This document shows, piece by piece, positions 1-64,000 of a stretch of 64,000 nt of DNA (positions are counted from its first letter, which is position 1; the number at the start of each line of letters is the position of its first letter). Made by a program: the position numbers and the translations under genes. This DNA comes from Kudoa neothunni (taxonomy: Eukaryota > Animalia > Cnidaria), in NCBI GenBank assembly GCA_964304625.1, contig OZ199838.1, positions 11,557,608 through 11,621,607 on the forward strand, in the 5' to 3' direction. A model generated the notes under the pieces. It made no database searches, had not been told where the DNA came from, and saw nothing but the letters and a program-made list of their open reading frames with translations.

Positions 1-1201
1 GTAGACTTGTGCATGATTGCGAATCAGATAATTCAAAACTTTTAAGCTGTTTAAATAATCAAAGTGAACAATCTCCTGACAAAGACACTCTACTCTCAAT
101 TTATATTAATTTTCCTAAACTAAATATCTTGATGGACAAAACTGTTATGAATATGATTTATTCGTTACCAGGTACGACTTTATGTGGGGTTTTAGTTTTT
201 TGGATAATGCAGACTGGAATTATTAGACAATTACAAACAATCTCCCCTGAACACGTTGATAATGACCTCATACCTTAATATACCCGAGGAAAATTTGAAC
301 CAACTGATGACTAACAAACAACCATTTTCACTCACCACAGTCACCTCTCATATTTCCAATAATGCTTTTTATAAAGATCAGACATATAAAAGTATTGACT
401 GTGTTTTTTGTTTAATTTGGCTCATATGATTTTAAGAATGGGTAGCCACATTCTATTCATTACAGCTGGAAAAACTTATCGAGTCCACATCAACTTGCAC
501 AGTATTGTGACTGTTGTTGGCATTCATTAAATTTATTTCCTGTTGCAATGATAGGATAAAATAAAGTGCTTGGAATTTGAATCAGATAATGAAAGTTTCC
601 ATGGTAAAGGTATTTGGATTTTTGGAAAAAATCAATCCCCTACTCATAATCCATTACTCTTGCATATTGCTGGCAGCTCCAACTACGGATATCGCTCACA
701 AAATCGTGATTGCGAACTTAATTTCATGTTTTCTACCTCTTCAACGATACTAAAAAATCAGCTCTGTAAAGATAACAACAGAATATTACAACAGTGTAAT
801 AAACCTGATTTGTTATCACTTCAAAAGCGACATCTCAATATACCATATGTTGTTAGAATGTTTTTTCCATTAGTTAAGTACTTTTTGTAATTTGGGGCAT
901 GGATTGTTTCCATTGTGTATTGGTATTGACAGTAGTTCATTCGTTTGTTTCGTCTTTCCGTTCTCAACGCTCGCTGCTATTTTAATTTTGTTACCTAATA
1001 GGTTATAATACACACACTTCCTCATTTGGAAAACTTTGCGCAAATTTTTGATTTACTTATATATACTTCAAAATCTATGAGAAATTTCGGTTACGAAAAA
1101 TAATTGTGTAGCTTCCTAAATATTTAGGTTGTATTTTTATTCATATTTATATAATCTAATAATGTTTAAGTGGTTTTTTATTTAATCAAAAAAAAGTTAC
1201 A

Positions 1202-3358
1202 CCCTCTTATGTACAAACTGGGTCCATTGGACCCAGTAGAATAACTTGACAATTAACATTTTTATACAAATAAAAACCAATACAAACAATAAAAAAACAA
1301 AATATATTTAATGGAGAAATCTGAAAATCCAGATTTGACGGTAACAAAATAAAATATCCCTAAGTAATTGCACCTTTGTTTGTTTCGAGCCATGTTTAAA
1401 AATTATAAGTTGTTGCATACTTTACAATAATTTATAAAATTTTTAAGTATAATATTAATTTATTATAAATAAAATTATGGTTTTCTACGCTGAAATATCT
1501 AGGAATAGTTATTACCAAGGATAGTAACAAATTAATCTTTTATCGCCCTCGTGTAGCTGCTAATCCGTGGAGAATGTTAACCCTTGATGATGCAATAAAA
1601 ATGATTATGGAAAACTCAGAAGATACTAACGTGGATGAGAATTTTTCTTCTGATAAAGAAATAGACAACGTTATACAAGAACCAGTTTCAAGCTATTCGG
1701 AGAATATTTCTGATACTGAACAATCTCAAGAGGAAACTCGATTTTCAAGAGACAAATTTATTAAATGAAAGTCACAAATACCAACTAAGGTGGTTACAAC
1801 ACTTAACCACAATATTGCACCAAATTATAAATCTAGAATCCCAAACGAAGTTAGGGAAAAAATATTTTCACCATCGATTTCAGTCATAAGTTTTATTGGA
1901 GATGATATTATTTCAAAAATAATAATTACGACAAACACATTTATGGAAAAGAGAAACAATAAAATAAAAATTAACGATTCTGATGTTTGGAAATGGATAG
2001 GTGATAATTTATATTTTGGAATAATATATCGGAGATATAGAATTATCTCTGAAAATATTCGTTTCGATAACCGCGTAGAGCGTGACCCTCAGAGAAAAGA
2101 CACACCAATTATTTTTGTATGGGATTTATTTATAAATAATTGCCGAAATAACTACATACTATCAGAGCAATTAACAGTGGATGAACAGCTTTGCATAACA
2201 AGGGGTCGTGTGAATTTTAAAACTTATATACCGGGTAAACCCGGAAAATATGGCATCAAAATTTGGATTTTGGCGGATGCTAAAAATGCTTACTTGTGTA
2301 ATGCCCAAATTTATACAGGAAGATCATAAAATGGTCTGAAGGTAAATCAGGGGGAACGAGTTGTCAGAGAACTCGCAAACCTTTACCTAGATAAAGGTAG
2401 AACTATAACAACTGACAATTTTTTCACAAGTTTAAACCTGGCAAAATATTTAAGAGGCCGTAAGACAGCCCTAATTGGAACTGTGAGAAAGTCACGTAAA
2501 TTTTTACCTACGTGCTTTCAACAGAATAAAAAAGAAATTGGATCTCAGTTTCTTTTTCATGATAAAATCACTCTTGTTAAGTTTTGTGAAAAGCCAAATA
2601 AGTCTGTTTTGCTTCTCAGTTCTCTACACAATCACAATTACATTGAGGAAGATGGGAAGCCCGAAATAGTACATTACTATTACCAAACTAAGGCTGGCGT
2701 CGATGTTCTTGATCAACTTATTCAATTCTACATTGTAAGGAGAAGACCTCTAAGACATCCACTTACAATATTCTATAATATGGTTGACATTGCTGGTTAT
2801 AACTCAATGGTTGTATATTTGGAAAAATATATTGAATTTAAGTTAAAATACAAAAACCGTACAGGGCGGCAATATTTACAAAATTTAGTTGATGAAATTG
2901 TTGAAGCATATGATAACGATAATAGTGACCCTTCGCTTATCGAACCATCAAAAATCTATAGAAGAGTGAAAAAAGAAGATGCCGGTTGTGCTCCTACATA
3001 GCAGACATAAAAACTAAGACGATCTGTTCTAAATGCGGAAAAAACGTTTGTAAACGACATTATTCAGTTTTATGTAAGAATTGCCATTCATTGTTTATGT
3101 TTATTATAAAACTAAAAATTCACACTAGTATGTTTGTGCTGTCATCCATGTCAGTAATGGCGTCGTTTTATATCTTGTTTTTTACAGCTTTGCGATAAAT
3201 TATTAACATGATATTAGAAATAAACCAATAAGAAATTTTCTTTTATATTTATAGCATATTTATAATCAGTTGGATAGCGTTAAGTCCAGTTTTACCGACT
3301 GGGTCCATTGGACCCAGTTTGTGCAGTAGTGTGATTTTTTGGGGCGTACGTACGAGTG
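1202..3358 (+). mobile_element. piggyBac-family DNA transposon (defective, full-length ends)
   Basis: Terminal 13-mers CCCTCTTATGTAC (1202-1214) and the reverse complement of GTACGTACGAGTG (3346-3358) match 10/13. TTAA lies at 3359-3362; the left site is degenerate. The same 21-bp palindrome ACTGGGTCCATTGGACCCAGT occurs at 1217-1237 and 3298-3318, with a short left and long right spacer as in piggyBac. Encloses a transposase. Confidence 0.93.
1574..3198 (+). pseudogene. piggyBac (PGBD-like) transposase, disrupted
   Basis: ORFs 1574, 1790 and 2483 are in one frame, broken by TGA (1766-68) and TAA (2327-29). Motifs TVDEQL, KPGKYGIK, TTDNFF and GVDVLDQ give the DDD triad. The C-terminal Cys-rich domain (CSKCGKNVCKRH..C..C) is frameshifted near 2986. 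Confidence 0.93.
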
Positions 3359-3363
3359 TTAAT

Positions 3364-3780
3364 AGAGTTAGCAAAGATTCTAGATTCATTCACAGAAGAA
3401 TGCAATGTGGATACGGATATAGCCGAGTCACCATTCCCTTGTGAGATTGATAACTCTTTATAATTATTTATAGATATTAATTATACTAAATTAGGTGATA
3501 GTGCAAATGTCATAAAGGGCTTGTCTGGAAATAACCAGCCCAAAACATGTGTAGTCTCCATATCACCAATTAAACTAAAGGAAACTCCCGAATCATCGCA
3601 ACCCCAAAACGACCCAACTGATGGCAAGTCTACAGATTGCTTGGCAATAAAAGGTTTGTATTTTCGTTTATCGTAATAATTATTATTTAGATCTTATATT
3701 GCCCAAAAAAGTAAAAGCAGTTGGAAGACCCAGAGGATAGAGATTAACCGCTCTTAAATGATCAAGAAAACGATCTAAAA
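3364..3780 (+). pseudogene. Spliced coding remnant with AT-hook-like PKKVKAVGRPRG, probably the C-terminus of a MULE/SWIM-type transposase
   Basis: Exon-like segments separated by a short GT-AG intron near 3654-3690; in-frame stops follow GRPRG. Confidence 0.35.
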
Positions 3781-4490
3781 ATTGAAAATTTATCTAAATA
3801 AATAAAACAATATGATAAAATTCAAATTATCTATTCTATAATGAATATGTTTATTACATATCAAAGCTTATTCTATACGCAATCCAATTACATGATATTA
3901 TCAACTAAAACTTTTCTTCTATAATTAAAAGGTACTTCTTTTATTTCAAAAACGTTAATATTATCATACTTAAATGTTTAAATGCGCCTTGGAAGCTTAT
4001 ATGGTCGCATTAAGGATGGAAAATACTAAAATCTAAGGTCCTAGGTATAATATAAATATTCAATATTTTTATCATAAATTTCAAATTTGGGATGAAAAAA
4101 TGTTTTAATTAATACTAGAAATTAACTAATGAAAAATATCTAATGATTGCCGAGAAATTCATTAGCGTGTCAGTAGCCATTGCCTAATTATTTAATACAT
4201 TAGAAATTATTATTTGATATCTTTTAGGCTGCATTGGAAAAATTAATTTGTTAACGCTTTTCGCAATCCTTTCGCAGTGGTACATTAAAAAATGTGTACA
4301 TATGTTGATTGAGAGATAAGATTTTGATGTCTCAAAGTACTGATTCATTTAATTAACTATTGGAGCAATACTAAATATTCCCTAAAATAAATAGTATTAC
4401 CATTATTTTGCTAAAGCATAAAATTTTATCTCGATATTGCCTTAAAAAACAATGAACCTTGGAAAAACTTATGATCCCATTAAAAGTTAT

Positions 4491-5036
4491 GGTTAAAATG
4501 TAGAATAGTGGCCACATTTTCCGATTAAAGATTATAATTGGTTCGTAGATTAATCCTGAATTTTTTATAATGAATTAGCATAAAATATATTGAAAATTTA
4601 ATGGTAGGAATGAGTGGATTAATTATAATAAATTATTTTTGATGTTAACGTTATGCATTTGATACAATTTAACACCTAATGCTTGCAGACAATATTAATT
4701 TCTTAGTCTAATAGACATAGAATTAATAACAGGTAATTGCTAATGATGAAATATGACAATCAATAAAAAATCATAGTTGTCACACTCAAATTTTAGGATA
4801 AACAAAGCATGCTTTACTCCATCGATTAAATGGTATGGCCTGTGGAAATAACTACGAGGGGCTAGCAGTTATTTAAAGAATATATTACAAATACTATTAT
4901 CAATAACAAATACAGTGCTGAAAATAACCTACTGGTGGTGAAACAATGATAAATACAAAAAATTTGAATAATCAACAGGTTCGATTTTTATCGTGGTCGC
5001 TGATTTGGATTACGGCCACTATTCTACATTTTAACC
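4491..5036. mobile_element. Non-autonomous element (MITE), Merlin-type ends
   Basis: Perfect 23-bp TIR GGTTAAAATGTAGAATAGTGGCC (4491-4513 and 5014-5036) with an exact 8-bp TSD AAAGTTAT (4483-4490 and 5037-5044). GG termini with an 8-bp TSD are typical of Merlin. Confidence 0.85.
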
Positions 5037-5238
5037 AAAGTTATTATTAATTTACCACACCGATTTGAGCTAGATAATAAAAGATTGGTTTAGATTAATT
5101 TTTTAATAACTTGAATAATTATAGTCTAGTCTAAATTTTTCTATCTGGCAATGAATGAACCACTATATCCAGAAATAAGTGAAATTCGGGTCAATTGTAT
5201 TCCGAATCATCAATTGCTAGTTCATTTAATTGTCACCC

Positions 5239-8200
5239 ATGAAAATAGCTGGATTTCTCTACCTTGTTTTAGGTATAATATTGAGTAAATTTTAATATTA
5301 ATGCAAGTTTAGGTGTTTTAATACCAAGCTCAGCCAATGCCGCTGTAAGTCCAAATTCTCAAGCTCCAGCTCCAGCTAAACCTGCAGATGCATCTCCGAT
5401 GAAGACGCTGAAATACAAGATTGTGAAGGATACAACTGATAGCACAAACAAAATTAAAATCAATCTTGAAGGATCAGAATACCGAACTGGCCAAAAGTGT
5501 CGTATTATGCGATCCAACGAAGCAGAAATCGCAACGAATACTGGTTCAGAAGTAACAGCAGCTACGTTTGCAGACATCGACAACTGCACTCAAAATGACG
5601 GTACTGTTTCTGGTAAATGTATTGTCGATTGTGGCACCGACAGGAATACTATTAATTACAACAAGTTGTCACCAAGAACTAAATATATATACGTCTACGT
5701 CGGTACTAACACAGATGCTGTTAAAGATGATGATCAAAAATCAGGAGGAAAAGTATTCGGATATTCAATACGTAAATAAATTTAATTTAATTTAATATAA
5801 ATATTAATTTAATTTAGCATTATTGGCTAATCCACAAATTAGTGTGACTACGATCACAGAAGTTACTAATAAAAATAAGCTGAAATTCGTAGCAAAAACA
5901 TGCGCACCTGTAAATTGTCCTATTTATTATAAGGATATTAAATATGTTGACGGTACCAAAGGGAGCACTTGTATTGCCGACAACTCTAATAATATAGTTG
6001 ATTTTGATTTATTGTTACCCCATTACGAAATGAGGTGCGAAAATTATCCCGGTTTCTTTTACAATATGCCCAACCAATATATGAAAAAAAACATAGATAT
6101 TTATAAGCCCCAGTTCTATATTATTGCCAAAACTGAAGATAAAGTGGGAATTAAATTCACGAATTCTCCATCTTCTGAAATCTGTCTTTTCAGCCTTAAA
6201 GATGGTCAGGAATCAGGGACGAATCCATCATATACGTCTGTTTGTGGTGGTACTGATAAAAATTGTTATGCTCCTTGTAAGTACGTCGAACTCAATGGCC
6301 TTAGGGGTAAAAAGATTTATAAAATTTTAATCCAAACAAGGCATAACGACATAAAAATTACGTCTGGTAATTTGGATGGTTACGAACAAACTAAAATTGG
6401 TAATACAAATATTCAAGTGCATCTTTTATTATTTTCTTTAGCGATTACTGAACCAGATGGAGGATTACTGTCAGAATACACGCATCAGGGAGTGTCTTTA
6501 GATAGTACCCTATTTAAAATGGAAGCTGAACCAAAAATTGATAAATGTACCCTTAAACACTATTTTGCCGATCAAATCAAACCAGACAGTCTAACTACAA
6601 CAACATGTGATAGTTCCAGTACAGTTGGCAGCAATTGTAAAACAGATTGCTCCCAAAAATTGGTGATTCAAAATCTAATAGCGGGAAAAGCATACATGAT
6701 TGAGATCACATTTGCAAAAAGTACTACTGAGAAGAGTTTCAAAGAACATATATTGATAAGAACATGTAATTCATTATAAAAATTATAAAAATTAATGAAT
6801 TATATAGTGAAGGAAGGAAACAAAGAATATGGAGCTATTGATCCTACAAAGACAGACACGACAGTCTCTCTTACAGCTATTGCTACTGCCGCAACTTCAC
6901 CTGAAAATAAGAAAGATATACCTACCTGTGAGTATTTGGTGAGTCCGACTGGATTGGAAAGTTTTTACCATGCGAAATGCAATGGCAACACCCCTTGTAG
7001 AGGATTTTGCAGTGAACAAATTACGATAGAAGACCTTGAGCCAAACAAACCTTATGACATCAGAGTAATTGCACATCAAGATTACGCCATAAAAGATTAC
7101 AAAAATATACAAACAGGTTATTGAAGTTATAATTTACTCGTTAAATTTTTAATAGCATTAACGACATTATCGATAACACACAGGATCACCTTGGGTGGTT
7201 TGTCGTTGAAGGCCAAATTAAATGCTGTGGATCCAAATGCAATATGCAGTTATATCGTAAAAAAGAAGACTGGTAACGATTACACAGATTATTACTCATG
7301 TCCAGTGGTGCCGAAAGTAACGACACCTGTTGCCACCCCAATAGCACCAAATGCCGTTCCAGCTGTTCCCACCAAGTTAAGTTCTGCAGATCTCAACATA
7401 GTTAGAATTTCTGTACCAATGTTAGCAGATAGTGCTCTAATGTCAGCAGCGAAATCTTTAGTTCCAAATAATTCAGAAACACAGCTTGCTGATGTCGCGA
7501 ACAGCGCAAACACATGTTCTTCAAATCCCCTTTGCAGTTCCATAACATTTCCCGAGTATGAAGCAGCAAATACATACAAAATTTTAGTCACAGCTATCGG
7601 AAAATCTTCACAACAAGAGCATATCATAGAATCAAGTATTACAATTAATGCTTCAGTTAATGTCACTATTACGAATTTATTAAACGAAACTTTCATTAGG
7701 TACACCAAAAGTAAACCCAACTGACTCCTCAAAATTGATATCAGTCGTCATTACACGTGATGGGAGTAGTTTCATTGTAACCACGACATATCCAGCCAGT
7801 ATGAACGATAAATCAAAATGCAAATGGGAGTTACGTAACAGCAGTGTCAAATCTAATGCGATAGTAAAATCTTGCATGGGGAGAGGCGTTGACGGATGTA
7901 CTGCTTTTGAGACATGTAAAGAATTCAAAATAAATGGTTTAACTGATGGAAATAACTATTATTTGACTGTTTACAGTGCTCATGATAATAATATTTTCGG
8001 CGGTGCGGACATACAACAAGGTATATTCTTTGTTCACAATGTAATTTAATATTATGTATCGTAGGAGCAAAGAGTAGTTCAAGGTGAGCTTAGTAAATGC
8101 TTTTAATTAATGTAATATTTTTTAGGGATAAAACAAAACTTATGTAAATATTTTTAGATGCTGATATTTGAACTAATTGTTTTAGAATCATTATTGCATG

Positions 8201-8264
8201 CGTTGCTGTGGTTGTGGTTGTTGCGATAGTTGGAATCGTGGTATTGAAGAAAAAAAGAGATTAA
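5239..8264 (+). CDS. Gene A: type I membrane protein with tandem Cys-rich FN3-like modules (~874 aa, 10 exons)
   Basis: Exons 5239-5272, 5313-5771, 5818-6399, 6442-6765, 6808-7116, 7156-7635, 7700-8020, 8065-8083, 8126-8143 and 8186-8264 are all GT-AG and sum to 2625 nt in frame. Signal peptide MKIAGFLYLVLGVLIPSSANA. Modules end in an FN3-like L-x-P-x-x-x-Y motif (e.g. DLEPNKPYDIRV). TM IIIIACVAVVVVVAIVGIVVL followed by KKKRD*. Confidence 0.88.
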
Positions 8265-8340
8265 ATTAATTTCCGTTAACTATAGTTATTAGATAGTATT
8301 TATTAATAAAATTTTTCCATCGCGTAACATTATTTGATAC

Positions 8341-8627
8341 TAGCGCTAATGCCCAGCTTGGCCTGGCATTGTGATATGGAAAAGTTTAACTTTTAGTTTT
8401 ATTTTTGAATGAAAAGATTCTGCGGTGAAGTTAATTTAATAGTATGCTGAACCCTTTAAGTTTAATTTCTCTACTTTTATTTATGCATTTTAAACCTTGG
8501 AATTATTATTTTTGCACTGTGATGATCTAGAAAAATAAAATTGTGCATGCAATTCCCGTTCAAATATAAGACTAAAAGTTAAAATTTTCCATCACACTGT
8601 ACTAGTCAAAACTGGGCATTAGCGCTA
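8341..8627. mobile_element. MITE with ~70-bp imperfect terminal inverted repeats
   Basis: TAGCGCTAATGCCCAG... at 8341 pairs with ...CTGGGCATTAGCGCTA at 8627, and pairing continues inward (ATGGAAAAGTTTAACTTTTAGT / ACTAAAAGTTAAAATTTTCCAT). No clear TSD. Confidence 0.75.
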
Positions 8628-8644
8628 TTTACTTACAAATCAAA

Positions 8645-8722
8645 AAGGCTTTAGTCTGCGCCAGGTGTTGGCCTACTTGGCTGGACAAGGAAGCATTCGC
8701 GAAGCGGGGCTTTTGCGCTAAT
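8645..8722 (+). repeat. Dispersed repeat, probable Helitron 3' end (copy 1)
   Basis: CTACTTGGC.GGA..AGGAA.C...CG.GAAGCGG.GCTTTT is shared with 41716-41790. A GC-rich hairpin is followed about 10 nt later by a degenerate CTAG-like terminus. Confidence 0.45.
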
Positions 8723-9073
8723 ATTATATATCTTTATAACAAAATTAATGAAGCATAAATCTCCTTTTTGTTAAAAGTACGAACGGGTGGTCAGTACGAA
8801 AAACTGGTCACCCACTGTACAAAAAGTTATGTGAGTTTTAAAAATTATTCAATAACGGCTTTAAGATTTATTCAATTAATTAAAAAATGATTTAATTTTA
8901 AAGGATTAACCGATATGGACAAAATTTAACATAAGATACTATTTATTAATTTGCCATTAAAACATTTATTTAAGACAAATAAATCGAGTGTGTCAATCTA
9001 ATATATTAAGGTAATGTTCATAGAATATTAATTTCTTTGTTGTATAACCACTTAAAAAAATTATGATTAAAAA

Positions 9074-10984
9074 CAGCCATGTTTGGATAATGCGTGGATT
9101 TTCGGGACCAGCAAAAAACCCCGCAATCAAAGTTATTACGCAAAATCCAGATTCATGCGTGCGTGGTATGATACAAATAACGATTTTCGTGTTTATGTTC
9201 GATGATTATTCTTACAAGCAAACTTTGCTATAAAACAGATAAAATTGAGTATAATTAAGGAGGTGTTATTATATTTTGAAAAAAAACTTGCGATTGATAT
9301 TTTTAAATTCTGTCCGTTATGGGATGTGAATCAAACAATCCAGATAGAGCTTTTGGAGTGAAAGCTTTCATTTTAGCATTCATGATATTTTTATTTGTTC
9401 GATTAAAATTTTGACTTCTTTAATAATTGGTTCGATAACATCAGATTAACCATTTATAGATATTGAGTCCTTATGATTTTGACCCTCACATGTTGCCTCA
9501 TTATCATCGTCAAAAATATTTTCGCCATCTTCGATTTCTTTTAAAAAAATTAATTATGTACATATAAAGTTTTATTTTAAAATCTGTTTCTGATTTGGGA
9601 TATCATTCTTAAATCTTCTTGTTCTATACACCGCTTATAACTTTATAATTGCAGTTTTATTTACTACTATCAAATATTTTTAATTAACAATACAATTAAT
9701 AATAATTTTTGGCGTAATGTTCCCTCAAAATTTAGTTAACGGCAAGATTGAGTTTAGTAATGTTTATTTTTCGATAATAGAATCTCCACATAAAATCATG
9801 TGTTTGGTCATTGTGCTCCTGAACCTACTTTAATGCATTTAATGAGGCCTAAATTCAGGGTTATAGAATATTAGTTGTATTTTTGTGAAAAAACATATAT
9901 TTTTAAAAAAATCAATATTTTGGGATGAAGAGGATATTGATTCAACAAAATTAAAATTTTCCTGTTCTACTCTATCATTCTTTGGTTCAACATGTTCATT
10001 ATGCTTATAAAGATACTATACATCAACCATGTGTTTTTTTGAATCATATTCTTGCGGTAGATGTTTGACTCAGTCAAAATGTCTAGGATTTTGAAATTTA
10101 CCAATTAAAACTGATTGGAGTTTACCCCCATTTAAAGAAGTGTGGCAGTAAAGCAGTCACTCTTTTTTGGATACTTTTCCAAGTATATTCCGACTCCATC
10201 CTTTATAACATAAATATCTTTTTGTAACTCTCAATAAAAAATAGCAGTTTCATCAATGATTATAAAATATTTAGTATTATACATCTTTACCTAATTAGTG
10301 TTTTCAAAAGTCCATGAGTCAAGAGACGAAATATCTACATTCGCAGCCTCACCATAAAACATTTTGAAAGCTATCACATATTTTGAAGTGGACTGTGAAA
10401 GCCACTTTTAACTAGACTTTAAATTGGAAATTTCATTCTTATGTTCAATATATTAAGTCTTTTCGATAATAGCATCTCTCGGAAAAATGTTATCATTCGA
10501 CCATTGTTTAACCAACCAATCAAACAACTCACCATTTATAGTTTTAAATCTGCCCCAAAAATGTCTCTACCTTTTAATATCGATATCCGTATTGTTGAAT
10601 TTATCTGTTTTTGAAAGAATCCTATCAACATTTAAATGACCATTAGCGTAACTTTATATCAATATTCAACATAGATCATCACAATACTCAATTTAAACTT
10701 ATGAATAATCATTTTTTCAAATTATAATTATTAATTATTTCTCTTTTCTCTTATCTACTACGTTTTGAACGGGACATAATGAAGAAAACACTCTTATATT
10801 TAAATAGATTGGCTACAAAAATGACGCAATAACGAGACCTTATGTAAAAATAAAAATTCTTTACATTTTTAATGTTAGGTATTTTTAAAAAATGATAAAA
10901 TAATAATAAGAACACAAAACTAGGTTTCCTTGTAGAAAGAAAAAATTTGAAATTTTGGAATTACGCAATATCCAATCTCGACTG
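9074..10984 (-). mobile_element. pogo/Tigger-type transposon remnant
   Basis: Imperfect TIRs CAGCCATGTTTGGATAATGCGT (9074) and CAGTCGAGATTGGATATTGCGT (reverse complement, ending 10984), with TA at 10985-86. Minus-strand decayed CENP-B HTH/DDE peptides (ELFDWLVKQ, KWLS...FYGEAANVD, DET). Confidence 0.8.
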
Positions 10985-10988
10985 TATT

Positions 10989-13900
10989 TTATAATTCGTA
11001 GACTACATCTTTGGGATGCCTTGAGTAAACCGCGATGCCGACAACCACAAAAATTGAAGCCACAATTGGTATTAGACCATAAATGCTAAAATAATTATAT
11101 AAATAACCGATAATTATATTTACATGTATGGGAAGAGGGACCTATTCAAAAGTTAAATATAGATAAGTTGATTTAAAGCTACGAGTTGATATTCTTCGCA
11201 GCTGCATGTTCTTGTTTCGGCTTACTATCTAATTTACATCGGATAATCTTATAAGATAATTAAAAATATATTACTAAATATAAATTATAGAAACATTTGA
11301 CAAACTTATTTTATATCTACCCCATTTCAACCATTTTTATAACTTTTTGAAAAATGTCATCTATATCGATGTTCTCATGTTCACTTCTTATTTGTTGTTC
11401 TTTTATTAACAATTGAGTAATTTTGTTTTTTATTTAATTACTAATAAGAATATAATATACAGAATATAATCGTAGTTATTACCCTGTTGGTTTTGGAGTC
11501 TTTGAATCTTTGTTATATATAAATATTAAAAATTGCAACATAACAAATATTTAATTTACAAGAAATTGCATAATTTTCATAATTAGAATAATCCTTCACT
11601 TTTACTGAAAATACATAATCTTTATCTTTTGACAACCCATTAATTTCAATGTCACATCCGTTGGCTGAACAGCCCTCGTCATCGTTACACCAAGTATTTG
11701 TTGATAATATTTGATCAGCAGATGTTTTCTCTTTCAATATGAATGGACATCTACTAGTCTTTTGTTTCCCATTAAAATCCACGCGAATTTTCAAATCGGT
11801 TCCGTCTTTATATTTATAACTAACAGATGTTTTTCCACTCACTAAATTCCGCTATATTCATTTAACTGCTGAATTTGTCATACCTGTGGTAATATTGTAG
11901 GTTTTAACCTTCATCCCATCTGATGGTTCCACAGTCATACTGTAGGTCTTTCCTAATTCCAGGTTAATTATTTGGAACTCACTGTCGCATTTGTTTTCGC
12001 AAATTCCCAATCTCTCACAAGTGGCCATATATGTTTTATCCGCTCCACCTTTTTTACCTAGTTTCTTGAGGTAAACTCTACAAATTGGTAAAGAGTTTTC
12101 AGTTTGAAATGGTGTGACTGTAACCGTTCTGTTAGTAATATTTGCATTATCATTGTTAACATTTAGATCGCTCCCATCGTCTAAACTGATTTAGATGTTG
12201 AGAATTTAAATTATATTTACTTGTTCTAAATATTGTTTTCTTGATGTACTTTTCACTGAAACCAAGGTTAGTAATTTCTACTGAAACTACGTAACTCGAT
12301 CCAGCCACCAAAGAACCAATGAAATAAGAAGCTTCACAATCAGTATTACAGTCAGTGCTTGGACATTTGGCTCTGGTTTCGATGGGAATGACATTGGCTT
12401 TATATATATTTATTGTACAAGCTGGAGCGGCATTAGCATCAACCTTGAATTTTTTGTAAGAATCTAGTCCAGTGAGTTTTACCCCTGAGCTTGTAATCTC
12501 AGTTAAGTTGAAGCCATTGTCATCTCCTACAAAATTTTAGCTATACGGTTGAAAAATTTGTATACTTTTGAAATATTGTTTGAATTGTTTGTTATCAACT
12601 CTTCTCCCAACGATTACACCAACTTTTTTAGATTCTTCCGTCAAACTAATAATACCATCTTGACAAAGTTGATAGCAAAAACCTTCAACATCTTTACATT
12701 TATTCAAAATAACACTTTCTTGGTCATCACCTTCATTGTTGACTTTAAATACTTTGACGTAACACATTTCATCATTGTAAGGACCAGATGAGAAACTTAT
12801 TTTTAGTTTTTTATGGTTTCTATCAACACCGCTGATGGAAAATATAATATCAGATCTCAAAGGAATAATTCTATTCAAGTATGTATTATTCATGTAATAG
12901 ATTATTCCTGGCCACATATCTGTGGAGTAAATTTTGTAATAACTCATGAATCTATCTATCGACAACGAAGCAGTTCTTGTTTCAATGTTGTCAGAATAAC
13001 TGGATAGATTTAAGCTATCTTTGAGAGACGAGCTGAAATCATCATTATTACCATCGACTTGGATTTCCCAATTTGCCACTGAGTTAGATTTATAGGAAAA
13101 ATTAATTTTGCCTTCTGTATGACTCAAACCATAAAATTGTTTATGTTTGTAATCTACCAAATAAAATTAATATTATAAAATAAATTATTTATTAAATTAT
13201 AAACAATTTTGTAATAGGAATTAATAAGTATGATTATTAATTACCCATTTTAATTGTGAAAACATTCCGTTGTTTGCATTTTTTTGCTTCTTCATCACTT
13301 GGGCCATAACAAACCAATACGTATCGATCAATTTTTGAATTGATATTTCCAATCTCAGCATTGTTAGCATCACCACCCATCAAGCAAAATTCATCATTTG
13401 TGTTCGATTTGCATGTCGGTTTTACGAAATCAGAGTTATCAAACTTTGATAATTTTAAAACACATTTAGTGTTAGCTGAAAATTGGGAAAGTGATATAGA
13501 GAAATTATCCTGCTCAGTCTTTCCTTTTGTGACGAATCCTTGATGAAGTTTCCCACGTCGGGTAAATGCTACAAATGTATTTACACATAAAATAAGATAA
13601 ATTAATTTTACCAGGAATAGCAATCTTAAATGGCTTTGATTTCTCTTCTACATAAATAGTCAGCCGATAATTAAAATTTCTGTTGTAATATATGTTCTGA
13701 AAATTAATTTCACTGCATTTTTTAATATTTGAATCATCGCTAGCACATCCAATACACGACTGCACTATTTCAGTAGGCGATGCTATATAAAATTATGATT
13801 GTAATATAATAAATGTAATTACTATTATTTCCTTTGTGCTTAGATAACTGATAATAGCAATTCTTATCGTTTGCATCGGTAATAGCGTTATTATGATTTA

Positions 13901-16900
13901 TTACGAGTAGGTTTTTCTTCGTATCATTTGAAATTTTAAATGTAATGCTCTCACCAGCTATATATTATTTATTAAATTTTAATTAATATTTGGTACCTGT
14001 TTTTTGATTATCAATAATTTTTACATTATAATTTCCATTCGGCACTATTCTGATACTATACGTGACATCGGAGTAAAGACCCTTGATAGTGAAAGAAGAG
14101 CTGCACGTTTTTACGCACAAATTATTATCTGAACATATGGCTGGAAGATAACCATTCTTAGAATCTTTTTCTTTCACGTAAATAGTGCATGTGTTTGATA
14201 CCGATGATGTAGTTGGAATGAATGTGAATCCATCTGTATTTGAAGTCACCGAGATTATTTTAGGTGAAAGGTTATTTGATTGAGCTTAGAAAGATAGAGT
14301 AAAGAATCAATTATTGTAAATAATACTTAGTTTGTGATAGAAATATTTTCTTAGCTTATAATGAGGTATGCTTGTTATGGTTGCCATGATATCATTAGGT
14401 AAATCAGCTGGTGCGGGTGGTATTTCCATATTAGAGAACGCGCAGGAGGGAGAAGAAACGTCTGACCTTCCGTTTTCACTAATCAATGGAGCATACGTAT
14501 TCCATATCTTCAACGAGCATGCAACCGGAGTGGACTCTGCAACAGATTGACCATCTTCATCCTTACTATTAGCTTCAAGGTTAATTTTGACCTTGTGCGT
14601 TTGCTCGTTAGTTTCCGCAGGAATATCATTTCCATGATTAACTAAATAAACATATTATATGAAAATATTTATATTATTACGAAAATAAATGTTGTTTTGG
14701 TAACCAATGATAGGAATCATTCCATGTTTAAGGACACGTATTTTTACTGCTTTTACGCTTGCTGGTATATTTCCGAAAGTGATTTCACTGCAGAGATTAT
14801 AAAAGCAGTTAACTCTGTTTTCACATCTGTTCGAAAAAAAATTATTTGAGGCTGAGAATGTTGCATCTATCCATTCAAAAGTGCATATTTCAGAAGGATT
14901 CTCATTGGTTAGTTTAACAGTGAGACTTCTAGGTCTTTTGCCAACAGCCAACTCGTAATAAAATCTACTGAATATAGGTGCGTGGGTTTTCACGAATGTA
15001 TTATCATAAAAATAATGGAAATCAAAATGATCAGGACAATCTATGTGATAATCCTCCGTAAGTTCACCCAACTGAACGGAATAGTGCCCAAAGGTACAAA
15101 TATTGTTACTGGTTGTTGTAGTTTCTGACGTACCGCCTTGTACTTGCGTATCCTTGTGAAATTTACACGACTGTGCACATTTGCTCGTTCCTAGTTGTAT
15201 TTTATCCCCATCTAGTTTTGCTATGTAATTAATTTCCTCGTAATCATCTTATAAAAGTTACACTTATCAATATTTATTTATATATTGTATTACCTATAAA
15301 ATAGGAAAAAACCCTCCCTATGTTGAATGTTTTTATTGTTGAAGTCGAAGTTGGAGGTAACTGACCAGGCTCCGGTGTGTCCTTCTGACCCTCCTCTCCC
15401 ATTCTTCCAGTTACAGGGGGTTGAGGAGTATTGACTGTTTCAGTATGCTTGTAAGTAACAGAAATATAATTTAATTTCCGCTGAGAATTAAGGCTAATAG
15501 CAAATTCATTTATAAGCTGATCGCACCGTTTTTTTAGTACGTCACTATTTCCATCAGCACTCTCATAACCAGACAAATCAGAGTTGGCTCTTTGCACTAT
15601 GCAATCATTATCAGATACGTTGGCCGGTTTACCTTTAAACTTAACCTTGTACCCACTAGACGATGCGTCGTATCTTAGAATCATACCATCGGTAACTTCT
15701 TTTTCGTTTACTAAAAATAATATATTGAAATCTGGCTTATAATTATAACAACTTGTTATTTCTTTCTCAACTGGTTTAGCTTTATCTTGATTTATCACAA
15801 TGATTTTATAAGGAAAACCAATGTTAAGTTCGGTCCACTGAATTTCAAACGTATTTGTCCCAGATACAGCTACAGTTTTTTGACAATTGCCATTCAAACA
15901 ATCAATAATTATTTGGTTGGATGTTTTTTCAACAAGAAAATAAGCCCATGAACTTCCTAATGACGTTTCTGATGAAGCGGTCATGCTAAACGTCGTCTTT
16001 CGACCATCAGCATCATCTACTGAAGAGACGGTGAATGCCACTTCATTAGCTATTATAAAATAAATAATTTTGCGTATCTATGATATTACTTTCTACTCCA
16101 TCACTTTCGGCACATGTATATCCCTTTGTACATAGGGTTATTTTATATGTTGTTTTTGGATCGAGGTTAATAATATTGAAAGTCTTAGTACAAATATCCG
16201 AGCAGAATTTTTTAGTTTCATTTATTTCGCAAGTAGCAGGATATTTGGAGGATAAATCCCCCACTACCGCGTAGTAAAGTTCACACTCTGAGCCTGAATG
16301 AACTCCACTTGGGAAAAGATTAGCTGGATTTAGAGTTAATTTTGTATGTGCGTTTGCAACAATTGATGGAGTAAGATTATTATTGTTAAATTTAGTTCCT
16401 ATCTTACATTTAAAAGACAATTATTTTATATGAATACCTTCGGTTTTGAAATAAAAATATCTGTGATAATATTCTACTTCAGGTGAATCTAAGGTGGTGA
16501 GTCCAGTTATTTTAATTTTTAAAACATATTCTGTTAATGGCTTAAGTTCTGTAATTGTGATTGAGTTAAAATTCTTGCATTGAATCACTGCTGTACAGGT
16601 TGGATTTACGCCATCAGTTTCAACTCCAAGATATTTTTCTACAATTTTCATTTCAGTAATTTTAGATTTACTTTCTACGTCGGCGGTGCCCTCATTTTTG
16701 TTCAAAGCGGATAAATCAATAGTGGCTTGATTATTATTATTATTGTCAAAGGTTACACTAGGCTGGGTAGTAACGACTAAACTAAACTAAAATTAAATTT
16801 TTTTAAATATATTACATGTCACGAGCTGAATAAACTCTTTTGGTGTTTGGTTTACTTGAGACACGACAATTACTTGAGCAAACTTCAAATCAGAGTCATG

Positions 16901-17836
16901 CTGGAGGGTAGCTTTGTAGCAAGGTTGTAAACATGGTCCAGCTTTTCTCATATCTGAACAATGAGACGAAAAATGAGACTCGTTTATTTCTTTTATTCCA
17001 AAGTAACAAATTTTTGATGGCTCTGGGTTTTGGAGTGTTATAGTGTAATAATACTTTCCTCTCTTATCTACTTTCGATCCAGTTGCGATAAACCAATCCT
17101 GACTAGGTTTTTCTGGATTCAGGAATATTTGAGGAGATCGGCTGGTAAACTCAACAACGGACGTAATTCGATACGAAAGGGAACTTAATTTAAGAGTTTT
17201 CGTAATAAATTTATTATCTGACGCTACATTAATTTTGGTTGTGCCATCAATAGACCTGAATTCATCATTTAATTTGCTTTTGATGGATATATTAAATTCA
17301 TTATCTTCCTTTTCTGCTTTAATATCAGTTTTTATGTAAATATCTATAATTGTTTTCAAAAGAATTATTATAAATAAAAAACACCTTTGAGTGGGTACAC
17401 TCTTTTGTTAATACACTTTTTTACCTCTGTATCGTCCTTTCCTTGACACCACCTTACAAACTTTATTTTGTCCATTTCTTTCTCATTTATAGTAAAGTCG
17501 AGTTTTTTACAGTCATGGAGACACAAATTTGAAGTTGGATCCAGGGTTGAGCTTGTCACAACAGTGGTACATGCTGTAAATGCCTTTAAGGCTGATTGAT
17601 GTCTATCATAATACTGAAATGCACATTTTCTATGACTATTCTCAATATTGTATCCAGAAATTAAAATTTTGTATCCTTCTTCATTATTTAAATAAAGTAA
17701 CTTTAATACATTGTTGTCAATATTATTTTTAATATTTTCATCAGAATATACTAAAAAATAAATAACAATCGAGATTTTAACATAAAATACCTTTAAAAAT
17801 AAAGATATATTTTATAAAAACATATGTCAGTAACAT
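10989..17836 (-). CDS. Gene B: large type I membrane protein with ~15 exon-encoded Cys-rich FN3-like modules (~1945 aa, 22 exons, two nested introns)
   Basis: Exons: 17836-17791, 17750-17385, 17343-16816, 16776-16438, 16398-16090, 16049-15753, 15710-15294, 15247-14681, 14641-14327, 14284-13997, 13957-13823, 13782-13612, 13568-13245, 13153-12566, 12526-12221, 12180-11884, 11841-11560, 11507-11484, 11399-11322, 11228-11183, 11141-11124, 11085-10989. They total 5838 nt with no internal stop seen. Signal-like N-terminus MLLTYVFIKYIFIFKVYS. TM IIYGLIPIVASIFVVVGIAVY followed by SRHPKDVVYEL*. Confidence 0.85.
11229..11321 (-). other. Predicted [D1,2] spliceosomal twin intron (gene B, second)
   Basis: ATG G | G | gtagat...ttag (11320-11274, 47 nt) | taata...ttag (11273-11229). 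This gives a new GTAATA donor, a 46-nt outer intron and an in-frame GAT AGT AAG. Confidence 0.75.
11400..11483 (-). other. Predicted [D1,2] spliceosomal twin intron (gene B, first)
   Basis: ACA G | G | gtaata...ttag (11482-11441, 42 nt) | taatt...aaag (11440-11400). Removing the inner intron creates a GTAATT donor for a 42-nt outer intron and restores the frame (GAA CAA CAA). Confidence 0.75.
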
Positions 17837-20800
17837 AACGAGTTTCTGAATGTTTTTAGTCGTTAGACGAAAAATTATACCAATTTATTACTCTAATACT
17901 CGATTGTTATCATTTAAAAGGAGAAAAATAAATCCTATTAGGTATCTTAACAATAGTTATTAAATTCATCCATATAAATAATTTCTTGATTGTATTTCTG
18001 ACAAAGAGAAAAGAAACTATATATTTTTTACTGACTTAACAAAAAAATTGGATTCCTTTAACTTAACATGAAGTAAGTTTTGGAGTTGTATTCATCTCGA
18101 AAAGGAGTCCAAGTCCTTTAATATTTTAAGATAAATATTCACCTTACTTCCAATATTTAATCCATAGCTGGTTTTCGTTGCTTTTCGGCTCTGGCATATA
18201 ACCGCCATAAAAACTTTCATTGTTTTTAAAATTTTATTTTTTTTTAATAACAATTAATGAATTCATTTCTAATTTATTACTACAGTATAATTATAGTTAA
18301 TAATGTATTTGTAAAGATATGATAATAAATAGCTCATACCATGTGCTTAGGTAATAATGCAACGAAAAATTTATGATATTAGTCTCTTTGAAGAGTATTT
18401 TTGTAAATTTAGAAAAATTATATTTAGTTATATGATATAAATTTAACTTAAGAATTACAGACTTATCTAAGATAAGTTATAACGGAAGTAATGCGAGGCC
18501 AAAAAAGCAACGAAGAACGACCAGCATGCTAAATCCTAATAATCCCACATTTGTTAATTGAGAGATGAGATATAGGAATTTAATCGACGCAGTTGATGAC
18601 ATTGATAATAACAAAATAAAACTGAATTTTCAATCCGACACCAACAAATTTATTTTTTCACTTTCTGGATACAATATTGAAAATAGTCACAGGAAATATG
18701 CTTTGCAGTATTATGATAACTTGGATTCTTCATTAAAGGCTATACCAACCTGTACCACTGATATAAAAAATGCTAAGGCTAAACTTGACGAAAATTCAAA
18801 AAAATGCATTTATGATTGCAAAAAAGTCGAAATAAAATTTGAGTATGATGCATTTAAGAAAATTAAATATTTAAGATGGTGCCTTTAAATTCGCTCAAGT
18901 ACTTGTAAAATCAGCCGTGCAATCAGCATCAAAAGAATTTATTCAGACAGTGACATGTATTCAGTTGAGCAATTTCAACTTTTTTATAATATTTTAGTTG
19001 GTAATAGTCAACTTTCTGTTACCCATACAAATAAAAATGAAGAAATAACCCTTGATTTGTCTAAGTTGAATAAAAACGAAGATAGCACTGTAACGAATGG
19101 AGGTATTATTACAGAAATCAAAATAATGGAAAAACATTCGAGGATCGAAAGCTTTGGAGAAGATGCAAAATGTAATGGTGAATGCAAAGAATTCAAATTG
19201 GAAACTATAATGGAACTTACACCGTTAACTGAATACATTCTAAAAATTGAAATAACAGGATTAACAACATTAGATTCACCTGAAGTGAAACATTATCATC
19301 GATATTTTTATTTCAAAACCAAAGGTAATTTGATGCTTAAAGATTCGTTTAAATATTTAATTAGGGAATGAATTTCAAAATGGAAAAGAAATCATAACAT
19401 CGACCACTACCGTAAAACATACATAGTTATCCCAGACTGTCGCCGATCTCTTTGCAACCGGATCTAATAGTGGTGCCATATGTGAACTGTACTACTTTGA
19501 AGATGTAACTAACCCCTCAAAGTTCCCAGCTACATGCGAAAAAGAAGATGAAAAAGCATTTTGTTCTGATATTTGTGCTGGTCCATTTAAAATTGTAAAT
19601 CTTAACCCAAAAACGAACTACAAAATTACCGTTTGCTCCAAAGGTTATACTTGTGCTAATACCTCTCAGATTACTAGTATTTTATATTATAATAATAAAA
19701 CAATTATTTTAAATAGCTAATGGAATCATTGTAAGTGTAAAAAAGTCAGATGATGTTAACGTACAGAAAGTGACTGTCACCATGTCCACTTCTTCAAGCG
19801 GAAGCCTTGGAAGTTCCTGGAATTTTATGATGATAGAAAAGGAATCTTTGGAAACGATAGTTGATTGTTTGAACAACGATTGTTCTTCCATTGTAACCTC
19901 AAATACTATTAATTTTCAACGGGAAACTCTTGCTGTTGATATTGCTTATGAAATAATTGTAATTAATAAAGATTATGCATTGCCAACGAAAATTGAAATA
20001 TTAAGTAATTAATTTAAAGAATAATATATCTAATTATTTTAGGAGGATCAATTGAGAGTGATCAAAATATGACCGTACGATTTTATTCAAAAGAACAAAC
20101 GTATAAAGTGAAATTCAAAAGTGATTTATTCTCCGACAATGTTAAACAATGTACAGTTAGATTATCCAATGATAAACTCACTAATTATGTGGGTGTCAAA
20201 AGTGAGACGGTTGTTCAAAAAAATTGCAATGAACTTGTTGGAGAATATCCTATTGATCATAATAATCAAAATAAGCGACATTATGTTTCTGTCACTTAGT
20301 CAGAAATTAAAAAATTTGATCCTTTTGAATCATGGGAGGCTGCAATATATACTGTTAAGGCAATTATCGACAAAATTTTTAGTAGTGTTTTTAACGATAT
20401 TGCCAATAAATCTGCTCAAAAGTCGCAACCAACTAAAACAGAAGCAGGTTCAAAATCAAAACGAACCACCTTCACTGTAGGGAGGGTATTTTCGTACTTC
20501 ATAGGTAACATTAATTGTGATAATTACTTTAACTTGTTTAAGATCATTATGAGGAGATAACGCATACGGCAACATTGTATGAAGACAAAATCAAATTTTC
20601 CGTAAACAAGTGTCCATTAAGCTGCAATGAATACATGGATGAAAAAAGCATAGGTTCTTTCACCGTAGTTCAATCTGGAAACGATTGTAACCCTGGCAGT
20701 GGCACTATTCAATTTGGCGAACTAGTTAGAGACTACTACCTAAGTTGTCAAAAATATTTCGACCTCCACTATTTCTATGAAAATTCTTTTATTAAAAATA

Positions 20801-23800
20801 ATGCACCCGTCTTTAGCAGATATTACTACGAATTAGCGATAAATGATGTAAATAGTAAACTCACCATCAAATTGGTTAACGAAGAACCTTCCGAAATATG
20901 CACCTTCGAATGGATTGACGCAACTAGCTCATCACCTAATAGATTTTTCTCAAACACTTGCGAGAATAATTTTAACTGTCTTTTCAGTTTATGCAGTAAT
21001 GTTACGTTTGGAAATATTCCAACACGTGTAAAGGCAGTAAAAATACGCGTTCTCAAATTAGGAATGGCACCTACTGTTGGCTACCAAAACAACATTTATA
21101 TATGTAATAGTTTTATTAATGTATAATATTAATAAATATTTAAGTAAAACATGGGAATGATTTTTCTGTGACTAGCTCCGAAGATAGTAAAATAAAAATT
21201 AACATTGTTACTAACAACAAAGATGAAGATGGTGCAGCAGTAATCGGCGATTCTACCGCAGATTGCGAATTGAAGATCTGGAATGCGTATGCTCCATTAG
21301 TCAGTGAAACAGGGAGGAACGCATCTACCAATTCAACTGGATGTATTTTTGGAGAAATAAACGTTACACCAAATCCAACTGATTTGCCAAACGATGTTAT
21401 GGTAACAATAACAAATATACCTACCCAATTATTCACCTAGAAAATACTTTTACCATAAAATAAGTAATTCTTCATAATTTTAAATTGTATAATAAATAAT
21501 TTAGCTCAATCAAATTCTCTTACTACTGAAGAGATTTCAATTAATACAATTGCAGATGGATTCACACTTACTCTAAAGTCTGAATTAGGAAAAATTTGCA
21601 AAATTTACATAAAAGAGAATACTACGCCTTATTATCATCCTGCTATATGCTCGCAAAATAAATTATGCGTGGATAAATGCGACACGCGATTTAGCATCAT
21701 TGGGTTGCATTCGGATACGAATTACGATATAAAAATCGTACCTAGTGGAAACTATGCGATTAAAATCATCGAAAATAAGAAAACAAGTAAAAAGCTTCAT
21801 TTATCGCTAATTAAATTTTAAATAGCTGGAACTACAATTGAATTCCATATTTCAACACAATCAACAAAAAACAACTTAATAATAACACCAATACAAACAA
21901 TTAGTGATGGTAGTACTACTAATTGTTATTATCAATTATATGTACACGGAAAAGAAGACAGTAATAAAAATAATTTTACTTTTGTAATTTATATTTAGTC
22001 GCACCAACACGTATACAACAGTCTTGCGTCGAATGCGATAAGGGAACAAATAATGATCATAATATCAATAACAAAAAGTGCGACAATATTCGGTTTGATC
22101 ATACATTCTATAACAACAGGTATAATTACAGATTATTGATTTATGTAGAGGGAAAATCTTCATTGTTTAAAATCGCGATTCCGGGTAAAATTAGTCTAAT
22201 TTTTTATGTAATATTTTGTTAGCTTTTTCTCGAACTGGGAAACTTACACAAAAATTTATACAACGAAATCAAGATAAAATTGAAAAGCTATTTATTTTGT
22301 TATCAGATTTTCCAAATAATAATAGATGTGCTGTAAAAATATCAAATTTGGAGGAGAGTCCTGAATTAATTAAACCATCATGTGCTTCAAAGGATGACAA
22401 AAATTTTGTCTGGTGGCATGTACAGAAACAAACGTTGATATAGGGTATGTTAATTCTAAAATTGATCGATACATATCAATTTGTTATGGAATAACTGATG
22501 AAGACGCGAAAACCTGCAAAACGGCTAGAGTTTTCTTGACAAAAATGGGTAAGTCTATAATTATTATTATTATAAGTGATTTTTTAATCGTTAATCTTAA
22601 AAAATTAAAATCATTATTTTCTAAGACAGTTGATGTAATTATAGAGCTTTTTCAATTAATTTTTAGGATCTACTCAAAAAAACACTTACATAATAAATCA
22701 TGGTGACGGCGAAACAAAGTTTACTTACAAACCAATATCGATAAATAATTGGATGGTGTATGTCGATGAAAAAATTGATTCAGTTACCAACATTGAAAAA
22801 GATAAGTTAAATATAGCAAGTTACTCAACTGAAATAGAAGATAAGATCGCAACTTTCTCGGTCGATAGATATATGAGTTATTATAAAGTTAACTCAACAC
22901 TTATGTGGCCTGGAATATTCTATTTCATAAATACCACCATACTGAATAGCATTATTCCTCTAAAATCAGAGGTTATATTTTCTATAACGGCTGTTGCAAA
23001 TAGGAATAATCAAATTAAAATTAAATTCTCCCCCGGCCCGTATAACGATGAAATGTGTTGTATAAAAATATTCAAGGTGGATGATAGCGGTAAGGATCAA
23101 TTAAAAATTTTTTTGAATGTGTGCGATAACCCTGAGGAAGGATGTTACCAACTTTGTCAAGATGTAATTATTAATTTGAAAAAAGATTATCAAAAAATTG
23201 GCGTAATTGTTAAACGAAGATTTGATTCTGATGGATTTAAACAATATTTTAAAAATAATATTAAATTTTTTTCAAATTTAATTTTTCATAGGAGGAGACA
23301 AAAACTTCGATTTGCGTGAAATCACCGATTCTGGAGTTACACTTATTGGTCTAAACAACTACAACAGTATTAAACAAGGAGAAAATGAACAAACGTGCAC
23401 CATTAATATACGCAGATCCAACACTATATCTGCTGAAACAACAGCTCGATGCAGCAATGGTGATTGTGACTTTAAATGTAGTAGTTCGTATTCGATCATT
23501 GGTCTTGCTGCTGGGACAAATTATATAATTTCAGTAACAATTACAAGCCTTGGTTTTGTTGGATCTTATGTCAGAAAAGTTTCTTTTAGAACAAGTAAAA
23601 TTTTATTACAATCCTCATAACTTATACATAATATCTAGCTGGTGGAACTGACTCGGTTGCATCAGAAGCTTCAGATTTAGCGATTAAAGCAGGCAACGCT
23701 ACTTTGACACCCTTTCAAGCAGATAATTTACTTCCAATATGCAGAATTTACCTTAAAAGAAAGGATGAAACGTCTCCAAAATTTATGGCTACATGCGACG

Positions 23801-24326
23801 GAATTGGAGCTTGTGAAAATAGATGCGGCAGTTCGTTTAAAATAGTAAACCTTGAATTGGGTGTTACTTACGAAATAATTGTGGAACCATCATATGGAAT
23901 AAAGGAAAAAAAATTTGATATTACAACAGGTGAGAAATATTTTCTCACCTTATAATAAATGAGTTAATAGCTAACGTCAAAACAAATGTTGCGATAACAT
24001 ACGACAAAGAAAGTGATATAAAAATTAAAGTAAACTCTGATAATAAAGAAGGTACCTCAAAATGCCCATTCATGCTACATGAGAAAACTGATGCAAACAA
24101 ACCGGAGCCCATAGTTGTATGGTGTAGTGACGAGGAGGATTGTTCAGCCAATGGGTGTATTATCAGTCTCAATAAGTTATCGAAGGAAAAGAATTATAAA
24201 CTAAGAGTGAAAGTGAAGGATTTATCAACCTATAATATTCACGAGATTCCATGTAAATTAAAATCCTAAAATGTAATAACTTAAATACTTTTTACGATAA
24301 AGACTTGAAAATTTCAAAGTTGCAAG

Positions 24327-24412
24327 GGTAATATTAATAGAATTAAATGTGTATTTAATGCTATTTTTTAGTAAATTTTATATTCACACTGATGTATTAT
24401 GAATATTTATAG
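24327..24412 (+). other. Predicted [D1,2] twin intron (gene C, first)
   Basis: CAA G | G | gtaata...ttag (24328-24371, 44 nt) | taaat...atag. New donor GTAAAT and a 42-nt outer intron. Confidence 0.72.
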
Positions 24413-24493
24413 AAGAGCATAACATAAGGAGCGAATATACCAATATTGAGGTGTACGATGACGTTCAAAAATTAATTAGGAAAGTTGAAAGGG

Positions 24494-24580
24494 GGTGATC
24501 ATATCTTTATCACTTCTTATACTCACATTTGTTTTAGTATATTTTTATATTAAACCAATTAACACCAAAGAAACATGTAG
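24494..24580 (+). other. Predicted [D1,2] twin intron (gene C, second)
   Basis: AGG G | G | gtgatc...ttag (24495-24537, 43 nt) | tatat...gtag. New donor GTATAT and a 44-nt outer intron. Confidence 0.72.
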
Positions 24581-26492
24581 ATAGCAAAGAAAATCATGAC
24601 GAAAAAGTTGCAAGAAATGTTGCTTCGTAAATTTAAATAAATATTTCTCATTGTTAATTCTTTTTAGATCGGTTGGAAGATATATGTAAAGTAGAATTCG
24701 ATGCTTTGTGATTTATTTATTTTAGTGCATACGCAATGATTCCAATTGTGGCTGGATTACTGGTAGTGCTAGGATTGATAGTTTACAGAAGAAACTCCAG
24801 CGACGATACCTACGAGTTGTAAGCACATCGACCTAACCGTAGATTAATTTATTATTATTATTATTCAAAAGATATGTTATTATTTATTATTTTTTTATTT
24901 GATTTGGTTACTATATATTTTATCATGCCAGTGCAATCTATTTCATGAGATGTACGCAACAATAATGACGAGAAATCTTCATCAAATCATTTCACGTTGA
25001 ATTCATTTTTATACCGTCGCGACGGTTATTTGAATATGTTCAGGGAAATTTTATTCATTAATTAACCATATCTGATATACCTATTTATATTTAAACATCA
25101 AATTAAAGTTCCATATGTTTGACAATTTTCATTTGAATGATTAATGAATGAATAATATGTGCAATTGGATTTATTTAGATTTTTATGAATAACATATATG
25201 TTTTAAATAATATTTATAATTTATAGATTTTTAGGATTTTAGGATTTTATTGTGGTCAGTGGCTATTAACATATTAGCGTATAATCTAATGTTGTCGGGG
25301 CTGTTTATTGCCACGAAAACGAATTTCTCCTAATTCTGATGATGTTCAGACTTATAATTTTAGTTATTATTTTTCCATACTAATTTCTAATAAATTTTAA
25401 ATTTTCGCGTTAAAATATACGATATAGATTTTACGATAAAAATCAACCTTCTTTGCCGGCTTTACGACAATTAGTGGCTAAAAATCTAAAGTATAGGTTT
25501 ATTTATACTTACAAAGCGATTTTTGAAATAATTTCTGTTGTTATATTATCTTAATTAAGTATTTTCAGGCAGTTTTGAGTCCTATTTTGATGATCTATCC
25601 TCAAATCGACCCAACTAAATCAGATCCATTGTAAGTACACAGCCTATATATACAATTCATACTATTTAAAAGATATTTAATATCTCAATTTTTAGTTTAA
25701 CTTTCTGAGAATGCCAAACAGCCTATATACCAAACGTTTTTTGGGTCCAATAGATCCCAAGTGGATTTAATTTCACCTAAACTCCTAGCTGGAGTCATCA
25801 TTTGCGTTTAAATTTTTGTATTTACATATTGTCTATTTAACTGTTTTTCGACAATAGGTGGATTTAAAAAATCTTTTACCCGTGAACATGGCAGTTCAAA
25901 TCTGTTAGGCATGGAGTTATGTAGCAGCAGCTTTTATGATAATTTATTGGTAGGTAAAAACGTGAAGAATCCAATTCCGAATATTTAAAATAAAAATTAA
26001 GATGATTTATATGACATATGGCTCAAAACGAAAAATTTTTACGTTCAAGGATGAGAGGCTTTGTGGTAAAAATTTCGGATGGTCTGTTTACTCCGTAAAA
26101 TTATTTTATAAAAAGAGCAAATAGGATATTAACAATAATAAATACAAAACCGATATTTCTGATAATGTTTTACAGAAAATGACACTTTAAGATAATTTTA
26201 CACGGAAAAATTATTATAATTAAACATTATAATTAGCTATACAAATAATTCCTGTAAAATAACTTTAAATTTTAAAATTCCGTTATTTTATTAAATTCAA
26301 TGTATCATGGGCCAATAATAAAGTTACAATACCAAAAAACTCCCAGAAATTATTCCATTCTACAGATGGAGGAATGGATACAGTTAGTTGAATTTTTGTT
26401 AATTATTTACTTATCGAACAATGAAAAGATGATCGGCCGCTACGTTCCACATTTTGTTAGATATAATGTCAATAAATGCACATGTGTTATAC

Positions 26493-27037
26493 CAGGGGTC
26501 GGGAACCTTTTCTTGGTGATAGAGCTACAAAGGCCACATATTATTCAAACCTAATTCCATGAGAGCCATACAACATATTTAAAACTAAAAATAGAGATAC
26601 TTGCGCGCGTTTTATATATTTCCAACACTTTAATGTAAAGCAAGTCATTAAATTCTTTTTAATAGCATTTTTACACTATTGCCAATCAATGAAGAATATT
26701 TCACATTATCAATGCGATTTCGGGTTCTGCATGGTTTTGCAGATGGCTTTGTAGTCTGGTCGATACGTGGTAAAATTAGGCTTCATTCCAACGTTGAAAC
26801 TTCCATCCGTTAAACGTGACCGTAATTAGGTCTTAATGTCTTTTAAATGTAGAATGGCTGCTCACATACATACATAGAGGCTAACATTGTCATCACAGCA
26901 ATACTCCCACGCTGCATTGTATGATACAGTAAGTAACTGACTTTCCGTAGTAATCGTTTCGAATATGCACAAAGGATTTAGCGAAACGGTTTTTTAAATT
27001 GAATATTTCTCTGCGATCCATAGGTTCCCGATCCCTG
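26493..27037 (-). mobile_element. hAT (Buster/Charlie-like) internal-deletion derivative
   Basis: TIRs CAGGGGTCGGGAACCT and AGGTTCCCGATCCCTG, with flanking 8-mers that have a central TA (5/8 identical). The minus strand at ~26715-26925 encodes a frameshifted hAT dimerisation-region peptide (MQRGSIAVMTMLASMYVCEQPF...RSRLTDGS...YKAICKTMQNPKSH). Confidence 0.85.
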
Positions 27038-28662
27038 AATTAAACCATTTATTGGCTCATTAATAAATATAAATTCATTTATATAACGATAGTAAGGTTT
27101 TTCTAGTTTTCATTTTATCTTTAGAGAAACTCCCCCCCCCCCCCCCCATTTTAATCTGCGGTTCTCTTTGTTTTAAAATATCTGATTTTCGATTCATAAC
27201 AGAAGGTTAATCACATAGACCTGGATCTTGGCTTTCAAAGATTTGTCTGAGTTCTTAAAGCATTGTTAATATTATAGGTTGACAGTTTGACGATTAATTT
27301 GTTCCTTTTGACACGTGTCATCAGAGATATTGGCGCGTGGACCGCTATTAAATTAAACCACTCAAAATCTGTCCTTCATTCACATTTTCGTTTGTTAGAA
27401 AGGTCGCAGCTGGAAAGTTTTTATTCTGTCCCAAAGATTCTACCGAGGGTTGAATTTTCCTTATATTTAAAATGTATTTTTTACCAAAACATAATTATTC
27501 TATTACTAAGATCAAATTTCTAAGCTGTTAATTTTTGGACTCCTCATCGATTTAATTGGATTATTACAACTGATAATATTAAATTTCTCGTCAACATTCC
27601 TCTGTATCCTTGGCATGGTCAAATTTACTATGAAATGTCGAATCAAAAGGGGGTTTCCGGACCCTTGAATTTCTAAGCAATACAATATTAATTTTTTTAT
27701 TCATAAATATTTTTACACATATTTTACTAAATAATAATGTAATTATTACTTAGTAGTATCTAAATTTATAATCATTCAAAAAATTAACGAGATATTGGGC
27801 TACTATGCAATACTGAGTAACGTAATTTAGATGCACAACTGTATGTCGAAATTATAATTTTTGTAGCTCAGCCACTACATGTGAATTCAAGGGACGTGTA
27901 ATATTTTCTTTTTAAAATTCATTAGAATGCAAGATAAATACAGAAATTCTTGCTTTCTATCAAGATAATGCAAGTGTCTCAATATTACACACATCTCTCA
28001 TCGACTTTTACAAAAATAGGTTTGAATGTTGAAATTCGTTCTTAAATGTGGATAAAGTTGATATTACCACCAACCTCATGGAAAGTAATCTCATATATAT
28101 AGAAGGATACTAACTTTTCTTAATGCTATTCCCTTGTTCGCCAGAATATGAAGAAATTTGTTCAAAAATTATAACAACCAGAAATTGACGCTCTTTAATT
28201 GCAAAACGTTGAATCCGGTTGTAAACTTTTTCACATAGTATTTTAAAACCATTACTCGAAAATAATCGCTAAAGATTGCCGTATAGTTTTTATTAAAGGC
28301 AAAAATTCTCAGTTATGTTATGACATTGAGTGTAATGTTGAAAATAAAGTAAGTTTGATGTGACGTCGAGTGTCAGTGATTTCTTGTATTTTTTTGCTAA
28401 AATTCATAATATATACAATTGTGAATTTTTTAAGTTTGATGTCTAGAAAATGTTTTATCTAATTTTTAGGTATTAAGAAGCGAATAACATTAAATAATTT
28501 CAACAAAAAATAATAACTATAAGGTAAATATTCTTGGATGATGAAAAATTTCGCTATATGCAGCTTATTCCATATTTATAATTTATAAATTTAATTAAAA
28601 AATAATAGTTTTTAGTTTTATATTTTTTGAAGAGATCAATTAAAAAAATTAATTTTTTATGG

Positions 28663-28901
28663 CAGTATTTCCTAACTTTTTTCTTCAATGACCGCAGACT
28701 GGCCGTGTTAAATGAATACGAACCCCTAAGTATATATATCGTCGGCGAATACTTTTGTCTATGGTATTTCTCCAGAATTATTTTTTTAAATTTCGCCTTT
28801 TTTGTATCCAGGAATTTACAAAAGATTAATTTTATTAAGAATAAAAGCTTTCTCGCGGATCTCCCGAAATTATTGCGCGGACCCCATGTTAGGAAACATC
28901 G
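28663..28901. mobile_element. Degenerate hAT-type MITE
   Basis: CAGTATTTCCTAAC (28663) pairs with GTTAGGAAACATCG (ending 28901), and there are subterminal GGGGTCCGCG-type motifs. Confidence 0.55.
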
Positions 28902-29609
28902 ATCCAAGGTATCAAATAATTCAATTATTTACGAACGATAATCTTTTTCAACGTAATGTTTTATATATTTGCTTCATATTATTATTAGCATGTTTAATTC
29001 ATCTCTTTGTAATAGAAAATATGAATAATTTCCTAATATTATTCTTAAATCACGTCAAAGCGCTATCTATATAGGATCGTTTGGAATATTTGGTTCTTTT
29101 ATATTGAATTTTTGGATAGTCCTTTTTTCGTGACAATTATTCATAATGAAAAATTTAACAATTATAAAATTATAAAAAGTATATATAATTACTAAAAACT
29201 CAATATGCAAAGTAATCAATATAATTACAAGTGATGCATGACTGTATTCGGGAAATTTTAACAGTTTATTTTTGTTTATTATTAATAAATTTTATAATTT
29301 CAATTAAATTTGTTTATATATAAAGATATTTTTACTAACAACTTAAAAGTTGCTCACCAAATTTAATTTAGCCATTGATTAACAAAGTTGATTTTCATCA
29401 AATTTATTAACACAGCCAATCGTTTCGTGAGAGTTTAAATGTTATTATATTCTTGAATACAAAAATATCTTTCCGTTCTATATTTCTCTCAAACTTAATA
29501 TGATTTTAATTTAATTGATCCGATTTTGATATTAACATTGGCGATTGTGGTCGGGTTCGTGAACGACAAGTGGAAAAATCATTTTTTTCACACGTTAATC
29601 GGCCAGTCT

Positions 29610-31678
29610 ATGAACAAACTTAATTCAGCTGATGATCACTATAGAAACGATCAGAAAAGTTTCTTTTTTGAATACGAAGTCAAGATAGCAGATCAAACGA
29701 CAAAAATCTATGAAAATGTTTGTATTCGTAGCAACCACACTACAACCAATGAAATAGTGTATGGGATAATCAGAAAATATGGTTTATTATGGCATCATTT
29801 TGATGGTAATTGATGGAAATTTTTATCAACATGTTGATTACGCCGTCATTATTATTAGAAATATCCAAAGCGTTGATGGAATCGATAAAACTCCAAGAAA
29901 AAGCTTACCAACAAAATCTTTATACTGAAACTATGGAGAATTTTCTCAGCAAATCAACCAAGACTTTACTAATAGAAAAATATAAACAACATCACGTTGA
30001 CTTTATTGACAGCGAGCTGACAAATGCAAACACAAAGCCATTTGACCGTAGTGTTAAATTTTCCGAAACCTACACCCAACTTCTGGACTCAAACACCCAC
30101 AATATTATGAACCGTTTAGAAGCAAGCTACGCGTTATATTTGGATAATAATCGACAAAAATATAAAACCGAAATCAATTCAATAAATGAAAAGTTTTTTG
30201 TTCAGGTGCATTCGATTATGTATTGAATTTGGATAGAATAAAAGATGCGCATCTAAAACAACTACCAATAGTTGATATTCTGAGGAAAGAAAAAACTGTA
30301 TTTGTTTTGTGTATATTCATATCATACCTATATTTAATTGGTTTGTTGTAGAATCTTACAACCGCTTATAAACAACAAATAAATTCATTGAAAGAAACTC
30401 AAAAGCGAGAATACACCAAATGGATACTGGATACACATAGTGCAATGAAATCTAGCGAGAAAATGACTTTCAATGATATCCCATTGATTGATGAGAACTT
30501 GAATAATCCAAACGGTCCATTCACGGATAACGTTATTCAACCATATGAGAGTTTTACTGTCTATTTGGGTAGGGAAAATTTGTTTGCATTAATCATGGAG
30601 CTTTCTCTCTCCACACATTAAACTTTGCACGATTTAATATGTATAATAGGTCATCAGCATAAAACCACTTTCAATATATGTGTGGTCGCTTGTAACTTTG
30701 ATAATTATTATTCTGCTTTTGACCACAGGTATGCTTAACTTTACTAATATTTCTATGACTTTTAATAATGCCAATTTGCTCATTTTTTAATGCAAAATAT
30801 TAATTCTCTTGATTAATATTTTCAAAAAATGGATAAATTCATATTTTATCAGATCATTTGAGTCACTTATCCACAACTATAATCTTTACACCTCCAACGC
30901 TACTGCATCGATCATTATAGTCGACAACCTAATCCCCTCTAAATATGGCTATAGTCAGCGTAAGAAGATACGTTTTATAGAATTCATTTTAAAATATTTA
31001 GTATTCAATTCGGAGGTATCAAAATTAACCGAATTTCACTTCGAACAACCTACCGAACAAATAGCATCCATTAAAAACTACGTGGAAGCCAACACCAATG
31101 GTCTCAAAGAAGGTATTATTGTTTTATTAAGTCAAAAATTAAGCTCTTTATTTGCTTATTGCCAATAATAATCAAACTTAGGAGATGTTTATATAACCAA
31201 ACATTCTACCCTACTAAATCTACATATAAATTTCCATGTGGTTGTAAATCCATGCCAACTCTTTGAGGCTCCTATCTCATCAGCATCCCCCACAATGTTA
31301 GCTATCAGTAATGTACTTTCGTACTGTCTCAAATATGGATGTGGCACTATTGATATACCTCTGTTGTTAACATCGGTAAATGTTACCAAGGTACACTCAA
31401 ACCTCAACTACTTCCGACTATAACTATACTGTAGGATAATTTCGACGAGAGTAAATATATGAGAAGATGCGAGTCATTTCTCAAATGCATCAAAGGTTTT
31501 CTTATACAGAGTTGTATTTGGGAAAATGAGACATCGAAGCCGACAATTCGACTTCTAATTCCTAAGGTACAATGTTTTAACGGCTGGATCGAAAATAATT
31601 GTTTAATTTCAGGATCTAAACAATAACTTTATTGAATCCATTGTCCATATGATTCCAACTATTTATACAGTGAAATGA
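29610..31678 (+). CDS. FERRY3: FERRY complex subunit 3 / C12orf4 (DUF2362) homologue, ~10 exons
   Basis: The spliced protein contains QKREYTKWI, ESFTVYLGHQHKTTFNI, EFHFEQ..EQI, GDVYITKHSTL...FHVV, IDIPLLL and RRCESFLKCIKGFL, in the same order as C12orf4 motifs. All introns are GT-AG; stop TGA at 31676-78. Confidence 0.85.
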
Positions 31679-31753
31679 TTAGAAATTTATTGTTTGTTTT
31701 TAATAGAACCTCATAAATATAAACCAAAAAATGTATAAACAGAACAAAACGAG

Positions 31754-34700
31754 TTAATAAGTAGCAGGATTTTGGGCTGATTTAAATGGCAGCTGTGTAA
31801 ATCTACATGTTTCAATCTCTTCTTCGTCGATTTTGGGAACATTCTGAAATAGAGCTGCTCTGTTTTGATGTTGAACGTTGCTTCTACGGATCCAATGATC
31901 ATACAATTGAAAAGCACAGGTGTCCATAATGTGACGAAAAAATTTCAGCTGATATGGATTGCATTTGATCTCAGACAGAGTTATACGCTGTCTTTTGGTC
32001 AGTACAACTTTGTAGACATATTTAAAGGATAATAGCGCCAACACAACACTCTAAACAATAAAATTTAGAAACAATAAGTCGAATATAAATTTTTTCTTGA
32101 GCAATGTATGATCTAATCATTAAAAAATTTCACATGCATACTTTCAACGTGAATCTTTTAATTTTTGGCTCGAAAACATCAATCTACCAAAAACATAATA
32201 TTCAAAGTCTAATTCTGATAACAACGGTTCATTATATAATTACAATAGCTCCACTTATCCAGGGATGCGCAAGAGCTTGTTCAATAGTCAATCGGTTGTT
32301 TGGATCAGTCACCAATAATTGAGATATCTGATTTAAACGAGCAAATGTTACTCAGCATCACACAATAAAATATGATTATACCAAATCTTTTGCTCCACTA
32401 GATATATCGGCCCAATCAGTTGACTCCATGTTGTATTTTCCATCCATTATATTCCATAACATTACTGATTGTTTCCGATGCCAGAATGGGGAAAATCCCG
32501 CCAACCTACCAACACAAATTAAATATTGGACACTTACTCTAACCAAATCTCTCTTCTCATAGAATTGGTAAATCAACTCGATTAATCAGAAAAATCATTA
32601 CATTATAAATAGTATCACTCCACATGCCCATCTACTCAAAATTTATTAACACAACAAAATGAAGAACTTGTGAATTACAAATCTACAGGTTTTCCATAGC
32701 CAGGTAGTTTATCATCCATAGAGCATTTTAATACCTCTGGTGCCAAATAATCAGGAGTACCACACAAATCTAAAGCAGAAACAGTAGATTCAATAGTTTT
32801 TTAATCGGGTGATATTTAAAATAACCCCTTAAAAGTTGACCGTCTTTGAGTTGAACTGAAAATCCAAAATCTGATATGTAAAGCCACGACTGGTCACCAA
32901 GCAAAATATTTTCAGGCTAAATAATTATAATTTGTCGTACAAATTAGAAAATAATACTAATTCTTCTCGGTGAAGTTAAAACATTATGAAAACTGGTTTA
33001 TCACATGAGTTATTAAACTGAAACACAAATTTATTATAATTTCACAGTAACAATAGCAATGATTTAAGTATAACATTTTCATTGGTTTAAGTACATCCAT
33101 TTTTAGGAGTATAAAATTTTTTAGCGAAGGAAGCGATGAGAAAAGTCCGCAAGTAGATTATTTAGATTTAGCCACATCGTGAACCTTCAACGGGATTTTT
33201 TATTAAAAGCTGGTTTTTTACCTACTTATATAACTTATATTTTCATTCGAAATAAATTAAAATAAGTTTTTATTATTATTATTAATTATTATGATTTAAT
33301 TGGTTATATATCAGGGTATTGTGATGAAAAATAATAGAAAAAACTAAGTAATAAAATTATCCCTTTAAATGCTTAGAATGTAAGTAGAGTGCTGCGTTTA
33401 TAACGGATGTAATCAGAAATTGTGATCAGATATGGGTTAATCAAACAAATTCAGTAGATAAAATGATCAGAAACATTTAGTTGGTTATTAAAAATCCTCC
33501 AAGAATGATTTTGGTGGAGTTTAAGAATACAAGAGAAAAAAAGACCTCATAAAATTAAAAAAATGTTATTATTTTCAGATAGGAACAATTGATTATTAAA
33601 AATTTAACCTTAATTAAAGCTTCGTGATAAGAGGTGAAAAAATTCATTATGGCTCAAAGAATTAATTATTTGTAAAATTTATCTGACGTTTCTAACATCT
33701 CTAAGTCTGTTGAAATAAATTTTTTAGGTTATTTTGGAAATTCCCTCGAAACGCATGAGAAAATAACAATGAATTAATTCAATTAGTCAAAATCCTAATT
33801 TATAAATATTTTTCGAATTTAATTCAAATAGTAGAACAACAAAATAAACATGGTAACATCCTTGGTTACTTTTTGATAGATATTATAAAAATAAGTAATA
33901 AGAAATAATTTTTCTCCATATTTTTAGATAAAATAAGCGTGATAATACCGGGTTTCGCATCCAAAACCGGATTACACAAGCTTGTGGTTAATGGCGATCT
34001 TTTCTATTTATTTAATAGCGTTAGATAAACAAAGAGTAGTTTTCATGTATATGTACCAAATATGCATATTATTTTAATTCAATTACGGTTGATACCCGTA
34101 AGAGAAAAACAATGACCAAAGAATGTCTCCGAATCCTGAAAATAGTCTTTTAGATTATGTTCAGTCACCTTGATTGAAGCGTTTCTAATATCCCCTCAAA
34201 TAATCTCTTTTAGTAAATTAGTAGCCCTATATTTGTTAGTCAAATCACTCAATGTTGACCTCAGAATTCCTAAATCCTCGGAAACTTCTCTCTGGCCTTT
34301 TCCTTTGTTAACGACAAGATGGCAAGGGAGAGTTCTCTTATCTTCAGGATTACGCATTTTACTGGGCATCTTGAACGTCGTTTGATTTAGATCTAGTTTA
34401 AATTGCGACGAATCTGCTTTTAAGCTTTTAACGTTGAAAAAAATAGTTTAAATTATAACGAATCCGGTTTATATGCAAAAACCGGTAATAATCTTAGTTA
34501 AATTTTAATAAGTATAAAAACAATTATCTACTATATAGTTAGTTTAAAATTAGTTTATACAAATTAATTATTTATAAAAAATGATAAAAATAGTTTAATT
34601 AACAAATTAAAGAATATATATTCATAATGAAATTTTTATTTGATGAAGGAATAAATCATATTTTCGCGTTTTCCCCTTTAATCCTTATTTAAGATATTCA

Positions 34701-36342
34701 AAATATTTAAACTTTATTCTTGGAGTTAAACGTTAATTTTGAAATCCGTTCCATCATATATAGGATGTCAAATAGACTCTAATTATTTTACAGGAGATGA
34801 AAATCTCTTTTTTAAAGTCAGAAGTGCTGTCTTTAACTTCACCTACGCATACACAAATTTTTTTAAGATACATAATTTCTATTTATAGGCTACAAACACG
34901 GTTTATTTTTTAATGGTCTATTATATTTAATTATTTTATGTCTAACTATTACGTACAAAGCGAAAAGAAATCATTAAACACGGAAAAAATTCAAAAAGGA
35001 AATTAAAGTTGTATTGACCAATAGACACATCCTAATTTTCAAGTCTCCTAAGACTACCAACGGAAATTATAAAACAACTTCAAAAATCTAACAAAATATC
35101 GTTATAATCAGTTCCCCTATTCATTAATTTACGCTAAAGTTATGAATCGGAGCTAAATCGACATTTTATTTAAGAAATATTATTATAATAATTTGTTTGA
35201 ATTAATTTTAATATATTTTAGACTATTGAAAAATAATTTATAGAAGAGTGAACGCTGACCCATTGGACATGCGAAAAATTTGTTAATTTTAAACTTAATT
35301 ATTATATGTACAATTTAAAAAGAATTAAGCATAGCAGATTTAGAATTAATAATTTCTTTACAATCATATCCACAAACCAAACAAAATTAATATTATTTTT
35401 CTGGTACGCACGCATATGTATGAATTTATTTTTATCAACCGTTTAATTTTCGTAATGATTTAAAAGGTTATAACAATAAAAAATTCTATGACAACTTCCA
35501 TTTAAAGAAAAACAGTTAAGGGGTAAATAACAAAGTATAGTCGATAGTCTAGAGACAAAACAACATAAAAGAATTAAACTTGCGTAGATAATATTTATTC
35601 GATACGTTTAAAAATTCATAAATAAAATCTACCTTCAAATCACGGTGAACTACATTTTTTGAATGCATATATAGGACGGCCTTTAGAATTTGTATAAACA
35701 ACAACCTAATAATGTTCATTAGGTATGATGGTCATCAAATTCCACTAAAAAATAGTCTTACCTTGCTTGTTGTTCAGGTAGTGTAACCATTCGAGTGAGA
35801 AAATCAAATAATTCACCACTTGTTGCTCTATGACAGCGTAAATAGTTATATTGAACAATAAATAATCGCAAATTTACAAATTGAAAACCAAAAAAAAGTT
35901 AGACACCGTTTCATAATAATCTATCAACTTAACTACAATAAAATAATTTTAGATAAAAACTTAATTTTTTTTATACTTATATTTGGATGGTTTGATAGGA
36001 TCGAAAGTATGTCGATTTCCAATCTAACTAGTGCATCTTTCTCTTCGTCTCGGTCGATAATTTTTACAGCGTATTCTCGATGTGTGGTTTTACAAACACA
36101 TCGTCGAACCACCGACGATAACCCTCTATATCAATTTAGAAAATTGTAGCGTCGTCAATAGGAAATGAGATAAAATTGTCCGTGTTTTCAATAAACAAAT
36201 AAATATTTGTTTTTAATACGCTATTGTAACAATTCAATTACTCTCCTAGTGTAGCTCCTGGCTCGTATTTTTTGAAGAAGTCATCCTGTGTTTCGGTATC
36301 GCCTAAGGCGATATCTTCTGAAGCTAGACTCACAGTTGACAT
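31754..36342 (-). CDS. PHKG: Phosphorylase b kinase gamma catalytic subunit
   Basis: [33 protein letters not shown]|[37 protein letters not shown], and the diagnostic C-terminus AFQLYDHWI...QNRAALFQN. One ~2.7-kb intron (~35631-32917). Confidence 0.93.
33948..34485 (-). mobile_element. Tc1/IS630-like non-autonomous element inside the PHKG intron
   Basis: TA-flanked imperfect TIRs CCGGGTTTCGCATCCAAAACCGGATT and AATCCGGTTTATATGCAAAAACCGG. The minus strand encodes an HTH-like N-terminus (MPSK...[28 protein letters not shown]). Confidence 0.75.
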
Positions 36343-37494
36343 TCCTGAGAGGGCGATGACTTGTTGATATCGAATAAACCCGAATTGGAATTCGAAATTT
36401 TGTATCAAGTTTTTAACAGCGCTGAGCTCATATTAATTGTTTGAATTTTCTTAGTTAATTGTGTTATAGTTTATTCAATAATTTTATTTCTGTTAAACAA
36501 ATCATGGCTTATTATGAATTTTTTTAACATTTTCCAAATTCCATTTCAATAATGAAAATTGTGATTTTGGATCGATCAATAGAACCTAACAAATGCTACA
36601 GGCATATTCAACTTATTGTATCAATTATTATCGATTGTGCGCGCGTCATTCATTATCGTACTGTGATCTTCGTAATTATTTTTGTTAAATTACCTTGTTA
36701 ATTTAACGCGATATAATAAATTAACTTGAATTGTAAATTTCCTATAGCAAATAAATGTAAACTATAAAATATTTTACTTAACGGACAATTCCGTGATGCG
36801 TCGGATAAATACCCGATAGCAGTTTAATTTTTAAATTATTCAAATAAATAATTTATATCCCTATTTTCATGGGTAATGATAAATCTGAGATTTTTTATGG
36901 TTTTATTGCGCCATCTCCTTTATAGATAATTGATCGTTAAGTAATCGGATTAGGTTATTTTATTGGTGTGGCTACGAGATAGATTTAAAAGTAGACTTAC
37001 TTTGAAAACTTGCATCGTTAAAATATTATTTACAACAAAATCAATTTTTTTAAGGAACGAATTCTCGCATTCCTTACAACAGCGTTTGAAATTCAGGTAG
37101 TTTCTGACGAAATTACCGATTTACATATCTAATTATGACTAGATTAATAATAAATTTTAACGTCTGTAAATTACAACTTTTGGAAATGAATGGTGTTTAG
37201 CAGCACTAATGATATTACTAAGAATTTATTCATTCATTGTGCTAGAGAATGTTTGATTATTTGGGTATATCGATAACTAATCTGGTACAGTATACCTTGC
37301 ATTTTAGTGTCTAATAATACACACTTATTTACATTGAGCGTTATTGAGATTAATAATCATAAAGTTTAATTGAATGTCGCTATATTCTTGTCTATATATT
37401 CCATATAATGATATTCGAATAGAAATCTATTCAATAAAATAAAATAATTAACGTTGGTTATTCTCATGGACCCATTTAATCCCCTCTCGGGACT

Positions 37495-39086
37495 GGCTAT
37501 TCTTATGGAAACGAATAACTCCTCCGTTATAAATGATATCTCGAATCTGACTTCATATTTGAATTTAGCTATTTTTAATCTAATTGTAATGCAAAATTAG
37601 TTTGAAAATTTAAAGAATAAAAATTCAACACTTTGTTTGCTCTATTTACACTGTTCATTAAGTACACCCACATTTTTTAGCTTAATATTGTGTAATATGA
37701 ACTTTTTAGTTTAAATTAAAAGTAAAAACGTATTCTAATAAATATGAACTTCTCTGTTCGTGCATTCTTGTGTCACCCACCACGTCCGAATATGCGCGTT
37801 AATCCTATTTGGTTGTGGGGCGTTCTTTTTCGTGAGATTATTTCTAAATATTAAAGAACTTTGAAATAACTGAAATCTGTAGAACAAGTTTATATATTAT
37901 ATTCAGTTGGAGAAGAGAAATTTAATCTTGTGTAAGATATAAAATACCAATTGCATGGAATTAGTCTGAAAAGTGGTGTCATTATTGCTTCTTAAGAAGC
38001 GCTGTTAAATTGATTTGCTCAAACCTATACCTTTTATTAAAAAATATTATTGTACTATTAAAATTTCGAATGTGGTTATTTTGGAGAAATTTTTTGGGCG
38101 CACAGCTAAACAACCATGGCTATTGCAGAAGTTGATCAATTCTTCACTGGGGTGAAAATTGATTTTTCTGAACTATTAAAGTTACAGATTCCTAAGTATC
38201 AGGAAGAAAATTTTTTAAATTTTAAAATGAAATTTTTCAGAACAATTTAAAATGTTCAAAGACGAATTAACCGTTACTTTAGCTCCAACATTGTTTATTA
38301 TAATACTACATTTCTTCGTTGGCACGCTTTACAACCGTCAAACTAACGTACCCCCAAAAATCGCCATTCCAAAATTTTCATTTTATAAATTTACCCACTG
38401 AGATACTACCAGAGGAATTAATGCAGAAAATTTAGAATTACCCTGCGTTTAAAAATTGATAAATGAGTATAAATTAAGAAATATAGGCTTACTCTTAAAC
38501 TTAACCTCATAGGTTCCTGTATTTATAGGTTCAGTATCCACGAATGAGCACCATGAAAACCTTTCTCGTACTTCTGATTAAAGTAAATACATTTGTAAGG
38601 ACAAAACAACGAAAATATCCCGAAATTATGGTGCAATCCTATAGATACATATGAAAAATGGTTTATATCGATGTAAATAGTTCGAATCCAATTAATATCC
38701 ATTAACTAACGACAATTTTGTTAAATTTATATTAAAAAATGTTCAGATAGAAACGTACATGTTTCGTAAATGATTGGAGATGACTTATTCTAAGTTAACC
38801 AGCGTGCGTTGAGAAGTATTAAACTAAAGGTTTCTAACCACTATTAGATATTTTTACATTTCATTTCAACTAAAATGTTTATATTGCACCATGTTAGGCT
38901 CAAAAATGTGAGTGTACTTAGTGAACAATGTAAATAGGGCAGAAAAAGTGTTGAATTTTTTATTCTTTAAATTTTCAAACTATTTTTGCATCAAAATTAG
39001 ATTAAAAATAGTTGAATTAAAATATGAAGTCAGATTTGAGATATCATCTATAACGGAGTAGTTATTTGTTTCCATGAGGATAACCA
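37495..39086. mobile_element. Foldback-like element with ~245-bp inverted repeats
   Basis: 37495-37740 is the diverged reverse complement of 38841-39086 (e.g. AATAACTCCTCCGTTATAAATGATATCTCGAATCTGACTTCATATTT vs AAATATGAAGTCAGATTTGAGATATCATCTATAACGGAGTAGTTATT). No intact internal ORF. Confidence 0.8.
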
Positions 39087-41715
39087 CTGCCAAAATAATT
39101 AGGGATTCTCACATAATGATGAAAGTAGCCAAGTTGAAATATGTGTAAGATCATATTATATCAAATATTTATTATAGATTTTTAATTTAAAATTAAGCAG
39201 GGGAAAGGTTTAGTTATATACAAAATAAGGGAAAATTTTATGATCAAAAATTAATTCATTATATGAACATACATACCTTGAAAGATTTAATGATGTAAAT
39301 TAACAAATATGTGGAAAAAATATTATGATATTTACGTAAAAATTAATAGTTTATAAATATACATAAATAGATACAGAAAAACTTACTCGAGTTGTGATGG
39401 TATATATTTTTTCTTTATTATCTTTATTTGTTTGATGTGGCTGACTTTCAGCCACGAGAAAGATATTGCATTATTCCGCTTGAATTTATTTGGCTTCAAT
39501 TACTGAAACATATGGTAATGTAGCGTTAAAAATGTTAAACTTATCAAATTGTAAAAAATTAATTTGTTAGTTTATTATTATCGTGTGATAATTTTTTGAC
39601 CTAAAAACTGGCCGAGAAAAAAATAAATTATTTTTCTCTATATAAAAATATTTTTATTAAAAAGGTTAATATAGATTTGTTTAGTCAATTTCCGGTTTAA
39701 AATGAATTTTATATGAATGAATATTACAGGCAGACAACCAAAAGAAATGAATAAATATGAAGGAAAAAGTTTTCTTGTTCATTTGATTGTGTAAATTAAA
39801 CAAAAATTATATTAACGCCGTTCTATATTAAATTAAATCAAAGCCAAGTTTATATGAATTTTATATTAATAAGAATAATAAATATCATTAAATTAGCCAA
39901 GTAACAGATCAATTCAATTCAAACAATGTCTAAATAAAATATAAGTCTATCGGATATAAATATACGGCAATATGTGAATATAAACCAACTATTCTCAACC
40001 CAAATAGTATTTAGATTTTTGATGTTTAGTACTAGGTAGGATCTTTTAAAATGAATGTATATGTTTTAATTATAACCTTGACGAATATTTAATATTGTCT
40101 GAAAGTTGTGAGTCTTTTCACAATTCTTTTGAATAAGATATTTTCAAATATCAATGTTATTTGAATTCGATATATTCGTCAAGTCTAATATTTGTTATAT
40201 TAAAACTAAATATTTTCATGAAATATACTACTTTTCAAGATATTATATTAAATAATCTAAATTTGGCAAGTTAAAATGCGCGAATGGAGCTTTAAACAGA
40301 CGTTTTGCGTTTTTGCGACCAGAGTAAACGTAGAATTAAATGTGAAGTTGTTTAATGTTTCCGCTGAAACTTTATAGAAAATAAAAATTTCGGATATATG
40401 GGTGTCATTTATTTTAAAGATGCTTCATTCAGATGTACTCAGAAGGTTAAATTGTTTTATGTTTTTTAGGACATTGATTTTTCTATACATGATTCATTTT
40501 TGTGTGGATTACTTTTTTAATAAAATCATGACTACAAAAGGTGAAAAAATTTTAGTATATAACCAAGGTTTTAAATTCATTTATTTATATCCCAAGCAAT
40601 TATAAGGTGACACCGAAAACCAATTAAAACTTTACAGCCATGCCATATAAAATGTATTCTTTACTTTCTATAAAGATATTTTTGATTATTATTTATAAAT
40701 AATAATTATAATTATTTAACTGGATCAAATTAAAACGTGATATTGAAATGAAAAACGCTGTCTATTACATAAAGCAACCCGGAAATCCGTGTATGTGTGT
40801 GTACGCATTTTTCATTCTTTACAGAGAAAAGACACTCCATTTGGCACACATATGGAAAGATAATATTTTATTTTAATACAGAAAAATACGTAAAAAATTA
40901 TAAAAGATTCGCATCTTACAAAATGACTAAAAACATTTTCACGTGGTATGATAGGTATAATTTGAGGATATATGCAAACATATAGATCATTTCGTTAAAG
41001 TTTTAAAAAGTTAATTATAAACGTACCATAGTGTTTATTCATTTTTAAAAATATTAAATAAGGTTCATGCGTCTAATTATTCAAGGTAAGTTAATTAAAA
41101 TACAATTTTTCCTACTAATTGATTTCTCTTTCAAAATTTTTCATATTTCATTATATCATAAAAAATACCATTAAATAACTAAAATTGAGATCGAAAAATA
41201 ACTTTAAAATCCTAAGCCGAGCATATATCGGATTCACGTGTAATTTCCATTTTATTAAGAAAAAGTTCAAAATTCTTTTACTTTATGTGTTAAACAGTTG
41301 TTTACATTAATTATTCCAAAAAATTTTTATAATGAATAATAGAGACCTATCAGATAACTCATCGGTTGCCGAATTTTATATATTGATGCGTTACAAAATT
41401 AAAATAAATTAAAGCAAATTCATATCATATTTATGTTTACTTTCTTTAACCGTACATTTTTGTGAACGTACTATGCAAAACGTAACAATTAACGGTCAAG
41501 AAACCTAAGTAGATCATATATTCACTTACCAAAGTTTGATATTTCAATGGATTATAAATATATGGCGTAATATTACAATTTATTGCCAATAATTAATTAA
41601 TGTTTATTTTTAGATTTTATACCATTTTTAAATTATTTAAATAAATCCAAATTTATTTTTGGAATCTTTGTATTATTTATCCAAATATTCTTAATTTACT
41701 TTAAACTTAAAATGA

Positions 41716-41790
41716 CCTTGGCCTACTCAAGGCTTTTGTCTACTTGGCCGGATGAGGAAACCTACGTGAAGCGGAGCTTTTTTGTTAGTT
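41716..41790 (+). repeat. Dispersed repeat, probable Helitron 3' end (copy 2)
   Basis: Similar to 8645-8722; ends ...GAAGCGGAGCTTTTTTGTTAGT. Confidence 0.45.
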
Positions 41791-42196
41791 AAATATATTA
41801 TAACTATCTCAAAATTTTCAATATGAATATATATTTAATTTATTAAATACTTATAATTAAATTTTAATTTTTTTAATTGATTAATATATTATACGCCGTA
41901 TTATTAAGAAAATATTTGCAGATTATATAAGAATTTATATCCTTCCGTTAAACGATATCAAATGTTTTCCTTATATATAAAATCATAATATTTAAAATAA
42001 CATGATACTTTTGGAAAGTCTAGAATAAAAAAAGGATAAATCTCTTACGATAAATTAATATCTCCATCATAACTTCTTAAACTTGGGCGAAGAATTAAAG
42101 CACAGACCATAAAACTTCAGAAAATATGATAATTATTTTTGATAACTTATTATTGCGTAGAAACTAATGTTAATGATCATAATAGATGATTTTGTT

Positions 42197-44234
42197 TTAG
42201 TATTCTTGAATGCTCTGAGAAAACTTTATTCCATTATCTCCTTTTTTACGTCTTCTCCTTGCCAAAAAATATGTTAACAACAATAAAAATGTAATTAAAA
42301 ATAAGGGTCCAACCACAAATCCGACAATTAACCATATATTTATAGTTGGAGTTTCTTCATTAATAACTATTTGAGGACGTTCATTCTCAGCAATTACTGT
42401 AGGACGTTCTTCCTCAGTGACTATTGTGGGGCGTTCCTCTTCAGTGACTATCGTGGGACGCTCCTCTTTAGTGGGTTTCCTAGCTCGAGTAGAACCTCTG
42501 AGAAAGGCGCTCCAAGGAATAGATCGATTCTTACAAGCGAATGTCAGAGTTGTTTATAGTTAACTCTTAATATACTATAATGGTGTATCTTCTCCTTTCC
42601 ATATTTATTGTCTGGAAGAAATAAGCGAGGTATAGAAGATGAAGCATGTTTCTGCTCTATTAAATTGATGGTTATGTTAATAAGTAGATTAAAAAACTAA
42701 CAATGAAATTACATTTCATCCACAGTTAGAATATCGATTCGATTTTGAGTGCAATAGCGTTGGATGTTATAATCAGATGTAGTTCCGGAAATCACCCCTT
42801 GAATTAGATTCTGAGGGATTTGATAGTTGCCAAGGTTAATCTAAAACAAATTTGTTATCAAAAATATTACAAGAAGCTTTAAAAATCGATCATTTAAAAA
42901 TAAATAAAGAATATCTCATTATCTGGGTATTTAAAGATAATTTGTTGTTAAAATTTTCCCGTAATAGAAAATAAACTGTGATCAAATTATAGCCCATTTA
43001 TTTTTTACAGAATCTTATAATTTACCACAATCGATCCCAAAATATGATTAAATATGCCACTGCTTGGATTGATAAGACGGCAACTGTCAGGGTCTTCACA
43101 GGATTCTTGTGTATTTATGACATTCCCCAATAACATTTGACAAGCATTTCGATCATATTCGCCATGAATACTTAAAACTTCAATGCTATCTTTAATGTAG
43201 AATAAAGGGTCGCATGATTGGAATCTGCTCATATTTCGGCTAAGTTTGTGTATATACCAAGAGGGATAGCATGGATTAATGAGTTTTAACGTTGTCTCGT
43301 GTGTTCTATATGCGATTATATTTTGAAGAATAAATACAATTTAGGTCGTTAACGTACTTTAACAATGTAATTGTTTGTTAAATGTTCGACATATTCAGGT
43401 CCAGCGCAATCAAAATACATCGAATATATATTCGCTTTTCCTTCCTCTCGGGCATATGTTGATACGTAGGGTTTAAGTTGTTCGCTGTTTGTGGGGCTGA
43501 AATGAAAAGTCAATACAATGCTGTATCTGGAGATTTGAATTAGATTTTCATTTTCTTGCATCTAAATTGTGATTTTGTAATAATTTATAAGGTGCGTATC
43601 ATCTACCAATTTGGTTGATAATGCCATTTTATAATGGGCCCAACCTTGGTCTACACTACTAACAGTAAGGATATTTGTTGTATCTTTCAATATATCATAT
43701 GATTTGATTTTTCTCCTAAATCTTTTGAGCAAAAACTTTCGTTTTGGGGGATCGTGAATTCTTAAGTTTAATGTAGAGATTTTCAACTCTAACTTTAAAT
43801 CTACTTTAGAGATCGAAATTCATCAGTTCCTATGACAGTAAGTGAGAATAACTGATCATTTTGAAGTCTTTGCCGAATCCAGTTCCCAATCGAATCAAAC
43901 ATTGTTTGAATTTCTCTAGAAATATCATCAGAAGCAACAAATATCCGATCGTTAACTAAACCAATTTGAGATGTGAATGATGTTACATTATGACTTTTTA
44001 CATGTTAGGTGTCTCCTATGGAAATATGACAAATTATCATATTCTATGGAATGTTTTTTTAGTAAAACTTAATAATAGTTCATACTCAACCTACAATGCA
44101 GCAATAGAAATATAACCCAATAATATATTTAATACCTGTTTTATATCATTAATTAATTCATATGATGAGTAATGGAACCATATAATTAGAGCTGTTAAAA
44201 CAGCCAATTTTTTTAGCTTTAAGCGTTTTCTCAT
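42197..44234 (-). pseudogene. Highly divergent CD39/GDA1 (E-NTPDase)-like two-TM protein, probably disrupted
   Basis: N-terminal signal anchor MRKRLKLKKLAVLTALIIWF and C-terminal TM IWLIVGFVVGPLFLITFLLLLTYFL followed by RRRRKK. The Cys scaffold NIYSMYFDCAG / LINPCYP / HGEYDRNAC / SCEDPDSC / IPWSAF parallels CD39. The apyrase motifs (DAGSS, DLGGAST) are absent. Stops or frameshifts occur near 44040 and 42710. Confidence 0.5.
42346..42472 (-). repeat. 27-bp coding tandem repeat (EEERPTIVT x ~5)
   Basis: KEERPTIVT-EEERPTIVT-EEERPTVIA-ENERPQIVI-NEETPTINI lies immediately before the TM segment. Confidence 0.85.
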
Positions 44235-45240
44235 TTTAACTAATTAAATGATATTAGTAAGCTAAACCTTAGTGATTAATTTTTGTAGAATTCCTTAATA
44301 TGTTATCATCACAAATATTTTATATTTATAACATAAAAATGGTTCATCAATTGTGAAAGATTGGCCTCTAATATTTATCGGTTTTTATAATAATTATTGG
44401 CGGTTGATTCATATTATTTGTATTTCGCGCTACTTCTATATTAATTATTACAGAAAAAAATTAATAATCGCTGAGGACCATAATGTTGAAGGTAGCTTAA
44501 TTAAAAATTCCTATAATCTATTGTTGCTTGTGGGGTAGAATATTTTAATTAAATAAATCCGAAATAGCACGAAACCTAAGTAAAAGAGTCGCAAACAAAA
44601 ATAATCTATTTATTTTAATTTGTAAAAATTTATTTCATTTTAATTCATTTAGAGTGTACATATATTCAAATTTTTGGAATAAACGACAATGATTTTTAAA
44701 ATAGAGATATAGCTTTTAATGGTAAAGATATGGCACTCCACTTTTAAATTAATTGTAATTAAATAGATATATTATACAAACTACTTCATTTATGATATAC
44801 TAAAAAGATGTTTACCGCGCTTATTTCAATCAATAGAGGCTATTTAAGTCACGTACTCTAAGTTATAAGAAGCATTAGGAGATAATCTTGGTGGCCATTA
44901 TACGTTATTATCATGTAGCAAGGCGGCAGATACTTATTATAATTGACAAACTTTGAAGAGCCTGGAAACTCAAAACTAAGCTGGCCATATATATTTATCT
45001 CGTTTTTAAAATATATTTGAAATTTTGATTTAAATCAAACAATTTAAGGGTGTTTATTCTGCTAAAAAATTAATTAACACTCTAAGTAAGTAGAATGTGG
45101 TTCCAAGTGACTGCATGCGTAGTAAACCGAACATCAGGCTATCAAATTAAATTATTTTGAATTCAAAAATTAAATTCTAGAACAACTGTTTTTATTCTCC
45201 AGTACAGTTTTAACTTTCGAAAGTATTCAAAAATTAATTA

Positions 45241-45625
45241 CCTTCAAAGATTTGGGGGTGAAATTCACCCAGAGTTTTCTAAATATATTTAAACAAAAAA
45301 AGTTTAATAAATTTATTTGTGAAATATTAGATGGTTTGACAGATCACATACAGAGAAACAATTTCATTACTCGTTAATAATCCCATAAAAATCATATGGC
45401 TTTAGTTGCCAATTCTTCGGTAACGTACAAAAGTAAAATAAATTATTTAAAAGTAAAAAAATGTAACTAAGATGTATTTATTTGTTTTAATTTCTAACTT
45501 AATTTAATTTTTTTTATGTGACGAGCTAAGATAGAATTCATTTTGAACAATTAGCACATTTCATGGATGAATAATTAAGGAAAAATCATAAGTGGAGTGA
45601 ATTTCACCCAAAAATCCTTAGAGGG
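45241..45625. mobile_element. Degenerate piggyBac-type MITE
   Basis: CCTTCAAAGATTTGGGGGTGAAATTCACCC pairs with GAGTGAATTTCACCCAAAAATCCTTAGAGGG. The subterminal motif is palindromic and the flanks are TTAA-like. Confidence 0.55.
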
Positions 45626-47011
45626 ATAAAGAAAATTTTTTTTACTTATTATAATTATGACTATAGTTATGTAAGATTAAAATTAATATCACAGAGATTT
45701 AGTTTGCGAATGTAAATCTCACTATTATGTCCCAAATATCTCAGGGGAGCTTAAGTTTCACTAGTAAATTACATCGCTTAGCCGATGAAAGTATTATATT
45801 AACTAAAAAATAAAATTATGACAATTTTTCAAATTCATGCGAATTATTTTATAGTACTAATAAGATGTTTTAATATATTTTTCTTATACTCATTCAAAAT
45901 TTAAAAAAAACCAATAAATAACATTAAACTTTGAGTGAAAAAGTTTTGTAAATGAAAAAATCAACTAAAGTTTATGTTTCAAAGGACTATCGGTTGTTTG
46001 GACTTTTCTACGATGAAGACCAATCTTTCCCAACAAGATAATTAATAAAAATATAAGGCAGTGAACTTTCATTAATTTTAATAAAATTACACCACTTAGT
46101 ATAATGAAAAATACACTTGTTTGCGCATTGTTTGCTTCGATAATCTCTTCACGATTCGTTTTAATAAAATAAATAAGGAGTGTAAAAATACAACCTACAA
46201 AAATAACTTTGTAAATTTAACCTATTCGTTACTTGTAATCACTTAAATTTTTTTTCATTAGGAAATGAACAGATGTACTATTACCGTACCTTGTCTACCG
46301 CGTGTTATTCCAAAATTAGTGGTGTTTAAATTTTAAAGTCGATGAGAACTTTTTTGTGCTTGTTAATGATTATAAAAAGTTTTTTAAAAACATGTCGTTA
46401 AATAAAATTTCTACAAAGCTCCAAATCGCCGTAGAAATTGCAGAAATTTCAATCGCTTCATCCTAATAAAGCGGAAATTATATGTTTCAGGACAACAACT
46501 GAGCAGTCTTTGTATGGCAGAAATAATTTACATTGTTCTTTCACATATTCATGTAAAAAATAATATATTATTTCAAAATTTTCTTCTTTGAAAGTAATAA
46601 TCTTAAAACTAATTCTCCTCAAAATAATATAATATTTTTTGAACTCTGTTACACGTGTTCCGTCTCAAAATTTAACCTGGAACAACATTTAAATATTGCA
46701 TCGTTGGTGTATGGATGAAATCATTTTAACTTTCATTAAAAAAGTTAAGTATTGCCGTCAGTTTCAAAATGGTTCAAAAAATTCAAAAATTCTGCAAATC
46801 ACACAGAAAAAAGAAATCAACTTGGTGGGAAAGCATCATCATAGAAATTGGTTAATGTATTTTCATTTGAACAAGAAAAAGAAAATAATAATCAGAATCG
46901 CTATCTAAAAGTTTACGTATAGAAAATATTCACAAATAAAGAATTTTTAGAGTCTAGTACCAAAACTCGAATTCAATCAGGTTTTTAGTGTAATATATTT
47001 TTTACACTTAA

Positions 47012-47200
47012 CCCTTATGTAATAACCACAGGCTCCGTGTTCCACTTTTAATATTACTTCGTTAGGCGATAAATGATACATTTTTTAAAATTTAGTGAAA
47101 TTCTGGCGAAAATACGTAGAATATTACAAGTTCATTATTAAAATTATATTTTAAAAATAATAGAAAGGGGATTCGTGGAGCCATGGTTATTACATAAGGG
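47012..47200. mobile_element. piggyBac-type MITE (189 bp)
   Basis: Perfect 17-bp TIR CCCTTATGTAATAACCA flanked by TTAA on both sides (47008-11 and 47201-04). Confidence 0.9.
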
Positions 47201-47799
47201 TTAATAGCTGCTGACGATGAAAGTACAAACGAATATTTTCCTTCAGAATTTTAATTCTTTGATGAATTATTCGGCAGTACTTCATGAAGCCAATACTTTA
47301 GTAAATAATGCGAATAGATAATGCGCTAAGAAGAGTTAAATATAAAGGTAGGCTTAACAGTCATTGAATTTTTTTGAATGGCTCTATGTAAATTTAATAT
47401 TGTAAGCTTGGCAAAATCAAGCAGAAGAACTGCTGTGAAAAAAGGAAATTTGGCCGTTGGGAAAACTCTATCGTGCATGTGTAACGCGAGTTATCTTGAA
47501 TGGTAGGTGGCGGTGTTAACGATTTCGGTTTCAAGTTAGTTTTAACTTAGAGGAATCGAAAAATGATATTCATAAAAAACCATTTCTACTAAAAATACCA
47601 CTCTTGTAGTAATCCCCTAATGAAACAGAGATGGAGTCCCGATCTAGCCCACTACTACATTATGGTCGGAAATCCTAAAACCATTAGGACCATCATTGCT
47701 ATCGCTACTACTGCTATTACTAATACTATTATTATTACAAAATATATATATTATAAGCATTGATAGTTTCTTCGCGCAAATACAACAACTCTAAAAAAC

Positions 47800-48800
47800 A
47801 ATATCAATTTTGGAGATGCCAAAATAAAGCTTTTTCGGCTAGACTGAAAAAGCTCTTCTGGATAAAACTGAAAATATATTGTTAGCTGATGATTATAACC
47901 ACGCTCTGAGCGAAAATGAAATATCAAAAATACTTTTGGCGGTCAAGAATAAAAGCGTTAACTGAGAACGTCACATACACCACATAATTTATAATTCATT
48001 TGCGACTAATACAACTAAATCTGTGGGAACTTATGATTATAAAACGAAAACTTTATATAAAAGTTGAAATATAAGGAAGAGAAATTCAATTATTATTGAC
48101 GTTACAATAAATCTTGAAAAATTTAGGTAAATACTTTGGGGGACGAAAATTATTGCATACTTTATACTGGGGTTGAAACTAATAACAGATTATTTATTTA
48201 TTTGCAACAAAGAGTAGCTTATTTCATATAAAGAACGCAAAAACGCTAATTGTTGACGGTACATTTAAGGTTTTCCTCAGAGCAATCTTTACAATTACAT
48301 ACGATTCATGGGAGAGTGTCGTCCAAAGTTTTCCTCTCTTGAATATTTTCTTTAAAACAAAAATGTGTGATGAATTATTCCAATTACATTATCATCGATT
48401 TGTGGATTATCAACTTTACTGCTTCGAAAAAAACTCAAATATATTTTTGCCTTCATTTTGGATAGCGCATTGGGATAAAAATATTGGAGAAAGGATAAAA
48501 AAGTTAATATTGTGAAAATGTCGAGTTTCACCTTTTTATGAATCCACCGCACCATTAGTGTTTGTTTTTATGGAATTTGTTGAAATGAAAAAAAAATTTT
48601 TGAAGGGAAAAAAGTACCCAATTGAAAATTGGAATATCTACGATCGGATCTTGAACAACACATAATTTACCTCTAATTCGGCTGGAATATCAACGTTCTT
48701 CGGTAAACTTAAAATCGTACAGAGTAACGTGGAAAATGACACAGCGACCATTCGCCGAGAATACTTTTGGTCGGAGAGAGAAGCGCGTACGCGAATACTG
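47800..48800 (+). mobile_element. MULE (Mutator) transposase remnant
   Basis: Decayed peptides NAKTLIVDGTFKVF..LQLHTIHG (~48234-48312) and NWNIYDRILNN (~48627-48660). Boundaries are approximate. Confidence 0.7.
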
Positions 48801-51438
48801 ATTTAAGAATGAGCGGGAATGATTCCACTGGTTTGGAGTATATAATGCTAAATACCAAAAGAAATAATGATAAAATATTATCTAAAGGTTTTTTCTATGT
48901 AAAAAACCATGCTTTTACAATAAAACAATACTGGGGATGAGAGACACGGACATGTAAAGGCCGTATTACAACCTCTCTATTAGACAATATTACTGAAATC
49001 AATTTGATTTCATCTCCATTTCCTCATCAGGAGTCCAGTCAGTTTCATTCTGACATTGATACTTTCATATCTAAACTTGAGGAAACCAAAGTTTGGTGGA
49101 ACAGGAAATAAAACATTTTTTGTGCCACCCAAATATTAAGAATTCAAATTACAAATCAAAAATGTAAAAAATACGAAAGATTTTCGCCCAAAATGATAAA
49201 TACTATGGAAATCTATTTTTGGAATCCATTACAAGAATTTATACTTGGAAATTTTATTAAATTATCCGTTAAAAAATATAATTTCGATAGTCTATTACAT
49301 TCGTTTAATTGCGCACACTCGTCGACTGGTCGCCTCGCGGTGTAAAATGACATAGAATGCAGCTTGGCAAATTTTCATCATAATTCATCGTCAATTTATA
49401 AACGAAAACTGGATCGTATACAATCCATATTATGGACTGAATTACTCCAAAATCATTGCAAAATTATATTCAAGGATACTAGAAAATTGGTCGATTTTGT
49501 TTTATGATTTATTATGATTGCGTCTATTATAAATAAATAAATAACGGCACAAATAAACACAAGCATGTTTCCTTGTGTACGCACGCGCCGATGAGTTACC
49601 CTTGCGCGCCTGTAATGATATGAGTAAGTTTGGCTATGATTATGTTAAGATCAACAGCTCAAAAGGATATTTACAGAATTTTCCTTATATAAATACCATA
49701 AAAAGATATTAGGCGATACTACAAACTATTTCTTCACATAAAAAAGTAGTAGTATTCTCATATTGAGGAATATATTGCACTAGGATGGTACCGATTCATT
49801 ATTGGGGAAGAAATAAATTTTATTCCAATATTTTAAACAGCATATCTGTCTTTTAGTTAGATTAATATAAATTAGTTTTTGATAATATCCATATTTTAGT
49901 CTATATCTATCTTCTAAAAATAGGTTTTAAAATAAATTAACAAAAAATCTGTTCCAATTTCTAATCTAATTTGGATAGCACGAAAAATTGTTAGTATTTG
50001 TATTAAATTATATTCATCTATGTAAAGGAATTTTAAACATAAGATTTACACTAAAAACCTATTCCACGATATTTTTTAAAAAACTCGAATTTATCTAGTG
50101 TAGCTAGGTTGTTAAATCTGTGTTAGAAAAGGCGGTATCTTTCCACCGCCATTTTTATCGTCTGCCACCGTTTTGGACATCCCCAAATCTTTTTTGTTTC
50201 CCACGCATATCATAGTTGTTAAGCCATTTAATGTCATGCAGTGAATTAACAATGTTGCGTTATATTGCGATGTATTCATGCTGAAAATAGAAAAATATCT
50301 GACTCATCCTTTGTAATAAAATTTTAATAACTCTTTTTAAACACATGTATTACATGTAAGTATAGATATTGGGTGTTTTCGGCTAAAATTACGTTTGCTT
50401 CGTGATCTAACCGCCAAAAGAATTTAAATTTAATAAGATAGTTATAATTATAGAGTTATATGAAAAATTTCCATTGAACCGATGTCAAATAACATATAAT
50501 GAATAATTTTGATATCAAATAAAAATCTTCCTTAAATTAAACATTAAATAATATCCATCATTTAGCAAAATTATCAAGCGAATGACGGAAATGCTAAATC
50601 TAGGATAAAGCAATGCGATCGAAAAATAGTAATCTTTCACGAGGAATTATCATAAACAAAGTAAAATATTTTATTTTTGACTTTAGAAATAATTCACTCA
50701 ACTACTGGATAGTTCTATGACTTTTAAAAAAATGCAAACTAAAACAAACTAGGTTTTTGATCAATCATAGTATACCCAATATTATTGTTGATGATTGGGG
50801 CTACATAGGAAAGATATTCTTAAAGTTGAAAAAAAGGAGATATTTACTTTAATAACAAAACTAGGGCCTATTATCAGAAAAAAAGATTTTCTAAATAAAT
50901 AATAACTAGATAGTTAATTTCTAAGGGAAAAATTATGATTTTGTCAATTAGATGAATAAACATGATGACTAGAAATCGAATGAACGTATGAATTTTCTAC
51001 TAACGCGGATTAACTTTAATAATTTAGCCATGACTGCATATAATGGAAAATTTTGTTAATTTCCGAAGTTTTGAGAACTCCAAAAACTACTACTGATCAC
51101 AGGGAATTCTAGCACTTGCATAGCTGTCACAATTATTTAATCTTACACAGCAGAATGACAAACTAACGTTATTTGAACGTGGAATACTTTTATTTTTAGG
51201 TAATTTTTTTGGCTCATTCAAACCTAAATTCTTTATAGATAACTCTGTTATTATCTTTTAATAACCACACAGTGACTCTAACCCAAAGATTCAAGAATAA
51301 TCGACAGTTTTGAAGGTATATATGAAAAACGCTTGATGATTAGAATTATTTTAAAAATGGAATTAAAATCAAAAACTTATCACAATCCGAGGTTCTAACA
51401 ACGTTATTTTAAAAAAAATCGACTATTCTTTACATAAC

Positions 51439-52286
51439 GGAACTGTAGTCGGAAAATTTCTGGCAAAATCGCACAAAAACCCCACAATAAATTATATTCA
51501 ATAATTCTTCATTATTTCTTTAAAGAAGGTAGTAAACTTGATGTCTATATTTTTTCGGTACATATAGTCCGAAACGAAGTCATATAATGACTGTTCATTT
51601 TAATTAGCAATGTTCCGGTAACTTCTTTTAAAATCTCTCTACCTAGTTTCGATTTTATTTGTATGTACACCAATACCAAAAAAACGAATAATTGTGGAAA
51701 AATATATCGTGGCAAAATTGTACATTATTCGGACGATTGTAGCCTCTTTATCTTACCGCCCAGATTATAGAATTCTCTTCTACATTATTAAGAACAATTT
51801 TTTCATGGGAAGAACTGTCTTCTCTTCTGGAATTTTTGAAAGAAAAACATTCATCTTACTCATCTACTCCATTAATAATTCAATATATTCACAGTTGTCG
51901 CCCCAGTTTCATCGATCTGGACAACGACATTTCTACCGCCAATTTTTTTAAGTTCATCCGTAATCTTCTACGTAAGAATACTTCTCAACAATTCACTTTA
52001 ATCACTTATAGTTTTTTAAGAAAGAATTCTGACATGCTTTTGTATTACATCGCAGACAACCTTTAAGGTGAATTTTCACGATGAAAATACAAATAGTTTC
52101 CACGGCGACAATTCGGAATGCTGATAAATTGAGCCAACTCGTAAATTTAGCTTTTTTAGACAATAGAGACATCGGAAAAAACAAATATTGACAAATTTTA
52201 TTTCATATAAGATGCATTATCGTCCCATATATTCATTTTTTTCTAAATTTCCCGAATATGCGGCGGAAGTTTTTGACTATAGTCCC
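51439..52286 (-). mobile_element. Merlin/ISXO2-like transposon remnant
   Basis: Minus-strand peptides KIGGRNVVVQIDET (~51906-51947) and GVHTNKIETR (~51642-51671). Imperfect GG-terminal TIRs GGAACTGTAGTCGGAAAATTTC and GGAAGTTTTTGACTATAGTCCC. Confidence 0.75.
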
Positions 52287-53854
52287 GCTGTGTAAAAGAT
52301 AGCCGAAAGATCTACTCATTATAACAAAAATAATTAAACCAGATAATAAAATAGAACCTCTCCAGATTTTAATTCTAGTAATAGTTTAAAACATAATATG
52401 TTTAATTGAAACATGACCTTTGAATCATTCTAGGATAAAATAAAATATTTTAAGATAAAATCTCTGCGATGCTAAATGAAATAATTATGGTAGAAATTTA
52501 ATTCGAATAAAACAAAGATTGTCTTTTATTTAAATATAATAATATAAATTTTTTTATATTTTCATGCAAGTCTATAGTCTGTAGCAATGGATATGGTTTG
52601 AAAATCTAGTTTCTCGTTTAATTGCGAATTATCCATAATTTGTGAATATACATTAAGATTGCTTTAAAATATCGATAGCTTCCTAAATCATCACGAAAAT
52701 TAAATTACTGTAACATTTTCAGCTCATAAACTGAGTTGTTTTAAATTTTAGAGGATATTTTAATGTTGATTTGATTCTAGAAATAAGTATTAATTAACAA
52801 TTATTAACCTAAATAAAATATTTCCATTTCGATATCTTTATCAAAATAAACTGGACTTACGTTATACATCTAATATTATTTTCATTATGTTTTTGAATTA
52901 TTGTTAAAGTTTCCTTTGGTTTTTTTTATTTTTCCAATGCAAATTCCATGATTTCTCTATTTGAAGTCCATTATTTATATAAAGAAGTCTTAATTAATTT
53001 TTTATATTCGAGTGTATTCTATCAGAATTATTTAAACTTAAAATTTAACTTTGATTGCTTTTCAATTATAAAATTGAACGATTTTGATCCAACGTATGCT
53101 AACTACAAATGTGTCTAAATAGTTTCCAACTACTTCAAAAAGTTTTAAAATATTATATTTTATAAAAAATTATGTGTTATATTTAGAAAAATTTAGTTCA
53201 AGTCAGCATTTGCACAAAAGTTAATTTAATACGCTTTAAACCCTTGCGCACAAGAGGATTAAAATATATTTTTCATAAAAAAAAGCGATATGTTACTATA
53301 TCTTAGTGAATACATCCGTAAATAATGTATTCTGAAAAATATCTAATATGAGTTAGTTAAATTCCAATTAAAAATCACCATATGTTCTTGGCGTAAGTGG
53401 CACTTTATCATAAGTGAGAATTATCGTAATATCAGATAGGAATTGAACATATCTAAGACGAACCAACTTTGATCGTTATTCTAATAATTGATATATTAAA
53501 ACTAAATTAAAAAAATACAAAAACGCCAATATTTTAAATGTAATAAATGATATATTTGAAATAATTATCTATATTTAATTATCTAATGAGATAATTAATT
53601 TCAAAATAATGTACAAATTTTTCGTAACAATAAATATTTTAAAAGTATTTACAACTGAAATAAGTTTTTTATATTATTTCTAATAATTGAAATTATGTAT
53701 AAATATATATGTATATCTATAAATTAATATGGAGAGTATTAGAGCCGCGATAAATAATCTTCCAAATCGTTCGAGTATGTTGTTAATTTACAGATATTAG
53801 TGTGTAATCAGGTGATTTTTTACAGCAAAAATTTGAAAAAATACAATCAGAGGT

Positions 53855-56800
53855 ATGAGCTCGAATGAGAACAATCATGAATCATCAGACATGGAAGAGT
53901 ATTGGTCCAATCTGGATCAACTGGTTGTCGAAAGTGATTCAGAAGTAGAAAAAATGGAGGTACATGTTACAGATTCATATTCCTTTAAATATATTATTTA
54001 AGGATCAGTTACTCCCCATGGCAGTTGATGAGAAACTAAAATGGCTCCTTGATGTGTTGTCTTCTCAACCAACACATAAAGTACTCAGTCGTTTTTAAAA
54101 ATGGAATTGATTACAGTACTAGATAAAAACATTGGCACTTTCAAAATTTAAATCAATTTTATTATTTTGGGAAGTCGAAAATTACGGTTCTGAAACAATA
54201 TTAGCCTTGACCAAGTCCAATCTTATTGACATACTTGCTGTTGAAGAAAGCGAATCACTCAAAGCCGAATTACTTTCAGTGTGCGTTAATTTGATCAAAC
54301 TGATCAATAAAAATAGAAAAAACAAATGGGAATTTATTTCAGAATTTGTTATTTCTTGTGTAGCTTATGACAAACCAAATTTAACGCATATGATACAAAG
54401 ATTAGTAGAGTAAGTTGGTCTATAAATAGATTGAGTTATTTTTTGTGTAGATGCTCGCCCAGTCTGCTTGGCGATGCTAACAGGCCGCAACTGATTGAGT
54501 ACAAAAAATTGTTAATGAGATGTCTTCAAGAGTTTACTGAGAATCCAAAGGTATATAATTAACTATTTAATAAATAGAAATATCTAAATTAATATACATA
54601 TTAAATTAGAATAAGAAAAATTTATTTCCTACCTAGAGAATCACATTTTTTATTTAAGCCATATTTGTAGGTTACGTTATTTTCAATGGTAGTATTGAAC
54701 ACAATAGCATTAGAATACAAAACCTCTTTTTGTATCAAGACATTAAGGAGATTGGTTCCAACATTGATGGATGCGATGGAGGGAGTGACTCCAACAGCTG
54801 AAGGACTCGAATTTATGGTTAACATGAGAACTCTGTTGTACAACTGTGGAGAGCTTTTTAGGAGATACTCCGGAAAAGTTATTCGTGTGATTCTAAAATT
54901 GTTGAATAATGACGATCTTGGGCAAACAATGGTAATCGAAATTCACAGTTGGATCGCGGAATTTATTGGAATGTTTTACATTGAAGTTGCACACAAGTGT
55001 CGCGATTACATTCCTGAACTTGTGAATACTATGTTAACGTTTCACTTGTCATGTTATCCAACTAATCCAACGCAATGTTTTGATGACTCTGGTGAATTAA
55101 CCGTAAGCTGTGAAAAAGGCTCAATCTTATCTTATTCCTGTCTGCGTAAAATTTCTGATTCACTTGGAAACGACATTATGTATCCATTACTTTCCAGAAG
55201 GGCAAAGGAACTTCTAGAACCCGCCGAATGGAAATACACAGATACAGCAATTGAATTGTTGAATATAATCTCCCGTAGTTATGGACCAACAGCAATTGCA
55301 GAACCACTGGATATATTTCACACAGTACGTCCATACTTTGCTAGTGACAATATTAAGATCGTATATTCTACCATTCAACTGACTAAGAGCTTGTGTGTCG
55401 CCTTTGCTCAAGATGAATACACTAGCTTTCATCAAGAAGCGATATCTCTTATCATAAGCAGTGCTGTGACACTGAGCTGCATCCACATTAAATTATTAGC
55501 TCTTTATGCTATTGCTGATATTACAACCGAATTTCCCTCCATTACGTACGAGATAAAATACGAGATCGAGTCGCAAAATCTAATTCAACTCCTTATGGAT
55601 ATTTTCGACGCCATCGCTAAGTGTGATGATCTGGACATTATGTTATATTGGTCGGAATCATTGTATCATAATATTAGTTGCGTGTATAGATTGACAAGTG
55701 ACAAAATCAGCCCTTATGTTCCTAAAATAATAACCAATCTTTTAAAGATTGTAGATAGAGTGCTTTTTATGCCTGAATCCGACTATCCAGCTCATTGCCT
55801 TCTAGATTGTATTACAGAAGCAACTTCATTCTATTCATCAGGCGACCCAGAGGATTGTGCTTCATTGATAGTAACGTTTGTGGGAGAGTACAACTTTAGA
55901 AATAATTTACCATCTGATATTATGGAAATACAACCTTGCTTTTTTCCATTGTTGGAAAGTTTAGCCAAAAATAAACGCACCAGCTTGATGGCCTTACTAT
56001 CCAAGCTTGGCTACTCTATTGGTGCATTTCTCCGACTTCTTGGTCGATGCGATGGCTCCAATGAAGGCGAATTAGTTCAATTAAAAGCATTTTCGTCTCC
56101 ATCTGGATATTGTTATAGCTTTTCAAACAAAGATAATGATAATATAACATCGCTTTGTACGTTTGTCACAGTGTTAGTCGATAGCTATTGTGAAAAATTT
56201 TCTTCTAACATTGAAACCTATTTACATATTTTGTCGGAGATATTAAGAAACACTAAAGATGATTCTCTGTATGATGATGCTGCTGAAGGTACATATCAAT
56301 TAATAAGATATGCCTTCACCCGTGGAGATTCTGAGGATGTCGCGAAAATCTGGAATTCTTGTTTAAAGGAAGAATTTCTGAATAAAATGAAAGACGTTTC
56401 CAAAGTGATAAAAAATGAATTTGCTATTATTCTCACCCGCTTTCCTGCGATTACTCGATTTGAAGATGCTCTAAATTCGAACGATATTCGATATGTTAGT
56501 GAGATCTTCATCAATACAATCAATATGGTTAGTATTATGAATGAGGAGTTTTGGCAATCAAACCAATTTGCCATTGGAGACTATCATAGTTGTTCCTACA
56601 ACAGGGTCCGTTTTGATATCGACGTCGCCCTTAGTAAACTGCACGAATGCATTATGAATCTTCTACCAGTCTACAAGGAGAATATTATTGGCATTCTTAT
56701 CACAATATTCAAAACTGTTACCGCATATCCAAAAACAAAAGAATGGGAGATATTTTTTCAATTTCTACTGTTTACGTGGGATGATATTTTGGAGTTGTTA

Positions 56801-57059
56801 CCCCTAATTGACGTCGGCGAAAGTGAACTGTTACCAGTTGTTTTGAATTTCTCCATGGATATTTTACCAAAATACTGTGAGGGTGGTTTTCTGGAAAAAA
56901 CTATATTGTCAACTATAAAATTAAAAGTTTATCTGTTATTATCGAGATTATTATATTTAACTTAATTTGTAGAATTTATATCCAATCGCCTTTAAACAAC
57001 ATTTCCAATTGTTACCTACAACCAACAAGGCCATCATTGAAAAACTCACAGAAGAATAG
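53855..57059 (+). CDS. Importin-beta family HEAT-repeat protein, divergent importin-5/RanBP6-like
   Basis: Spliced ORF from MSSNENNHE through five short GT-AG introns to TAG 57057-59. Segments CLRKISDSLGNDIMYP, AEWKYTDTAI and DNIKIVYST...FHQEAI parallel importin-5 (ALDRMACGLGG / DWKYRHAGL / DPHPRVRYA...FHEKVI). Confidence 0.7.
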
Positions 57060-57662
57060 AAATTCTCGATAGGATTACTATATAATTGAAATTTTGATGT
57101 TTCATTGTCTATCTATTTCATCTACTTCTGCTGATAATAAAATTTCACGCTTAACTATGCAAATAAATTGTGAGTTTTTTTTAAGTGAATCGATGCATTC
57201 CATCGTAGAGGAATTATATTTATATGTTAAAAAGATTACATTAAATTGTGTTTAATTAAAAAAAGAGTTGACTAATTTTCAATATTGAGTTTTGCTTGTA
57301 TTAAATTAATCAATGACCAGGTCTATGCGCTTTTTAAAGTAACTGTTTATTGTCATGTACAAACCGAAATTTGTCCTTTCAATAATGTAGTTTTAACTCC
57401 AATTGATCTATTTTCACCAAAAAGAGCAAGAACGAATAATCTCCAATGATTTAAAAATAAAACATTAAACAAACTTTTCTTGACATACATTAATTAATAG
57501 GCGTTATCAATATTAAATTATATTTTAGTGTTTAATTTTTATAGATGAATGAACAGCTATTTCCCAATCATTTGTATGTGTCAATGTCTATTTAGCAATA
57601 ACTGTTGTAAGGAATGGGATTGTTAACGCAATATTATTTGTGTTTTAATGACTGAAGAGAAT

Positions 57663-57726
57663 GGATCATGTGGGATAGTACAAAACTCAGGGTCTAAAGT
57701 CCAAGGTTCAAATCCTGCTTTCCACA
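57663..57726 (+). repeat. tRNA-derived/SINE-like remnant
   Basis: B-box GGTTCAAATCC at ~57703-57713; no complete cloverleaf. Confidence 0.25.
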
Positions 57727-57852
57727 AATGTGTACAAACATATTAGTTTGTCTCTAATTCAATTATAATGAAAATTGTTATTTCTTTAATTGCTCGCCGT
57801 TATTGTAGAGCAACTGCAGCTATAATTTGATAATGTAGGTAAGCTCAAATTA

Positions 57853-59192
57853 TAGTTAAACCTGGATATTGCGTATTTTCACAAGTTTACTAAAATATAG
57901 AGTATATTTTAAATTTTTCACTTAAATTTTGCTTGTATATTATTTAAATTAATGTTGACTTAACAAAAAAGGATAAATATGTTTTACTAAAGAAGTATAA
58001 GTTTATATTTGTGTGCTAAAACTAAAATCTCGCTCCTGCATAACATTTTGTTCAGTTTAATCCCCAGTTAATCTTCTTTTTGAATTCTGCGAAACAAAAA
58101 TGGTCAGGAATCAGTGAACAGTGGCTGAAAAAATTGAATACTATAAAATTATCTAATCCCAATATAATATATTTGCGAGGCATTCCATTATTAATAGCAT
58201 TTTAGCTTCTCAAAATGATATTATTAATTCTATTATTTCGGCTTCAAAAAATATAATAAAAGAAGGCAAGTACAGTGAGTTAGTTAATTTATTTTATATA
58301 TGAATAACTAAAATAGGAAATGAAAAAGATTTTTTCTGCTTACCCAATTGTTGAAAAGACAAAAAGTATAGCTAAATCCATGGGTATTGACAAATTTACC
58401 GGTAGTAACGGTTGGTTCGTAGAATTTTAAAAAAATTTTATGGTGAAACCAAAAATTTTAATAATCAAACTATGATGGCTTTTTTGGTGAAATTCCAAAA
58501 AATTTCATTACGATACGAAGAATACAACGTAATAAATATAGATAATTCAAATTTAATTAAGTATATCATTATGATTCTATTAAAACTTTAAATGGTGCAT
58601 GGGAAAACGTATCATCGACTATAGTTCAAAACTGATTCAGAAAATCGATGCTTTTTGACAATGTACTTTGATACAACATATACCAAATTAAAGATCAATT
58701 AATAGATAATGAAAACTTATCTCAACATTTTTCCGAAAATAATGTTGAAAATTTCGTCACGCTATTTAATTGTTTATCAACTGTAATTTTTAAATAAAAA
58801 TATGACGAAACCACCGATATTGAAGAATAGGGAAAAAATACATGAGGAATCATTAGCTATACCTGGAACTTACACAATTGATAAATTTCACGAAAATTTC
58901 GATCAAACTTTTGTGAAAGATGAAGCGCCTGTGTCAACCACGGAACTCAAACAATCAATTAATTTAATGAATAAGCTTCTATTAGAAAACTCAATAGCAT
59001 TATCTTCAAAACACACAGTTTTGGAGTTAATATCTGATATAATCCGAAAATGGCGCAAACAACTTGAAATTACCAATTATTTTAAGCTCCAATAAATTTT
59101 TATTTTTTGTATATAAGGCGCTTGCGTTAATAACCTATATTTTTTAAATTTCCCCATTCCCCCCAAAATTACACAATATTCAGGTTCGACTG
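57853..59192 (+). mobile_element. pogo/Tigger-type transposon remnant (related to 9074-10984)
   Basis: TIRs TAGTTAAACCTGGATATTGCGTA and TACACAATATTCAGGTTCGACTG. Decayed peptides KFTGSNGWF, GAWENVSSTIVQN*FRKS and the C-terminal KQLEITNYFK (ORF 58802-59095). Confidence 0.8.
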
Positions 59193-61050
59193 CATAATTT
59201 TTGATTCATATGGGGATTCACGAAAAATGACGTAAATATCTTTAACCCATATATCCGACACCATTAAATATACAGAATTGAGATACAATTACTCCGAAAA
59301 GAACATTTTTAAATAGATAAAATACAAAAGACCACCCAGTTAAGATGCAGAGGTGTTATTACTTTCTGTGACGTACTTTCTTAGGTGGCTAATAGAGGAG
59401 GTCTGATAAACTGTACCCGAGGCTTTACAATGCTACTGACTAAATTATACTAGTTTCTTGCATTGTTCTATAATATTAAACTACAGTATAATAAGCGATG
59501 CCCAGATGAAATCAAAATTTCCATATACTTTGGCAATCGAGACAGCGTATAATGCTAGGCGGTGGATTTTATTGTAGTGTTTGATGGATAAGCCTAATTA
59601 TTTACTTTGTTACCACTGTAGGAAAACTCTGTTCAACAAACTAAAATTAATTAAAAAATATCCATATCAAAGAAGTAAACCTGGTCACTTTAGCTTTAAT
59701 AGATTAAGTCCAATAGTTTGAATTCTCTTATGATTTACAAAAATAGTTTAACTATTTGAAAATGTCTACTCTAAATGCTTCAAATAATTATACCAAAAGT
59801 GTTTTATTTATATCCGAATTGAGAGGCAATATTATTTTTTTCATTATAGAAAATGTGAAAATTTTTCAACAAACATAGTTATAAGCTTAAATTTCATTTA
59901 TTAGTTTTTTAGGTTAGCAGTCCACGAAATATCGAATTGGAGAGACTCCCAAATAAATGGTAGAATCAAATTTAACACTCAAATATTTTTCTCTGTCACA
60001 ATATCTCAAACTTATAATTCTCTTTTTACTCTATATATTTTCGTAACAATATAATAAAACGATTGGATTTAAAAACGAATGAAATAACATATATAGATTA
60101 ATGGATCTATGCTATAGCTATCAACATTACAAATGAAGTTTACTAAATAAATTTATATGTAACAATGAAAAAAATTACATCTATAATTTTCTAAAAAATC
60201 ATTTTCGAAATTTTTTTACCCGCTGCATAGACCAAGGATAAAGTTAGGTGCTCAGAAAATCATCTATTTTTTTCAATGTTATAAAAATATTCCTTTGATT
60301 TCGTCGAAAATATTATGAGATTAAGTTTTTTAATCAGTTCTTATTTAGTACCAAATGAAATTGCCGTACTGATATCCCCTTATTATAAATTATTTTTATT
60401 AATGCCATCCTTTCATTAATTTTAAATATCCACCCAGAATTTTCTACTCAAACTTTCTATTATCCATGTTTAAGTAAATTAACTAATAATCAAAAAAATC
60501 CTTATTACTTAATATCAAAAATAGTATTTTTAATAATATTTTAAAATTTTTAAATAATTGAAAAATATTAATTTTATTTTTATCTAATGGAATATTTTAT
60601 TTATACAATCTTCTCCAATTTACAATAAAAGGCGAATTTTTCAAACATTTATTACGTAAGATGCCATTATCTTATAAAATTCTGAGAATAATAATCGCCA
60701 GTCATGCGTATCTTAAATCATTTTTCATGACATTTGATGCATAGACTATCTATCTTTATTATATCAAAACATCTAATTAAAATCAAATAAAATGCTTTTT
60801 AATTTTTTGTATGTTGTATTATCAAAAGTTTCACTTTATCTAAATGAGAATTAATTTTATAGAATTAATTTTTAATTGAAAGTTTAGATAAATAACTAAA
60901 AATGCTTGTATTATATTTCTAACCCAATTATATTTCGTTATTTAATTTTATTTTTTGGTTATAATCTAACTAACATCTGCTCACCTCATTTCAAAATGGT
61001 TTCTCGGCACAACGAAAATACTCCGACATACTCCGAGTTCACGCTTCAAT

Positions 61051-64000
61051 ATGGTGCCTCTAGTTTCATCAGGTAGCCACTGAGGAAATTATTTAAGCAG
61101 TTTTTATATATTTTAGTGCAAAAGCAAATGAATAATAAAGTTGAGGGTTTTGATGAGGACATGGCCGATGAAATTTCTCCTGGTCTATGGCAAGAAGCTT
61201 GCTGGGTTGTGATAAATTCGTTTTTCGCTGAGAAGGGTCTTGTAAGACAACAGTTGGATTCTTTTGATGAATTTATCACTTCGTCGGTACAAAAAATTTT
61301 GGAGGAACATCCTCCTATTGAGCTTCAAGCGGAAGCCCGGCATTACAGTGAAGACGAGGAGGCTCCCCCAAAATATGTGTTAAAGTTTGGTCAGATTTAC
61401 GCCAGCAAGCCTTCGTTTTCTGAGCCGGATGGTACCATTCATGAAGTGTTTCCAAATGAAGCTCGACTTCGGAATCTTACTTACAGTGCAGCTATTTTTG
61501 CGGACATTACCAAATCAATTTACGTTAACGATGTATTACAAAAGGAGGAATTGGTTGAAAAAGTTCCAATCGGGAAAATTCCAATTATGCTTCGGTCACA
61601 ATATTGTGTGTTGAAAGATTTAACAGATATGGGTCTATACGAGGTGAAAGAATGTCCATTGGATCCAGGTGGCTATTTCATTATAAATGGTTCAGAAAAA
61701 GTTCTTATCGCACAAGAGAAGATGGCTTCCAATACAGTTTACATTTTTGATAAGAAAGAAAACAAATACTCACTCACTGCGGAAATTAGAAGTGTACTCG
61801 AACATTCATCTAGGCCACCTAGCACGATCAGTATTCATATGCCTAGTCGTACCTCAACTGAGAGTTTGAAGGTTCAAAAAGGCAATGCGACTGTTAAAAC
61901 ATCTTCAGGACATGGTATTCGGGTCACTTTACCCTATATCAAACAAGAGATCCCAATCATAGTGTTGTTTCGTGCGCTAGGTTTCGTCAGTGATGGAGAT
62001 ATTCTTGAACATATCATATACGATTTTGATGATTATGAAATGATGGAAGCTATCAAACCTTCATTGGATGAAGCTTTTGTGATTCAAGATCAAAATGTGG
62101 CGCTAAATTTCATTGGTTCGCGTGGTGCAGTTCCAGGAGTAACCAAGGAAAAACGTATTGCGTTCGCTAGAGAAATTCTCCAAAAAGAGCTGTTGCCCCA
62201 TGTAGGTGTTGGGGAGTTTTGTGAAACAAAGAAAGCCTATTTTCTTGGATATATGGTTCATCGACTCCTTCAAGTTCATCTTGGTAGACGTTCTATCGAT
62301 GATCGTGACCATTACAGCAATAAAAGATTGGATTTGGCTGGCCCACTCATGGCCTTTCTGTTTAGAGGTCTGTTTAGAAATATGGTCAAGGAGGTTAGAT
62401 ACTATGCTATGAAATTTATCAACCGGGGTCGAGATTTCAATGTGTATGCTGCAGTGAAACCTAAAATTATTACTGATGGCCTTCGGTATTCGTTGGCTAC
62501 TGGAAATTGGGGAGACCAGCGCAAAGCTCATCAATCTCGTGCTGGTGTATCTCAGGTGTTAAACCGTCTCACATACGCTTCCACATTGTCTCATCTTCGT
62601 CGACTTAATTCCCCAATTGGTCGCGAAAGTAAACTTGCCAAACCTAGACAACTTCATAATTCACATTGGGGTATGATATGTCCTGCTGAGACTCCTGAAG
62701 TATTAGATTTCTCAGAGTGGTACACATTTTAAACGAACTGTATTTGTTTAGGGTGCTGCTGTCGGTTTGGTGAAAAATCTTGCCCTCATGGCATATATTA
62801 GTGTTGGTTCTGAGCCATCTCCTATTCTTGAGTTCCTCGAAGAGTGGACTATGGAGAATCTCGAAGAAGCCAATACCTCCACCATTGCAACTGCCACGAA
62901 AATTTTTGTCAATGGAAGTTGGATTGGAATCCATAGAGATCCTGATAGGCTAATTGAAACCATGAAGAAATTACGTCGTAGCACCATGGACAATATCGGT
63001 TTGGAAGTGTCGATTGTGAGAGATGTCCGTGATAGAGAGATACGAATATTCACTGATGCGGGCAGAGTTTGTAGACCCATCCTAATTGTAGAAAATCAAC
63101 GACTGCTCCTTAAAAAAAGCCACATTGAAATGTTGAAACAGAAAGAGTTTGAAGGTAGCGGTGGATGGAATGAATTGGTGTCTGCCGGAGTGATCGAATA
63201 TTTGGACTGTGCTGAAGAGGAAGCTTCAATGATTGCTATGACACCCGAGAGTTTGGTCAACAGTCACTACTGTCAAACTTACACTCATTGTGAAATCCAC
63301 CCAGCTATGATTCTTGGTGTGTGTGCTTCGATCATTCCTTTCCCTGACCATAACCAATCCCCACGTAACACCTACCAATCTGCTATGGGCAAGCAGGCTA
63401 TGGGAACTTTCATCACCAATTTCCACAACAGAATGGATACACTCGCCCATGTTCTGTTCTACTCTCAAAAGCCGCTAGTGTCAACTAGATCTATGGAATT
63501 TTTAAGATTTCGAGAGCTTCCAGCCGGAATTAATGCTGTTGTGGCAATTGCAAGTTACACTGGATACAACCAAGAAGATTCTATTATTATCAATCAGTCA
63601 GCTATTGACCGTGGGTTGTTCAGATCGATTTTCTATCGAACCTACATGGACGAAGAAGACAACGCATCCTACAACCAAGTGGAATCATTTGAGCGGCCAG
63701 ATCGTAAGACAGTTCAAGGCATGCGAAATGCCATATACGACAAACTAGATGGAGATGGTTTAATTGAACCTGGAACTCGTGTTAGTGGTGATGATGTGAT
63801 TATTGGCAAGGTGTTAACAATACCATCTGGTGAAGATGTGGACCTTAACGAAAACTCATTCAAAACTATTGGGAGTGTTAAATCTTGTATCAAAAAGGAT
63901 GCTAGCACATTCTTGAGAGCAACCGAGACCGGAATAGTTGATCAAGTGATGGTCACGGTGAATCAAGCTGGAAACAAATTTACCAAAGTGAAAGTACGAT
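61051..64000 (+). CDS. RPB2: DNA-directed RNA polymerase II second-largest subunit (3' partial)
   Basis: [54 protein letters not shown]|[30 protein letters not shown] and GYNQEDS. Introns at 61073-61116 and 62700-62751. The start could alternatively be a nearby downstream ATG. Confidence 0.98.

Follow-up and report, generated by a model that had tools for sequence, protein, structure and literature searches.

How does the reading frame of gene B of Kudoa neothunni pass from its last large domain exon to its transmembrane exon, when two interruptions of 84 and 93 nt lie between them in a genome with a published intron length of 49 bp (Table 2 of PMC12239612)? We analyzed gene B within a window of 64,000 nt (C1:11557608-11621607; positions below are those of the window), where it occupies the minus strand from about 17500 to 10989 and stands head to head with its paralogue, gene C, on the plus strand (about 18400 to 24822). 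The exon chains of both genes code for domains that contain cysteines; Pfam gave no match for seven exons of gene B, and Rfam gave none across the whole window. The gene models of B, C, and the family are predictions from DNA sequence.

The K. neothunni genome was recovered from yellowfin tuna sequencing data, and its assembly comprises 40.2 Mb (N50 12.0 Mb) in three chromosomes plus a circular mitochondrial genome, with a GC content of 30.4% (PMC12239612). The sequence that we searched amounts to 40,260,978 bases, of which 17.15, 12.04, and 11.05 Mb fall on three contigs and 18.2 kb on a fourth. A (TAAACC)n telomere repeat is reported at one chromosome end only (PMC12239612), and we found such an array only at the end of contig C2. 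Very few host RNA reads map to K. neothunni, so that the published gene models are without RNA support (PMC12239612).

Anatomy of the Gene B and Gene C Tails

The last large domain exon of gene B, E1 (11560..11841; like all features of this tail, on the minus strand), was placed by its open frame and splice sites and ends in phase 1 at T 11560. It is followed by a canonical intron of 52 nt, I1 (11508..11559, GTAAAT..AAAG), and by a 24-nt exon, E2 (11484..11507), which encodes ..SKTPKPT and ends in ..ACAG. Immediately beyond E2 lies the first candidate [D1,2] structure, S1 (11400..11483, 84 nt), which has the form exon^G^GT..TAG^TA..AG^exon (carets mark boundaries here and below) and is made up of an outer G at 11483, an inner GT..TAG at 11482-11441 (42 nt), and a remainder TAATTA..AAAAG at 11440-11400 (41 nt). 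The outer intron, that is, the remainder plus the G, thus measures 42 nt, and the donor rebuilt after a first step would read GTAATT. The 78-nt exon E3 (11322..11399), whose peptide EQQIRSEHENIDIDDIFQKVIKMVEM is conserved across the family, ends in ..ATGG and gives way to the second candidate, S2 (11229..11321, 93 nt), which repeats the same form with an outer G at 11321, an inner GT..TAG at 11320-11274 (47 nt), and a remainder TAATAT..TTAG at 11273-11229 (45 nt); here the outer intron is 46 nt long and the rebuilt donor would be GTAATA. Exon E4 (11183..11228, 46 nt), which starts ATAGTAAG and encodes DSKPKQEHAAAKNINS, was placed by its sequence and by the conservation of its peptide in the family, and exon E5 (10989..11085) encodes a transmembrane helix and a short tail ..YEL before the stop TAA at 10991-10989. 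The preliminary description of this DNA had located both structures from the letters of the window, and every coordinate, length, and motif that it gave for them is right to the base.

When 84 and 93 nt are removed, gene B reads ..PT-EQQIRSEHENID.. across the first site and ..VEM-DSKPK.. across the second, in a single frame; one-step GT-AG removal of 83 or 92 nt leads to TGA after 5 codons and to TAG after 1 codon, respectively. A spurious G at these sites had been named as the error that would undo the reading. The DNA contig of run X1 equals 11407-11499 without any difference (a span that covers the first site and not the second), which confirms the GGG there; moreover, a homopolymer assembly error can be dismissed as the cause, given that the outer G recurs at about 150 sites. 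The four sequence sets in which this DNA was located are all DNA contigs from one sample, and three further runs under the same species label, two of RNA (X10, X11) and one of DNA (X9), contained no K. neothunni read, the label being evidently that of the host fish.

The stretch 11182-11086, which had been described as one 97-nt last intron, most likely hides an 18-nt microexon (11124..11141) between two mini-introns of 41 nt (11182-11142) and 38 nt (11123-11086). An in-frame, stop-free candidate of 18 nt lies between AG^ and ^GTAA in 52 of the 55 paralogues in which this intron was modeled, and a contig of another species, described below, has a 21-nt counterpart. Skipping the microexon likewise preserves the frame, so its use is something that we infer.

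Gene C, which had been brought in for its matching peptides, proves to carry both structures itself. The first (24327..24412, plus strand) consists of a G at 24327, an inner intron at 24328-24371 (44 nt), and a remainder at 24372-24412 (41 nt), with GTAAAT as the rebuilt donor, and the second (24494..24580, plus strand) of a G at 24494, an inner intron at 24495-24537 (43 nt), and a remainder at 24538-24580 (43 nt), with GTATAT as the rebuilt donor. They are followed on the same strand by a probable 18-nt microexon at 24668..24685, whose coordinates and frame were set by hand and whose family pattern comes from other copies, and by the transmembrane exon at 24726-24822. Removal of the first structure of gene C as a whole (86 nt) is the sole simple route from the frame of E2 to that of EEHNIRSEY, and since 86 is no multiple of three, the frame argument does not depend on multiples of three.

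Both Structures throughout a Gene Family

Searched against the genome, the translation of E1 (11561-11839) found 66 paralogous exons, which are 42-100% identical to it. An automatic parse found both structures together with a constant E2, of exactly 24 nt each time, in 57 of these 66 copies, and a canonical intron sits at the I1 position in all parsed paralogues (49-136 nt, median 62 nt). Among the nine copies that failed the parse, six show both structures by eye, the failures being due to the anchors of the parse or, in one copy, to a homopolymer frameshift, and three are without a recognizable tail; both structures are therefore found in all 63 family copies that have such a tail. In the 57 parsed copies, the inner halves have a median length of 44 nt (38-57 nt) and the outer halves of 45 nt (36-54 nt), and in every one of the 57 the reading frame runs on into conserved exons after nested removal. 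One-step GT-AG splicing to the outer acceptor leads in all 57 copies to a stop, within 26 codons at the first site (median 5) and within 7 codons at the second (median 1). All instances come from one or two ancestral positions, so the approximately 150 sites are not independent origins.

One reading of these stops is that the tail is, in most transcripts, not joined to the ectodomain at all: one-step GT-AG splicing would end the protein early, giving an anchorless secreted product, and the exons downstream would be relics or belong to rare isoforms. Such a reading draws on the regularity with which splicing to the outer acceptor ends in a stop, and on the frequent intron retention that is reported for myxozoans (cited in PMC12239612). 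Against it stands the conservation of the tail: over 55 copies, and a second subfamily as well, preserve E3, E4, the microexon, and the transmembrane exon as stop-free peptides, which would not be expected of relics; we regard this reading as highly improbable.

Sister Subfamily, Second Species, and Genome-Wide Spread

Two pattern scans of the genome were run, each against its reversed pattern as a control. The strict scan (GGGTAA N30-50 TTTAGTAAAT) gave 23 matches against 6 for the control, 21 of them inside the family and 2 outside; the relaxed scan (GGTAA N30-50 TTTAGTAAAT) gave 33 matches against 20, with 26 inside and 7 outside. The strict scan matched a gene that the E1 search had missed, which led to 14 genes that form a sister subfamily. 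Both structures are kept in these genes, whose tail peptides bear no relation to those encoded by gene B. For the second structure, nine of the 10 parsed copies have an enlarged inner intron of 94-116 nt next to an outer half of 47-51 nt; in the remaining copy, L069, the inner intron was read by eye as 48 nt.

A search of 1.8 billion proteins with an E1 profile yielded one true relative, P0007, a single-exon open frame on the Logan contig L066 (run SRR33849685), which belongs to a different AT-rich species. Upstream of a transmembrane exon, this contig has a first structure of the form GGGTAATT..TTTCAG^TAACTA..AACAG and a second of the form AAAAG^GTAATT..TTTAG^TAACAA..TTCAG; by hand translation, a canonical reading of the second structure is likewise able to reach the transmembrane frame. 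The remaining profile matches to E1 were set aside: those examined are repeat artifacts, and the rest align over about 20-30 profile positions. A word-based protein search with exon E1 gave no match, and no relative derived from a transcript emerged from the protein searches, in which exons were queried singly.

The preliminary description had suggested a genome scan for GG..AG junctions with a central AG^T. For this consensus, there is no excess of the structure outside the gene superfamily, the 2 and 7 outside matches lying below the 6 and 20 matches of the reversed controls, and of two outside matches inspected, one (L068) has no coding context. The scans thus indicate that the nested structure is confined to a single gene superfamily and does not represent a way of splicing used across the genome. 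We take it to be an ancient trait, passed down in the gene tails of a lineage-specific superfamily that comprises about 80 surface-protein genes and is shared by K. neothunni and at least one relative.

Conservation of the Internal Splice Signals

Signal conservation was scored on 19 representatives with less than 80% intron identity. In these, neither the outer G nor the inner GT ever varies, and the mid junction is the best-conserved part of both structures. At the inner acceptor, AG and the T at -3 are present in 100%, and 78-89% have T at positions -4 to -6, except that the second structure mostly shows A at -6. The inner AG is followed by T and then by A (94-100%), A (84-94%), and A (68%), and T reaches 78-94% at positions 5-6 after the mid AG in the first structure and at position 6 in the second. 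The parse had imposed only the T at +1 after the mid AG, plus a preference for T[AG] at the second site. The mid motif therefore reads as an acceptor consensus joined to positions 2-7 of a canonical donor as in I1: TTTTAG is a model acceptor, and TAAAT, when preceded by the upstream G, is the genome's usual donor GTAAAT. The motif AG^T[AG]A lies in the right window in 34 of 38 sequences, compared with 5% in shuffled interiors.

Inner halves start with GT[AG] and close with a TAG that in most of them follows a T-rich tract, and the outer donors, once rebuilt, would read GTAAAT, GTAATT, GTATAA, GTGAAT, and similar, with positions 2-6 matching those of I1 (GTAA[AT]T). Just upstream of the outer G, the exonic base is usually another G, more rarely A, and, at the first site, sometimes C; because of this variation, the junction codon is E, K, or Q at the first site and D or N at the second, conservative changes that would be expected if this base were codon position 1. 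The internal splice sites of both structures are, in sum, conserved like functional ones. In geometry they agree exactly with a [D1,2] stwintron, as the preliminary description had recognized in gene B, and G^GT together with AG^T recurs at both sites in B, in C, in the 57 parsed and 6 by-eye copies, in the sister subfamily, and in L066.

The same mature mRNA would result if each 84-93-nt sequence were spliced directly as a noncanonical GG-AG intron and the central motif served some other purpose; the exon frames and their conservation fit such splicing and nesting equally well. Direct splicing leaves unexplained the invariant GT after the first G, the mid acceptor, and the donor-like TAAAT, as well as the normal intron length that each half keeps, even where one half grew to 94-116 nt. 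It would also place the second G of GGT at donor position 2, and we know of no spliceosome that accepts a G there as a rule. Direct GG-AG splicing is thus very unlikely in our judgment.

Other classes of intron were considered and rejected from the same signals. The donors GTAAT, GTAAA, GTATT, or GTGAT are not the [AG]TATCCTT of a U12-type intron; a recursive splice site with a zero-length exon would have AG^GT, and at every parsed site the AG is followed by T and then by A or G; an acceptor-disrupted [A2,3] type would show a G after the second half, where an A stands; and two introns around a microexon at S1 or S2 would need a GT or an AG that is absent from the right places.

Canonical Routes through the Tail

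The preliminary description had held that ordered two-step removal is the sole route that keeps the frame. This stands in a narrower form: in genes B and C, nested removal (the G, the inner intron, and the rest) is the only route that links the conserved frames without loss of conserved residues, and the frame itself can be kept in another way. Because the exon is left in phase 2 at the inner donor, a canonical acceptor is available at any in-frame AGN codon of the next exon, and splicing could run in one step from the inner GT to a cryptic AG within such a codon. In gene B this AG would lie +13 or +16 nt into E3 and +4 nt into E4, defining a 96-nt GT-AG intron, and Gly would replace E-Q-Q-I(-R) or D(-S) in the product. 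A variant reaches the same end in two steps: with the mid G included, the second half reads as a self-contained canonical intron (A^GTAAAT..AG), and if this half were removed first, the same cryptic step would follow, since its prior removal leads only to the cryptic-acceptor product.

A frame-keeping cryptic AG is present in 57 of 57 copies at the first site and in 43 of 57 at the second. Its constancy at the first site arises because a conserved Arg and a conserved Ser have AGN codons, the Ser of ..SE[YH] being always AGT or AGC; the weakness of the acceptor does not disqualify it, as I1 mostly uses AAG acceptors. At the first site, therefore, the DNA alone does not force the nested route. 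At the second site, cryptic splicing fails in 14 of the 57 copies (5 of the 19 representatives) and, in the sister subfamily, in 10 of the 10 parsed copies, where the exon after the second structure is without an in-frame AGN codon. It would also drop residues that the family preserves at the amino acid level, leave the strongest motif, the mid TTTTAG^TAAAT, without a role, and pass over a model acceptor that lies about 44 nt beyond the donor although introns of this genome average 49 nt. We accordingly hold splicing to a cryptic acceptor to be unlikely. Many other canonical-only paths (GT/GC-AG introns of 20-200 nt, at most three introns) keep the frame and were rejected as a family-wide model: those inspected place donors inside conserved codons or read half of an intron as coding, and they differ from copy to copy.

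Proposed Splicing Mechanism

The evidence favors nested removal, and we consider it likely that both interruptions of approximately 90 nt are true [D1,2] donor-disrupted spliceosomal twin introns, each removed by two ordinary splicing reactions. From the anatomy, conservation, and frames seen in the DNA, we infer the two steps, their order, and the mature junctions as follows. In the first step, the spliceosome would cut out the inner mini-intron, GTAAT..TTTTAG, whose length of about 44 nt is the genome's usual intron size. The upstream G would thereby be joined to the TAAAT beyond the inner acceptor, forming a normal donor, GTAAAT, which in the second step would serve for the removal of the second mini-intron, of about 45 nt. 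The mature mRNA would then read ..ACAG^AACAAC.. and ..ATGG^ATAGTA.., and translation would continue into the transmembrane exon. Such a scheme calls for an obligatory order of two standard U2-type reactions and for no special machinery. The structures had also been put forward as a possible previously undescribed splicing system; two ordinary U2-type reactions would suffice, and the pattern shows no excess beyond the superfamily, so that this part of the earlier proposal falls away.

The pair might in addition act as a gate. Completion of both steps would give a membrane-anchored protein, and a halt after step one, or one-step splicing, would give a truncated, anchorless, secreted form, with splicing kinetics setting the ratio of shed to anchored antigen. 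We mention this as an improbable extension of the nested scheme.

Relation to Known Systems

The [D1,2] stwintrons of filamentous fungi are described from Aspergillus, Hypoxylaceae, and Xylariaceae (PMC5639578, PMC9024468, PMC12403724). The Kudoa structures share their geometry: the donor of an external U2-type intron is split between G1 and T2 by an internal U2-type intron, neither half departs from ordinary intron size, and the inner one would have to be excised first; sequential excision has been demonstrated by RT-PCR in fungi, and the Kudoa structures are known from DNA. Unlike the fungal cases, the host is an animal (Myxozoa, Cnidaria), two structures stand in tandem, 78 nt apart, in one gene tail, and the halves are only about 44 nt long. 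The Kudoa structures have been inherited with their gene family and show no sign of spread to new positions, in contrast to the fungal "sister stwintrons." That stwintrons are known from fungi, as the preliminary description stated, is borne out, and none is described from animals in the part of the literature that we searched.

Recursive splicing at ratchet points is known from Ubx and other long introns of Drosophila and from the RS exons of vertebrates. It shares with the scheme proposed for Kudoa the consecutive removal steps and the regeneration of a 5' splice site at the junction made by the first step. At ratchet points, however, the junction is AG^GTAAGT, the donor comes wholly from the downstream side, and very long introns are subdivided, whereas the Kudoa junction reads AG^T, with the G supplied by the upstream side, in a unit of about 90 nt overall.

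For animals, a search for spliceosomal twintrons or for noncanonical introns of myxozoans returned, in the part of the literature covered, only the U2/U12 twintrons of insects and vertebrates, in which two spliceosomal introns occupy one position (PMC3564746). Those are alternative, competing introns of two spliceosome types and not an ordered pair as proposed here, and all four splice sites of the Kudoa structures are U2-like, with GTAAT or GTAAA donors.

The Kudoa pair would thus extend to an animal a kind of intron known from fungi. Stwintrons have been used to study the origin of introns, their movement by one base, and their multiplication, and if the nested reading is true, the stwintron design arises and persists in animals as well. 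A spliceosome tuned to introns of about 45 nt would then cope with longer interruptions by taking them out in parts. Standard software for gene prediction and read alignment, which admits only GT-AG introns, would mis-model such genes, whose real junctions would look like GG-AG introns, and predictors would truncate a whole family of candidate surface antigens in a fish parasite that spoils food.

A Probable Microexon in the Gene Tails

In the tail of gene B, what the preliminary description took to be one last 97-nt intron before the transmembrane exon is most likely interrupted by an in-frame microexon of 18 nt (11124-11141, minus strand), with a mini-intron of ~40 nt on either side. Gene C, the paralogue of gene B, carries a probable 18-nt in-frame counterpart at 24668-24685 (plus strand). 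Of the 55 paralogues modelled, 52 have such an 18-nt candidate, with AG| before it and |GTAA after it. The candidate measures 21 nt in the other species (Logan contig L066, run SRR33849685) and 24 nt in a sister subfamily, which comprises 14 genes for surface proteins (C3:2.22 Mb, C2:2.58-2.64 Mb, and C2:10.28-10.31 Mb of the assembly). The tail of this subfamily has the same architecture as that of the B/C family, with two G|GT..AG|T..AG units, the microexon, and the transmembrane exon; its tail peptides are unrelated to those of the B/C family, and the inner intron of its second unit spans 94-116 nt in nine of ten copies parsed.

At the outer acceptor of the first candidate twin intron, a tandem TAG|AAG of the NAGNAG type is common (24406-24418 in the window, and in many paralogues). 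Splicing could thus use either of two in-frame acceptors spaced 3 nt apart, which leaves the start of E3, the exon between the two structures, ambiguous by one codon. In one of three near-identical tandem copies (L050, C3:9022040-9023420), a one-base difference in an A-run within E3 breaks the frame; this copy is a recent pseudogene, or else the assembly has a homopolymer error there.

Genomic Setting and Family Origin

A telomere-type (TAAACC)n array lies at a single contig end (C2:12039536-12040071) and is absent from every other chromosome end in the assembly; the assembly paper likewise describes it at one chromosome end only (PMC12239612).

Genes B and C form a head-to-head pair, with ~900 nt between their first recognizable exons (window 17400-18450), and may share a bidirectional promoter region. 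None of seven domain exons of gene B (e.g., 15277-16077 and 12540-13166) matched a Pfam family, and a profile of the last domain, compared with 1.8 billion proteins, recovered only one real relative. By these sequence searches, the B/C family is a lineage-specific orphan family.

Follow-up and report, generated by a model that had tools for sequence, protein, structure and literature searches.

Genes B and C of the myxozoan Kudoa neothunni are interrupted at the same two positions in the tail that joins their ectodomain to their membrane anchor, and at each position a single extra G stands directly before the first visible GT. The question raised by gene C is what kind of intron such an arrangement represents, how old it is and whether it has been kept by selection. 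Read together, reading frame, conservation and splice signals suggest that the interruptions at 24327-24412 and 24494-24580 are probably C's inherited copies of two consecutive spliceosomal twin introns (stwintrons) of the [D1,2] type, which characterise the juxtamembrane tail of the family. In each of them the donor of one mini-intron, of about 43 nt, would be split between its G and its T by another, ordinary mini-intron of about 44 nt. In intact family members the inner GT..AG intron would be taken out first, the upstream G would then join TAAAT or TATAT and so make a normal GTAAAT donor, and the outer intron would be excised next; both steps would be needed at both sites to carry the frame from the ectodomain through exons E1-E4 into the transmembrane (TM) exon. 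From the geometry, the conservation and the frame logic, all of which can be read in the DNA, we infer the order of the two steps and their occurrence in RNA.

The locus and its gene family

The window, that is the whole stretch of 64,000 nucleotides analysed here (G000:C1:11557608-11621607), belongs to a 40.3-Mb assembly of four contigs and consists of AT-rich eukaryotic DNA with about 30% G+C. The published assembly of K. neothunni, derived from yellowfin tuna data, comprises three chromosomes and a mitochondrial genome, has 30.4% G+C and an intron length of 49 bp, and is supported by almost no RNA reads (PMC12239612).

Genes B (minus strand, from 17559 to a stop at 10989) and C (plus strand, from 18565 to a stop at 24822) lie head-to-head and are multi-exonic, and their products are large cysteine-rich, FN3-like type I membrane proteins; five exons of genes of this family were without a match in Pfam. 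Both are members of a surface-protein family that numbers about 65 in this genome. The last ectodomain exon of C (23971-24252, plus strand) has an open frame, ends in phase 1 at the donor T/GTAAAT and is 50% identical to the counterpart in B (11552-11833). It has 67 matches in its own genome, and the loci matching it, each taken with 900 nt of downstream sequence, constitute the family set (L001-L064), in which C is 42-88% identical to the other copies over this exon. The anchors given by E2, E3 and the TM exon were located in 62 of 66 sequences. As many of the 64 copies arose by recent duplication, the number of independent lineages is nearer 8-15. A more distant member of the family, gene A (5399-8265), lies upstream and reaches its TM exon via three ordinary mini-introns of about 43-45 nt (8010-8265, plus strand) with mini-exons of 19 nt and 18 nt; it is devoid of the E1-E3 segment and of both twin structures.

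Layout of the juxtamembrane tail

In C, all on the plus strand, the last ectodomain exon is followed by an ordinary intron of 50 nt (intron A, 24253-24302, GTAAATT..ATAAAG), the family homologue of which measures 38-76 nt, and by the mini-exon E1 (24303-24326; ..YLKISKLQ, ending in ..caaG), which has a length of 24 nt, shared by 54 of 55 copies and by a second species. The first twin intron then opens with the G at 24327, the would-be nucleotide 1 of the outer donor, which is a G in every layout-bearing copy and an A only in the truncated pseudogene L001. It is followed by the inner intron of 44 nt (24328-24371, GTAATA..TTTTTTAG; 39-50 nt in the family), with a donor score of 5.5 and a central acceptor score of 3.0, and by the remainder of the outer intron (24372-24412, TAAATT..TTATAG), which amounts to 42 nt if the G is included; with the G put in front, TAAATT becomes GTAAATT, the consensus of ordinary donors. 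Exon E2 (24413-24493, EHNIRSEYTNIEVYDDVQKLIRKVER) measures 81 nt in C as in the second species, and 75, 78 or 81 nt in the family. The second twin intron is composed of the G of the outer donor at 24494, at which a contig from the DNA run X1 agrees, an inner intron of 43 nt (24495-24537, GTGATC..TGTTTTAG) with a weak donor (GTGATC, score 3.3), and the remainder of the outer intron (24538-24580, TATATT..CATGTAG; 44 nt with the G). The tail ends with exon E3 (24581-24626, DSKENHDEKVARNVAS), 46 nt long in C and in most copies, an ordinary intron of 41 nt (24627-24667), exon E4 (24668-24685), of 18 nt in 58 copies, a further ordinary intron of 40 nt (24686-24725) and the TM exon with the stop (24726-24822, AYAMIPIVAGLLVVLGLIVYRRNSSDDTYEL, TAA at 24820-24822).

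Gene B carries its first twin intron at 11400-11483 (42+42 nt) and its second at 11229-11321 (47+46 nt), both on the minus strand, and in B and C alike the first structure comes after the 24-nt mini-exon, and the exon that precedes the second ends in ..VE(R/M). The observation of the earlier note that the layout exon/G/GT..AG/T..AG/exon recurs in C at B's two positions is thereby reproduced, the half-lengths (44+42 and 43+44) being exact, and at both sites of C a GT..AG intron is flanked directly by the G(1) and the T(2) of an external donor, which is the [D1,2] geometry. The intron interiors of B and C are indeed unalignable, as was also noted earlier: each half of C compared with that of B gives z = -0.7 to 1.3 relative to shuffles.

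Reading frame of the tail

Exon frames were fixed without recourse to any splice model, and exons were joined in scripts for the frame checks. The frame of the model is the sole one open in all copies (55/55 for E1, 55/55 for E2 and 54/54 for E3), and the non-model frames of E1-E3 are closed in 19 to 55 copies, those of E1 in 36 and 19. Given these frames, cutting out a plain intron that starts at the visible GT and ends with the terminal AG misses the correct frame by one base, in every copy and at either site; dropping the extra G too restores it. Under the twin model, 52 of the 54 fully parsed copies are open from E1 to a stop just past the TM segment, over 84-96 codons. Skipping of E1 was considered and rejected, as it would create a TAA at the junction in C and B.

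Two consecutive excisions are the only frame solution that holds family-wide. The argument that nesting alone keeps the frame is nevertheless incomplete: for their second intron C and B have a canonical in-frame GT..AG alternative with a good acceptor, and for their first a poor one.

Conservation among paralogues and in a second species

Among the 64 copies with anchor exons, the layout was found at the first site in 58 by script and in a further 4 by eye, and at the second site in 59 by script and in 3 by eye. The exceptions to layout or frame are the truncated copies L001 and L008 and four copies with other frame defects (L032, L049, L062 and L063). A family-wide check of the GG-GT, the central AG-T and the half-lengths, as proposed in the earlier note, thus yields a layout common to about 62 of the 64 copies. 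The twin-intron halves of 36-54 nt agree in size with the ordinary introns of the tail (36-44 nt) and with the published K. neothunni intron length of 49 bp. The presence of the structure at both positions in about 62 of 64 other copies and on a contig of a second species upholds the view that it is older than the B/C duplication. The TM exon has 58 genomic matches, all of them within family loci, and hence no member with a resolved tail is found.

The second species was reached through a profile search of 1.84 billion representative proteins, in which P0005, an exon-level open reading frame on a genomic contig, was the sole true relative. It led to L065, a contig of 3.1 kb from the genomic DNA of another organism (SRR33849685, Logan assembly), the tail of which consists of an E1 of 24 nt, a twin intron of 39+36 nt, an E2 of 81 nt, a second twin intron of 37+37 nt, a mini-exon of the 18-nt class and a TM exon. 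At its acceptors L065 has TTTCAG/AACAG where the genome of the window uses TTTTAG, and its tail has no recognisable residues in common with that of C, so that exon lengths and layout alone match. A word search of protein collections with C's last ectodomain exon gave no match, P0005 as a query matched itself only, and a scan of metagenome contigs returned no match; taken together, the protein and contig collections gave no spliced relative of the family tail when queried with single exons. Three raw-read metatranscriptome runs with the same organism label (X5-X7) place 0 reads on 19100-24900 and hence constitute no test of splicing.

Splice signals and chance expectation

Splice sites were scored with weight matrices restricted to intron positions, for which 175 ordinary introns from these loci served as the basis, earlier matrices with exon flanks having been discarded as biased by family-specific exon sequence. 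Lineages were defined by a greedy choice of mutually unalignable introns, which retained eight (C, B, L010, L012, L026, L045, L060 and the second species); single-linkage clustering of the introns was rejected, as everything merged (null identity 0.60).

In these eight unalignable lineages the central motif consists of a T-rich stretch and AG, followed by T, A and A or T (for example TTTTAG/TAAATT), with the T and the A invariant in 16/16 cases. The donor medians of the inner and the rebuilt outer intron are 7.3 and 7.3 at the first site and 6.5 and 6.2 at the second, compared to 7.1 for ordinary introns and 2.9 for all GT; the rebuilt donors, G+TAAATT at the first site and G+TATATT at the second, match the consensus of the organism. 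The central acceptors have medians of 5.0 and 5.8, compared to 6.6 for ordinary introns and 3.0 for all AG. From these donor and acceptor scores, the centre corresponds to an ordinary acceptor consensus followed by a donor consensus minus its G. At the terminal acceptor of the outer intron the AG is present and conserved in position, with a median score of 3.5 that is near background (6.6 for ordinary introns, 3.0 for all AG).

When the interiors of the four introns of B and C were shuffled, a central AG/T as good as the observed one arose in 0.9-3.3% of cases per intron, and this AG/T recurs in the eight mutually unalignable lineages. A loose weight-matrix scan for the layout gives about 17 matches per shuffled 64-kb window. 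The layout alone is consequently not rare, and the case rests on its conservation and on the reading frame. The strict motif GGTAA..TTTTAGTAAAT..TAG has 16 genomic matches, 15 of which are in family loci, and the reversed control has 6. The sole strict-motif match outside the family (G000:C3:2222979-2223068, minus strand) could be due to chance, given the size of that control.

Neither the inner and outer introns nor the first and second sites are similar to each other (z -1.3 to 1.6), and an origin by tandem duplication or a spread as sister elements was rejected on account of this lack of sequence similarity between halves or sites. No hairpin or internal symmetry was found in the twin introns (folding z 0.7 to -1.9). 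Introner-like or sister stwintron elements were likewise rejected, as there is no copy similarity at unrelated positions and all but one of the strict-motif matches fall in family loci.

Alternative readings of the interruptions

It is extremely improbable that the extra G's are assembly or homopolymer errors in introns that are otherwise plain. Both sites do lie in G runs (GGG and GGGGG), and the first site of C is without an independent read contig, the region of the first structure (24257-24355) being covered in X1 only by a contig of about 92% similarity that comes from a truncated sister copy of C; this sister copy is also the source of a G>A at 24327 in X1. Against such errors, about 60 copies and the contig of another species carry this G at both sites, and the X1 contig shows no difference from the window over 24432-24900, so that the G run of the second structure stands. 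A homopolymer error, which the earlier note had judged unlikely, is excluded on these grounds.

Each interruption may also be viewed as a long intron of the ordinary kind that is spliced out at once, with the visible GT as its donor and an AG other than the terminal one of the twin model as its acceptor; the central TTTTAG/TA would then be an alternative 3' site or a sequence devoid of function. For the second intron of C this would imply an intron of 90 nt (24495-24584, plus strand, GT..ATAG) with an acceptor score of 5.5, the excision of which is in frame and turns D-S into G. This (+1,+4) alternative, made available by a serine codon AGC/AGT, can be drawn in C and B and in 35 of 59 copies. 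Its acceptor, with a median score of 5.8, resembles that of an ordinary intron and exceeds the 3.5 of the terminal acceptor in the twin model. At the first site a (+1,+16) alternative (24328-24428), which drops EHNIR, is in frame and occurs in 38 of 58 copies, with an acceptor score of just 0.5. The one-step alternatives in C and B are in frame and stop-free, and length is no bar to removal in one step, as ordinary introns of 91 nt (B, 13154-13244, minus strand) and 118 nt (C, 22549-22666, plus strand) exist in the same genes. However, 24 of 59 copies have no +4 AG (Ser replaced by Asn, Gly or Thr) and 20 of 58 no +16 AG, yet the tails of these copies are intact, and the +16 and +13 acceptors are poor (0.5-0.7). 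One-step removal also gives no reason for the T-A that never varies behind the central AG, for the conservation of the AG with which the outer intron ends in the twin model, or for the protein-like conservation of E(H/Q)(N/Q)(I/V/L)(R/K). As no single one-step alternative holds family-wide, the +4 AG being lost in 24 copies, the twin reading is still favoured, and we regard one-step removal as unlikely.

A role of the layout as a switch seems doubtful at best. Under this idea, transcripts that have lost just the inner intron, or neither of the two introns, would encode a truncated, secreted ectodomain, and those that have undergone both steps the membrane-anchored form. This would fit the geometry, and retention or half-splicing does meet stops within a few codons, but stops are expected by chance in an AT-rich intron anyway.

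Gene C as a decayed copy

C is a pseudogene, with four private lesions upstream of the tail, all on the plus strand, that are absent from B and from the sister copy. These are the junction of a deletion of about 556 nt with its two sides in different frames (18875-18883), the segment being present in B (16900-17359) and in the sister L066; an in-frame TAG (19424-19426) where B has AAA and the sister CAA; a frameshifting tandem duplication of 4 nt (TACCTACC, TACC TACC, at about 21421-21428) at which B and the sister remain in frame; and a frameshifting deletion of 1 nt in an A5T4 run (at about 22399-22407). Over 19300-20559, 21073-21451 and 21441-22713 the window is matched without a difference by contigs of X1, a run that may itself have gone into the assembly. 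No stop interrupts C in its last five ectodomain exons or in its tail.

The sister copy of C, with 80% nucleotide identity, is situated on contig 3 (L066, G000:C3:10141000-10150500, minus strand; also L001) and keeps the module of about 556 nt that is lost from C. It is a pseudogene that decayed independently of C: its last ectodomain exon contains a TGA, E1 has one A too many, the extra G shows G>A, and everything between the middle of the first outer intron and a point past the stop is deleted.

The four upstream lesions imply that the twin structure in C is inherited and not currently kept by selection. The suggestion that the structure was maintained by selection thus needs to be divided: past purifying selection is shown by splice signals that were kept while the interiors turned random, whereas C itself has decayed and is under no present selection. 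The layout in C arose before B and C separated and spent most of the time since then under constraint, and what C now carries is a well-preserved relic. The main caution is accordingly that C documents the inheritance of the layout and not present selection on it.

Comparison with known nested and stepwise introns

In the fungal [D1,2] stwintrons of Aspergillus, Hypoxylaceae and Xylariaceae, nucleotides 1 and 2 of the external donor are separated by a U2-type internal intron, the removal of which rebuilds a canonical GT donor, the open reading frame is restored only by two consecutive splicing reactions, and the splicing intermediate has been demonstrated by RT-PCR (PMC5639578, PMC9024468, PMC12403724). 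The Kudoa structures resemble these in the donor split between nucleotides 1 and 2, in the GT donor that would be rebuilt and in a frame that two excisions would restore. They differ in belonging to an animal, a myxozoan cnidarian, and in standing in series, 81 nt apart in one tail. The fungal stwintrons also include sequence-similar 'sister' copies, whereas those of Kudoa have been inherited with a family of about 65 members; and while the propagating fungal elements show sequence similarity or symmetry, the Kudoa halves have no mutual similarity and neither symmetry nor hairpin. The papers found to use the term stwintron deal with fungi or mention it in passing, and fungi are the only organisms in which [D1,2] stwintrons have been described and demonstrated by experiment. 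The present structures may well be the first of this type outside fungi, arranged as a serial pair in a gene family of an animal, conserved among about 60 paralogues as well as between two myxozoan species, and would be obligatory for the attachment of the TM anchor.

A related fungal case is DHA1 of Trichoderma reesei, an alternatively spliced [D1,2]/[A2,3] stwintron (PMC5587772), which is like the Kudoa structures in having two candidate introns that overlap by one shared G. The [A2,3] route of DHA1 needs a G after the terminal AG, where Kudoa has an A in 7 of 8 lineages at both sites. With an A at this place the [A2,3] route is closed, and the donor-first route alone keeps the frame.

Recursive splicing at zero-length exons, as in the long introns of Drosophila and vertebrates, is a stepwise process in which the first ligation regenerates a 5' splice site; the recursive sites read AG/GT and leave the upstream exon intact, and the introns measure tens of kilobases. 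It shares with the proposed mechanism the stepwise removal and the regenerated 5' splice site. In Kudoa, by contrast, the donor G precedes the first GT, the introns are of about 45 nt and the centre reads AG/TA. As AG/TA and not AG/GT is found in 16/16 lineage-by-site cases, the sites are not classical recursive sites.

If removal in two steps is real, stwintrons would not be a fungal peculiarity: a compact animal genome whose introns measure about 45 nt could also give rise to them and retain them over long periods. The family would then offer a second independent system for the origin of nested introns, with no sign of repeat-like spread or tandem duplication, and ordered two-step splicing would be a potential gate between an anchored and a truncated protein. 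Standard gene predictors cannot model such introns, and every member of this large family would as a consequence be truncated before the membrane anchor or given a frameshifted tail.

Further observations on genes B and C

The ordinary introns of 118 nt in C and 91 nt in B named above are homologous to each other, both start with ATGG/GTAA and neither has a central AG/T; the usual length is 36-66 nt. C has a clear intron of 38 nt at 20005-20042 (plus strand, GTAATT..ATTTTAG), and B has an in-frame open stretch of 42 nt at 15700-15745 (minus strand, GTTGTT..TTTTTAG), which may be a retained or exonised intron, or else an unannotated one. Finally, nearly all family tails carry Y-(E/D)-L directly before the stop (window position 24819 in C), after a basic or acidic stretch, and this terminal motif may serve as a C-terminal sorting signal.
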